A stretch of 62,879 nt of DNA, the filler included, from Globobulimina sp. (taxonomy: Eukaryota): the NCBI GenBank assembly GCA_003354225.1. It is 41 parts of 41 records of this genome, joined end to end, with 100 filler letters (N's around TTAATTAATTAA, not from the genome) between each part and the next. Parts side by side here need not be neighbours in the genome. Positions count along the whole stretch, not along the records: positions 47,630 to 49,064 come from PIVH01016719.1; 40 more parts are not named here. The stretch is one strand, 5' to 3'. Of the stretch, positions 1 to 62,879 are shown piece by piece. The translations under genes and the position numbers were made by a program. Within the stretch, counting starts at the first letter, position 1, and each line of letters begins with the position of its first letter. The notes beneath the pieces are model-generated. The model did no database searches. It was not told the origin of the DNA and saw only the letters and a list, made by a program, of their open reading frames with translations.

Positions 1-1222
1 AGCTACATTTGTTTGAATATCATCCTCATTTTCCAGGTCAATGCGCGGTGAATCTGCGGATAACAATATTTTTCGAACAACTTGAACTGTCAAAAACGTT
101 TTTTGTGGCTTACAACTCCGAAATTATAAATATATTTTACTTAACAATTCCATGTGTTTTTGCACAATTTTGTGCCATTTTTGTTCTTTAAATGTGGACA
201 TTTCAACGCTTTTTTACCATCTTTAAATTGTGCGTCGGCGTAGGCGAATAAAGATTCTTTGGGCATTCCGTGACCACATTGCATTTGAATACAATTATGA
301 TCGATATCAAATGTATAAATATCTAAGTCGGTCATGCGTTTGATTTCAAATTGTTTACAAAATGTATTTATGCGTTGACGGAGAGGTTTGGATTTATCTT
401 TTAATACATTATTAATACCACGATTACCACCATGGGAACCATGCGGTGGTGGTACTAAATTGCTTGGTTTTCGTGGTGAATTATTGTCAATGCCGCTGAT
501 GCCACCACTATTTCTGCCATTTGGTAAGGTTGAAGATGCTCTAATTCTGTTTCTCCGATTAGCTGCATTTCGCGCAGTAGGCAATGCAGAATTATTTCGC
601 GTCCGCACACGATTATTATTGCGATTGTTGCGCGTCGAATTGGTTCGGTTATTATTGCGACGTGATGCTGGTTTGGGTTTTGTTGCCTTTTTCGTTGGTG
701 GTGTCTCAGAAATACATAATAATAAACATGAATGATTCTCAATGCCGTAGTAACTGATGGCTGCGTCTTGATTGGTCAATGTGCAGTTATTATACATCAA
801 TAATCTGTGTAAGGACAAACAACCGATATCAGAGCGAGAATATATATATTTATTGCACATTACATACAATTTGCTCGTGAGCGGTATTTTGTATTTTGCA
901 GCGATGTATGATTTTAATTCAGATACTTTAAACTGTGTGGATTGATATGTATGCGAATAGAGCGTGATTCGACTCCTTTTAAACTATATATATCATTAAC
1001 AGATAATTTATTCTTTTTGTGTTTAATTTGCGGCTTTGGCTGTGATTGGGATCGCCCTCTGCCCATATCTTGCATTCCACCAATGGCTCCAATATCAGAC
1101 AATATTAAATCATCCATCTCAGTCTCTTTCGAGTCATCTTTGCCATCATCCATTTCCTCCTTTTTTTCCTCGCTAAATTGTGCAACTTTGAACGTTGAGC
1201 TCTGTGCTAAAGACATGTGCAT
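1..1222 (-). CDS. Ubiquitin-like domain + RING-like (RBR/IBR-associated type) putative E3 ligase, 3' partial
   Basis: Ubl-like segment FKVSELKSYIAAKYKIPLTSKL/LLMYNNCTLTNQDAAISYYGIENHSCLLL and RING-like MQCGHGMPKESLFAY...KCP...KLCKNTWN/FQVVRKILL. Frame-preserving GT-AG introns at 805-867 and 87-145; one apparent frameshift near 925-945. Confidence 0.55.
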
Positions 1223-1437
1223 TTTAAATTGTTTGTTCTTCTTTGAATAATTCGTGGCAGCCTGCTTAGCCAGACTCGCAAATATTGATATAGTTGATGC
1301 GTTTTTCAAGGAAAAAGTATAATAAACTCTGCCGAAATAACTAAACATATTATAAATTATAATAAGACAGATAATATCCATTATAAATAACAACATAATA
1401 TAATATCGATTTATCCAAAAGTGCAACTTTATATAAT

Positions 1438-1537
1438 NNNNNNNNNNNNNNNNNNNNNNNNNNNNNNNNNNNNNNNNNNNNTTAATTAATTAANNNNNNN
1501 NNNNNNNNNNNNNNNNNNNNNNNNNNNNNNNNNNNNN
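1438..1537. other. Artificial contig-joining linker (first of 40)
   Basis: 44 N + TTAATTAATTAA (stops in all six frames) + 44 N recurs every 1535-1537 nt. Contig lengths step down 1437/1436/1435, indicating a size-sorted concatenation. Confidence 0.99.
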
Positions 1538-1792
1538 ATTACATGTACAACTCAAAAACCATCTAAGTCCAGTAAATGTAGCTGAGTCTGAATGTAGCTG
1601 AGTCTGATAAGATAATTAGCGTCATAATTTCATAATTGAAGAAAAGCCTCACTGCCAAATTGGCAATTACTCATCAATTTCGAATTCGATCCTGGTTCCA
1701 TTGTGATTGTGTTTTGTATAATTGATTGATGCCTATTCCAAGGCCAATCACCATGCAGCAAATACCTCTAATAACGTACAACACCACACAGC

Positions 1793-2974
1793 ATGAAATT
1801 TGATTATGAAATGGGGTTTCAAGTGGTTGACATCATTTTTCTTAAAGCTCAGAAAATGAGTGAAAATTACAAGTGTGTGATGCTTCCGTCTTTAGCGAGG
1901 TCCTCAGCTATTGATTCATATAAACATAAAGCAACAACAAAGTATGACTCGTATGTTTGGAGTATTCCATCAATGTCATGTTATGAAAAGGCAATATTAT
2001 GTGATGGTTATGTGAAACGGAATTATAATAAATATGTTACCACAGCAATAATTGAATTATTTGCCTATTATTACACAAACGATGATTTTGGATTTGCTGA
2101 TATAATAAACGCAAAACATAAACAAAAATTTGTAAGCCCAATTTTTGCAATTAAAAATTTTAAGTTTTACCTGGAGATTTACCCAAACGGCTCCAATTCA
2201 GCAACTAAAGGAGAGGTGATATTATATATTTGTTTAGCAATGCTACCAACAAAATTATCAAAGATAACTGCTCAGTTTCAGCTGACATTAAAACAAACTA
2301 ATACTATCTACAGAGATGTTGCTGCATTTTCATCTGATGACTCCTACGGAGGATGGCCGCGACACACTTTGCCATTAACTAATTTAATTAACGCCACATC
2401 GGATAAACTGCAATTTATATTGGACATGAATATTATCAATGTTTTCGATCAAACACAAAACATTATCCCAAATTATATTGATAAATGCAATATTTATCAA
2501 ACAACTACAAATATTAAATATTTACCAGTCATGACCTATCATTGGAACATAAGTGACAAAGAATCAATGAGTCAGCTGAAAAAGGCAAGAGTTTGTCAAC
2601 AATTCAATGGGCCATTGGCGTTGGCAAAGATTAAATCTTTAGGTTGGTATTTGCGGTTTTATCCAAACGGTGCCAGCAATAAAAATGCAGGCAAAATGTA
2701 TATTGGTTTAAAAGTATTATATTGGCCATCAAATTTATCTAAAATGTTGGTACAATGCAAACTAACGCTGAATCAACTAAAAATATCAAAATCAGGACCA
2801 AAGTGTTTCGATACAACACATTTATCATTGAGTTGGAATACCACTCAAATGGCTGACGTTTTGCAGAATTTATCTCATATATCGTTTACAATGCAATTAA
2901 AGATTGTTGATATGTTAGATCAAGATGGAATAAGTATTATCAATGATTATATTGATCAACATCAGTTCAGATAT
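1793..2974 (+). CDS. Tandem MATH/TRAF-domain protein, 3' partial
   Basis: Two MATH-like units: FVSPIFAIKNFKFYLEIYPNG...VILYICL and GWYLRFYPNG...MYIGLKV. Confidence 0.8.
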
Positions 2975-3315
2975 NNNNNNNNNNNNNNNNNNNNNNNNNN
3001 NNNNNNNNNNNNNNNNNNTTAATTAATTAANNNNNNNNNNNNNNNNNNNNNNNNNNNNNNNNNNNNNNNNNNNNATCTCTTCTTCACTCAATTCATCTAA
3101 TTGTTCAATTCTTTCTGGAATACTTAAGTTTAAATCCATTTTGTGTTTAACTAAGTTAATTTTGCGATGAATTGCGACTCAACTGTTGCGTTTACACGCA
3201 ATTATGGGCTTCAGAACAGCTGCACACAACATGTATAAATAATAGTTATTATTTTAGTGTCACAATTTTTTTGCTTCAAAAAAACTCAAACTTAATGCAG
3301 TCATTGGATAAATAA

Positions 3316-4511
3316 ATGCATCAACATCAACCTCTGTCACAACAAGACTCCTATTCTGAAGACGGCAGAGTATCATCACAAAATTCTATACGTTCCGAGA
3401 ACCAACACTTTCTCACCCATACTTCACGAAGTTCATCCAGATCCACTTTGGAAATTGGACTAAACAATTTTCAGAACACTCAATCTCCTGCAAATCCATT
3501 AAACGTATGATCGACTTTCAAATCACTACCTCAAAACAAAAACACTTTTATATACATATTTTCATTATATTATAGAGTAATAATAAGAAACCAATGAGCA
3601 ATGCTAAGCCTCCCGTCATTCACATCAATGGTAAGACCACAGAAATACAATTATCATCAGACAATTGCAAGAAACCAACAAAACAAAACAAACGCAATGG
3701 ATTGTGCAATGAACCAGAAACTGAATCTACACAAACACCCACAAACAATGACTTATTACCCCCACAATATACAATGTCCTCTGAGAGAGTGGATGAGTTT
3801 TCTGGTTTACCCGTACCAAATCTCAATAAAAAGAGTTAAAAAATATATACACATATCTCTGGCTGATTTAACCGCAAATTCGCAAAAATAATTTCAGTGA
3901 AAATAGACTCAACATCCAATGTAACCATAACTTCATCCATCAAAAGTGAGGAATATTCGCCTGGCGATGGCTACAGCAGACAAACTACAAATAAATCTGT
4001 AGATTCATCCGCAGTCATAAAGCCATCTGAAGTTAAAAAAAGAGCAGAGACCAATGATAAAAATATAGTATCTGCATCATCGACACCCGCAACATCGAAA
4101 AGAAATATGTTTGCAGATATATTAGTTGGTCTCGATGATGCATTGTTAAAAACATATCCATTGAAAGAAAATAAATCTAAACCAACTGTACGTAGTGTAA
4201 ATATTAATAATATTAATACCGACAAGGAGATAACATTAAAAACAGCCGCTATTTCAAAACGCAACAAAAACTATAAAAAAAGTAAACAAAAAGTAAACAA
4301 ATGCAACAAATGTACACAAATCTACACAAACTGTATTAAGCGATACATACAATGCGCAGAAAACAGTTCATTTTGCAAGAAATTCAAACGTTTTCAATAT
4401 TACGGCAGAGAATATGTGACAACCAGTGCAGTATTCAGATATTTTATATTGTTATGTATTCTCGCAAACTGTATATTCATTGCATTGGAAGACCCCACAG
4501 GCGACGATCAC
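3316..4511 (+). CDS. Voltage-gated Ca2+/Na+ channel alpha subunit, N-terminus to domain I S1, partial
   Basis: S1 helix VFRYFILLCILANCIFIALEDP. In-frame introns 3505-3575 and 3835-3897 join the three listed ORFs. Confidence 0.75.
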
Positions 4512-4824
4512 NNNNNNNNNNNNNNNNNNNNNNNNNNNNNNNNNNNNNNNNNNNNTTAATTAATTAANNNNNNNNNNNNNNNNNNNNNNNNNNNNNNNNN
4601 NNNNNNNNNNNCAAAAAAACACAAACTGTCATGCTGCGGAAAACAAATTAGAATCACACAGTGTATCAAGGCCTCAGGTCACACTTAGAATTGTACATAA
4701 CTTCGATTTCCCGCGCTTGATCCTCATAATTCTGCCCACCAAACACAGCAAACGATCTTATCCACGTATCTCTGGTCATCTTATTGTTACAGAGCCACAC
4801 ATTCACAACATACACACACACAAC

Positions 4825-6048
4825 TTATGCTATCTTATGCTTATTACATACTTTATAAACTTGCTCATCGATTTGTATGGTTAGCTCCCGCGTCGGAGCC
4901 ATGATCAGCGCCAACGGCAAAGCGCAGGCGGTCTTACCTGCGAAGAAGACGCGGCTGACCTCCCCATTCAGCAGCAACTGCGCGATGAGCGGCAGCAAGA
5001 AGGCCAAGGTCTTGCCGCTCCCCGTCTGCGCACAGGCCATCACGTCGCGGTTCTGCAGCAAAATCGGAAGGCAATGTTTCTGGATTGGAGTGGGTTTAGA
5101 AAAATGTTCACGCGTCAGATTGTTTAATAACTGCTGCGTACATAAGGAGGCGGACAGACAATCTGCGAACAGTGTGATGGGGGATGGGATGTCATCGCCT
5201 TTGACGGAGACATCATCGTTGGCGAATTTGTCGTAGTTTACATTCTTTCTCTGTTCAATGCTTTTTTTATCGATGTAATCATCAGATCCATCGTCCTCAT
5301 CATCCTCATCATCGTTCATATCAATATCAATGTCGTTAGTGTTGCTGTTGTGGTTCTCGTTAGTTGTGTCCTCGTCGCGTGCCGCTAATAATAATGCATG
5401 AATACCGGCGGAATCCTCTTCCGGTTCCGGTTGCTGTTGCTCTTCCTCTTGGCCCTCTACTTCTGTTTCTGTTTCTTCTTTTTGTTGGGTTTCTTCTTTT
5501 TGCTCTGTTTGCTCGTCATTGGTTATGACATTGCTGTTTGTCGGCTGAGGATCTGGTTCATTGTCGTCTGTTTTATCATTGTTTTGTGGGATGTTATCAT
5601 CGATGGGTTCATTGTTGTTGTCTGTGAGTAACTTTTGTGTACTGTCGTTTGCTTTATCTGTCTCAGTAAAGTCAGTATACGTAATCTCACACACATTCTC
5701 ACTCTCATTCTCATTCACATTGACTGGCTCAGCTTCCTTTTGTTTTGATATTACAGTGTCAATTTGTTGTGTGTTTGCACTGACAGTTCCACCTTGTTGT
5801 TGGTTCTCTGTTATGCATTCATTTTTGGGTTTGGATTTGGTGCGATTTCTACTACGGCTTCTACTTCTTTTTTTGCTGCTATATCTGTCTCTGTCTCTAT
5901 CCCTGCCCCTATCACGTGAATAATTTCGATATCGCCGGTCTCTGTCCCTAGCTCTATCCCTGTCTCTGTCTCTAGACCGTCTGTCTTTATATCTATCCCT
6001 ATCTCTGTCTCTGTCCCTATCCCTATACCTTCTATCTTTCCCATGTCT
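4825..6048 (-). CDS. DEAD-box RNA helicase (DDX3/Ded1-like) with RD/RS-rich N-terminus, partial
   Basis: Q motif FSKPTPIQ, motif I AQTGSGKT, motif Ia APTREL. The frame is open from the contig edge through RDRDRD repeats; probable intron donor near 4851. Confidence 0.9.
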   Translation of the reverse strand, partial: RHGKDRRYRDRDRDRDRDRYKDRRSRDRDRDRARDRDRRYRNYSRDRGRDRDRDRYSSKKRSRSRSRNRTKSKPKNECITENQQQGGTVSANTQQIDTVISKQKEAEPVNVNENESENVCEITYTDFTETDKANDSTQKLLTDNNNEPIDDNIPQNNDKTDDNEPDPQPTNSNVITNDEQTEQKEETQQKEETETEVEGQEEEQQQPEPEEDSAGIHALLLAARDEDTTNENHNSNTNDIDIDMNDDEDDEDDGSDDYIDKKSIEQRKNVNYDKFANDDVSVKGDDIPSPITLFADCLSASLCTQQLLNNLTREHFSKPTPIQKHCLPILLQNRDVMACAQTGSGKTLAFLLPLIAQLLLNGEVSRVFFAGKTACALPLALIMAPTRELTIQIDEQVYKVCNKHKIA

Positions 6049-6148
6049 NNNNNNNNNNNNNNNNNNNNNNNNNNNNNNNNNNNNNNNNNNNNTTAATTAA
6101 TTAANNNNNNNNNNNNNNNNNNNNNNNNNNNNNNNNNNNNNNNNNNNN

Positions 6149-7585
6149 GACAATGAACCACAACATACAGACTCACCGCCCAGATTAAGGAACAAAACCA
6201 TCGCAATCTCGTTGCATAAAATTGGCACTATAACACCGCTTATTTTTTTTATAAACACTGACTTATCGCATGAATTTATCGGAATAGTCGCTGACCCCAT
6301 TAATAGTCATCAAACCACATCAGAAACGACACCGAGATTCACACACGACATATCCGGTACTGCTGCGAGACAAAATGTATCCAGCAATGCGAGTACCGGT
6401 ACACGTCCACGCTCCCATTCACATTCACAAAATATAAGCAATCGAACAGAGCCTGGTATGCATGATTCATTTATTTTATATTTGCACGCGATTTTCAATT
6501 TGCATGTTTTTTATTCAAAAAAAAGGTGCTGATTGGAAGTTATTGTTATCTCTAATCGGCTTGGCAGTATGTACAATAACAGTGATTCTAGGAAGTATTT
6601 TGTTTTTATTGAGCGATAATAAACGAATACAACAATTTAATCAACATGCTGCGGGATGTATATTATGCTGCGAAATAGCGCAAATTAGCGATACTAATAA
6701 ATTTATTAATTATAATTCCAATTCAGAGCTGGAAGAACCTGACAGTCAGAGTCATAGCATTAGCTTTGTATCGACCACATCGAACAGATCCAGCACAAAT
6801 ACCATTATTCCCTACAAAGAGGGCGTGAATAATGTGACTTGCGAGGGCGAAATTGGCACTTGGACCAGAGGGGAATTGTTAGGCAGTGGCAGTTTTGGAC
6901 ATGTTTGGCTAGCTATCGATCATCGGAGAGGCAGAATGTTTGCAGTCAAACAAGTGAGAATGGTGCAATTCCACCAAAGCAGCAGAACCCTGGAAAAGGT
7001 AAAACAATTAGAAAATGAGATACGTACTGTTTCGAGATTACATCATAAAAATATAGTGCAGTATCTCGGCTCCTGCAGAACGCCAACAATGATGAACATA
7101 TATTTAGAATTTGTGCCCGCCGGATCTATTGAAAACTTAATACGATTACATGGCCGATTGGATTGCGACTTATGTTGAGTTGTCCTTGTCAACGTGTACA
7201 TTTTTTTATTATTTGTTTTTAAAATAAATATAAATCAATAAATAAGTGCAAGAGTTAAGCCATGATGTATTGGCAGGGTTAGCTTTTCTGCATTCTCGGA
7301 ACATCGTACATCGGGATGTAAAAGGAGCCAATATATTGCTCGATCATAATGGGACCTGTAAACTGGCAGATTTTGGGGGCTCGCGGGAATTAATGAATTC
7401 AACGTCAGGTAATGCAGCAAAATCGATTCATGGAACTATCAACTGGATGGTATGAATTTATATGTATGGTACTTATGGGTATAATAACATACTAGTATTT
7501 TGCAACAGGCACCGGAGGTTATCAAGCAATTAGGCCATGACAAAGCAGCTGATGTGTGGAGGTATGCAATATATGGAATATGTTA
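6149..7585 (+). CDS. STE11/MEKK-type (MAP3K) Ser/Thr kinase preceded by a transmembrane helix, partial
   Basis: [44 protein letters not shown]. Introns at 6456-6525, 7174-7246 and 7450-7508. Hydrophobic segment [24 protein letters not shown]. Confidence 0.9.
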
Positions 7586-7796
7586 NNNNNNNNNNNNNNN
7601 NNNNNNNNNNNNNNNNNNNNNNNNNNNNNTTAATTAATTAANNNNNNNNNNNNNNNNNNNNNNNNNNNNNNNNNNNNNNNNNNNNTTCTTCTTGACCAAT
7701 TACAACATTAGTAAAATTACAGTTAATAAGCAAAATTACACCTAATAGCCAAAGTCTCTAATTGATCATCACCCAATAATATCCATTCAAATGTCA

Positions 7797-8720
7797 TTAC
7801 AAACATCGTTGTAAATATATACCCAAAGAGCAAGCAGCAATGTTAAGTCTCCCTCCATCCAAAGCCATCATCGCGTATTTAAATCCAGCGTTTTCTTTGC
7901 CGATAATGAAAGATTTATGAATGCGGACGTTATCAAAGTAAACTGTCGCAGTGGGCGAGCCATTCCAACCCATTTTAATTTCATTCTCCCCAAAGGCTAT
8001 ATTCTCTTTATGCTCCTCAAACGGTATCATAAAGCAGGTAATGCCCTTAGTATTATCCACATTGCTGTCCGTCCGTACCATTGTAAAGTATAAATCGTGT
8101 TTGCCGCCACCTGAAATAAATGCTTTCGCTCCGTTGATAATATAATAATCGCCATCCTTTTTAGCACTGGTTTTCAAAGCTGCTGCGTCTGAGCCACAAT
8201 GCGGCTCAGTTAAACAGTACGAACCCATCAAATCACAGCTGAGCATCTTTGGTAAATATTCTTGCGTCAAATCTTTGTCAGTGTTTAATACATCCAACAT
8301 CCATGCTGTCATATTATGGATTGTGATCAAAGAAGTCGTAGAGATACAGCCCTGGCTCAAGATTTCGAATATCAATGTTGTGTCATGGCGGGAGAGGCCT
8401 AATCCACCGTTTTCCTCTGAGACGTATAAGCCACCGAAGCCTAATTGTCCGGCTTTCCTGATGGTATCATAGGACACACATTTATCTCTATCCCATTGTG
8501 CTGCGTACGGTTTTAGTTCAGAGTTTGTAAAATCCAATGCTAAGGTTTGGAATTCTATTTGTAAGTCATCTAAACCGCCATGCAATGAGGAGGAGAGGGA
8601 TGTTAGTGTCGGCCAGGATGTCTGGGGGTGCGTTTCTTGTGTTGTTGTAAATGCGAGTTTCGATGGATATTTGTAGCGTGTTGGTTTGGATGATGATAAG
8701 CGACGCACACTGGACAGCAT
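7797..8720 (-). CDS. ACAD8: Mitochondrial acyl-CoA dehydrogenase (isobutyryl-CoA dehydrogenase-like), 3' partial
   Basis: SYCLTEPHCGSDAAAL, NGAKAFISGGG, KMGWNGSPT, ALDGGRLNIAACSLG; R/S-rich transit peptide. Confidence 0.85.
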   Translation of the reverse strand: MLSSVRRLSSSKPTRYKYPSKLAFTTTQETHPQTSWPTLTSLSSSLHGGLDDLQIEFQTLALDFTNSELKPYAAQWDRDKCVSYDTIRKAGQLGFGGLYVSEENGGLGLSRHDTTLIFEILSQGCISTTSLITIHNMTAWMLDVLNTDKDLTQEYLPKMLSCDLMGSYCLTEPHCGSDAAALKTSAKKDGDYYIINGAKAFISGGGKHDLYFTMVRTDSNVDNTKGITCFMIPFEEHKENIAFGENEIKMGWNGSPTATVYFDNVRIHKSFIIGKENAGFKYAMMALDGGRLNIAACSLGIYLQRCL

Positions 8721-8834
8721 GATTCGAACTGATGATTATAAGTAAGACTTTTTGAAAAGTTTTTTTTTAAAAGGAGAAGCTAATCCAAATTAAGACAGAA
8801 ATAACTTATTCCGCTGCAGCTGCATCACAAAAAC

Positions 8835-9122
8835 ATGGCACGAGAGCTTAAGGTTACCAAAGGGAAATTAGGGAATTGGGTCCAAAATAAACCAATACCG
8901 CATTATATAAATTACACTTCGCAATCAGAACAATCTGACGATTTTCAGAATACGCGAAAGTTATTTGACAAGCACCATTGTATTGTTTTAAAATTAAATG
9001 TCAAATCATCTCCATCATCACAACAAGTAGTTTCTGATGGCAATGTTGAAACAGCTGGACCGATGGCTGCCAGCATTGAACCAAGTTCTGTGGATGACGT
9101 AAGTTCTGTGAACGAAATGCAC
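8835..9122 (+). CDS. Hypothetical protein, 5' fragment, divergent from ACAD8
   Basis: ATG in AAACATGG context; frame open to the contig end. Confidence 0.45.
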
Positions 9123-9520
9123 NNNNNNNNNNNNNNNNNNNNNNNNNNNNNNNNNNNNNNNNNNNNTTAATTAATTAANNNNNNNNNNNNNNNNNNNNNN
9201 NNNNNNNNNNNNNNNNNNNNNNGAATCACTGCGAATTAAAAGCTTAAAGTAGAGCGTCTGTCTAGCTTTGTACCAATTATATACAGTACTTGTTTTAGAT
9301 TTATTGTATGATGTAAGTATATGGCTAAACTGAATGCCATCAATACCATTAATTGAGCACGTAACGTATCAAATGTTTTATCTCGCCTAGATTTCACGAT
9401 CAGTGGTGTTTTTGTTGTGTTTGGTGCAATTAAGGCTGTTTCGTATGTATTGTCTTTGGTGGCATCTGCCTTAATAATTACCTCTGTTTTAACTTCTTTT
9501 AATTCAACCACCTCAAGACT

Positions 9521-10659
9521 TTGATTATTCACCTCCTGAGATACCAATGGTTTCCGCATTGTACCCAAGACCTCAAAACGTTTTTTGTCTTGTCGTGGAT
9601 CCCATTTTTTATCATGGTCTCTTGCCCTCAAATAGCTTGTGCTGTTCTAGTGTTCCTTATTGCATTCATATTAAATGCATTGTATCAAGTCGGTGAATTT
9701 GCCATCATATACCCCAAAAATGTCCGACACTGTCGTCGCATCGAAGGTTATCACGGATGTGAAGACTTTGCATATTTTTCAAATAAAAATGTGTATATGT
9801 CCTGTGATGATCGTTCGTGGCTTAAATACCATGCACCTGCACAACAACAAAATATCTCAACACGCATTGCCCAACAAAAAGAACAAGGAAACATTTATCT
9901 CCTTCCCTACAACAATTATGACAAAGTATGTCAATAAAATTAAAAACAAAAAAACATACTCCGTACAAACACATAAATACATTACGCAGCCCAAAGCAGT
10001 AAAAATTACAGGTTCTGCATCTGCTGATTTCCATCCATTAGGCATTGCATCATTGGAAGACGAGTCAGGAAAATGGTTATTTGTGACAAACAATGAAAGA
10101 GATGGTGAAACAGTACAGATATTCCGTGTAATATATGATGAAATTGAGTTATTTTCTCAGCTTACTTTTGATTATCCGACATTTGAACCTTTCCAAATGT
10201 TAAATGATATCATAGCCATCCCCAATACCGGCGGCTCCTTCTATGTCACGGTATGGCTCGTTAAGGAACCTGGGACAATATGGAATTTTATTGATGTTTA
10301 TTTCAAACGGCCAGTGTCATACGTTTTATTTTGCGAATCTCCGTCAAAACAGTTTTTAAATGGGGCTACACGGAAAAGTGCAAAGGATAAAATCGCATTT
10401 GGTTGGAAGTGTCGGAGAGTGGCGGAAGGCTTGAAAATGATAAATGGCATAACTCAGTCACCCGATTCAAAGAGAATATATATGGCGGAAACTGTTGGTA
10501 AAACAATGAATATTTATGATCGGAATGTAGACTCAAATGAGTTGGTATTGGACAAAAAGATTGATACATTTTCTGGGTGTGACAATTTGGAAATGTCACA
10601 AGATGGAAAAACTGTTTATTTAGGATGTCATCCCAAAGCGTTAACGTTTCAGTTTCATG
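9521..10659 (+). CDS. Paraoxonase/arylesterase (six-bladed beta-propeller), partial
   Basis: GCEDF, FHPLGI, LNDI, NGITQSPD, GCDNL, GCHPK; intron 9926-9989. The 5' exon structure is unresolved. Confidence 0.85.
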
Positions 10660-10759
10660 NNNNNNNNNNNNNNNNNNNNNNNNNNNNNNNNNNNNNNNNN
10701 NNNTTAATTAATTAANNNNNNNNNNNNNNNNNNNNNNNNNNNNNNNNNNNNNNNNNNNN

Positions 10760-11253
10760 AAAATCAATGATCGTAAAATCGGACTGCGTTATAAATAAAC
10801 CCAAAGAAACGGAAGGATTGAAGTGTCCGCCCCCAATATAACCAAACAAATACACTAAAATTACGAGCGCAGTGCCTATGGTTTCCACCGCAATGGCTCG
10901 GCCATGAATGGCTGCAGAATATGCCGCCAATTTGATGATGCAAACCAAGAAAAATGTTCCCAGTAACTCTGACAACAATTTCTGCAATCTCTACAAACAT
11001 TTTTTTGTGTTTTTGCAGTCAATTTCCACAAAACAGACCAACAGAATGCATAATACTCAACTTTTTCACGTAATTTCCTGTTTATAAAAAGAAATCTAAA
11101 CAGCAAACCGGCACAGACTGCGCCAAGAATATCGCCGCAAATATAAATCCACGCATACTTCCATTTGACATCACTGACATGTTCGGCACAGGCCGTGGCA
11201 GACACAATTGTACCAAACCAAACAGCGATATTCAATGCAGAGCCGGAGATTGG
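10760..11253 (-). CDS. Aquaporin/MIP fragment copy B
   Basis: PISGSALNIAVWFG...WIYICGDILGA...LREK, intron 10991-11061, then RLQKLLSELLGT...GHFNPS. Confidence 0.85.
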
Positions 11254-12196
11254 TTGTTACTAGTTGCTTTTACATTTGTTTCTGTAAAGTTTAACGCCAT
11301 GATTGCGTTCAGCTGATTTGTAGCTTGTGAAGTTTTAGCTTAATCTCAACATCTTATTTTACATCTTCTTATCACCATGTCAGCATTGCTGACACTTCAA
11401 GATCGATGCATGTCCATTGTATTTTGCTTATTACGTGGACGAAGTGTTGTTTATATGTGCATATAGCTCAAATATAGAGCACTGGCGATCGCCAGAGATA
11501 TAGGTTTAAATCATGTTGTTGCACTGGCGATAGCGCCATCAAGGTTTGTATTATATATTATATGTTATGTGTTATATGTGATTGTGATATCTTTGGCTTA
11601 TTGTGTTCACTGGTCGCAGGTCGCAGTGTGCAACACTGTATTTACTAAAAAAAATGTAAAGGCAACCTCTCCACAAAAATGTAAAGCCTGGGTCACTGTA
11701 AAAGTGTCCTTATTGTAACGCATACGAATTTGTCCAATGTCTTCACCACCGATACCGTACGCAAATAATCCGCCTAATGTGCCACCAATAATTTGCACAC
11801 ACACATAACTCAAAAAATCAATGATCGTAAAATCGGACTGCGTTATAAATAAACCCAAAGAAACGGAAGGATTGAAGTGTCCGCCCCCAATATAACCAAA
11901 CAAATACACTAAGATTACGAGCGCAGTGCCTATTGTTTCCACCGCAATGGCTCGGCCATGAATGGCTGCAGAATATGCCGCTAATTTAATAATACAAACC
12001 AAGAAAAATGTTCCCAGTAACTCTGACAACAATTTTTGCAATCTCTACAAACATTTTTTTGTGTTTTTGCAGTCAATTTCCAGAAAACAGACCAACAGAA
12101 TGCATAATACTCAACTTTTTCACGTAATTTCCTGTTTATAAAAAGAAATCTAAACAGCAAACCGGCACAGACTGCGCCAAGAATATCGCCGCAAAT
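10761..12196. repeat. Direct duplication of about 380 nt (10761-11142 vs 11815-12196; offset 1054)
   Basis: Near-identical sequence; the exonic differences seen are synonymous. Confidence 0.95.
11607..12196 (-). CDS. Aquaporin/MIP fragment copy A (end of one MIP domain spliced to the start of the next)
   Basis: ...GAVCAGLLFRFLFINRKLREK, intron 12045-12115, then RLQKLLSELLGTFFLV...GGHFNPSVSLG. Confidence 0.85.
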
Positions 12197-13833
12197 NNNN
12201 NNNNNNNNNNNNNNNNNNNNNNNNNNNNNNNNNNNNNNNNTTAATTAATTAANNNNNNNNNNNNNNNNNNNNNNNNNNNNNNNNNNNNNNNNNNNNGGCT
12301 GACATGGGTTATGGTAGCCGGGCGTCATTTGCACTAATTTGCCATAAGGTGGGTAGGATAAGTAAAAACGCTTGATAAGCAGTTCTTTTACCTCTTTATT
12401 GCAATCAAACATGGCAAGGAGCTATGCAACTCCCCGAGTTTGGGGGGCGGACGCACTCGCGGCGCGCAAGTCGTAGTGGGCGGAGCCAACTTATGGCGCC
12501 AACCAATAAGCAGCGCGCATTTACATGACATCATCTCTCGACAGCAGAAACTGCGTGAAGCTAATGCTCGAAAACGACTGGATCGATTGCAAAACGACTG
12601 CCATATTTCGATTCTCCGCCCTCGATAGTCCACTGCGGGCGCCAAAATTAAATATATTTTTAACAGAATCAAATAGAACGGCCACTCAAAAGTTGAGGAC
12701 AGCTAAGAAAAGAGGTTTAAAGCTCGTAAATAAATAGAAATATTACATGAAAACATGCACGGAGTGTAGTACAGAACAGTAGCTTCAAAATGATACTAAA
12801 AATATGCAAATTCATTAAAAATTCGAGGAAAATAGTGTGCACGCAGATTTTGCGGTAAATCGATTCGTAAGTTAAGTTTTGGTAAATAATTAATTGCCAG
12901 GCCATTTCTTAACATTTCGATCAACGGTAAAAAGTACTCGTTAGAACTAATCAACGGCGATAATTATGGGTGTTAAAATACAGGAAATAACAATTAATTA
13001 AGTATGAAAACAATGACCTAAAATTTCATTAACTTCTCCGATGCCGTCCAAATAGGAATTTATAGTGTATTTCAGTTCCAAACGTTAACAGGAATGATCG
13101 TAAACAATTTTAAGCACCAAAAACGAAACTAATTTGCATAATTAATTAATTTTCATAATTGCTTTATTTGCATATTTTCATGTTTTTCTTATCAGTTTTG
13201 AATGCCCGAGTTCATATTGAGTGAAATTAATAATCAATTCTCATTTTCATAAGAGAAAACAATGATTTAAAATTAATGACTAATACCACTACCGTATCTA
13301 CCGTAGGAAATCAGGAAATTAAACCTGATCGTGTCGAGAACAAGAAAGGGGCGGAGATATCGATTAGCACATATGCAGTTTACACCAGGCAGCTTTGGCA
13401 CCGCCCACATCGACAGGGTCGATAGCCGCCGAAACCCTATTAGACCTATTCCGATGCAATCGAAAGGTGTTTTATTGAATTCTACGTATGCGAAAACCTA
13501 TTTAAGCATAAAACTAATATTAGAAATGGTTGCATTAGAGCACTAGAAGGGATTATTTTCTATTACCATTGCCAAACAGCCGTGGTCACTTTTTCAAATT
13601 TGGATAAAGATTTCCTTCAGACTTGGAAAATGTATTTGTTTTCAGTCATGTTAAAACTGTACTGAAACTTACTTAGACTTATCTTTATTGGTATTTAACA
13701 GTAGAAGTTTGTTTTTTCCCCAAATTTACCCGANNNNNNNNNNNNNNNNNNNNNNNNNNNNNNNNNNNNNNNNNNNNTTAATTAATTAANNNNNNNNNNN
13801 NNNNNNNNNNNNNNNNNNNNNNNNNNNNNNNNN

Positions 13834-14379
13834 TCATTGAATAAAATATCAGATATTAAATATGATGAATATATTTATAAAACATGGCAAATATTTACAC
13901 AAAATAAAAAAAATATTATTATAAATATGCATTTATTAAATAATGATTTTCCCTCAGAAATATTAGGTTTATTGATGTATCCATTGGAAAGGGGTGTAAA
14001 TAAAGTATCAAATAATAATATATTTAAACCAGTCATATTATCATTGTTTACAAACTTAGAAAAAATCTTATTTTATACAACTGATTGGTATGATGATGCA
14101 ACATATCCATTTTTATTATCATCATTTTTTAGTTTATTTTGGGGAGATATTTTGTTTAAACATAAATCATTGCAAAGTATACAAATAAAAGCAACACATA
14201 AATATAAAGGATTTTATGGTGCGCGTGAGCATATTGGTCGTAGTTGGATTTATAATGAATATATTTCAATGAATAAAGAGTTAAATCAATTAAATCTAAC
14301 ACAATTTAAAATATCATTAAATATCACAACAAATTCAGAGGATAGGAAAGAAGATACATTATGTATTGACCGATTGTAA
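13834..14379 (+). CDS. Hypothetical protein, C-terminal fragment
   Basis: 180-aa open frame from the contig edge to TAA. Confidence 0.55.
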   Translation, partial: SLNKISDIKYDEYIYKTWQIFTQNKKNIIINMHLLNNDFPSEILGLLMYPLERGVNKVSNNNIFKPVILSLFTNLEKILFYTTDWYDDATYPFLLSSFFSLFWGDILFKHKSLQSIQIKATHKYKGFYGAREHIGRSWIYNEYISMNKELNQLNLTQFKISLNITTNSEDRKEDTLCIDRL

Positions 14380-14504
14380 TCTTAATTATTGTTCGGACTT
14401 TATGAATATTTATTCATTTTTTGATTGAATTTAATTTTATTTTTTTTATTCCAAAAAACGCCTATAAAAAAGTTTTATTTGACTAGATAATAAAATATCA
14501 AAAT

Positions 14505-14533
14505 GTGATAATTGAGATTTGAACCCAAATCTT
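14505..14533 (-). repeat. tRNA-derived repeat, 3' half (copy 1)
   Basis: Minus strand AAGATTTGGGTTCAAATCTCAATTATCAC matches the copies at 36326 and 54514. Confidence 0.6.
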
Positions 14534-15371
14534 ATTCCTTCATTCCTTCATTGTCCAGACACAGAAAACACAAAAATACAGAATACATAAAAAATAACAT
14601 AACATTTTAAAAATTTGCATGTTGTTTGCGGATACTTTGGCTGAAAGTGCACCAACTATAGCCAATAACTAATGTGATTGACTACAATGAAGCAAATCAA
14701 TCCATGACAAATACGCACTCAATCCACAAAGTCGAGACATGGACATTGTTCATCTTGGGGATGAACATAAATAGTTCAAAATAGCATGCATATGATACCA
14801 CGTGATGTTAATATAATTTGACAACAAAAAGGGTCTGTACCACTGGCATGTGTACATATCTTTCAATTATTCGAGCCTATATTGCTCTGCACTACTAATT
14901 TTTACACTAGTCTACAGTTCATATAAATTTAATTATAAACACAAAACAAAAAACACAAAAAACAAATAACAATGAATACAAGGAAACAAAAAGTAAAACA
15001 ACGTTCTAAGTATATATACAAAAATAACAAAATGCACAAATTATATCAAGAAATATTATAATTAATAAATTGTTATTTCTTTTCAAATATTAATAAATCT
15101 CGTCGGTAACCATTATTATCTTTCGACTCTTTTATTGACGTTTTAATTGTTTTATATTTAATACTGAATGAGTCGGAAATCAATGAATATACATAATAGA
15201 GCCAACTCCTTTTATTTCCCCTCCCTTCATCCTTCCATACGCCATACAATGAACATTTTATTTTATTTTTNNNNNNNNNNNNNNNNNNNNNNNNNNNNNN
15301 NNNNNNNNNNNNNNTTAATTAATTAANNNNNNNNNNNNNNNNNNNNNNNNNNNNNNNNNNNNNNNNNNNNT

Positions 15372-16652
15372 ATCAAATTCTGTATATTTGCAAAACAAAT
15401 TATCATCGAACCAAGCAACATTATCTATTCTGGATATCTGTTAATAAATGACAAGAATATTATATCAAATATTGGTAAAATAACATCCGAAATCAATGAA
15501 TTATACAATAAATCGAATTGTAATATCATACAATGTGATATATTATGTCCGGGATTAATTGATATTCATACGCATGGCATAGGTGGCGCTGACAATGTTG
15601 TATGGTATTATAAGAACCCACAATATACAGCATCCAGATTACCAATGTTTGGCACAACTTCATTTTTAGCGACAGTCGTATTTTCAAATGAAAATATGGA
15701 TAATGTAATATCAATGTGTTCCAATCAATTATCAGCATTTATCAATAATTATAACACACACAATTGCACTAATTATAAAGGTGCAATTTGTGAAGGAATA
15801 CATTGTGAAGGCCCCATCATTGCGGATTATGGCGGATTGCCAGATTCATCTAATACAAATGCATGGAATATGCAGCAATTTGAAGCATTTATCGATGCAT
15901 TAAATAATGGTGGAATGTATAAAAACGTTAAAATTATGACCATATCACCGTCCATTGATTATAAAGATAACTTTGAGCGAATCAAAGTATTACAGCAAAA
16001 AGGTATTATTGCTGCACTGGGCCATGATAAGCAATGCAATGAAGCAGAGATTCTTGGTGCTTTATCGTTATTTGATGACCTTCATATGACTCATTGTTTT
16101 AATGTACAATCATTTCATCATAGAAATGTTGGTTTAGCCAACTTTGCATTGACACCAACATTACCGAAACTGGTGAAATATAAAAATATTTCTAAAATGC
16201 CAAGCATTGAACTTATTGGCGATTTATGTCATATTTCGCCAATATTAATTGAAGCAATTTTAAAGTGTCACTCGCCAAATAATTTGGATCGTATTGTGTT
16301 TATCACCGATGGCATTGCTGAACCAGTATCGAATAAAGAATTATTTTATGAGAATAGATGTATCCATGTTGACAAACACGGTAAAACAGTTAAAAACGAG
16401 GACAATATATTATGTGGTTCTTGTTGTGATATGTTGACAATATTTAAGAGTTTGGTTAATATTTTTAATATCGAAATTGATAAAGCCATTGGAATGACGA
16501 GTACGAATGCTGCGAAAATATTAAAATTGCAGCATAAAATTGGTAGTTTGAGAGTCGGTACCAGAGCGGATATGATTTTATTGGATGGAAAGCTAAACTT
16601 ATTGACTACCATTGTAAACGGTGATATTGTATATAATAAAAACAATTCGTAA
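15372..16652 (+). CDS. nagA: N-acetylglucosamine-6-phosphate deacetylase (amidohydrolase), 5' partial
   Basis: PGLIDIHTHG, GIHCEGP, ALGH, THCFN, LIGDLCH, FITDG, GSLRVGTRAD; intronless frame from the contig edge. Confidence 0.9.
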   Translation: MKFCIFAKQIIIEPSNIIYSGYLLINDKNIISNIGKITSEINELYNKSNCNIIQCDILCPGLIDIHTHGIGGADNVVWYYKNPQYTASRLPMFGTTSFLATVVFSNENMDNVISMCSNQLSAFINNYNTHNCTNYKGAICEGIHCEGPIIADYGGLPDSSNTNAWNMQQFEAFIDALNNGGMYKNVKIMTISPSIDYKDNFERIKVLQQKGIIAALGHDKQCNEAEILGALSLFDDLHMTHCFNVQSFHHRNVGLANFALTPTLPKLVKYKNISKMPSIELIGDLCHISPILIEAILKCHSPNNLDRIVFITDGIAEPVSNKELFYENRCIHVDKHGKTVKNEDNILCGSCCDMLTIFKSLVNIFNIEIDKAIGMTSTNAAKILKLQHKIGSLRVGTRADMILLDGKLNLLTTIVNGDIVYNKNNS

Positions 16653-16940
16653 GCGGTGATATTGTAAACGTTTTTTTGTCCGACTTTCCTGCAGTTCAAT
16701 GTTACTGAAAGCAAGACGCAAAATACCAGTCTGATAAGGGGTTGTTCTTATATTGCGCAATAACAATTGAGACCTAGGACCTAGGTACCATGATATTGCA
16801 ATTAAGANNNNNNNNNNNNNNNNNNNNNNNNNNNNNNNNNNNNNNNNNNNNTTAATTAATTAANNNNNNNNNNNNNNNNNNNNNNNNNNNNNNNNNNNNN
16901 NNNNNNNGTAAGGCCTGTGTAACTTCGACGTGCAATATCA

Positions 16941-18329
16941 TCAAACCAATGACAGTGCCGTCACTGTCTCGTGTTTTAATAATGGCTGCAATGAGGACAC
17001 ATTTGTTATTAAGGAGAGACATAAAAATGATATGAATAATATCACAGAGCTGATAAATAACAATATTTCTGTCTCAATATAGGAAGTATTTGAATTATTT
17101 TTTGCTTTCACAAAAATTGATCCAAAATAAATATAACATAGCATTGCCAGACCATTTCCAACGCCTTCAATGATGGCAATATATGCTCCAAAGCTGACCG
17201 CATCCAACGCATATAATTTCTGCAAGAATGGCCCAAAAGTTACATAGAACCAACCCCAAATAAAAAACGTTAACATGACTGTATGTTTTATATGGAAGTG
17301 GTTCAAATTTTTAACCAGTAAGAAAATTAAAAATGAACCACTTAACAGCCACAGCAAACAAAATGAAATTTCCTATTTGAGGAAGCAAATAAAATGCGGA
17401 GATCCGTGCGCAATGAACCTGGAATCATGTCGAACATATCCACACTGCAGACATAGTACTTAAATTAATATCAAATATTTTTTAGAATTTGGTAGATTAT
17501 TTATACGTAACTGACTTGTTTGAGTTAATTGAGTTGGAATAGCAGGTTGCTTCGGTAATAATACACCATTTAAAATGGCTAAAAGTATAGAAAGAGACAT
17601 AACAAATGAGAGGAAAACAAAGAATGAAAACGACTGTGATATGATGCCAACCACAACGAAATACAATGTGGATATGGTCCATTGTGTGTTGAATATTGTC
17701 AAATATCTTTTTTTTTTGAGTGCTGCATGTTTTACACAGGCATTGCTATTTTGTGGCGAAATAAAACAGGAAATCATTGTGTTACTTACACCCCAATGGA
17801 TTTGGTATGTATTGAATATGAAACAAATGCCAACAGTTAACAGTATGTATGATGTATGGAAGGTGATGATAATAATTATGCCTATAATTTGCAATGATTG
17901 TACTACAAATATTAATATATTACATCGTAAGAACAATATATAGGGATTTATGAATACAGAGAGAATGGTACTTAATGTACTTATGCCTAATATTAATGTC
18001 AATGTTGTAAAAGGAATATGTAAATACATAAAAACACTAAATACACAAAATACTTTCACCAGCAATGCATTGATGGAGGATGTTATTAATAATAATATTA
18101 AATGCATATTTGTTAATAAATAATCATTCGAATGTGAATGTGATTTTTTGTTATCATGACTGGATTTTTGTGTGTTTGCAACATGATATGGACTGCATAT
18201 TACACCAATGCGTTTATTTGATGAATGATGATTTGTTGCAATTAAAAATGTGTCTGAAAATCCCGATGATTCAGTTGTTGATGAATGTTCTTTGTCTTCC
18301 TCATTCATATTATTTTCCAATTGTAACAT
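16941..18329 (-). CDS. Polytopic membrane protein, MFS-like; junction between the two ORFs unresolved
   Basis: About six hydrophobic helices in 17460-18329 and further helices in 16941-17357. Confidence 0.5.
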
Positions 18330-18503
18330 CCATAAGGAATGAAANNNNNNNNNNNNNNNNNNNNNNNNNNNNNNNNNNNNNNNNNNNNTTAATTAATTAA
18401 NNNNNNNNNNNNNNNNNNNNNNNNNNNNNNNNNNNNNNNNNNNNGGATTAACAAATTTCAACTGCTACACATTGAGTTGATGACTGATCACAAAAAAAGC
18501 CTA

Positions 18504-19881
18504 TTATAACACAACACAGTTTCTCTTTTTTTCATTATTTGCATTGTTCTTCTTTTTGCTCTCAACCTTTGTCGATTCTGAACGCAAACTTATTCCAGTA
18601 TACGTTTCATAACTTTTCGCCCACGATGGATGAAAATAAGCTGCACCTTTCGGATCCAACTCATTGCGTACTCTTATTTCACACGGTCCATTCAAAAACA
18701 ATTCCCGATCCACTCTCCAATCGAACAAACCCGCTCCTGCAGATTTATAAAATGGATTCAATTCAATGATAAATATATCATCAACAACCTCCTTCTTTTC
18801 ATCCACATCAATATCGTAAACATTATGTTCATCATCGAGCTCAATACCCAACATCAAAAAATCAATAACAAAAGAATCCATTGGTACATAATCTTTAATT
18901 TTACTGTTATAAAACTCCAAAATCCTTTGTTTTATCTCATTCTTTTGTCTCTCCAGACCTTTGAACCAAACACATGAAATATACTGAGTTACAGCATTTA
19001 ATTTTTTATTGTGAACAAAGCATCGAAATTCACCATGTCCATTCCTAGGAACTGCATCGTTCCATTTCCGTAAAGCAATACAAATATCCATATGTTCGTC
19101 GCCAAGTCGTAATGTTCCAGTAACATCCTCCAATGAACGGAAAGAGCGCGAAAAAGTATCAATTACATCCTGGCCACTGTGCATTTTCAATAACTTTGCC
19201 CTTGCTACGTAAGCAGCGATTATTGCCTCATTTATCTCAACAATGCCACCGTTCACTTTTGCTTTAAATTTATCCATTTCTGGGAAGAATAGGTTAGTTA
19301 CATATTCTTCATTGCCCTCATATTCATGAACATCTTTTGGTGAACGCGAATTAAATCTGTCATTGTTATTTGGAGTATGAACTATGAAATAAATTCAATT
19401 AATTTTTACAAAACTTTGCAAAGAAACCACATTCATTCCATTTTGCGTCATCAATTTCTTTATTCATTTTATTGATTAGACTTTGAATATCTGCATCTAT
19501 TTTATCTTTATTCTCATTATAATCGTCAATTGTTTTTGAACGCATATCTGGTGCTTTTTTTCGTAGTTGAGATTGAGTGTAACGGCAATATATTAAAAAT
19601 GAGTTGGCTTCAGAGGTTGTTACAGAAACGAATTTCGTAGGAAATGTGAATGTTTCTAATGCTTTGATATGTATCCATTTATCCAAAGTGAAAGCTTCTT
19701 TATATTTTTTCATTCTATATGCACTTACATCGTCTTTGGATATTCCACGTCTTAATATCTCTTCTTCTGATAATAATTCTTTTGAGATTAATTTTGTTCG
19801 CTCTTTTTTGTATGGATTATTTTCCTTTTTTTCTTCTTGTTTTGCTGCAATTGATTCAGTTGCTTGTTTATTCACTTTATT
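18504..19881 (-). CDS. CDC123/D123-like ATP-grasp protein, 5' partial, with C-terminal CaaX
   Basis: GFFAK/FNSRSPKD (intron 19357-19414), LRKW, EFRCFV, FVIDF, IIELNPF, GLFDW; ends KKRNCVVL-stop. Confidence 0.85.
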
Positions 19882-20150
19882 NNNNNNNNNNNNNNNNNNN
19901 NNNNNNNNNNNNNNNNNNNNNNNNNTTAATTAATTAANNNNNNNNNNNNNNNNNNNNNNNNNNNNNNNNNNNNNNNNNNNNTATTGCTTCTCTGTTTGAC
20001 ACTGGGAATGCATATTTGTGTTGTTGTATTTGCTGTGTTCATTTTTTTTGAATTATTATAGACTTTGTTGACTATTTTAAAAGGCCGGGAATTTTATTTC
20101 GAGTGACGTTTTTTTCCGCAAATTTGAATAACAAACAAGTCCATTTTGGC

Positions 20151-21418
20151 TCAACTCACTTTTGAAAACATTTGTTTGAGTGTGTTTATAATTGTATTTG
20201 TATTATCATTGTATCCGATTGCTAATCTAATCCAAACTCCATCACTTTTTATTTGCGGGGATGAATCAAATCTGGTATCACTACCTCCAAACGATGTTTT
20301 TATCTCAATCTTATATCCATTATTATTATCAATGTCCATTTTCATCCATTTACAAACATCTTCTTCTTTCTTAACCTTTACATTCCATTTTATTTTCATA
20401 AAAATAACAGACGGCCCATATCCTTTATTTGTAAAATATTTCTTTGCCATTTCATACGATTCATGCTCTTCCAACAATGGATATTTCACAGCCAAAATAC
20501 AATCACAGTCCTTAATAAACCGTGCAACTTCCAAACTAATCTCGGATGTTTTCCCAATCCGTTTATCCATTAATTTGATATTATCCAGAATCAATTTACA
20601 ATGATGTGGACTTACATGATGTCCATGGACACATATCCATAATTCCAATGCATCCATAAACTCCATATTATCGCTTAATATATTATAGAAACGGAAATAT
20701 AAAATCCGATTTGGTTTTTTTTTAATTATATAAAAAATACATATAAAATATAACATTGATTGTACAGTTATGATACCTTAATATTGCGCCAGCAATGCAA
20801 GTGCCGCCACTATAATATTTTGATAGAGATGTAATCACAATCAATATAGAATTATCTCTTTTGTTTGCTATACTGTGAAATGGGTTAAATATCGCAGATG
20901 TTAACCAGGTATTATCTGCAATAATATATAGTTCCTTTGACAATGATTCTAATTCAGCAATGATTGAATAATCGAAAATATAACCTGATGGATTGCTGCA
21001 TGTCTCAAAATATAAAATGTTTATTTTATTTTTTATATTATCGGATTTAAATAAATTAATCACTGATTTGGTATCAATTATGTCGAAGGAATAAAGCTTA
21101 AAATTGCAATATGTTTTGTTTAAATATTTGAATAATATTGGTACATCATCGTATAATTCGTTTGCATAAATTATATTCGTTTCTGAACAGAAGTTTGTTT
21201 TAATTAAAATGTTATGAAGAACTGTGCTGATTGCTGCCATTCCTGACGATGTTATTATACATTTCCTATTCATTGATTTAAATGACCAGCCATAACGGTG
21301 ACACATTGCACTCATTAAATCTGTCAAATGCACATGAACTGTTCTATTGTATTGGTATATATCATGCACTTTACTCAGTGATAATGATTCATTTTCTTTT
21401 TCTTCATTTTTAGATTCT
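20151..21418 (-). CDS. Cys/Met metabolism PLP-dependent enzyme (cystathionine gamma-synthase/lyase family), 5' partial
   Basis: YNR, SSGMAAI, ETCSNP, ADNTW, SLSKYYSGG (PLP lysine), TSFGG; intron 20674-20776. Confidence 0.85.
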
Positions 21419-21518
21419 NNNNNNNNNNNNNNNNNNNNNNNNNNNNNNNNNNNNNNNNNNNNTTAATTAATTAANNNNNNNNNNNNNNNNNNNNNNNNNN
21501 NNNNNNNNNNNNNNNNNN

Positions 21519-21786
21519 CTTTTAGTTGTTTATTATTGTCATTATCATCGATAGAGGATATTACTATAAATGTTATTATTATTAAAAAAAATTTTAAAGT
21601 CATAATTATCCCTTCCATTATAGTAATGGATGCATATCGTCGTTGATAAATTACTTTTTCTCGGTATATTGCAAATTTGTAAACATTGTAAATCAACATT
21701 GGACATAAAACAAATCCAAACAAAACAAATATCTCAAATGAGAACCAAAATTGAACAGAAGCAGGATCAAACAGTGATGGCGCCAT
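21519..21786 (-). CDS. Multi-pass membrane protein N-terminus (possibly 7TM/GPCR-like), partial
   Basis: Two hydrophobic helices flanking YREKVIYQRRY. Confidence 0.45.
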
Positions 21787-21829
21787 GACTGTGATTTGTG
21801 ACTCAACTCAAAAACTGAAGTGAATAAAT

Positions 21830-22333
21830 ATGTCAATTAAATCATGGTTTATCAAACGGAAACTCAAGAGATTAGCAACGTATTTATGTGCAATTTGTTT
21901 TGCGTTGACAGCGGTGGTTCTGGTGATCAGCGCAGTAATCACCAATCAGCTTTCAAAATTACCATTTAATGGAGATGATTATGTATATAATGACTGTGAT
22001 TCAACCACCAATGGAGTCTTATTCCTTTCTTTATGTGGTGGTTCAATTTTATTTGGTGTGATGGGGTGTTTTTGTATTGTTATAAAGAAAAGAATATCGC
22101 CATTCTTTTATCTAATTGCAACACTTTTATGTGTGGGTGCATTAGTGTCATGGTTAATTGTCGACGATTGTTTTGATTCAAATTTCAGTTCAAATGCTAC
22201 AACGATGCAAGTGTCAATGGTCATTATTTTAGTTGCTTCAGTTTGTTGGTGTTGTGCCTGTGTTATTAGCTCATTAAAGAAAAGTAGAAAAGGTGGATAT
22301 ACATTGATGACAAATGAAAATATAAACTCATAA
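21830..22333 (+). CDS. Small four-transmembrane Cys-rich protein
   Basis: Complete 167-aa ORF with four hydrophobic segments and juxtamembrane CWCCAC. Confidence 0.65.
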   Translation: MSIKSWFIKRKLKRLATYLCAICFALTAVVLVISAVITNQLSKLPFNGDDYVYNDCDSTTNGVLFLSLCGGSILFGVMGCFCIVIKKRISPFFYLIATLLCVGALVSWLIVDDCFDSNFSSNATTMQVSMVIILVASVCWCCACVISSLKKSRKGGYTLMTNENINS

Positions 22334-22418
22334 ATAATTTTAAACTCTTGTAAAATAATATTAATTAAATTTAATTAATTATTCTGAAAAACTGTGCTTA
22401 ATTCACTCAAAACAAACC

Positions 22419-22955
22419 ATGGCAGAGGAGAAAGATGAAAAAAAAATGGACGAAAAAGACGGCCATATACAGCCATTCCCAAACCCAAGACCCTCAATCT
22501 TACCCTCTTCAGATTTCGACCAAGATATTGCAAAAACAGCCGCAAAAAAATTACGTGAAGCAATGAAAGGATTCGGCACCAACGAAAGGAAAATAATCGA
22601 AGTCACCAACGGTTTCTCGCATGCTCAGCGCATGCAAATATTGGCCACCTTCAATAGCGAATATAACCGTGACTTAATAAAAGATTTAAAATCCGAATTA
22701 ACGGGGAAATTTGAGAAAATGTGCATTGGTTTTTGGATGGCCGAAGGCCTATTTGATGCACAACAAATTGACAATGCTGTGGAAGGCTTAGGTTTCAGCA
22801 CAAAAGTCTTAAATGAAATCATCTGTACACGTACTGACAAACAGATCGTCGCAATGCAGAAAGCGTGGTACAAAGTGATATCAATGGTGCAGAGAATAAC
22901 AAAAGAAACCACAAACTTGATTGGTTGTGGCAATTATTGCAATTTATTAGTGACC
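22419..22955 (+). CDS. Annexin, 3' partial
   Basis: LREAMKGFGTNE, DLIKDLKSELTGKFE, AVEGLG...LNEIICTRT. Confidence 0.92.
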
Positions 22956-23055
22956 NNNNNNNNNNNNNNNNNNNNNNNNNNNNNNNNNNNNNNNNNNNNT
23001 TAATTAATTAANNNNNNNNNNNNNNNNNNNNNNNNNNNNNNNNNNNNNNNNNNNN

Positions 23056-23474
23056 TCCTTTTTTTCACCATATAATGAAGGTTCAACTAAATCAATTTCT
23101 TGCAAAGAATTTGGTGAATTGCAACCGATATATATTGCTCTGTTACTTCGAGCAAATTTCGAATGAGCGTTGGCAGCTAAATATGAGGCAACTTCTCCAA
23201 TTAAATAATGATTTATTGTATCAATATTAATGTCGTCACTGGTTTGCTGATTGTCTCTTGTCTGAATAATATCTGATATGATGCCAACAATATCAATCAT
23301 TGTATTGTCTGATAGCATAGTTTTGGGAGTTGGAGACCATGAATTAAACAGCAAAGATGCGATGAATTTTGAGCCATGTAATTTGGATAATTTTGACATA
23401 AATTGGTCACATTCTTCATCTGTTAGTTCGTCAAACAAATACCTAAATCTTATTGCATTCACTAAAGCAGTCAT
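23056..23474 (-). CDS. Hypothetical protein, 5' fragment (F-box-like segment)
   Basis: Open frame from ATG; INIDTINHYLIGEVASYL...FARSNR resembles an F-box-like motif. Confidence 0.5.
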
Positions 23475-23500
23475 TGCCTAATCAAGGTTTGTTTTAATAT

Positions 23501-24491
23501 TCACAATTTTGATATAATGGATTTCAAAAATCTTTTAGTAAAAATATGTCTTTTCTCAGTTGGCTGTGTCATTGATATTAACTTATCAGCGGCATAAAGA
23601 CGAAATATGTTTGGCTGTGATTCAATGACAAACATATTTTCATCACGAATTCCATCAAATATTATCTTTCCAAATTGCTTGACAGATATTTGAATTTTGC
23701 GTATTACTTTTTTCAAATTGTGGGTTGACTCCAACTCCTCATATTTATGAGATATATTTACTAAATTATATGCATCATTATTTTGCACAAATGCGGGACA
23801 TAATATCTTTAGTTTCAAATCAAACATATTTGTATTTCTATTCTCCAAATCATCCAATAAAACATCAATTTCATATTTCATTATTTCACACAAAGAGTGC
23901 ACACAATATTTGCTTATACTGTATGCGGAATCGGGTAAACATACTGATTTCAACGAAGATGTGTTGAGAATGAAACATTTCTTATTTGTTGCAATATTTT
24001 CTTGAGACATCAATAAAGGCAAAAAAGAGCGAGTTACATATAAAACACTCCAGAAATTAAAATCCATCATTTCTTGAAATGTTTGATTATTTGCGGATGC
24101 ATTTTGTGTTAAAATGGTGGGAATATCGGTGATATCCAATGAGGAGGAAATAAAACAATCGATATTATTGAATAAAAATTGAATGCAATTCGTATTAAAC
24201 GTTGCTTTAATATTTGAGACTAAATTATTGATTTGATCCATATCTTTGAAATTTTCAATACAAAATGACTCAATTTTTATATCTTCAAATTGTGATTCCG
24301 ATTTCAATTTATTTTGCAATGAAAATAGTGCATCTTTATTTTGCTCCACATCAACAATGCCAACATTTATGCATTCCTCAGTAACACATTGAACTGCAAT
24401 TGCTTCGCCAATCGGGTTACAAGCTCCTATAATCACTGCAATGTAATTCGTAAAACTTGGTTTTATCACAGGAGAATTCGAAGAAGAAAAC
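23501..24491 (-). CDS. Short-chain dehydrogenase/reductase (divergent)
   Basis: VIIGACNPIGEAIA (degenerate Gly motif), LFNN, NFWSV, NTSS, YSISK (YxxxK), LCPAFV. Confidence 0.8.
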
Positions 24492-24725
24492 NNNNNNNNN
24501 NNNNNNNNNNNNNNNNNNNNNNNNNNNNNNNNNNNTTAATTAATTAANNNNNNNNNNNNNNNNNNNNNNNNNNNNNNNNNNNNNNNNNNNNATTATTTAT
24601 TTTACATTTTCCTAATTTTGCAAGCCTTGAGTGGCCTGTGCAGTAGCGTGTAAGTCAGCACGTTAGTGTCCTGAGCTCTGTAAGATTTGTAAAAATGACG
24701 ACGAGTTCGCAGAATACATAAAATA

Positions 24726-25523
24726 TCAGCTAGATGAATTCGATTTCGAAGAAAATAGATTTCTGTTTGCTTCAGCTATTTGTGTTTGTGTATCGAATTC
24801 ACTCCTTAATATATCCATAGCTTTATCTTGAAGTTGAATCTCTTTTTTCAATTCTTCAATTTGCTTATTTTTGCGTTCAATTTGTCGTTCATGCAATAGA
24901 TTTTGTGATTTTGTGCAAGTTACTAATGAGTCATATTTGTGTTTGATGCTCTGATATTGTTGGTATATATCGTTTATATTTTTGTCATCATAAAAATTCT
25001 TAAATAATGCGTCTGATGAATTTATGTTTCCATTCGGATGCATTTCTGTTTCTGTTGTGTGAGTGGTATCAATTGACGCATTGTCTGATTTTGGTTTAAA
25101 TTGCAACTTAAATATAAATTTGATTTCGCTATGTAAATCTTCCGGGTTTTGATTCGAATCAATTGGTAATGTATCGAGTGCTGTTACTTCTGTTAAAGCT
25201 CGAAAAACACTCTGAACCATTGATATTTTTTCAGTCTTTGAACATTTGTATAAAGATAAGATAGGTTTCGATATCCGGATAGTATTTGGCGCATTGTGCA
25301 TGTTGCTTTGATGTGCATTTTCTGTACAAAAAAATCCAGTTTGTTTTGAAATAATTATTCCATTGCATTGATCCAATGAGAATTCACCAGTTTTGCGGTT
25401 CAAATTATCGTTGTCAAATAGGAACGTTATAATTCTTGGTTGATGTCTATTTTTTAACATTAAACCGAATTTCTCTTTGATGCAGGAAGGAATCTTTGAA
25501 TAATGATACACTGCCGATGTCAT
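24726..25523 (-). CDS. Hypothetical protein with C-terminal coiled coil
   Basis: 265-aa ORF with a heptad-rich C-terminus. Confidence 0.5.
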   Translation of the reverse strand: MTSAVYHYSKIPSCIKEKFGLMLKNRHQPRIITFLFDNDNLNRKTGEFSLDQCNGIIISKQTGFFCTENAHQSNMHNAPNTIRISKPILSLYKCSKTEKISMVQSVFRALTEVTALDTLPIDSNQNPEDLHSEIKFIFKLQFKPKSDNASIDTTHTTETEMHPNGNINSSDALFKNFYDDKNINDIYQQYQSIKHKYDSLVTCTKSQNLLHERQIERKNKQIEELKKEIQLQDKAMDILRSEFDTQTQIAEANRNLFSSKSNSSS

Positions 25524-26127
25524 TATGGAAACAATGCGGAGTATATAGATTTAGTAATTCATAACAGCTCATAATTAAATGTTAGAATTTGCAGTGTTAG
25601 GATATGTTGATTATGTTGCAGCGAACTCGGATGTTTATTAAAACTTTTTGGAGCCGGACTATGATCCTCGCTGAATATGCTCCTGCCATTGTTATTAATC
25701 TATTATTGATTCCATTAAAAATTTGATATATCACCTATTTAATATATTCTATACAAGGTTTTTATGGAGCTAAAAAACTTGACATCACCGGTATCTCCGC
25801 ATCTTCTGTTGTGCAACCACAATAAAATAACGTGGAAAGTTATATACATTCATAGAAAGGAGAATGTTGCGATTATCAAAGATAGTGGATCATTTAAATG
25901 AATTCTCGTTTCCACACATCGCCAATAAAGGATTCGAAGTGTCTGGCACAGCCAAATTAACATTCACAATATCTGATGACTATATGTGTCGTTTTGTGAC
26001 GAAATCTGATCATTCCGCAGTGAATGCNNNNNNNNNNNNNNNNNNNNNNNNNNNNNNNNNNNNNNNNNNNNTTAATTAATTAANNNNNNNNNNNNNNNNN
26101 NNNNNNNNNNNNNNNNNNNNNNNNNNN

Positions 26128-26779
26128 AGCCGCAGTGATCATATTTAATCCCATTTCCGTAAAACTGCTTTTCCGAAGATTTAGCAATTCAATATCATCG
26201 TTTACCTCATTTATATTGACACCATGTTGTATTTTTGGAGGCATATGCTTCGAATGATTAATAACTTCATTTATCGTACCATTTATAGTGCCGGTAATTA
26301 ATCCAGTCAAAGCATACGAGGTTATCAATTGTTGCGTGCCATCCATCCATTCATTTTGTGCAATGCAAACTAATCCGATTGATGATATGAAACCATTCGA
26401 TTGATGATAAATAAACCATAAAAACATAAGAACATAAACCATAAATGAACCTATATACATATATATCTCTGTGCCCCTAAACTTGTTTTATATAATAATT
26501 CGTTGCCATCACAATCTTTGTCATTTACATTTTGTTTGTTTGTGTTTTTGGTAATTTCCTTTAGTGATTTCAAGGTTAATTGCAGCCCGACTCCACACAT
26601 AATCCCACTCACTAACAATACTAATGAACCTCCTTTGTTGATTTATATCATAATTATTCATGTTTTAAACGTTGAAACTTTATATAATATATACCAGATA
26701 TAAGAAAACTAGCTGTTGTCAATCCTGTGCCTGCAAAGAATGTGACATAACGACCAGCATGATATCCAGGTTGTATCAT
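26128..26779 (-). CDS. Hypothetical membrane protein, partial, with an intron and a probable frameshift
   Basis: MIQPGYHAGRYVTFFAGTGLTTASFLIS/GGSLVLLVSGIMCGVG then a hydrophobic ORF at 26128-26460; frame break in an AT microsatellite near 26460. Confidence 0.35.
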
Positions 26780-28559
26780 GGATATATTTAATGATTTTAA
26801 CTTTTTAACGCTCCGCATCCAACATTACTAGTATAAGCTGAAGAAATTTTATTTTTTTAAAGTATACCGAAAAATATTAAATAATATGTACGTAAATATC
26901 ACAACTGTGAAAAACAGCATATTTTCAGGTTTATATTTGAACATACTGACAAGGCGTTCAAAGGCCAAAAAAAAGGAAATATCAAATATTATTCTATAGA
27001 TTTGTTTAACATAAGTATTAGAATAAGTTTATCATATTTTCGCGCTACTTGACAAGTTCAATAATTATTTATTACTGTTTCCATATGTATACATCTGACA
27101 ATACTTTTCGTTTCCTATTTGCGAATACAAATATTTGTTCGCATTTGAATTAATCTCTTCTTTGTGCATTATTTAGATTCCACATAACAAAATATGCTCC
27201 AAAATCATAAGTTGGTTTACATTGATTCATCAAACCTTCCATTCCATGCAAAACGTACTTTATTTAAATTATAATATATTAAATTACATTAAATTCCATG
27301 TATTGTGCATGATCAATATCTTTTATATTGGAGGTATTGGGGTAGAAGCACACAAAACAAATAGCAAACAAAAAAATGCACAACAAAAATACACACCAAA
27401 AGCATGCAGGAACACATCCAACTGATCGAATAATCTTTATTTAAAATCAATATTGCTCAAATATTGCTCATTAGTTCCAACAAATCTTATCCTGAAATAA
27501 TCTTATTATTTATAATTAAAATGTTTCTCCACAGTATTAATATTAACATTCGTAGCATTACAANNNNNNNNNNNNNNNNNNNNNNNNNNNNNNNNNNNNN
27601 NNNNNNNTTAATTAATTAANNNNNNNNNNNNNNNNNNNNNNNNNNNNNNNNNNNNNNNNNNNNTTTTGCTTCCAGTTGAAATTATTACGTGCCATGCTCA
27701 GGACTGACTGACTAAAAGTAAAGTTTTAAATGATTTTATAATATAATGGATGAAATTTTGAATGAAATTTATATACAATTTGATTGTATCATTCATTAGT
27801 TTCCATCATCAAGTCAGTTGCATGCAATACTTACAATCGGTAATAACAATGAAGAGAGATATTCTGCATTTTTTGTTGATAATTTCGCAAAAATATTACA
27901 TATTTCGTTTTGGATATTCTACAGTTTATAACCATTCAATCAGTGATCGACAAGATATCGTTTGGTTGTTTTACTGAAACAAAAGCATTGTTCAATATTT
28001 ATTGATGATATAAATGTGTATAACAATTCCAATATGTCATCACATTCGATTTTAATGGATAGAAAGATATATATTTCAAATCCATGGTTTCCTGCAGCCA
28101 ATGCCACAATTTATGGCTTGCAATTATCCACATTCAATACTCATATCAATGACGGCTCATTTAATTATTTATTATCGGAGATTGGTCCATTGAGGAAACG
28201 CAATGTATTTTGTCGAAAAACAATCGCAGTGTCAATCAAGGATTTGTAACATGGTTAGGAGACATTGATAGCAGTTCATTGAGTTGGACAGATTATAACA
28301 TTGAGGTAACTGTGCTCAAACAAGTGAATGCTTCACACCACTCTCAAAAACGATGGATATTAAAATTTGCCAAATTAAACGATGGATATTGGGAGTGATT
28401 CAAATGTTCTCGTCATTCGTCAATTACATTGTTTACAATGACGGTCATTTTTTTTTTTTGTTTACAATTTTTTTTTTTTTTTAACAAAATGACCGTCATT
28501 TCAGTTTTTAACAAAATTTGTTAAATTTAACAAAATTTAACAAAATTCAACAAAATTTT

Positions 28560-29099
28560 TAACAAAATTTTAATATAATATTTTTTATTTTATGATTTAA
28601 TTAAATGATGTAATATGTTTTAATATAATTTAATATAATTTAATATGATTTAATTGATTTAATATGATTTAATTAAATAATTTAATATGTTTTAATATTG
28701 ATTTAATAATTTAATATGATTTAATTTAAATGATCTAATATGTTTTAATATAATTTAATAATTTAATATGATTTAATTGATTTAATTAAATAATTTAATA
28801 TTGATTTAATAATTTAATATGATTTAATTTAAATGATGTAATATGTTTTAATATAATTTAATAATTTAATATGTTTTAATATAATTTAATTTAATTTAAT
28901 ATAATTTAATAATTTAATTTGATTTAATTGATTTAATATGTTTTAATTAAATAATTTAAAATGTTTTAATATAATTTAATAATTTAATATGTTTTAATAC
29001 GATTTAATAAAATAATTTAATATGATTTAATATGTTTTAATCCGATTTAATAAAATAATTTAATATGTTTTAATATGTTTTAATGTGTTTTAATGTTTT
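28560..29099. repeat. AT-rich minisatellite (TAATATG(A/T)TT-like units)
   Basis: Many degenerate 7-10 nt units such as taatatgttt, taatatgatt and taataatt. Confidence 0.85.
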
Positions 29100-29442
29100 N
29101 NNNNNNNNNNNNNNNNNNNNNNNNNNNNNNNNNNNNNNNNNNNTTAATTAATTAANNNNNNNNNNNNNNNNNNNNNNNNNNNNNNNNNNNNNNNNNNNNC
29201 AGTAATGTTTTTAAAAAAAGGGTTGTGGTTGACCTGAGCAGCGTCTTCTTCAACCCTTTTTTTGTTGAAACACGTTCCTCCGAATTGGCAAAGTCAATCT
29301 AGTAGAATTTTAATTCATCCATAAGGTTGCTCTGATAAGGTTGGTTTGCCTGTTTCATCCAAGCAATGATGCCTTTTTCTTCATAGAAAGGTATTGTAAC
29401 CTCGCATAACTATGTTTATTATGATCTTTCAATGCTTGCAGA

Positions 29443-30388
29443 TTAGCTGGTGTCAGACCGCAACTGACTCATATATTCATAAATTTCGACCATTAGTATG
29501 ACCTTTTTTCTCCAACAGATAAAACCAATCCAACTAACTATTACGATAGTTTCACTAATCTTTCTGGTGTTATCATCATCGGTTGGCGTGACGAAGGCAA
29601 TACTTTGTATAGATAAAGAAAAAGTCCATATTTTGACGTGTTTTGTTATTATCGTACACAGTGTCTGGCTTTGCGAAACTGAATGACTGAACTTCCTTGG
29701 AATTACTGTACGCTTCTTGGTATTTGGGATGCTCGTGCTTTGCTTCGTCATTTTGCTTTACCTCGACATCCAAAGCCATGAGTTTTTTAGAAGGTTTTTG
29801 ACTTTGAGCAGCATCTTTGGGTTTTAAGCTCAAGTCGACTTCATCAATATGTAACTGTCTCTGCTGTCTGACATGGTCAGGATCAGGATCAGGCGGTGGA
29901 GCGTCACGGTCATCAATATCTACAGATAAATGTTGATTTGATATGTGTTGTTTGATATTATTCAATTTATAATGCGGTGCATCACGTTTGAATTTGAATG
30001 AAAATGCCATAAATATTATAGATAAACTCCATACAATGTTATAAAAATAAAATTCAACGTAAAATCCATATTTATAATATGTGTTTGTTTTTGCTGTTTT
30101 TGTGTCGATGAAACAGGAATATAAATATAAGAGATTGGTTAAGCACCAAATTAGGATCACTTTTGCAGTTAAATGTATTATTTTGGACGTGCTGTGTTTT
30201 GGTGAGTATTAAATTAATAGAATTTTAACTGAAGAATAGCATGAATCGAGCGAGTGTTAATGAGAGTGGTGATTTCAATGTGTAGGTTATTCGTTGGAGT
30301 ACAATTGTCATCAGATATAAACCTAGCAACACGTAACAACTAAAGAGTACTATTGCGCCGATATTTAAGTCCACAAACGCCGCCATGC
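29443..30388 (-). pseudogene. Frame-disrupted multi-pass membrane protein
   Basis: Hydrophobic segments are spread over at least three frames (MAAFVDLNIGAIVLF..., 29576-30160, 29443-29751). Confidence 0.35.
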
Positions 30389-30931
30389 TGAGAGCTGTTA
30401 TTTGTATTTAAAAAAGTTTTGAGTAAACTCAAATTATTGTACTCTGGAACTCCGACCGATCATAGTTTATATCATTGGACAGTGCAAGGATATAAATCTA
30501 AATTGAATAAAAAATACTGTACATTTTCTGTAAGACTGTAACGATCACAATTTATTTCCCATCAATGGTTGCGAATCTTGCGCAGATCCATATTGTTGTA
30601 CACCTGATGCAGGATATAATGCGCCATTACGATTANNNNNNNNNNNNNNNNNNNNNNNNNNNNNNNNNNNNNNNNNNNNTTAATTAATTAANNNNNNNNN
30701 NNNNNNNNNNNNNNNNNNNNNNNNNNNNNNNNNNNGCGGGTTATACTTATTTCGTGTGCGGGCGGTGTGCGGTTATATTTTTAGCATGAATCAAATTGCA
30801 AAAAACAAATCTATAATAAGAAAGAAACAATTTACTGCAAAAAAAATAACGCGCAAACATAAGTGACCCGCACACGAAAATGTGACGAAATAAGTATAAC
30901 CCACACCAACTAATTAGAACGCACACATTGT

Positions 30932-32171
30932 TCAAAACAAATACAAAACAAGTAGGTGTTTGCAAGTGAAAAAAAATATGTAATAATGGTATTTAGTGTT
31001 GATGAATAATTCCACCAAATTGGATATCATTTTACATAAAATAAAGTAAAGCCATAAACATATGAGTCCAATATAAATGTTTTCCAAATATAATTTACGC
31101 ACTGCAATAAACACAATAAATCCGCACATTATAATCGCGGTCTGTGCACAAAAAAACGTGTTATATATATTGTAATGGCGCGCATAATGTATATTATATT
31201 CAATATACGAACGTTGTTTGATTGCTTTACATTCGGCATATAAAATGTGCAAAAAATATGCTAACATCAGAAATGAAACGCTTCCGAATACATAATTGAA
31301 CCATGCCATATTATTTAAGATGTCATTAATAAAAGAAACATCACATAATATCGCAACAAATGCCATATTAAATGGTGATATTAACATAAATAAAGACAGA
31401 CAATAATGTATTTTATATATTTTGTATAAACTTATAAGCACTGCGACAGTCAATACATTTGTGATTAACTGCGAGATAATAAATAAAAACAACTGTACAT
31501 AAATGCGGAAAGATAACAACCAAACAACTGCAGATAACATCATATGAATAAAAATCAACTGCAACGTCTTATATTTTTCTCTCCGCTCTTTAATATTACC
31601 GCACATCGCCGATAATGATGCAGTGAAATCGCCAAATATTGCACATTTTGATTTGTTTAAATTTATTTCCATTTTGATTTTGGTTTCACTTTTTTTATCC
31701 AAATAGCATTCATGATAATTTTTGAGAAAATGCAATAAATCATTTTGAGACTGCATTAGATATAATTTCAAATAACAATGATATGCAATGATTATCACAT
31801 TCAGCATACAGCAAATATTTTGTATCGGAATCGCAATGTAATGGTTTGAGAAATGATAGGAATATATTTTGAATATGACAATTAATACAAATAATATACA
31901 TTCCATGCTCGAATATAGGTTTGTTTTATGATCGATATTCAAAATATTGTTGCTTGAAAGCAAATGTTTACAGATCGCATTATATCCACTGATATGAATT
32001 TGTTTTTTTATTTTTTCAACACCAATGTATATGATAAGAATATCAACAATTAACTTCATCGAACCTTTATAATATTCCATATTCGTATCATTTGCTGGCA
32101 GTTCCATTAAATGAATGAAATTATTGGAAGCAAATATATCTAACACATCATTGCTCCATTTTTGCCAATAC
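30932..32171 (-). CDS. Polytopic membrane protein of unknown family, 5' partial
   Basis: More than 400 aa open frame with many hydrophobic helices. Confidence 0.6.
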
Positions 32172-32272
32172 NNNNNNNNNNNNNNNNNNNNNNNNNNNNN
32201 NNNNNNNNNNNNNNNTTAATTAATTAANNNNNNNNNNNNNNNNNNNNNNNNNNNNNNNNNNNNNNNNNNNNC

Positions 32273-32623
32273 TATTGTTATCATATACGTTATGAGATAT
32301 TTGATGGATTAATCAATGATTTGTTGGTAAAGTTTGAGTCTGACAGTGACATAATTTTCCATTGCATGTATTCGCAATATCGAGGGCCGAGAGCAGCGTA
32401 TAAGTATTATGTTGGAAGGAGGAAATGGGAGAATAAGTATAGTGATAAACTGGCGAATAAACAGAGGGTATGGGTATTAGATGGCGGATTTAAACAATGG
32501 ATATCGGATTATATTTTAGATTCTGATTTGGTGAGTAATTTTAATAATAAATATTGGGATGATGAGTATTTTCCATTGACTGGAAGGGAATTCTTTTATA
32601 GAAATGATTGGAAGCCTAGCTAG
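32273..32623 (+). CDS. Cdc25/Acr2-like rhodanese-fold phosphatase/arsenate reductase, 5' partial
   Basis: FHCMYSQYRGPRAA (HCx5R) and VWVLDGGF. Confidence 0.88.
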   Translation, partial: YCYHIRYEIFDGLINDLLVKFESDSDIIFHCMYSQYRGPRAAYKYYVGRRKWENKYSDKLANKQRVWVLDGGFKQWISDYILDSDLVSNFNNKYWDDEYFPLTGREFFYRNDWKPS

Positions 32624-32892
32624 TGAGTGTAGTGTGTACTGTACGCGTCAAATTGTAGTGTTTTTAATTTATATTTATCATTTAGATTGCTTTGTTGCGC
32701 GCGCCTTGAAAATCTAGTCCTCATTTTTGAACACGCCCTGAGCAATATGATATACACCAAAATGACTTCATATATATCTTATTCACGCATATACTAATCA
32801 CAATTCATCAAAAAAATCAATTACCAACGAAGATGAAACACACTGCTTTGCCGTCGCACTTCGTGTTTTTTTAGTCAAGTTATATTCAAAGC

Positions 32893-33707
32893 ATGGAACC
32901 TGATTTTACAATATTTAAAACAAACACAACACGATGTGATACTCAACAGAATAAAAAAGAAGACGAAATAATCAAAAATTGTGATCATTTATCACGGATA
33001 GCACATTGCTTACGATATTATCAATTGTTATGTCGTAAAGAGAATAATGCGAAATCAATATTTATTGAATTTTGTAGCAAGTCATATTTAATGTGTTTGT
33101 CCGATTATATCCATTTGATGACAAAACATAATGAGACTGAAACATTAAATAAAATTAGTAATGATTTAGCAAAATATGAAAATATTGAAATATGTGCAAA
33201 TATGAATGACTGTAAATGGACAAAAAGACATTATCGAAATAGAGAGGATGCAGATGAGAATAATGCAAATAATCATTTTTTTATCAATTTATTTGATACG
33301 ATTCATTTTTATATCTTTCATTTACAATCATTAGGACTCAGAGTAATAATCAAAGAAAAAAAAGAAGAAAAAGAAAAAGAAAAAATGAATTATTTAGATT
33401 GTGATTGTGTGGATGAAGAAATTAAGAAAATCTCCAAAATAATCAAAAATAAAAAAGAAGAAATGAAAGATTTAAATCTGAATCGATTAAATAATGAAAA
33501 GAATACAAAATTTAATATTATTATCAATGGCAATGTAAAAGAGGAAAGAAGCACTTTTATGCAAGATATGATACAATATGTTGTTGACACAAATATTAAT
33601 GACATCCACCAAGACAATAATCACTTGCATTTAGTCAATAAATTACAAAAATTTATACATTTTGAAGAATATGATAGCGATGCAATAATACAAGATATTT
33701 CTGGAAA
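32893..33707 (+). CDS. Member of an expanded Cys/His-motif hypothetical family, 3' partial
   Basis: CDHLSRIAHCLRYY, DYIHLMTKH, C..C..RHYR, DTIHFYIFH; paralogous to 35344-36068. Confidence 0.75.
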
Positions 33708-33807
33708 NNNNNNNNNNNNNNNNNNNNNNNNNNNNNNNNNNNNNNNNNNNNTTAATTAATTAANNNNNNNNNNNNNNNNNNNNNNNNNNNNNNNNNNNNN
33801 NNNNNNN

Positions 33808-35243
33808 CAAATATGGATCAATCCAAATAATCATAAAATTGTCAGTATGGCCTCGGCGCGCAGACAGCCAACGGATATGAATGAGGAGTTTGTGTCGTAT
33901 GTAGTGCCCGGCGATCAACATATTCCTGGCTTATATTTGCAAGATATTATTCATAACTGTTTTATTTTGCGAGTCACATTGATTAAAAGCGAGGATTTTA
34001 TTCGTAGAGATTTTTATGAAAATAGACTGGCGGACCGCTTTAACAACAATCGAATCAATCGCCACGTTGCAACACCGAAACATTATTTGTCAGATAACAA
34101 ATATAAGCAAAAATTGCCATATCCATTATTACGACATAAGACAGAATTTTATCCTTTTGTGATGTCGCCGTTATGTTATACAGAAGGCAGTGATTTAGAC
34201 AATGCGAGTTATAGAGCATCAATGAAAGCATTTATTAAACGATTGAATGCAAATCATGGCGAATATCATTTGGAAGCATTTTGTTTGATGGCGTGTTTGA
34301 TTAACTATCCGCCGATATTTATTATTGAAGACTTCCATGTGACTGATTTCCATTTGTTGTACAAAGATATTACCGACGGAGATAGGACCAAAGATATTGT
34401 CGACGGAGAGAGCAACAAAGATATTGTCGACGTGGAGAGGAACAAAGTATGGCAAGTTTTAAAAAAGTTATCTGAACAAAATATCGATAATCGGTCATCC
34501 GGCAAAGGTGATTCTGGAAAAGGTGGAAAGGGCGATTTAGAGAAGAATTTATCTCAGCATGCTGCCTCAAGCAGGGAGCGCTTTTGTTGCAGAGCTGGTC
34601 GCAATACGTGTTTTATGGATGTTTATATTAATATGTATTTGCATGTTGCTGATTTGAATCAATTGAAAGAGCAACAATTAGGTCTTAGTACAAATAGGCA
34701 AGAATGGATCAAAACTATTAAAATAATGCCAATATATTATCATTTAGTAGTGGACCAAGAGGAATCGTGTCGAATGTTTCGATTAAAAGCTCATTTACGA
34801 AGGTCTGCGGTTACATTTTTACGGCTTGAATTTTCATTTCGATATTCTGAACAATGGGAATATGGCTCCTTTACACGACAACAAGTGTATAATCTGCTAA
34901 CTTATGGCCTGTCATGCGGCGCTGCCAAATATGAATTTTTCTTTTTTTCTGATGGTCAGTTGCGGGACAGAAAATGTTGGATGTACTCATGTCAATTATC
35001 GAGAAACTTTAATTCCATCAAAGCTGTGCGAAATAATATGGGCAACTTTGAGAAGATCCGCAATCCCGGAAAGAAAATGTCGAGAATGGGACTATATAAC
35101 ACCAAATGTACGCAAATTGCAACTGTGAAGTACTCGCAACTGGAGTTTGTGGATGATCCCGTGGCCAAAGACGGCATCGAGCTCACTGATGGATGCTCAA
35201 TAATTAGTAAACAAATCGTGGAGGAAAAGCTGGAAAAAAATGC
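33808..35243 (+). CDS. Cellular (RNAi-type) RNA-dependent RNA polymerase, partial
   Basis: FLRLEF, YEFFFFSDGQLRDRKCWM, MGNFEKIRNPGKKMSRMGL, TDGCSIIS match the eukaryotic RdRP (QDE-1/RDR) N-terminal motifs. Confidence 0.88.
34361..34447 (+). repeat. 27-nt in-frame tandem repeat (about 3 copies) inside the RdRP
   Basis: KDITDGDRT/KDIVDGESN/KDIVDVERN. Confidence 0.85.
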
Positions 35244-35343
35244 NNNNNNNNNNNNNNNNNNNNNNNNNNNNNNNNNNNNNNNNNNNNTTAATTAATTAAN
35301 NNNNNNNNNNNNNNNNNNNNNNNNNNNNNNNNNNNNNNNNNNN

Positions 35344-36068
35344 TTCTCAATAAATGTTGTCTCATCTTTATCTTTCTCATTTTGTGTATTTTGCAAAATA
35401 TTTATATTATATTTATTATTATTTTTTTCAGTTTCAAATCGACCAAATATATTTTTATATTTATCTCGATCATAATTGATTTTTGTTATCATTTCAGAAA
35501 ATTCATTATGAAAACAATCGATATAATCATCCTCATCATCATCATTATTATTATTATTATTATTATTATTTTCATTTTCTTTTTTTTTAAATCGATATCC
35601 AATCTCAAATAAATGAAATATATTAAAATGTAATGAGTCATATTCTTGTTGATAGAAATTCAGATTAATATTCATTTCGAGCTCATTTAATGTCTTATTT
35701 TCTCTCTTTGCTCTATCATTAAAATGTCGATGACTAAATTTACAGTCTGTTATTAAACAATTTGCAAAGCCATATTTTTCAATTAATTCTCTTTTAACTT
35801 CATCCAATTCGTTGCTATGTGTTGCTAATAAATGATAATAATCATCCAACACAAAAACACCATACACATTGAAACAAAAATTACTCCATTCTTTCACTGA
35901 TTTATTCTTATTATTATAATATTTTAACGCAAATGCTAATCGCTGTAAATGTTGACAGTTATCGATAATATCAGTTGTTGTTTGATTACAATTCATTTCA
36001 GTTTGTTTGAATAAATTTAATTTTTCATCATGATCATTTTCTGGAAATGTCTGTTTAACGCAAGCCAT
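35344..36068 (-). CDS. Member of an expanded Cys/His-motif hypothetical family, 3' partial
   Basis: CQHLQRLAFALKYY, DDYYHLLATH, CLITDCKFSHRH, DSLHFNIFH. Confidence 0.75.
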
Positions 36069-36325
36069 GGTGTCTACATAACGATTTTGTTGAAGTGAAG
36101 TTAGTCCACAGACCACAGTTCGCTCAAACACTGTTAGCCTAGTACTAGTAGGACGATTGAAATCAAACAAAAAGCTTAAAACAGTATCAGACCATAAAGC
36201 AAACCGCCTAGTTGTAGTAAAATAAAAACGAAAAACACTTTTTGTACGTGTGGTAAAATAGAATAAGAAACGAAAAAACCGTAAAAGTCAAAGGGCACAC
36301 AAAAAAAACAAAAAAAAACATAAAT

Positions 36326-36373
36326 GTGATGATTGGGATTTGAACCCAAATCTTCTTTATAAGCTATCACCAC
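36326..36373 (-). repeat. tRNA-derived repeat with internal deletion (copy 2)
   Basis: Minus strand GTGGTGATAGCTT-ATAAAGAAGAT-TTGGG-TTCAAAT-CCCAA-TCATCAC followed by T runs. Confidence 0.7.
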
Positions 36374-36879
36374 AAAATAAAAATGATGTTTTCTGGCCCG
36401 GATATACGTCCCCTCTCTGAAAAAATACGCTTAAAAATAAAGAAAGAAAATCAAGAGTGTATGAGTTGTTTTGCTTTTACTAAAATATTATCCACAACAA
36501 TTGACTCTTTATGATTCCAAAGCAGATATTTTTTATAATACATCATATGTTTGAGCATTGAAGCTAATTTACTTTTTGATGTATTGTAGATAATGTTCTT
36601 CAACGCTGCAATACCATTTTGCTCAAATTCATTTTCCGACAGGAAAAACACAAACTTTTCATATGAAGACTTGCATTTTAAAACCAAACCTTACTAGTTT
36701 TTTTGAAGTCACTAAGTCCAAAGCATCCTTTCGTCACCTTCCCGCCTTCTGCGTTTGATACAGAGCACATTTTCTGTTCNNNNNNNNNNNNNNNNNNNNN
36801 NNNNNNNNNNNNNNNNNNNNNNNTTAATTAATTAANNNNNNNNNNNNNNNNNNNNNNNNNNNNNNNNNNNNNNNNNNNN

Positions 36880-38315
36880 TTTTTTGGGTATTATTTTATT
36901 TTTATTTCGTTGCTTTTTGATTTTTATGGTTGATCGATACTTTTCTGTCGGCCAAGAACAATCAACTTTTGATGACGCCCTTTGTTTCCAATTAATTGCA
37001 TTTGGTTTATAATGCGAGCGATGATTATTTGCCCGAGCTGTTCTTACATTGTTTGATAATCTTGAAACAGTCCTTGGTTTAACATGGGACCAATCAATGT
37101 TTTTTTGCGCTTTGCTTGAAAGTTTTTTCCTTTTTAAATACGGTTTTTTTTCTGGTAACGCAAATCGATAATTATTGGAGGAAGGAGACCGTGAGACTGA
37201 CTGATTTGGTGCAGTCATTGGTCTTTCTTGGGACACACAAAAACTTTTTGTATAATTTGTATGTATATCAAATTTAAAAATTGGTTTGTTTGTGTACATA
37301 TCATTATGTTTTTGCGCGATTGCTTGAGTTTCTTCGGTTTGTTGTGTTATGCATAAACTATCAATTTCGTCATTTACGCGCATAATGGATGAGCATAACG
37401 ATGCAGACAACTTTGGTGATGATCGGAATTTGCTGACTTTTCTACGTCTTTGCTATTTTTGTAATGGAATGAATCGTAAATCCAAAGATTAAAATATGTA
37501 CTTAACCGAAAAGGATTTCCTTAACAGAGATAATTGACTTCGAATCTCTGTAAATTCAGGTTTTGCTGTGTTGCTGCTGTTGTTGCTGTGTTGTGTTGTT
37601 GTTGATGTTGTTTCTGTTGTTGTTGTTGTTGAGTTGTTATCGTATTCCATAGATTTATCTGGCGATAGTTTTGTTGAGTTTGATTGGGAATGTTTGGACC
37701 TAAAAATATTTACATTTTTCTGTATATCATTGAGAAAGTTAATGAAATGTCGGAAATATTAAAGTGTATACAAATACAAATATAGATATATTAAAATAAC
37801 TGGGAATAGTTTCAATGGATTTAGGTTGCACTGAGTGTCCACATTACTGCATGATTTATACAATTCAGTTTTAATTTGTATTAATTGGGTTGTAAGTTGA
37901 TCAATTAATACATTATCGACATTTGAACATAGCGACTTATTATCTGTTTGTGTGGATAGTATATCGTCTAAAATCTGTTGTGTGTCAAATATTTTCTTCA
38001 CCATTGGACTGTTTTTGTAGTACAATAAATTCCGCAATACAACAGATTCAATCATAGAATAAGTAGCTGACCAATCCAGTGCTGGAGAGCCATAAAAATG
38101 CAATTGTCCATAACTGAAATTGCCAATGGTCGTATTCGTATTTCTGTTATTATTGTTATTTTGTGAATCATGCACCGCAGAGAATAGCTTCTCAGCATGG
38201 TCTACAATTTGGTGCGTTGTTGAAGCCATTAAATCAGTGATAGTTAATGCTAAATCCTTTTCTTTTGATTGTTGGAGATGTCTATTAAACGTATTTATTA
38301 AAAGCAAGCTATCAA
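36880..38315 (-). CDS. Hypothetical multi-exon protein, partial
   Basis: Same-strand open frames 37759-38307 and 36880-37410 with Q/T-rich sequence between them. Confidence 0.45.
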
Positions 38316-39067
38316 NNNNNNNNNNNNNNNNNNNNNNNNNNNNNNNNNNNNNNNNNNNNTTAATTAATTAANNNNNNNNNNNNNNNNNNNNNNNNNNNNN
38401 NNNNNNNNNNNNNNNTCTTTATTTTTTTAATATTGCTCCAATTTCGTAAACATTTTGTCTGTGAACTGCAGCATTCTCAGCATTGCAGCATTGCATCAAA
38501 GGGAAATATTCATTGTACTCCTCATAAATGCAGTTAAAATAATATTGAAAACAAAGAAAACCTGTGATGAGAAGAAGAATTATGTTGTGATGGCGACATA
38601 ATTCGAATGAATGAATATATTTTGTTTTCTGCTTAAACTGATCATGATTGCCGGAGACGGCTCGTAACCGACGTAACGGAGTGATGCTTGGCAAGGCGTG
38701 GTTGGAAAGTAATAAATCAAAGGTTTGCCAGCATAAATGTGCGATATGTGAATGCATCTTATTTTTCTTAATTTGTTGCTTGATTTCTCGAAACTTGATC
38801 TACATATACGTCCATATTATAATAGCAATTGAGAATTTGTCTTTTGGTGAAATCATGTTAATATAAATCGAAAGCTCACTGACATTATCACGTGACATAA
38901 AAAAATCTTCACTTCAAAAATTAGTGTGATTGCATTAATTGTATTCAGAAAGAATATTGAATTTGATGGATATGATGGATGTGCTGCCTTTTGTGTTGCT
39001 TTGGTTGTGTTTAGTTATTTAAAAACTGTGTCGCAAAAAGTGTTACACAAAAACCTTAGTTTTAAGC

Positions 39068-39851
39068 ATGAGCAACAACCGGATTTTTGAGTGTCAGGAT
39101 TTCTCAGAACACAATATTTCAATGACTGAAGAGAAAGAACGCAAATCATTAGTATTTGATATAAAAAACAAAACATTGTCCCATTTGACCATCAAACAAA
39201 TTGTGAATGCGCCGCAAACAGTGGCCATGGATAGCGAGGATAGTAACATATTGTATGTGGATAATAAGCCGGTAACACAGTTATTGCTTTATGGCACAGT
39301 GAAGAATGTGATACATGAATCTGCGCATTCAATCATAGCGTTACATGACCAGACTGGTGTCATTCGCATTAAATTCTGGAATTCTGTCGATAACTGCACT
39401 GTGAACAACAAATTGAAAGATTTAAAGTATGCTCCCTTTCTTTTCTTTTCTTTTCAATTGCCACAAAAAACAAAAACAAACACTCAGAGAAAATACATTA
39501 ATTAAAGCATTTGGCCGTATTAATATTTATAACAATATGCGATCGATAAATGGCTATAATTTCTGGCCAATGGTATCAAAGAAAAGCGATTTTATGGACG
39601 TAGCACATTTTTATTTAGAAACGATTGTAGCACATATTACAAATACTGCGTCAAAAGAAATGTTGAATGCCATAACACAGGAAAATGAAAATAAAAATGA
39701 ATATAAAAATCATAGGGTTGGATATAGAAATGATTACAAGAATGGACAGAATGAAAATCATGAGAATGAATTAAAAAAAAGGATCTATGCAATAATTGAG
39801 AGCAACAAAAATGTAAATATTGGATGTGCCAAAGAAAGCATTTTGAGACTA
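39068..39851 (+). CDS. RPA2: Replication protein A 32-kDa subunit (OB-fold), 3' partial
   Basis: TLSHLTIKQI, LHDQTGVIRIKFW, IKAFGRI, HFYLETIVAH; intron 39427-39487. Confidence 0.8.
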
Positions 39852-39951
39852 NNNNNNNNNNNNNNNNNNNNNNNNNNNNNNNNNNNNNNNNNNNNTTAAT
39901 TAATTAANNNNNNNNNNNNNNNNNNNNNNNNNNNNNNNNNNNNNNNNNNNN

Positions 39952-40302
39952 GTGTAGATAAATATCAACCATGAACAAATTTATCAATTGATACTAAATT
40001 ATCTCATTCTGCTTTGTTATATCGTGCTACATTATATTACAATCTATTAATAATGTCTGTTCAATATTGTACAAATGAAAAAATGTTAATTGTCCCTCTT
40101 TGCTTTCTCTCGTATTCGAATTCATCAATGCACAATATTTAAGCGCATAAATTATATGATTCACTGCTTCGCACTTATTCAGGTTTGGCCTCCCTTCATC
40201 GCATTCTTCTGTACGTTCAAAGATATCGAAATCAATCGCATGTTTAGTCTTTCTCTCGTCTGAATTCATCTTATTTTGTCCGAATGACACGCAATTCCCC
40301 AT
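39952..40302 (-). CDS. Cys/His-family member with MGNC start, truncated or disrupted
   Basis: CEAVNHIIYALKY aligns with the family motif; MGNC fits dual acylation; stop after 91 aa. Confidence 0.45.
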
Positions 40303-40310
40303 ATTGTAGC

Positions 40311-40494
40311 TGTTGAGCTACTTTGAACAAATTTTATTAATCAAAAGCTGATGCAAATGAAAACCCAGTAACAGTTTTTCTTCACAGTTTTTCTATGTTA
40401 TCGTTCGAATTTAAGTGATTGTTGAGCTACTTTGAACAGATTTTATTAATCAAAAGCTGATGAAAGTGAAAAGCCAGTAACAGTTTTTCTTCAC
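40311..40494. repeat. 75-nt direct repeat (40311-40385, 40420-40494) upstream of the MGNC gene
   Basis: tgttgagctactttgaaca...cagtaacagtttttcttcac is present twice with few mismatches. Confidence 0.9.
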
Positions 40495-41487
40495 TTTTTT
40501 CCTACATTTTATCTCAAACTTAATCGAGAGATAGACTTCAGCACACTAACTCTGTCGTCATTTTGCTTGCTTTGTGTGTTTGTTATTGTGTGTGTATTGT
40601 ATCAATCAGATAGATTCTAAAAGGAAAGACTTTAATTCCTCGATTTGGCAAAGTTAGAAATTGCCAAATTTTCATTTTTTTTACAAGTTGTCAAACGTTT
40701 CAATTTTGTTTGTTTCAGGCAAAATAATATGCTGTGTGACTATATGGAGTAAAACTAATAATGAACGCTGATAATATATACAGCTCCGCAAAATGCTTTT
40801 TCAAGTTGGTCAGGCAATTTCTTTTACTGTTTCTGTTCCTTGTCATTTTGCGGTTGGTGACCCACACGTGGTGACCCAGTTGCTTTTGCGTTGGTGAGGA
40901 TAACACTGTGTTGGACCGTGGTGGTTCAACTGTACCAAATAGCGGAACCGATGTTGGCTCCATGCTCGACATTGGGCATTTAATGTCGGGCATTTAATGT
41001 AACCATACAGACAGTTTTGCGGAAAAGTTTTTAGACTGCCGCAAATCTGTTTCACAACTACAAAAGCTCCACACTTATGTTCCGCAAAAAAGGTGCCCAA
41101 TTATATCACATGAACATTTACAAGAATTAGTAACATATAAATTAGCACATTCTATGTTAGAATTGGATGAGAATGTGTCTATAATTCATATCCCGCCAAC
41201 ACCAAACCCAACAAAACAAATGACATTAAACGATTTTAAATTTACATCTATTGCACCTAAGCCGCAACAATTAAATAATGAAAATATTAAAGAAGAATAT
41301 AATAAATTTGATCTTGAGGATATTCATTTTAATAATATTGAATGGAGTAAGATGCGAAAGGATGGAAATAAATATGAGTTTGGCTGTNNNNNNNNNNNNN
41401 NNNNNNNNNNNNNNNNNNNNNNNNNNNNNNNTTAATTAATTAANNNNNNNNNNNNNNNNNNNNNNNNNNNNNNNNNNNNNNNNNNNN

Positions 41488-42735
41488 AAATCACAAAATG
41501 AACTTCAAGCCAAATATGAAAACGACACCGAATCATTAACTAAAAAAATAGAAACGTTATCCACACAAAAATATGAGTTAACGAAAGATTTAGATTTAGC
41601 ATTGCAAAGAGAACGAACTGCAACACAGCAATCTGTAGATAAAGGCAATGCGAATAAGGATATTCAAACCATTTTAAATAACGCTATCAAAGAATATCGC
41701 AAACAAATTGAAAATTTAGAAAATTGCAAAAATGATAAATTGCAGCATCAACAAACTGATTTAAATAAAATCAGGCAAACTGTAGAAAATTTGTCATGTC
41801 AGTTTGAGAAACATAATGTAAACATTTCCGCAGTTATTGCTAAATCTGAAGCAAATCAAAACGAATTGCAAATTGCATTGGAAAAGGAGAGGAATATTAA
41901 TCATGAAATGGAAACAAAATATATTTCATTAAAACGAGAATTAAAAGGTACGCAGACTGAGATTGAATCATTAAATGAAACGAATTGCAAACTGTTGACA
42001 GAAAATAAATCCTTAAATGAGAAAAATAAGCAAATATCAGAAGACGCAAATAATTTTAATGAGTTGATTGCCTCTAAAAATTCCGAAATAGAAACGTTAT
42101 GCAAAAGAAATAATGAGTTGTCAGTAAAACTAAAACAAGCGGATTGCAAACCAGATACCGAATTATTATTAAGTTTACGTGCTGAAAATAAGGAGTTAAG
42201 TGAACAAATTGCAAATTATGAGATCAAGAAACAAGAGATTCTGCATTCGGATTTAGAGAGCGATCCAGAAATGAATGTATCCATTGTTTATTCGGTGGAT
42301 GAGGATCAGTTTAACTCTGAAATGTATGAGAAATTAAAACAAGAACATGATGCATTAAAAACACAGACCAATCAATATAAAAAAAAATTAATTGCAGCAC
42401 AAAAATTCAATCGTGAAATAAAAGATAAATTTCAAACAAATAAAAAAAATACAATTATTAAATATGAACAAATTGCTAAAAAAGTGTCAGCAATGAAAGA
42501 GATTATAAATGGCAAAGAAGAGCAAGTTCAAAGTTTGAAGCAGGAATTGGAGGTTTCACATAAACAATTTTTCAAATTATTACATCATACATCTGCTAAT
42601 TACAAAAATAATAATAATAATAAAGAAAATAATCAAAATACATGTAATTATAATAATGTTGAGGAAAACGCGTTGAATGACTTGCAAGAAATGAAACGAC
42701 AGTTGAAATTATTGGAACGCAACTTCAAATCTTAG
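41488..42735 (+). CDS. Long coiled-coil protein, 5' partial
   Basis: E/K/Q/L heptad-rich open frame of about 400 aa. Confidence 0.75.
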   Translation, partial: KSQNELQAKYENDTESLTKKIETLSTQKYELTKDLDLALQRERTATQQSVDKGNANKDIQTILNNAIKEYRKQIENLENCKNDKLQHQQTDLNKIRQTVENLSCQFEKHNVNISAVIAKSEANQNELQIALEKERNINHEMETKYISLKRELKGTQTEIESLNETNCKLLTENKSLNEKNKQISEDANNFNELIASKNSEIETLCKRNNELSVKLKQADCKPDTELLLSLRAENKELSEQIANYEIKKQEILHSDLESDPEMNVSIVYSVDEDQFNSEMYEKLKQEHDALKTQTNQYKKKLIAAQKFNREIKDKFQTNKKNTIIKYEQIAKKVSAMKEIINGKEEQVQSLKQELEVSHKQFFKLLHHTSANYKNNNNNKENNQNTCNYNNVEENALNDLQEMKRQLKLLERNFKS

Positions 42736-43941
42736 TAAATTGTGCGAAAGTTTTTTTGCTTTAATTAATTTATGATCATTACTTCGAAACATAATACATA
42801 TTATAAAAAGGTATTAAATTTTTAAACAACATAATGGGTAAATCGCATTCAAAACCACTTGATATGCAAAAATATCATGGGGCACAAGCAGCTTTGCAAT
42901 ATAGTTTGGGAGTGGATAAAGTCNNNNNNNNNNNNNNNNNNNNNNNNNNNNNNNNNNNNNNNNNNNNTTAATTAATTAANNNNNNNNNNNNNNNNNNNNN
43001 NNNNNNNNNNNNNNNNNNNNNNNATTTTTTTTCATTTCATTTTTTTTCATTTTTCATTTCATTTTTCATTTTCATTTCATTTTTTTTCATTTGGTGGAGG
43101 TCGGCTGGTATTATGACAGGAAACTGATGAAATTGGATGATAATGTGAATGGTAATGGTAAAGAGGAAGCGGCTGACGAGGAAACGGATGATGATAGCAT
43201 TGAAATTGTTGTGAATGGTAATGAGGATGATGACGAGGCTGAATACGAGGAGGAGGATGATGGTGTGATTCGGGGTATGATGGTAACGATGGGGAATTTG
43301 AATGAAGAGAAAAGAATGCCAAAAGTCACATTGGTGTTCAAGATGAAACACGGCATAATAATAATAATAAAGAAATAATAATAAAGATGTGTTTTTCAAT
43401 GTGTTTCTGGAGCACTGACGATTAAACCTTACTAGTTTAAACCGCGATTTATTCGGATTCACTAATCGTCGATTTAATTTTTACAAACAGTTAGATTTGG
43501 ATTTAAATTAATTATTTTTCGAATTAAATCCGAATAATCCGATTAAATTCGATTAAACTGAATGTTTTTAATTGTAAATAAATCGATTAATTGAAAAATA
43601 TTCGATCAAAAATAAAATTACTCGTAAATAAATCGAAATCTAATCTAGTAATTTATGAATTTGAATCGACGATTTAAATAAACCATAATATTTAATTAAT
43701 ATTTTCCAAATATATAATAAATCGATATTAAATCGCAAAAAAATCGATATAATATATAATAAATCGTAACATATGGTACCCTGGATAATTGCCACTGCGT
43801 GACTCAATTATAAGGGAACTACGTATCTTCGAAGTTGCTGTATAGACACTAACGTTCTATTATGCACGATCTAAATACTAGTAGCCTTTGTATTGGACCA
43901 CTATGCGATAATTACTAGCTTCTTAAAAAAACTTTACGACA

Positions 43942-44005
43942 AATCTTGCAGGATAACAATCTTGCAGGATAACAATGTTGCAGGATAACAATCTTGCAGG
44001 ATAAC
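43942..44005. repeat. 16-nt tandem repeat x4 (AATCTTGCAGGATAAC)
   Basis: Four adjacent copies with one mismatch and no spacers. Confidence 0.95.
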
Positions 44006-44217
44006 AAAAAACAGCTATCTAATCATCAAAAGAGAATTTCAGACATTAAATCGCAAAAAAATCTGATTTAAATCGAAAGTCGAAAATACACTTCACTGTT
44101 TTTTGAATCATCATCCTTTCGACACAAAACGCTACAAACAGCCACATCAAACACAACCTGCAACACCAACAGAAACAAAAGTAACACCGAGTCACCGACG
44201 CAACCAAACAAAAGTAA

Positions 44218-44282
44218 CACTGCACCAACGAGCGTAGCAAGCACTGTACCAACGACCGTAGCAAACACTGCACCAACGACCA
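44218..44282. repeat. 24-nt tandem repeat, about 2.7 copies
   Basis: cactgcaccaacgagcgtagcaag / cactgtaccaacgaccgtagcaaa / cactgcaccaacgacc. Confidence 0.85.
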
Positions 44283-44808
44283 ATGCTGCAAATAAATATC
44301 AAAAAAAGAAAACACAGAGAAAGCAAATTTATTCAACGTACGTGGTAGATTTTTATTGGAATTTCTTTGTTTTAGTTTGTATGTGCCAATTGCTTATGCG
44401 TTCTGAAATATAATTGATTTTATCCCTTTGGGAGAGTCAAGTGTTCGCTTTTTTAGGCANNNNNNNNNNNNNNNNNNNNNNNNNNNNNNNNNNNNNNNNN
44501 NNNTTAATTAATTAANNNNNNNNNNNNNNNNNNNNNNNNNNNNNNNNNNNNNNNNNNNNATTTATGGATTCACACAGGGGTAGAAATAATTTTTTTCCAT
44601 ATATTATGTAGCTTTTCTGCCTCAAAGATTGTCTGAACTTATCCGTATAACTTTCACTGTCTTTTTCAGCCATTGCAGGCAAATAGTTACTTAGGTTTGG
44701 TTAAGATGATTATTTTTACAAAGCCTGACATGATATATGTAAAAAAAAATATTTATACCCCTGTGTAGATTAAGCAGGACAACACAATCACAGATACTCC
44801 GCGAATAT

Positions 44809-45449
44809 ATGGTTACAAATAAGTGTTTGAACCAGTTTGAATCATTAACAGTTTGTGGATACATTCGAATGGAAAACAAGAATAATTTGGATATTCCAAA
44901 ATGTTTAACAAAAATGGTAACAAAATACTTTAATTTACAATCATTGCACTTAAAAATAAAATGCATCATTCAAGACGAGATGGATAATATTTTTCAGGTT
45001 GTCAATAGTAACATATATGAAACAGTAAAAACAGTGAATCAATGTCAAGAGTTTTTTCGTATTATTCAACAATATGAAGATTCATCTTTTAATCAACGAT
45101 ATGATGCACAAATTTCGGAAACGTTTTATAAAACAGGAAAAATGTGGATTGATAAATATTTATAATGGACTTGACATTGCAAATTGAAATAATATGTGGC
45201 GAAGCAGAAAACAATTATATTTGGGAAATTGCGTGTAATAAAAAGGTTATTCCATATTATGTTAAGGCTGTGCAAATAAGAAATGATTGTGATAATTTTG
45301 ATAAATTGGTAAACGGCCGCGGATTAAAATTAAACCGGGATCAATTAAAGAAGATTTATAATTTGTTAAAAAAGAGCAATTTGAAATATGCACAGCAACT
45401 CAATGCAGCTTTCAAAAATAAATCAAAACCAAAAGCTAAAGCCATTTGA
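44809..45449 (+). CDS. Hypothetical protein with N-terminal GYIR...IP motif, split into two frames at 45165
   Basis: LTVCGYIRMENKNNLDIPKCL; the two ORFs overlap by TAATG. Confidence 0.5.
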
Positions 45450-45487
45450 GTCATTTATAATGCACTAACTAAAAAAAAGACATTTTT

Positions 45488-45916
45488 ATGTATCGCTCAA
45501 GTTTGTCATGCTCTCTTGCATTAACCCGTTCTTTTAAAACATTAGTCAAACCTCAGCGTTATCTTGGTTTCAACGCAATATCTGCACAGTCAATCTATAG
45601 AAATTCTAGTCGATCAATCATGACAGAAACAGCAGCAACAACCATCCCAGAGATGAAAAACAATAACAATAAGCCAATCATCCCAAATAAGTCTCCATCA
45701 GATCCACGAAATTATAAAATAGTGACATTATCAAATGATCTCGAATGTATTGTCGTATCTGATCCCGAAGCTGAAAAGTTAAATCTATAAAATCCATAAA
45801 ACACATACACTGTACACCCATATACACCATACAGAGCAGCGTGTGCTATGTGTGTCAGAGTGGGGCATTTTGCTGATCCGGCGACACTTCCTGGACTCGC
45901 TCACTTTTTAGAACAT
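45488..45916 (+). CDS. IDE: M16A peptidase (insulysin/pitrilysin-like) with mitochondrial-type presequence, 3' partial
   Basis: KSPSDPRNYKIVTLSNDL...VSDP, intron 45778-45834, then AACAMCVRVGHFADP...GLAHFLEH (HxxEH). Confidence 0.88.
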
Positions 45917-46094
45917 GTTAAGTGTGCCTTTGTAACTACACATTGAATCATTATCTAATTAAAAACGTTACCATCAATGAACCCTTCTTTCAGGNNNNNN
46001 NNNNNNNNNNNNNNNNNNNNNNNNNNNNNNNNNNNNNNTTAATTAATTAANNNNNNNNNNNNNNNNNNNNNNNNNNNNNNNNNNNNNNNNNNNN

Positions 46095-46733
46095 CCTGGG
46101 AACACATAACAAAATGCAAACAACAACAAATAAAAACAAAATATATAAATTAACTTTATTTCCGACAACATTCACAGCAATTACCTCAAAATCAACATCA
46201 TGTATATATCCACCCATATTTGCATTATTGTGTATTTCTACAACTAACTGACCAGTGCCATTTACATATATTATTGGTACTAATCGCTCTGTAAATCCAT
46301 CATATTTAAATAATTCTACATACACTGTGTTGAAAGCTGGATAACTGATATGGTGAACCAATAAAAAAATACCCAGACAAATCATTCCAATCAATAACAA
46401 TATACACAACAATATATATCCGCAACAGGCGACATTACAACATTTTGGTTTGCAAACGCATTTCTTTTTACTTTGTGTTTCTATATCTGAGTCAACACTA
46501 TTTAATGGTTCATGGTCATGTAATACATTTGCTAATTTGGCATAACCAACAGGCATATCACCTAAATCTGACATTGAAAATATAACAGAAGATATTCCGG
46601 AAGATGGTGAGTTCAATGATATATGTGTCCCTGTTCCTGGCGCATTAAATGGATCACTAATCAATATAGGGCTGAGGATACCATCTGGTTTTATTATTTG
46701 CACTCTTTGTGCATCGCCACTGTAAGGAAGCAT
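46095..46733 (-). CDS. Type II membrane protein (Cys-rich juxtamembrane; LEA_2/TMEM106-like), partial
   Basis: CVCKPKCCNVACC, a TM helix, then beta-rich VVEIHNNANMG. Confidence 0.55.
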
Positions 46734-46840
46734 TAATAGATTTTAAAAAAAGTACGGCTTAATTTTTTGTTGTTTACTTCAAGTTTTTTTTGTCGAACAT
46801 CATCATCCTATCAACACACGCTCTTGCATATTAACATAAA

Positions 46841-47399
<559 letters not shown>

Positions 47400-47629
47400 T
47401 TTTTTCAATATTGTCCTGTTTTATTATTTATTTAATTTCATGTTTCATGCACCTGGTTTTCTTTTTTTTTTTGTTGTAGGTCCATTTCAAAATATCAACA
47501 ACAAAAAGATGCACCGGTAACTATACAACNNNNNNNNNNNNNNNNNNNNNNNNNNNNNNNNNNNNNNNNNNNNTTAATTAATTAANNNNNNNNNNNNNNN
47601 NNNNNNNNNNNNNNNNNNNNNNNNNNNNN

Positions 47630-48644
47630 TTTATTTTGTTTCTCTTTCAAACGCTTTGCAAACTCCATTTTTCTGTCATAACTTATATTTATTTCTCTTT
47701 CTGAATCTTTATCAATATATAATTTCTTTATTTCTTCACCTTTTTTATTTTTTTCCGTTTGATCTGAAAAGTTTTTGAATATTTTGAAATCTTTGTAATA
47801 TAAAGCTAATTCAGCACAAAATAGTTGCTTCATAAAAAGATGTAAATATTCAAGCGCGTCTTCGTCATTTAAGCAAGTTTCTAAATCATTAATATGGTCC
47901 ATCAACTGTTCCATTTTATTTTTTTGTATTTTACTATTAAAATCCTGCCCAATCATGATAGAAACAACGATTTCATACAAAGTGTTAAAGCAAAATCTTA
48001 TTCTTAAAGAATAATTTTCTTTAAATTCATCGCTCATTGTTTTGTGGAATGTAGCACCCATTTTTAGATAATACGCCAATGTAACACCCATAGTTTCATG
48101 TAACTTTCCCAATGTTGCTATTTTTAATAATATATTATATGAATTTGGTTTACTTACCGTCGAAACTAACCATCCAAACATGCCAAAGAATATTTTACTT
48201 TGTGTATTCATATCTTTTTTGGCAGATAAAAATAATGGTTGTGCTTCGGGAATTGCTTGAAATACATTTGTATAAAACTGCAATGCTAATGATTCATACT
48301 CATCATCTGACAATGTGTTAACATTTGACTGTATATGTTTTTATATTCGCATAGTACAGAAAGTTATTAACAGAAACACTTAGACATACCGCCCAGAAAC
48401 AATTCAATACGGAAATGCAATTGGCATAATCAGACTGTATTGCACCTTTTTCTTCATCATGGTGCAATTGTTTATTGTTTGTATTGATATTCATTTGCTT
48501 TAATAGTTGTTTTGATGGTTGATTGTTACCATACACTGCCAGTTGATATGCTGCAACTTCCTTTGAATAATCTTGTAAATCATTTGAACCATTTGAGTCG
48601 TTTGTTTTATTGTGTTTTGCGTTCTTGGATGAGATGAGACCCAT
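47630..48644 (-). CDS. N-myristoylated globin-RGS fusion protein, 3' partial
   Basis: MGLISSK start; intron 48329-48389; globin (LNCFWA, QFY, QPLF, NTQSKIF, LGKLHETMGV); RGS (LETCLND...LHLFMKQLFCAEL...IKKLYI...EINIS). Confidence 0.82.
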
Positions 48645-49164
48645 GTTTTTAAAATTGACTAAAACTTTTCGTATTCAAAAAAAACATACATCTGTGACTC
48701 CTTACTAGCTAGCGACTTGTGAAGATCTAGCTGTGTAGGTACATTACTCACAACTTATGTCATATCCAAAAACCATATTCCCCCGTTTTCCAAAAGAAAT
48801 GCCATATCAAAAACGAAAAGTTATTAATGGCCGCTATATAGAAGAAGAAACATATGAGGCAATATTGACTGAGGGTAAGAATGCTATCAAATCCCTGGCA
48901 TTTAGCAGCGTCCAGCAAGCATTATATTATGTGGTAAGTATGATTTTATGTCAATTGTGGGCGCCACATCAGAGACAATCATGAAAACATTCAATTATTT
49001 CATTGCATTGATGCTCGTATTTATTTTTCAAAGGAATATTAGCGCCCCGTTGGTAACCAGTATCNNNNNNNNNNNNNNNNNNNNNNNNNNNNNNNNNNNN
49101 NNNNNNNNTTAATTAATTAANNNNNNNNNNNNNNNNNNNNNNNNNNNNNNNNNNNNNNNNNNNN

Positions 49165-49560
49165 AAGTGGATTAAGTCAATTGATGAAATTGAAACAGTT
49201 AAAAAACAAGTAATAGAAGAACAGATAAAGAAAGAATGTACAAAAGTATTAAATAATTTAATAGATGATGTATCCAAAAATGAGACTGCAAATACTTATA
49301 ATATTCAAGATGAAAAGGTAGAAAAAAATAATGAACAAAAAGAAAATATTAAGTATTTTTACCATGTTCCTATTACACCACCTATATCTCCTCCTAGGTC
49401 TCCACCTAAATCAAGTAATAATTCACAGCAACAATTAAATGAAAAAAAAAATAGAGAAATTTGTAATTTTAATGGACTATTCGATAATATAACATTTCCA
49501 AAATTGGGAATAGTTATTTATGCAAATTCTATTTATCAAAATCTTATTTCTTCACAGTGA
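49165..49560 (+). CDS. Hypothetical protein C-terminus (probable giant-virus contig), not in ORF track
   Basis: Open frame KWIKSIDEIE...LISSQ-TGA, converging on the next gene with a 3-nt gap. Confidence 0.55.
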   Translation, partial: KWIKSIDEIETVKKQVIEEQIKKECTKVLNNLIDDVSKNETANTYNIQDEKVEKNNEQKENIKYFYHVPITPPISPPRSPPKSSNNSQQQLNEKKNREICNFNGLFDNITFPKLGIVIYANSIYQNLISSQ

Positions 49561-49563
49561 CTA

Positions 49564-50082
49564 TTATACAAATTCAATATTTATTTCATTATTACTGTTA
49601 ATCGTGTATTTACCAATAATTTCTGGACTTAATTTATTACTTAGAACATCCTCTGTTTTATAAATATTATTTTTTTCATCAATATAATACCAAATTCCTT
49701 TAATTTCTTTAATGGTTACTTCTATTTTTGAAGTTACTGGAGTTTGTGTTTCTACAAAAGAATCTACAATTCCATGAGGAGTCCCTTTATTATGAGTGCC
49801 ACAAAAATTAAAACCATCTTGTTTACGTCTTGTACATTGTTCACCATTTGCCCTACACGCACAACATCGATCACTAGATGGTACTAAATTCTTAACACGT
49901 TTTCTTTTAGCAAAATCTTCTTTTGTTAAATTAATTGAATTAAAATCATATATAAATTTCAAAAATTCACTTGTATTTTGTTTACCTTCCATAGTAATTT
50001 TATTTTCTTCAATCCAATTTTTTATTTCATCTTTAAATAATGATACATGTTCTTCGCATTTTTTAACGATCCTTTTCTCCAT
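49564..50082 (-). CDS. NCLDV (Mimiviridae/Mesomimivirus-type) conserved hypothetical protein with C3H zinc finger
   Basis: KRKRVKNLVP..DRCCACRANGEQCTRRKQDGFNFCGTHNKGTPHG and IKGIWYYID; intronless; recognised from family resemblance. Confidence 0.75.
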   Translation of the reverse strand: MEKRIVKKCEEHVSLFKDEIKNWIEENKITMEGKQNTSEFLKFIYDFNSINLTKEDFAKRKRVKNLVPSSDRCCACRANGEQCTRRKQDGFNFCGTHNKGTPHGIVDSFVETQTPVTSKIEVTIKEIKGIWYYIDEKNNIYKTEDVLSNKLSPEIIGKYTINSNNEINIEFV

Positions 50083-50114
50083 TATGTATTTAATTTAAAA
50101 TAATATTTTTACAT

Positions 50115-50122
50115 TCAATTTT
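50115..50122 (-). promoter_or_regulatory. Mimiviridae early promoter motif AAAATTGA
   Basis: Exact motif about 32 nt upstream of the ATG at 50082 on the coding strand. Confidence 0.65.
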
Positions 50123-50163
50123 TAAATATTTTTATAAAAATATTTAAAGATTTTTAATAATAT

Positions 50164-50521
50164 TTATATGATAAAATTTTTTGGAATTAAAGTAATTGGA
50201 GATCCAGTAGCTTTAGCAACATCAACAAATCCTGGAATTGGAGTCTAACCACCATTCGGTGCTTGGTATTTAGCACCAGGAGGGGCGGTCACTTCAAGCA
50301 CCCCTGTTGTGTCCGCCCCAATAGTTACATAAAATATTTCTGTACCCTTGCCTAAAGAAGTACGATCAGAAGAAAAAAAATGGAGTGCCGTATGGTAAGC
50401 ATCTCCGTCGGCGGGTGGGTAAAATCTGTTACTGGCTGCATTGTCTGTAGTAAAATCTGTTACTGGCGGCATTGTCTGTAGTCAGAACTATTAAATTGCT
50501 GGGTATTACTATTACTGACAT
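50164..50521 (-). pseudogene. Small putative viral ORF disrupted by a 31-nt tandem duplication and an in-frame TAG
   Basis: Duplication at 50419-50480. Removing one copy restores MSVIVIPSNLIVLTTDNAASNRFYPP...; the frame continues past the TAG at 50245-50247. Confidence 0.4.
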
Positions 50522-50700
50522 TTATACTTAATTATAATAATATAAATTTTAATAAAAAAATTATTTAAAGAAATAAGTTATTAAACTAGATCAAAATATN
50601 NNNNNNNNNNNNNNNNNNNNNNNNNNNNNNNNNNNNNNNNNNNTTAATTAATTAANNNNNNNNNNNNNNNNNNNNNNNNNNNNNNNNNNNNNNNNNNNNA

Positions 50701-51201
50701 ACCTTTGAATCAACAACATCGACATTTGTATTTTCATCAACAGCAAATCCCACAATAAATCCCAGAGCAAATCCCACAGCAAATCCCACAGTAAATCCCA
50801 CAGTAAATCCCACAGTAAATCCAACAGTAAATCCCACAGTAAATCCAACAGCAAATCCCACAGTAAATCCCACAGCAAATCCGACAGCAACGTATTCTGC
50901 ACTAATATCACAAAAAGATAATACAAAAACAATCACAATCATTGCAGTTGCAGTGTGTGCATTTCTTGGCGCATTTTTTGGCACAATTTGTGTATTGCTT
51001 TACATGAATAAAAGAAGAAATGAAAAATCGTTAAATGCTGCGGAATTGGAAGGAGAGGAAGGAGAGGAAAATGTGGAAATGACTACAAAGAATGGAGGAT
51101 ATACAATAATTAATAATACATTTGATGAAGAAAAGGTACATTTAAATGAACAAGAGATTGGAATGGAGAATATCACTCAATTACAAAATGAAGAATATTG
51201 A
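50701..51201 (+). CDS. Type I membrane protein C-terminus with mucin-like (PT(A/V)N)n stalk
   Basis: 12-nt tandem repeats at about 50741-50890, TM IIAVAVCAFLGAFFGTICVLLY, basic stop-transfer segment and acidic tail. Confidence 0.8.
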   Translation, partial: TFESTTSTFVFSSTANPTINPRANPTANPTVNPTVNPTVNPTVNPTVNPTANPTVNPTANPTATYSALISQKDNTKTITIIAVAVCAFLGAFFGTICVLLYMNKRRNEKSLNAAELEGEEGEENVEMTTKNGGYTIINNTFDEEKVHLNEQEIGMENITQLQNEEY

Positions 51202-51403
51202 CACAAATTTATTGCATAAATATTGATTATTTCTTGCTTTTTTTTGTCTTATACGATAAAAACGCAATAAAAAATGGTCCATCAAGCGCAATAATTTCTG
51301 CATTTGTCTGACATGTATTCTACTTTCGAATTCATAATACAAGTTGTAGTCGTTTCAATATATATTTGAATGGAATGTTGAAGTGCTAAAGTGAAGTTAG
51401 GTC

Positions 51404-52134
51404 ATGTCACACAAACGTCACAAATACCCCAAACAATACAAATGTTGCAACGATACAATCACCGGATGTGGATTATTATGCTGCAAAAAATTCGATAAAT
51501 TCGCTGAAGAAGATATATTACAAACGGACGAAAAGGATGCAGAGAACCATTTCATTTGGGAAAAAACAGTGGATTCGACAGTCAAATCAATAAATGGTAA
51601 TTGGTCCTGGGCCTCTGCCGGATTATTGGCTGCGGCGTGTCAAGCAATCATCGTATTCAATGAAGATGGCTTATCCACAGTCGTTAAAAATTGGATATAT
51701 TTCTTCCTAATATTTGCCGTCGGTGTACTTGTGGCGCTCATCGAGCATTCATTGGAATCTCCGGAGCGTATCGCAAAAGAATTAGAGCTTAAAGTACCAA
51801 AAAAAAAGCTGCATTAGGCGACAAACAGGCGATGGCCAACGAAAAAGACATGATTCAAAAAGCGGAAACTGTCCATCTCGCAAAGGATAAAGAAACTGCT
51901 ATGAGCAGAATATTGAATTTTGTGCAAATTGAGGTATGTTATCAATGTGAAACAGCACTGCAATTAAAAAACACTGCGCATTGCATTTTTGTGTCAGGGC
52001 AATATTTTATTTGAAAATATGGAAAACTTATTTATTGCCATTGTGTCGAATATAATTGCATTGGCTTTCAACGACGCAGAAAATTCGACGTTTGAAGAGA
52101 TATTAAAAGACAGCAAAGCTTCAGGAACCGCCGT
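51404..52134 (+). CDS. Hypothetical membrane protein, frameshift in an A9 run, 3' partial
   Basis: Two TM helices. A shift in the A run near 51800-51808 joins KAALGDKQAMANEK; probable intron from about 51934 to 51998. Confidence 0.55.
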
Positions 52135-52234
52135 NNNNNNNNNNNNNNNNNNNNNNNNNNNNNNNNNNNNNNNNNNNNTTAATTAATTAANNNNNNNNNN
52201 NNNNNNNNNNNNNNNNNNNNNNNNNNNNNNNNNN

Positions 52235-53664
52235 CCATTGCTCCCTGCTCTGCAAAAAACATTTAAAAGCAATCGACTCCTCGCAACAGCATCCTTTTTA
52301 TTAATTTTATTAATTAACTCCGTGACGCCATTATCCTTCGCCTGTTTATTGTACCGTTTATTTTCATCGATAACCAAGGAATCGCATCCAAGTCACATTG
52401 AACACTGCTTAACAATTTACTCATTGGTTGAAGTATTTTGGTACTTTTATCAATCTCATTTATTCTCCAAAGCCCAAAAAAAAACACAAATACCAAAACT
52501 GACATTTTCACGAATTAAAGAGTTAATAAATCATTATGGCGCTTCCACGCTAACCGCAACATCCACACATTACCCCGATCCAACTATTTTTTTTTCCAAA
52601 TGGGCCTTCAACACAAAATACGACGACATCAGCATTGAGAACATTGTTGATTGGTTTTCTTTTGCTTTCTTCGGAGTGAATGCAAATAAATTGAATAAAA
52701 GCGATTTGCAGCAAATTCAAAATATTATCTCGGACTTTTCAAACAAATATAAGCTCAAATTAAACAAACACAATGCTGACGTTAACAACACCACATTCAT
52801 GAAACCATTCCTTTACAAAATCGACATTCTTCGCCGACCGTTTGTTTATTATTTTGTTACAGATTCAATATTATCCAATTTGGGGCACATTCTGTTGGCA
52901 TACAATTGTAAGATGCGATCGATTTCGCTGCAAAAAAGAAGGCGTATTAAGCTATTGGGTGCATGGTTGGCGGCGGACAAGTAAATGGCGAGCCGCCCAT
53001 AATATTATTACACGGCGTTGGCGCAGGAATATTATTGTATGTTCCCTTCATTTTCAGTTGTTTGGATTACAGGAATAGAACCATTATAATAATAAATATT
53101 TCTTGCATCTCAATGAGATATCCATCGCTGAATTGCGAGGAACTGTGCAACAAATCAGATACATTAAACTCAATTAAGTCGATATTTGAGCGAGAAACTG
53201 TGGATATGCACAGAAAGAGCATTTTTATCGGACATAGCTTCGGCACCGTAATTTTAGCGTGGATATTGAATGAGGGATTGGTCGCTGTGGACAAAGCTAT
53301 ATTTATCGATCCGATATGTTTTAAATTGTATGAACCCGACGTTACATTCAATTTTGTATTCCGTAAACCTGTGAATGTGCCACAATTGTTTTTATGGTAT
53401 TTTGTCTGTCGGGAATTTGGAATCGCACATGTTATTTCGAGGCATTTTTGGTGGTTTCAGAATATGGTTATTTTAAATCAAGCAAACTCACAATTTATAA
53501 AAGTGTTTTTATCTGAAAAAGATTGTATTGTGAATGCAAAATCCATTATAAACTATTTACAAATACATAATGTCCAATATTTTGTTGGTAAGGGACACGG
53601 CCATGGAAGCTTCATATTTAGTAAAATCGGATGGAAACAGGTTAGGAAATGGATTGATGGATAA
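52235..53664 (+). CDS. Alpha/beta-hydrolase with apparent frameshifts near 52910-52975
   Basis: IILLHGVGAG, GHSFG nucleophile elbow, FIDPICF, SEKD, HGHG. Confidence 0.85.
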
Positions 53665-54513
53665 ATAACNNNNNNNNNNNNNNNNNNNNNNNNNNNNNNN
53701 NNNNNNNNNNNNNTTAATTAATTAANNNNNNNNNNNNNNNNNNNNNNNNNNNNNNNNNNNNNNNNNNNNTCAAGAGCCAGTCAGACCAGCTGAGTGTTTG
53801 TTTTCGAATTCCCGGTGGCAAACTCTTACGTGCTGTTTTGTATTCTGTTGCCTTTTCGTCATAATACCGGCCGTAAGCTAATAATTTGTCGTCTCTGGTT
53901 TTGTAGGCCTTGTTTAGTGCAGCCGCTTCTTCAATTTGAGTGTCGACAAGAAGCATCGAATGTGTCTTCTTTGTGTCGTCGTTGTTTGTGTTATTTGAGT
54001 TGTTGCCTCGGTACTCTGTTAAAACGGCGCTTCTAACGTCCTCAATATCTCTTAACCCTTTTAAACAGAGCTCACCACGTTTCTCATCCTCATTAAACTC
54101 GCGTGCAATAACCTCCCGTAAACTTACAAAATCATCACTTTTTTTACTTTGTTTTGATTCCTCAACAGAACTACCAACGGCGGGTGACGGTAAACTCATA
54201 AATAATAACAGCCAACGACAGACTCGGTGCAAGGCTTCGGTGTTGCAAGGCTTGGGTGCAAGGCTTGAAAGGGAGAAGTTTAAATTCAAGTTTTAAATAG
54301 CCGCTTTTGCGCCAAAAATACTCGTCATAATTGCTCAGCTGCTAACAAAAAAGTCAGTCACTGACTTTTTTTTTAAGCGGAGCTGAAAGAAAGTCCGCGG
54401 AAAATAGAGAGTTCGACTGACTCGTACCTTATAAATACTAGGTGTGTGTCTGTGTGTGTGTGAGTGCACCAATAAGACAGGACCCGAAAGGACTTATTCC
54501 ACTAAAATAGTTT

Positions 54514-54576
54514 GTGATGATAGCTCAATGAGAGCATCGTATTGAAGAAGATTTGGGTTTAAATCCCAATCATCAC
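54514..54576 (+). repeat. tRNA-like element (pseudo-tRNA/SINE head, copy 3)
   Basis: Acceptor stem GTGATGA/TCATCAC, D-arm GCTC/GAGC, T-arm TTGGG-TTTAAAT-CCCAA, shortened anticodon arm containing TTGAAGA, oligo-T tail. Confidence 0.75.
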
Positions 54577-55547
54577 GGGTTTTTTTTAGGTTTTTTTTAG
54601 GTTTTTTTTAGTTTTTTTTTTGTGTATTTTTACTTTGTATATGTTTCCGAGATGTTTACCACCACAACATACAAAGCAAAGTACTGTCTATTCTCTCCTG
54701 ATTACCTATAATATGTACAAAATACCTAGTTTATATTCTATACTTTTATCATTGACAGAAAGCTTTTCGTGATCGACAGATTTCATTGCGACGTTTACAT
54801 CAAATGACAACATAATCCATGTGTGATTTGCGTATCATAATCAAATTGTATTTCATTATTTATTTGATTCCAATTCCTTTAATTCTGTCTCATTTTCATC
54901 AACGGTCTCTTTTTTTGGCAGTGGAGCTAGTTTTTTGGCTTAAAATGTTATGTTTAGAAAGAAATGATCGATATCATCACCACTTATACTTTAGAATAGG
55001 ACCTGTTTGAAACACATTGTTTTTAAAATCCGCAAATTCGCAAGTCGTTTTGTTGGGAGATGGTGAAGACCTCTTCATAGGTTTTAAAAGAGCATCCGGT
55101 TTTCAGCGTCAGATTTTTATTGGGGTAAGGTAGATGCAAACCGTTTCTGGTGACTGACAAAGGCAAAAATTATATAGGTTTGCCTTCGTTTCTCAGAAAC
55201 AATANNNNNNNNNNNNNNNNNNNNNNNNNNNNNNNNNNNNNNNNNNNNTTAATTAATTAANNNNNNNNNNNNNNNNNNNNNNNNNNNNNNNNNNNNNNNN
55301 NNNNCCAATAGAGACATTTTTGGCGAATGTAAATCAACAGTATTTGTAAATTGATGACTACTAAGTTCACTAAATAATAATAACGTATTTTTTTTTGAAA
55401 CTATTAATAAAGAGGAAGTGATCCGTTTGTGCGACGATAATGTATACAGTTTGTGTGCGAGGAAACTGTCAGTTTCTAAAAAAACCTTTATAATCGTTGG
55501 AACGAAACGAAACGAAACTAAGCCAAAAAAGCAATTTATCACAATAT

Positions 55548-56739
55548 TTATGCTTTAAAATACCGTGCAATTTGTCTTGATATAAAAGGGTTACCTCCTT
55601 CCAAATTCATTAATATTGCAACAACAAGTTTCTGTTTTGGTATTATTAACATATGCGAGCATCCACCAACAGCACCTCCAGCATGAGACACTTCAATTAT
55701 GTCATCCTCTGCGTTTCTAAAAACGCTCCATCCCAAACCATAATTATATTCATTTTGAACATTTAAAAACAATTTGTTTTTAATGTGTTCCGCCAGGAAT
55801 TTACCAAAAACCATCTCATTCGCAAACAAAGCAATATCAAACGCAGTGCTCAAATAACCACCACCTGCAAATTTATTACTATTGTTTACATATTTTGTAT
55901 TATACAAACGCATTCTATCTTTGCTATGAACTGCTGTTTTCAAATCCTTTTGAATCATTAAATCATTTTCATCTTTTTGCCGAATATATTGTTTACTTCT
56001 TTTCATCAAAATGTTCTCATTGCTTTCAAAAAATGTGTTGTACATTTTAAGTTTATTAAATATTTCGTTTTGCATAAAATGTATAAATTTCATATTTGTT
56101 ATTTGTTCAATGATTGCTGATAAAACACAATAATTATAAGTGGAATATTTATAATTTGTTCCTGGTTTAAACTCTAAAATATCGTTTTTAAATATCTCCA
56201 ATGTATCAACACATGTTTTATACTCCTCCATTGACCAAAATTCATCATCTTTATAAGTTCTTATTCCACTCTGATGACTGCATAATTGCTGTACTGTGAT
56301 ATCACACAACTCCTCACTTAATTCACTTTCATTGTTTATTTTATATTTTAACAAAGGATAATCAGCGATATAATGTTGCGTTGTATTATTTAAATCCAAT
56401 TTATTTTGTTGTAATAACAATCCAATTCCAGCAGAAGTAAATGCTTTTGATATGGATGCAACTCGCATTAGGGAGTTAGGTGTGGCTAAAACGCGGTTTT
56501 CAATATCAATATATCCAAATCCTTCATTCCAAATTAATTTATTATTCTTTATCACAGCCACTGTAATACCTGGCACGCCTTGAATTAGTCGTTCTGTTTC
56601 AACATACTCTCGCGCCAATTCAATGGATTTAGAATAATTACGATGACTTCGCGCTGCCGCAACATTGTCATAATTCTTTCTATATATCAAATGTGAGGAT
56701 ATAATTCCAACACAAGACGCTGCAATGAGCGTCCTACTC
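55548..56739 (-). CDS. LACTB: Serine beta-lactamase-like protein (LACTB family), 5' partial
   Basis: MRVASISK (SxxK), LCSHQSGIRTY, YSTYNY, KFAGGGYLST, HAGGAVG. Confidence 0.88.
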
Positions 56740-56839
56740 NNNNNNNNNNNNNNNNNNNNNNNNNNNNNNNNNNNNNNNNNNNNTTAATTAATTAANNNNN
56801 NNNNNNNNNNNNNNNNNNNNNNNNNNNNNNNNNNNNNNN

Positions 56840-58274
<1,435 letters not shown>

Positions 58275-58520
58275 NNNNNNNNNNNNNNNNNNNNNNNNNN
58301 NNNNNNNNNNNNNNNNNNTTAATTAATTAANNNNNNNNNNNNNNNNNNNNNNNNNNNNNNNNNNNNNNNNNNNNTGTGTTTACAAACCCAATGCCAACTT
58401 TATATTGATCGATATGTATACAAAGGGGGTGGGGTTGTGTATCAATATTGATTTCGGAAAAAACATTGCATATATGAAGTTATGAACTTATGAAGGCAAA
58501 AATTATACAAATAATATGAG

Positions 58521-59809
58521 TCATATATTTTCTTTTTCATTGTCATTGTCTTGAACACCAACAACTGCACCGGATAATGGAATGGATTCCTCTTCCGTAT
58601 CATTATTATTTTGCATTTTGTGTCGATTAATATGCCATTCTTTTTTATCTTTTTCAAATTTTTTAATTTTCAGATTTAACTCTTGTTGTTTGGTTTTCAA
58701 TTTTTTTTTGTCGTTTGTAATTTGTCCTTGTGCAATTTTAATGGACTTCCATTCCCTATCAATTTCTTTCCACGCATTTTGTCCCCATTGCAATTTCATA
58801 TAATCTTCGGCGATTTTCTGCTTTAACTCCCGTCGATCCACGACACCATTCCCGTCTCTATCCGTGGCATGAAATATTGACATAATTTCATCAATACGCT
58901 CCATATCAACAATATCCAATTTCAATAACATTCCAACCAAAAATTCATATTTATCCACAGAACCATTATGGTCCAGATCAAATTCGAAAAATTCTTGCGA
59001 AGATGTTAATATTTTACCTAAATTTCTTTTTGTTTTCGCAAAGTTTTGCTTCCAAATCATATAATCACTGATTAAGTCCAGCAAACGAACCAACATTAAA
59101 GTGCCAAACAGTACAAATAATGAACCAAATACACGAGCGAGCGCACTCGATTTTGGATAAATGTCACCATATCCAACGGTTGTCATTGATACAATTGTAA
59201 AATATAAACTGTCCACAAATACTGTCGCTACACTTTTATCTGTGTTTTTATTTTAATATTTATCAGCATCAAACATACAAATAAGCACAAACCTAATTGG
59301 CACAATGGGTCATTGTCTTTGCAGGGATAGCCATAATACGGCAAATTTGTTAAATAATTTGGTCCGGTCAGTAATACTGCAACACCCAATGTAAAAAAAC
59401 CAAATAGCACAACCAGAGCAAATAAAAATAAATTCAAATGAATCTGTGTTGTAAATTTCTGTTTTTCATTAGTATCTAATTTGGTTAATTCATTTAATTT
59501 TAATTTTGTTGCTTTTGTAGTGGTCACTTCGATGGCTTTCACTTCTTCTATACGCGCTATTTGTTGCTGTTTGTTCTCTTCTTTTGTGTCTTCCTCCACT
59601 ATGTTTGAAACATTTACTGGCTCTGATTTTCTTCGCTGATGTTCTCTGTTTTGTGAACGAGCGGCATGCGATGGTATGCTGGATACGGATGGGTGTCTTT
59701 CTTTGGCCTTCGTATCTTCCGTATTCTGCTGCGATTTCAATAACAGTTTCCTGGTAACGACTCTGTCTAATTTTGCTTTTTCTAACTTTTGCTGATTTTT
59801 AAATACATT
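58521..59809 (-). CDS. Two-pore (TPK/KCO-like) K+ channel with EF-hands, 5' partial
   Basis: DSLYFTIVSMTTVGYGD; EF-hands DLDHNGSVDKYE and DRDGNGVVDRRE; intron 59228-59292. Confidence 0.88.
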
Positions 59810-60849
59810 NNNNNNNNNNNNNNNNNNNNNNNNNNNNNNNNNNNNNNNNNNNNTTAATTAATTAANNNNNNNNNNNNNNNNNNNNNNNNNNNNNNNNNNN
59901 NNNNNNNNNTGTTTTCTTCGCTACAAAGTGCAAGGATACATATAAAAAATGCAGCATTTATGCGCATACAATATAATTTTATTATTTTAAATAAAATGTC
60001 CTTGCAAAAACAAGTCCTCACACAACATATACAGCTCCATCATACTCAACCAATAATATATGATTTATATCCAATATATTCTCACTTTTTCCTTATCCCC
60101 AAACAAATAATTCTGTCCCTTTTCCATTGTGCCACAGCCAAACCCATACTTTATTTACTCACAACATTTTATTCTATCCTTTATCCAAATTAACACAAAT
60201 TTAATGTGCGAAAATGCGAATTAATTACATTTCAATAACACAAAATATATCAATACCACATAAAATAACAACCAATGAATCACGTAATTCCTCCATGATT
60301 TATATTTAACATTTAATTATAACCAATTAATGTCCATACAATTACGATTCTGAAGACCTGTGACATGGTCATGCTTTATGATTGTCCACGAAATGTGTAA
60401 ATGTTTGTTTTTTTCAAGCAGAAAACACAAAAAAGCTCCAATCAAGTAAGAAATCATGGCACACTCAAGGCCAACAAAGTCGATCAAGCAAAGCTAATGT
60501 AAAGGGATGTAATGGTACTAGAACATCCTTATTTTATGGATTAAAGTATCTCAATGTTAAGTGTTATTCAGATAAATTGATTTCCCTTTGTACATTGCTT
60601 TATGCAGTGGTTTGATACGCAGGAGATGGACCTACAACAAATTTTTTCGGGGGAATCCCCATCGATCACATCAAACAATCTAAATATGGTATTGATTTGG
60701 AAAATGGACATATGGATTTTTTTATGAAACCCTTTACAAATCCAATCTCATTCTCATTTAATTCCAATTCGTTCTCAGCAAATCCGCTGTGCCCCGAACA
60801 TGAAGCGCCGCTATACGGGGGTAGATCAACTATTGCAGGAGTAACATGG

Positions 60850-61310
60850 TAGAAATATGCTGTAGAAATATGGACTCTCTTACAAACCTGTATTTATATT
60901 ATAGAAATATAAGAGAAAATAACATTTTTCTACCATATTTCTATCATAATCTGTTTTTAGTATTTTCTATCTATTTTCTAGCATACGAAAAAAATTGATT
61001 TTCTTTCATTTTTCTACCATATAAATAGTGTTTTTGCATTTTCTAGCATATTTCTTTTTGAATTTTCTCAGCATTTTCTATAATAAATTTTTGTACTTTT
61101 TTTATTTTCTATCTATTTTCTATGTTTAGAAAATACCCAGAAATATGAAGCAGAAATATGAAATAGGGGTAGAAATATGGATTAGATATATAAGAGAAAT
61201 ATGAAATTTAATAATTTATAGTTATTTCTATAATAATTTGTATCATATATCTCACGCATTGAGAAACATGCTAGAAATATGAAGGACATATATCGTAGAA
61301 ATATGAATTT
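60850..61310. repeat. Dispersed AGAAATAT(G) / ATTTTCTA degenerate repeats
   Basis: Multiple direct and inverted copies of agaaatat in AT-rich DNA. Confidence 0.5.
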
Positions 61311-61850
61311 TGATTTTCAAAGGATTTTTTTTCTTTAATTTAGTNNNNNNNNNNNNNNNNNNNNNNNNNNNNNNNNNNNNNNNNNNNNTTAATTAATTAA
61401 NNNNNNNNNNNNNNNNNNNNNNNNNNNNNNNNNNNNNNNNNNNNTGCTGGCTCTTTATTTGGACCGTGCACTGAACGACTATAGAAACAGAAAAATTCAC
61501 ATTGATCCCACATGTCTGCTGCCCAAAATTTTGCCACGAAAACGCGTAACGAAAAAGATCACAAAGATTAAAATTGCAGAAAACGAAAAATTTGAAACGA
61601 AACCAATAAAAATCGAACCACAAGAAGCTGATACGGCAGATTGCGATGCTGCTATGCCGACAGAATGTTAAGTTATTAATTCACATGTAAATAAGATGTT
61701 TGATGTTTTTGATTCATTTGTTATCATGTTATCGATTGATAGAGCATGACACAGCATGCCTGTCATTGTTCTACTTATTTCATAATGCACAATAAAAAAT
61801 GCTTTGTCATTTTGCTGATACAGTAACACAATCTAATAAGTGTACCAAAT

Positions 61851-62879
61851 ATGGCCAGAAAACAAAAAAGTAAAGAGAATAAAAGTAAAGAAATAGAAAG
61901 TTTCTTGAAGAAGACTTATTATGCTATAGGACAACCCGCAAGTTTCTCCAATTTGAATACCCTATATAACTACACCAAACATCACTTTCCTCATGCGACA
62001 CAAGATGTGGTAAAAAAAATGGTATGATAGTCAACACGTTCCAGTTATACATAAACAACAGAAGGCCAGAAAGGGAAAGAGAAAATATGTTCCTTTTGTG
62101 TCTTCAGCGCCAAACTTGAATATGGACTGCGATACTGCCTTTTTTGGTCACAACAAACAACATCCAACCCTGGTCTGTACCGATGCCTTTAGCTCCTTTA
62201 TTAGAGCACAACCGGTGCGTTATGTTAGAGCCAAAAACATGAATTCTGCTCTTGTGAAACTGATAGAAACTCAGGCCAATGGAGTTTGGCCAGTTCGTAT
62301 CCGAACGGACGCTGGAGGTGAATTTGGTCGTTTGAACTCGGTACTCCCAACTGGTACCACTCACACTGTAACCAAATTTAGACGCAAAAGTGTGTTTGCC
62401 GAAAACGCCATAAGAAAAATTCGTGCTAAAATAGAAAAATTACGAACATACACTGGTAAAAAAGTGTGGCCTGCTATGAAAAATGAAATTTTACACTCCA
62501 TCAACTCTGTGCCCATAAGAACGGTCAAAAATTTGAATTTGGCGCCATCCCAAATTAATCTCTCAAATGCGGGAAAACTGTTTCAAATTAAATTCGCTTC
62601 TTATCTCGATGACGTGGACAAACGTAATCGTCTGCCTATATTTCACAAGGGTGACGCGATAAGAATCAGCTTGGACTTGGGAGCTTTCCAAAAGGGAGCT
62701 TCAAAAAGATTTACAAATGAAGTGTTTTTCGTGTATGGATTTCAATTAAACACTGACCCATTGAAATATCATTTGAAAGACTCAGAAGGAGCCATACTTC
62801 CATTGACATTTTATGATTGGCAACTCCAACTGGCTGAAACAAATTACTCTAAGTTCAAGAGGGTTAAACGAATTATTCA
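61851..62879 (+). mobile_element. Polinton/Maverick (adintovirus-type) retroviral-like DDE integrase, 3' partial, one frameshift
   Basis: YYAIGQPASFS, MDCD, LVCTDAFS, IRTDAGGEF, KSVFAENAIR, FHKGDAIRIS..FQKG..FTNEVF, PLKYHLKD...FYDWQLQ. One extra A in the A8 run at 62012-62019; open to the window end. Confidence 0.88.

What the first reader, a model, noticed from the sequence alone, without database searches (positions are those of the whole stretch)
47630..48644. Myristoylated globin fused to an RGS domain: candidate oxygen/gas-sensing regulator of G-protein signalling
Seen: removing the GT-AG intron 48329-48389 joins two listed ORFs in frame. The product has MGLISSK (Gly2/Ser6 myristoylation consensus), a globin with the expected landmarks (A-helix Trp in LNCFWA, B10 Tyr in QFY, CD1 Phe in QPLF, E7 Gln in NTQSK, proximal F8 His in LGKLHETMG), and an RGS box (LETCLND...FMKQLFCAEL...IKKLYI...EINIS, with the Asn equivalent to the RGS4 EVNL Asn). 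Established: globin-coupled sensors link haem ligand state to an output domain, TyrB10/GlnE7 pockets occur in high-affinity and sensor globins, and RGS domains are GAPs for G-alpha. Inference: a membrane-tethered sensor that switches heterotrimeric G-protein signalling by O2/NO/CO, which would suit a sediment protist facing hypoxia. I do not know of this architecture as a characterised system. The usual 'EN' of the RGS motif reads 'EL' here, so GAP activity is uncertain.
Basis: partly seen in the sequence, partly recalled or inferred. Interest (0 to 1): 0.88.

Follow-up and report, generated by a model that had tools for sequence, protein, structure and literature searches.

The report
Membrane-anchored globin fused to RGS domain
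A foraminiferan gene encodes a haem-globin fused to a regulator-of-G-protein-signalling domain with a lipid-anchor signal, one of a large family in these low-oxygen-tolerant protists, which suggests, untested, that gas or redox state feeds into G-protein signalling.

Summary
On the minus strand, exon 1 (48644-48390), a 61-nt GT..AG intron (48389-48329) and exon 2 (48328-47630) give one frame. It starts MGLISSK and carries a Pfam Globin match (30 bits, cutoff 22) and an RGS match (28.4 bits, cutoff 23.9).

The splice is seen directly: contigs of two public runs from two studies skip exactly these 61 bases. Transcript-derived homologues align without a gap across the junction.

Two corrections. 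The window is 41 unlinked ~1.4-kb contigs glued by linkers, so the neighbours say nothing about this gene. The gene also runs off its contig at 47630, so the last third of the RGS domain is missing.

The fusion is not a one-off. A profile search of 1.84 billion proteins gave 344 hits. Of 162 proteins fetched, 80 carry both domains. Named members come from Ammonia, Elphidium, Bolivina and Nonionella. Plasmodiophora has the reverse order, RGS-globin-TM helix.

The proximal His is kept in 51 of 55 aligned members, and 38 of 55 start with MG.

Sensor or GAP function remains inference. Ten literature searches found no description of this architecture. I rate it a new variant of a known kind, interest about 0.7.

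The parts
48645..48665 (-). 5' untranslated leader, at least 21 nt
   Evidence: The spliced X2 contig (record 4) starts at 48665. There is no in-frame ATG upstream of 48644 in the ORF 48318-48674.
48390..48644 (-). Exon 1, 85 codons. It holds the start codon, the low-complexity N-terminal region, the conserved motif Y[AS]KEVAAYQxAVYxN, and globin helix A ending in FW.
   Evidence: tblastn of P0006/P0010 matches 48575-48390. The helix-A Trp is kept in 50 of 55 family rows.
48624..48644 (-). N-terminal MGLISSK: Gly2, Ser6, Lys7, a candidate N-myristoylation signal
   Evidence: Of 55 full-length family rows, 38 start with MG and 22 fit the recalled PROSITE-type pattern.
48329..48389 (-). Intron, 61 nt, GT..AG, phase 0
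   Evidence: The joint 48328->48390 is seen in contigs of X2 and X6 and is kept unspliced in X1. Transcript-derived homologues align gaplessly across the junction.
47630..48328 (-). Exon 2, 233 codons, open at its 3' end because the contig ends. It holds the rest of the globin, the linker and about two thirds of the RGS domain.
47972..48280 (-). Pfam Globin match (spliced residues 102-204). It contains Tyr104 (B10) at 48272-48274, Phe118 (CD1) at 48230-48232, Gln128 (E7) at 48200-48202 and His162 (F8) at 48098-48100.
   Evidence: The F8 His is kept in 51 of 55 family rows.
47885..47971 (-). End of the globin (helix H) and the short linker to the RGS domain
   Evidence: secondary structure only. 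The family linker is mostly 10-21 aa.
47630..47884 (-). RGS domain, N-terminal about 70% (Pfam profile positions 2-82 of 117). It contains Cys256, Glu258 and Leu259 at 47807-47818, and Glu297 and Asn299 at 47687-47695.
   Evidence: The full domain is present in homologues (P0006 residues 266-375, E 3.2e-12).

Best explanation
This is a real, spliced, transcribed gene of a foraminiferan. It is cut at its 3' end by the contig. The full protein has about 400 aa, laid out as follows: an N-terminal Gly2 acylation signal, a low-complexity spacer of about 70 aa with one conserved motif, a haem-type 3/3 globin with a TyrB10/GlnE7 pocket and a proximal His, a linker of about 15 aa, and an RGS domain.

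It is one orthologue group of a large family that spans the Foraminifera.

Most likely mechanism (inferred): the lipid anchor places the protein at the membrane beside acylated G-alpha subunits. The ligand or redox state of the haem (O2, NO, CO, ferric/ferrous) shifts the globin helices. The short linker passes this shift to the RGS domain. That changes how well the RGS domain binds G-alpha-GTP and speeds its GTP hydrolysis. Oxygen or redox status would thereby tune heterotrimeric G-protein signalling.

Shown here: gene structure, splice, both domains, conservation of the key residues, family size and taxa. Inferred: haem binding, acylation, GAP activity, allosteric coupling and the physiological signal.
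For: Domains: Pfam Globin and RGS both score above the curated cutoffs on the window's own exon 2. The profile of the family hits solved RGS10 (E 9e-6) and the bacterial globin 3s1i (E 1.5e-5).

Splice and transcription: the joint is seen in contigs of 2 runs from 2 studies.

Selection on the fusion:
- 80 of 162 fetched relatives carry both domains by family sub-HMMs.
- 9 of 10 tested with Pfam itself carry both.
- The window protein is sister (SH-aLRT 96) to a Bolivina/Nonionella clade, inside a tree with many deep paralogue clades.

Haem-pocket conservation: F8 His in 51 of 55 rows and helix-A Trp in 50 of 55.

RGS contact residues: the Glu is kept in 52 of 55 rows and the Asn of the E-x-N loop in 45 of 55. 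The window has Glu258, Glu297 and Asn299. These correspond to the Glu/Glu/Asn patch that PMC11061236 names as contacting G-alpha (passages).

Membrane anchor: 38 of 55 rows start with MG, and 8 of those have a Cys at positions 3-6.

Linker: short and fairly constant, mostly 10-21 aa.

Same combination elsewhere: Plasmodiophora has RGS-globin followed by a C-terminal hydrophobic helix. The same two domains plus a membrane anchor next to the globin therefore recur in a second rhizarian lineage with a different order.

Precedent for globin-to-G-alpha coupling: ferric human neuroglobin binds G-alpha-i-GDP as a GDI (PMC4842972, abstract and passages).
Against: No biochemical property was tested.

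The globin is divergent. Only 4 of the 10 rows of alignment A1 reach E<=0.01 on Pfam Globin, and the full-length homologue P0006 does not. One of 10 other relatives (P0054) also lacks a Pfam Globin hit.

In the RGS domain, the residue that is Asn in RGS10's FSEEN is Leu here, and is Asn in only 4 of 55 rows. In the homologues, the helix that reads DSYSRF in RGS10 reads NCF..F, so the Asp and Arg are replaced. That part lies beyond the contig end in the window. Canonical GAP activity is therefore uncertain.

Distal pocket residues vary across the family (E7 Gln in only 20 of 55 rows, B10 Tyr in 26 of 55), so members may not share one ligand.

The globin is not of the sensor (protoglobin) lineage.

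I did not show that this organism has a G-alpha.

The library kinds of the runs that show the splice are unknown or guessed.
Confidence: 0.45

Rival explanations
1. The globin is the working part and the RGS domain only targets it. The globin would be an enzyme or scavenger (NO dioxygenase, O2 or ROS handling, electron transfer) of the bacterial F-type. The RGS domain and lipid anchor would merely deliver it to membranes or to activated G-alpha, without haem state controlling GAP activity.
For: The closest solved globins are bacterial single-domain, flavohaemoglobin-like proteins with the same Tyr/Gln pocket (3s1i, 3ubc, 3wfw, 1vhb, 2wy4). The globin belongs to Pfam Globin, not Protoglobin. 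The RGS domain lacks several canonical contact residues. N-acylated membrane globins with redox roles are known, such as globin X (PMC3176823) and C. elegans GLB-26 (PMC3520999); I saw only the search listing and abstracts.
Against: The Glu and the E-x-N Asn of the RGS contact surface are strongly conserved (52 and 45 of 55 rows), which argues for a working G-alpha interface. No reductase partner or domain is present. The short conserved linker suggests coupling.
Confidence: 0.2
2. It is a bipartite G-alpha regulator. The RGS domain acts on G-alpha-GTP. The globin itself binds G-alpha-GDP in one redox state, as a neuroglobin-like GDI. The protein would then work like RGS12/RGS14 (RGS plus GoLoco; recalled), but with a redox-switched GDI module.
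For: Ferric neuroglobin is reported as a GDI for G-alpha-i/o (PMC4842972). Two independent domain orders in Rhizaria keep the globin and RGS together.
Against: Neuroglobin ranks low among the solved matches (7ohd, E 0.7). The acidic residues named for neuroglobin were not examined here. The neuroglobin GDI activity is itself absent in zebrafish neuroglobin.
Confidence: 0.1
3. Both domains are degenerate. The globin is a haem-less fold, and the RGS is an RGS-homology domain that does not act on G-alpha (as in axin, sorting nexins or AKAP10; recalled). The protein would be a scaffold of unrelated function.
For: The globin profile scores are weak. The Asn, Asp and Arg contact positions are replaced. 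AlphaFold2 gave no confident fold.
Against: The proximal His is kept in 51 of 55 rows and the LG..H..G[IV] motif is nearly invariant, which is hard to explain without haem. The window's own copy has every pocket landmark. The poor models come from 9-10-row alignments and are not evidence of disorder.
Confidence: 0.15
4. It is an assembly or annotation artefact: a chimeric contig or a false splice joins two unrelated genes.
For: The assembly is extremely fragmented.
Against: Both domains lie in one exon. Contigs of three runs (X1, X2, X6) cover the domain boundary. Homologues with the same architecture occur in transcriptomes labelled with four other foraminiferan genera.
Confidence: 0.01

Closest known systems
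Globin-coupled sensors of bacteria and archaea (HemAT, diguanylate-cyclase and kinase types), and the Leishmania globin-coupled adenylate cyclase
   Same: An N-terminal haem globin is followed, after a short linker, by a C-terminal signalling output domain. The logic is that ligand state controls the output. The review PMC7475203 lists MCP, kinase, diguanylate cyclase and adenylate cyclase outputs (passages). The Leishmania enzyme was seen only as a reference-list entry.
   Different: The output here is an RGS domain, which that review does not list. The review has 0 occurrences of 'RGS' and 0 of 'G protein'. The globin is of the Pfam Globin (F-type-like) family, not the sensor/protoglobin lineage. 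The protein is eukaryotic and carries an N-acylation signal.
[quoted passage not shown]
   Same: A globin whose redox state is reported to control a heterotrimeric G-protein alpha subunit at the membrane (PMC4842972, abstract and passages).
   Different: Neuroglobin is a single-domain protein that acts in trans as a GDI. Here the link is a covalent fusion to a GAP-type domain. The sequence relation to neuroglobin is weak (E 0.7).
N-acylated membrane-bound globins (vertebrate globin X, C. elegans GLB-26)
   Same: They have an N-terminal Gly2 acylation signal on a globin and are proposed to have non-respiratory, redox or signalling roles (PMC3176823, PMC3520999; listing and abstracts only).
   Different: Those have no output domain. 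This one carries an RGS domain.
Sensor-fused RGS proteins (plant and Naegleria seven-transmembrane RGS proteins; RGS12/14 with GoLoco, recalled)
   Same: An RGS domain is covalently tied to a sensing or second G-alpha-regulating module. Protists can have very large RGS families: the N. fowleri genome encodes 79 RGS proteins beyond the 7TM class (PMC9283941, passages).
   Different: The sensing module here is a soluble haem globin held to the membrane by a lipid, not a 7TM domain.
Plasmodiophora brassicae 'Globin family profile domain-containing protein' (P0167, 334 aa; P0093, 644 aa)
   Same: It has the same two Pfam domains (Globin 46 bits, RGS 40 bits in P0167), the same EINIS loop in the RGS domain, a membrane anchor next to the globin, and a rhizarian host.
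   Different: The order is reversed (RGS, then globin). The anchor is a C-terminal hydrophobic helix rather than an N-terminal acylation signal. P0093 holds the unit twice.

Membership tests
Globin (Pfam PF00042, 3-on-3 haem globins) | Profile match above the curated cutoff | tested here: met
   30 bits against a cutoff of 22, E 7.7e-7, profile positions 2-111 of 117. The family profile hits 3s1i at E 1.5e-5. Only 4 of the 10 rows of alignment A1 reach E<=0.01 on their own.
Globin (Pfam PF00042, 3-on-3 haem globins) | Proximal histidine F8 and phenylalanine CD1 | tested here: met
   His162 and Phe118 align with the His and Phe of 3s1i/3ubc. His is kept in 51 of 55 family rows and Phe in 29 of 55. 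The helix-position names for 3s1i are recalled.
Globin (Pfam PF00042, 3-on-3 haem globins) | Globin fold shown by a structure model | tested here: inconclusive
   The AlphaFold2 models have mean pLDDT 43.6 and 48.5, from 9-10-row alignments. Foldseek on the second model found nothing with E<=0.001.
Globin (Pfam PF00042, 3-on-3 haem globins) | Haem binding and ligand binding | not testable with these tools
   This needs recombinant protein and spectra.
RGS domain (Pfam PF00615) | Profile match above the curated cutoff | tested here: met
   28.4 bits against a cutoff of 23.9, profile positions 2-82 of 117, cut by the contig end. Homologues match the full domain, with a best E of 2.1e-12, in 8 of the 10 rows of A1.
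RGS domain (Pfam PF00615) | G-alpha contact residues: Glu of the S-E-E-N turn, and Glu and Asn of the E-x-N loop | tested here: met
   Glu258, Glu297 and Asn299 are present. The residues are named as contacts in PMC11061236 (passages).
RGS domain (Pfam PF00615) | Asn of the S-E-E-N turn, and Asp and Arg of the DSYxRF helix | tested here: not met
   The Asn position is Leu259 here and Asn in only 4 of 55 family rows. In homologues the helix reads NCF..F, and in the window that part lies beyond the contig end. The plant RGS1 has Thr after the Glu, so the Asn is not universal.
RGS domain (Pfam PF00615) | GAP activity on a G-alpha of the same organism | not testable with these tools
   No G-alpha query sequence was available to me, and I made no search for G-alpha in foraminifera.
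Globin-coupled sensors | N-terminal globin followed by a C-terminal output domain | tested here: met
Globin-coupled sensors | Globin of the sensor (S, protoglobin-like) lineage | tested here: not met
   The window protein has no Protoglobin hit. In 3 of 10 relatives PF11563 scores 20-22 bits, below its cutoff of 25 and below the Globin score.
Globin-coupled sensors | Ligand state controls the output | not testable with these tools
   This needs biochemistry.
N-myristoylated proteins | Gly2 with a small residue at position 6 and no Pro at position 7 | tested here: met
   MGLISSK. Of 55 family rows, 38 start with MG and 22 fit the pattern. The pattern is recalled from PROSITE, not taken from a tool.
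N-myristoylated proteins | Acyl group actually attached | not testable with these tools
   This needs labelling or mass spectrometry.

The most novel reading that the evidence does not exclude
Foraminifera, and in a second arrangement plasmodiophorids, have wired haem-globin gas/redox sensing directly into heterotrimeric G-protein signalling. They do so through a large, diversified family of lipid-anchored globin-RGS proteins. Each paralogue would have its own distal pocket and so be tuned to a different ligand or oxygen range, and each would switch G-alpha off (or hold it) according to O2/NO/redox state. This would be a eukaryotic class of globin-coupled sensor with a new output. It would also be a natural 'Rosetta stone' fusion, showing that globin-to-G-alpha coupling, which in animals is known only from the neuroglobin work, is an ancient and selectable design.
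Probability: 0.3. Interest if true: 0.85.

Novelty: new variant of a known kind. Interest (0 to 1): 0.72.

Why it matters
Benthic foraminifera are known for living in hypoxic and anoxic sediment (recalled). How a protist senses oxygen or nitric oxide and turns that into behaviour is largely unknown.

A family of dozens of globin-RGS proteins gives a concrete, testable molecular route from gas or redox state to G-protein signalling.

It also bears on neuroglobin's reported regulation of G-alpha-i. A covalent globin-RGS fusion, found in two domain orders and kept under selection, is independent genomic support that globins and G-alpha regulators work together.

For the globin field it adds an output domain (RGS) that is absent from the list of globin-coupled sensor outputs in the 2020 review I read. 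It also shows that an F-type-like globin, not a sensor-lineage globin, was recruited.

Tried and rejected
Structure prediction. Both AlphaFold2 jobs were run on shallow alignments (10 and 9 rows). They gave mean pLDDT 43.6 and 48.5, which is unusable. Foldseek against the PDB with the second model gave no match at E<=0.001 and only helical-bundle noise. I should have waited for the wider family before folding.

Complex prediction (globin 96-246 of P0006 + haem against RGS 258-385): no verdict, score 0.00.

ESM Atlas for P0006 and P0167: no usable hit.

The search for homologous proteins with Plasmodiophora P0167: nothing at E<=0.001.

RNA evidence: no listed holder of the stretch is on record as RNA. 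The spliced contigs come from runs whose kind is unknown (X2) or guessed (X6).

Whole genome: none is held for this window. I therefore could not look for the 3' end, for paralogues or for G-alpha genes. tblastn of six family members against the window found only this contig.

The foraminiferan genome paper (doi 10.1016/j.cub.2013.11.027) is not held.

Rfam on the contig: no match at E<=1.

Literature. Ten full-text searches returned no title or abstract that describes a globin-RGS fusion or foraminiferan globins. Most subscription papers are not in that library, among them the 2013 review 'Microbial eukaryote globins', so prior mention cannot be excluded.

The chimera/artefact reading is rejected (see rivals).
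Full report
WHAT THE WINDOW IS. The 62,879-base window is not one stretch of chromosome. It is 41 contigs of 1435-1437 bp, sorted by length and joined by N44-TTAATTAATTAA-N44 linkers. The finding lies on the contig 47630-49064. Nothing outside these bounds is physically linked to it, so genomic context cannot be used. No whole genome is held for this window.

THE OBSERVATION. The minus strand has an ATG at 48644 that opens MGLISSK. Exon 1 runs to 48390 (85 codons). A 61-nt intron with GT..AG ends occupies 48389-48329. Exon 2 runs in phase from 48328 to the contig end at 47630 (233 codons).

Without splicing, exon 1 would run into a stop at about 48318. The exon-2 frame is open for only four codons upstream of the acceptor.

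Three lines support the splice.
- Contigs of two public runs from two studies join 48328 to 48390 and skip exactly 61 nt. These are X2 (1184 nt, identical to the window) and X6 (1035 nt, 24 differences). The contig of run X1, which holds 0.90 of the stretch's words, keeps the 61 nt. The library kinds are unknown (X2) or guessed to be RNA (X6), so I read these as cDNA-derived by inference.
- Transcript-derived homologues align across the junction without a gap: window NCFWA|SNVNTLSDDEY against TTFWENNINTLSDDEY.
- tblastn of the homologues hits the two exons in the right order and register.

The X2 contig starts 21 nt upstream of the ATG and continues 209 nt beyond 47630. The gene is therefore truncated in the window, not in the organism.

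THE DOMAINS. On the exon-2 product, Pfam gives Globin (PF00042) at E 7.7e-7, 30 bits (cutoff 22), and RGS (PF00615) at E 2.4e-6, 28.4 bits (cutoff 23.9). The RGS match stops at profile position 82 of 117 because the contig ends.

Against solved structures, the best matches are two bacterial single-domain globins deposited as 'hemoglobin-like flavoprotein' (3s1i, E 2.8e-4; 3ubc), a related globin fused to a Roadblock domain (3wfw), and RGS10 and RGS2.

In the printed alignment to 3s1i, the window's Tyr104, Phe118, Gln128 and His162 stand opposite the Tyr, Phe, Gln and His of that globin. The helix labels for 3s1i are from my memory.

Both domains sit in one exon, so a chimeric join is excluded.

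RELATIVES. Word-indexed searches found only EukProt proteins at 53-59% identity. The cluster look-up labels them Bolivina argentea and Nonionella stella. Full-length forms have 398-425 aa, begin MG...SK, and carry a complete RGS domain (P0006: residues 266-375, E 3.2e-12).

An exhaustive HMMER search with the family profile against 1.84 billion representative proteins gave 344 hits at E<=1e-3, 78 at E<=1e-10 and 16 at E<=1e-30.

I split the family profile into a globin part and an RGS part and scored 162 proteins: the 150 listed hits plus a few earlier hits and cluster members (P0003-P0164). Of these, 80 have both parts, 39 only the globin, 41 only the RGS, and 2 neither. These sub-profiles come from the family itself, so I also checked ten diverse members with Pfam proper. 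Nine have both Globin and RGS above or at the cutoffs, and one (P0054) shows RGS only.

Of the 24 clusters I could look up:
- 17 hold a member labelled as a foraminiferan (Ammonia sp., Elphidium margaritaceum, Bolivina, Nonionella);
- 1 is Plasmodiophora brassicae;
- 6 carry no species label.

In a maximum-likelihood tree of 55 full-length rows, the window protein is sister (SH-aLRT 96) to the Bolivina/Nonionella group P0006/7/9/10/11. That group is nested among many deep clades, several of which again contain Bolivina, Nonionella or Ammonia members. The family therefore diversified before the window's organism and these rotaliid genera diverged.

The window's organism is therefore a foraminiferan. 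That it is a naked freshwater form such as Reticulomyxa is my inference from the AT-rich, highly fragmented assembly, and I did not test it.

WHAT IS CONSERVED. Counts are over the 55 aligned full-length rows.

Globin:
- proximal His, 51 rows (Tyr in 3);
- the Gly of the LG..H motif, 53;
- helix-A Trp, 50;
- CD1 Phe, 29 (Leu 12, Met 7);
- B10 Tyr, 26 (Phe 18, Leu 7);
- E7 Gln, only 20, with Leu, His, Thr, Val and Phe elsewhere.

The haem-holding side is fixed and the distal, ligand-facing side varies between paralogues.

RGS domain, with positions named from the alignment to RGS10:
- the Ser of RGS10's FSEEN is Cys in 50 rows;
- the second Glu is kept in 52;
- the Asn is Leu 23, Ile 13, Met 6 and Asn only 4;
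- the Asn of the loop that reads QVNV in RGS10 is kept in 45;
- the window has Glu297-Ile-Asn299 there.

In the homologues, the helix that reads DSYSRF in RGS10 reads NCF..F. The window is cut before it.

The paper PMC11061236 (passages read) names a Glu, a Glu and an Asn of the RGS protein, at the positions of the window's Glu258, Glu297 and Asn299, as the patch that contacts G-alpha. It also refers to Thr321 directly after Glu320 in the Arabidopsis RGS. An Asn after the Glu is therefore not universal among RGS proteins that pair with a G-alpha.

From memory, not tested: a Cys and an Asn at the first and the Asp positions are what distinguish RGS2 from RGS4 and bias it towards Gq.

MEMBRANE ANCHOR AND LINKER. 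Of the 55 rows, 38 begin with MG, 22 fit the recalled PROSITE-type myristoylation pattern, and 8 have a Cys at positions 3-6, which would allow a second acyl group. Some of the rest may be 5'-truncated transcripts. The distance between the globin and RGS parts is mostly 10-21 residues.

A SECOND ARRANGEMENT. Plasmodiophora brassicae proteins, named 'Globin family profile domain-containing protein' by their source, carry RGS first (residues 16-112, 40 bits) and Globin second (144-246, 46 bits). They end in a hydrophobic stretch that looks like a tail anchor. A 644-aa model holds the unit twice. The RGS loop reads EINIS as in the foraminifera. In both lineages, then, the two domains travel together with a membrane anchor placed next to the globin, although the order and the kind of anchor differ.

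HOW IT PROBABLY WORKS. Shown so far: an expressed gene for a protein with an acylation signal, a globin with an intact haem pocket and an RGS domain with part of the canonical G-alpha surface, all kept together under selection in a large family.

Inferred: the anchor puts the protein at the membrane. The haem binds O2, NO or CO, or changes redox state. The resulting helix movements pass through the short linker and change how the RGS domain engages G-alpha-GTP. I put this at about 0.45.

The rivals are:
- a catalytic or scavenging globin merely targeted by the RGS domain (0.2);
- a two-handed regulator in which the globin also binds G-alpha-GDP, as ferric neuroglobin is reported to do (PMC4842972) (0.1);
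- a degenerate scaffold that no longer uses haem or G-alpha (0.15);
- an artefact (0.01).

Against my preferred reading: no biochemistry; a divergent globin (only 4 of the 10 rows of A1 reach E<=0.01 on Pfam Globin); replaced Asn, Asp and Arg contact residues; and no check that foraminifera have G-alpha. A paper on GPCR-PIPK fusions reports GPCR-type genes in Reticulomyxa filosa (PMC5784254, passages), but that is indirect.

COMPARISON WITH WHAT IS KNOWN. It works like a globin-coupled sensor (N-terminal globin, C-terminal output). It fails one defining feature of that class, because its globin is not of the sensor/protoglobin lineage. Its output domain is also not among those listed in the 2020 review PMC7475203 (MCP, kinase, diguanylate cyclase, adenylate cyclase). 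That review has no occurrence of 'G protein' (passages) and no occurrence of 'RGS'.

It shares the N-acylation signal with globin X and C. elegans GLB-26 (listing and abstracts). It shares the idea of a sensor tied to an RGS domain with the 7TM-RGS proteins of plants and Naegleria.

Ten full-text searches returned no title or abstract describing a globin-RGS fusion or foraminiferan globins. The library lacks most subscription journals, and I could not see InterPro, where the architecture is probably listed automatically.

VERDICT. This is a new variant of a known kind: a eukaryotic globin-coupled design with an RGS output, present as a large family. Interest is 0.72.

WHAT FAILED. Structure prediction failed on shallow alignments. 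The complex prediction gave no verdict. The Atlas gave nothing, as did the search with P0167.

Noticed in passing
window 1-62879: The window is 41 contigs of 1435-1437 bp, sorted by length and joined by N44-TTAATTAATTAA-N44 linkers. Any first-stage finding that relies on gene neighbourhood across a linker is unsafe.
   Followed up: yes
window 48727-49064: The other end of the same contig is covered at very high depth (up to about 730) by short contigs of run X7 (organism C). That run does not cover the globin-RGS gene at all, and some loose ends look like sequencing adapter. A plus-strand ORF starts at 48757 (MSYPKTIFPRF...) and ends at a GT at 48934. It has no Pfam match and no Rfam match. 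It may be a divergently transcribed, highly expressed neighbour about 110 bp from the globin-RGS start.
   Followed up: partly
window 46853-47399 (previous contig, + strand): Two ORFs rich in EF-hand-like motifs look like a centrin/caltractin gene split by an intron. The recognition is from memory, and the gene is not linked to the finding.
   Followed up: no
proteins P0006/P0007, P0003/P0009, P0004/P0010, P0005/P0011, P0038/P0165: Proteins labelled Bolivina argentea and Nonionella stella fall in the same 90%-identity clusters, and some are nearly identical. The two transcriptome sets may share material or cross-contaminate, so they should not be counted as two independent species for any one sequence.
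   Followed up: no
protein P0167 / P0093 (Plasmodiophora brassicae): These have the reverse-order RGS-globin with a C-terminal hydrophobic helix, and P0093 holds the unit in tandem. Two of the NCBI records are labelled '(mitochondrion)' by their source, which looks like an annotation slip.
   Followed up: partly
spliced residues about 26-40 (window about 48525-48569, minus strand): A motif Y[AS]KEVAAYQxAVYxN, upstream of the globin, is conserved between the window and the Bolivina/Nonionella orthologues. It lies in an otherwise low-complexity N-terminal region and has no Pfam match. Its function is unknown.
   Followed up: no
proteins P0025 (2461 aa, 14 matched stretches), P0090 (3690 aa), P0125 (2951 aa): Very long proteins in the profile search carry many repeated globin-like or RGS-like stretches. 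I did not look up their sources or examine them.
   Followed up: no
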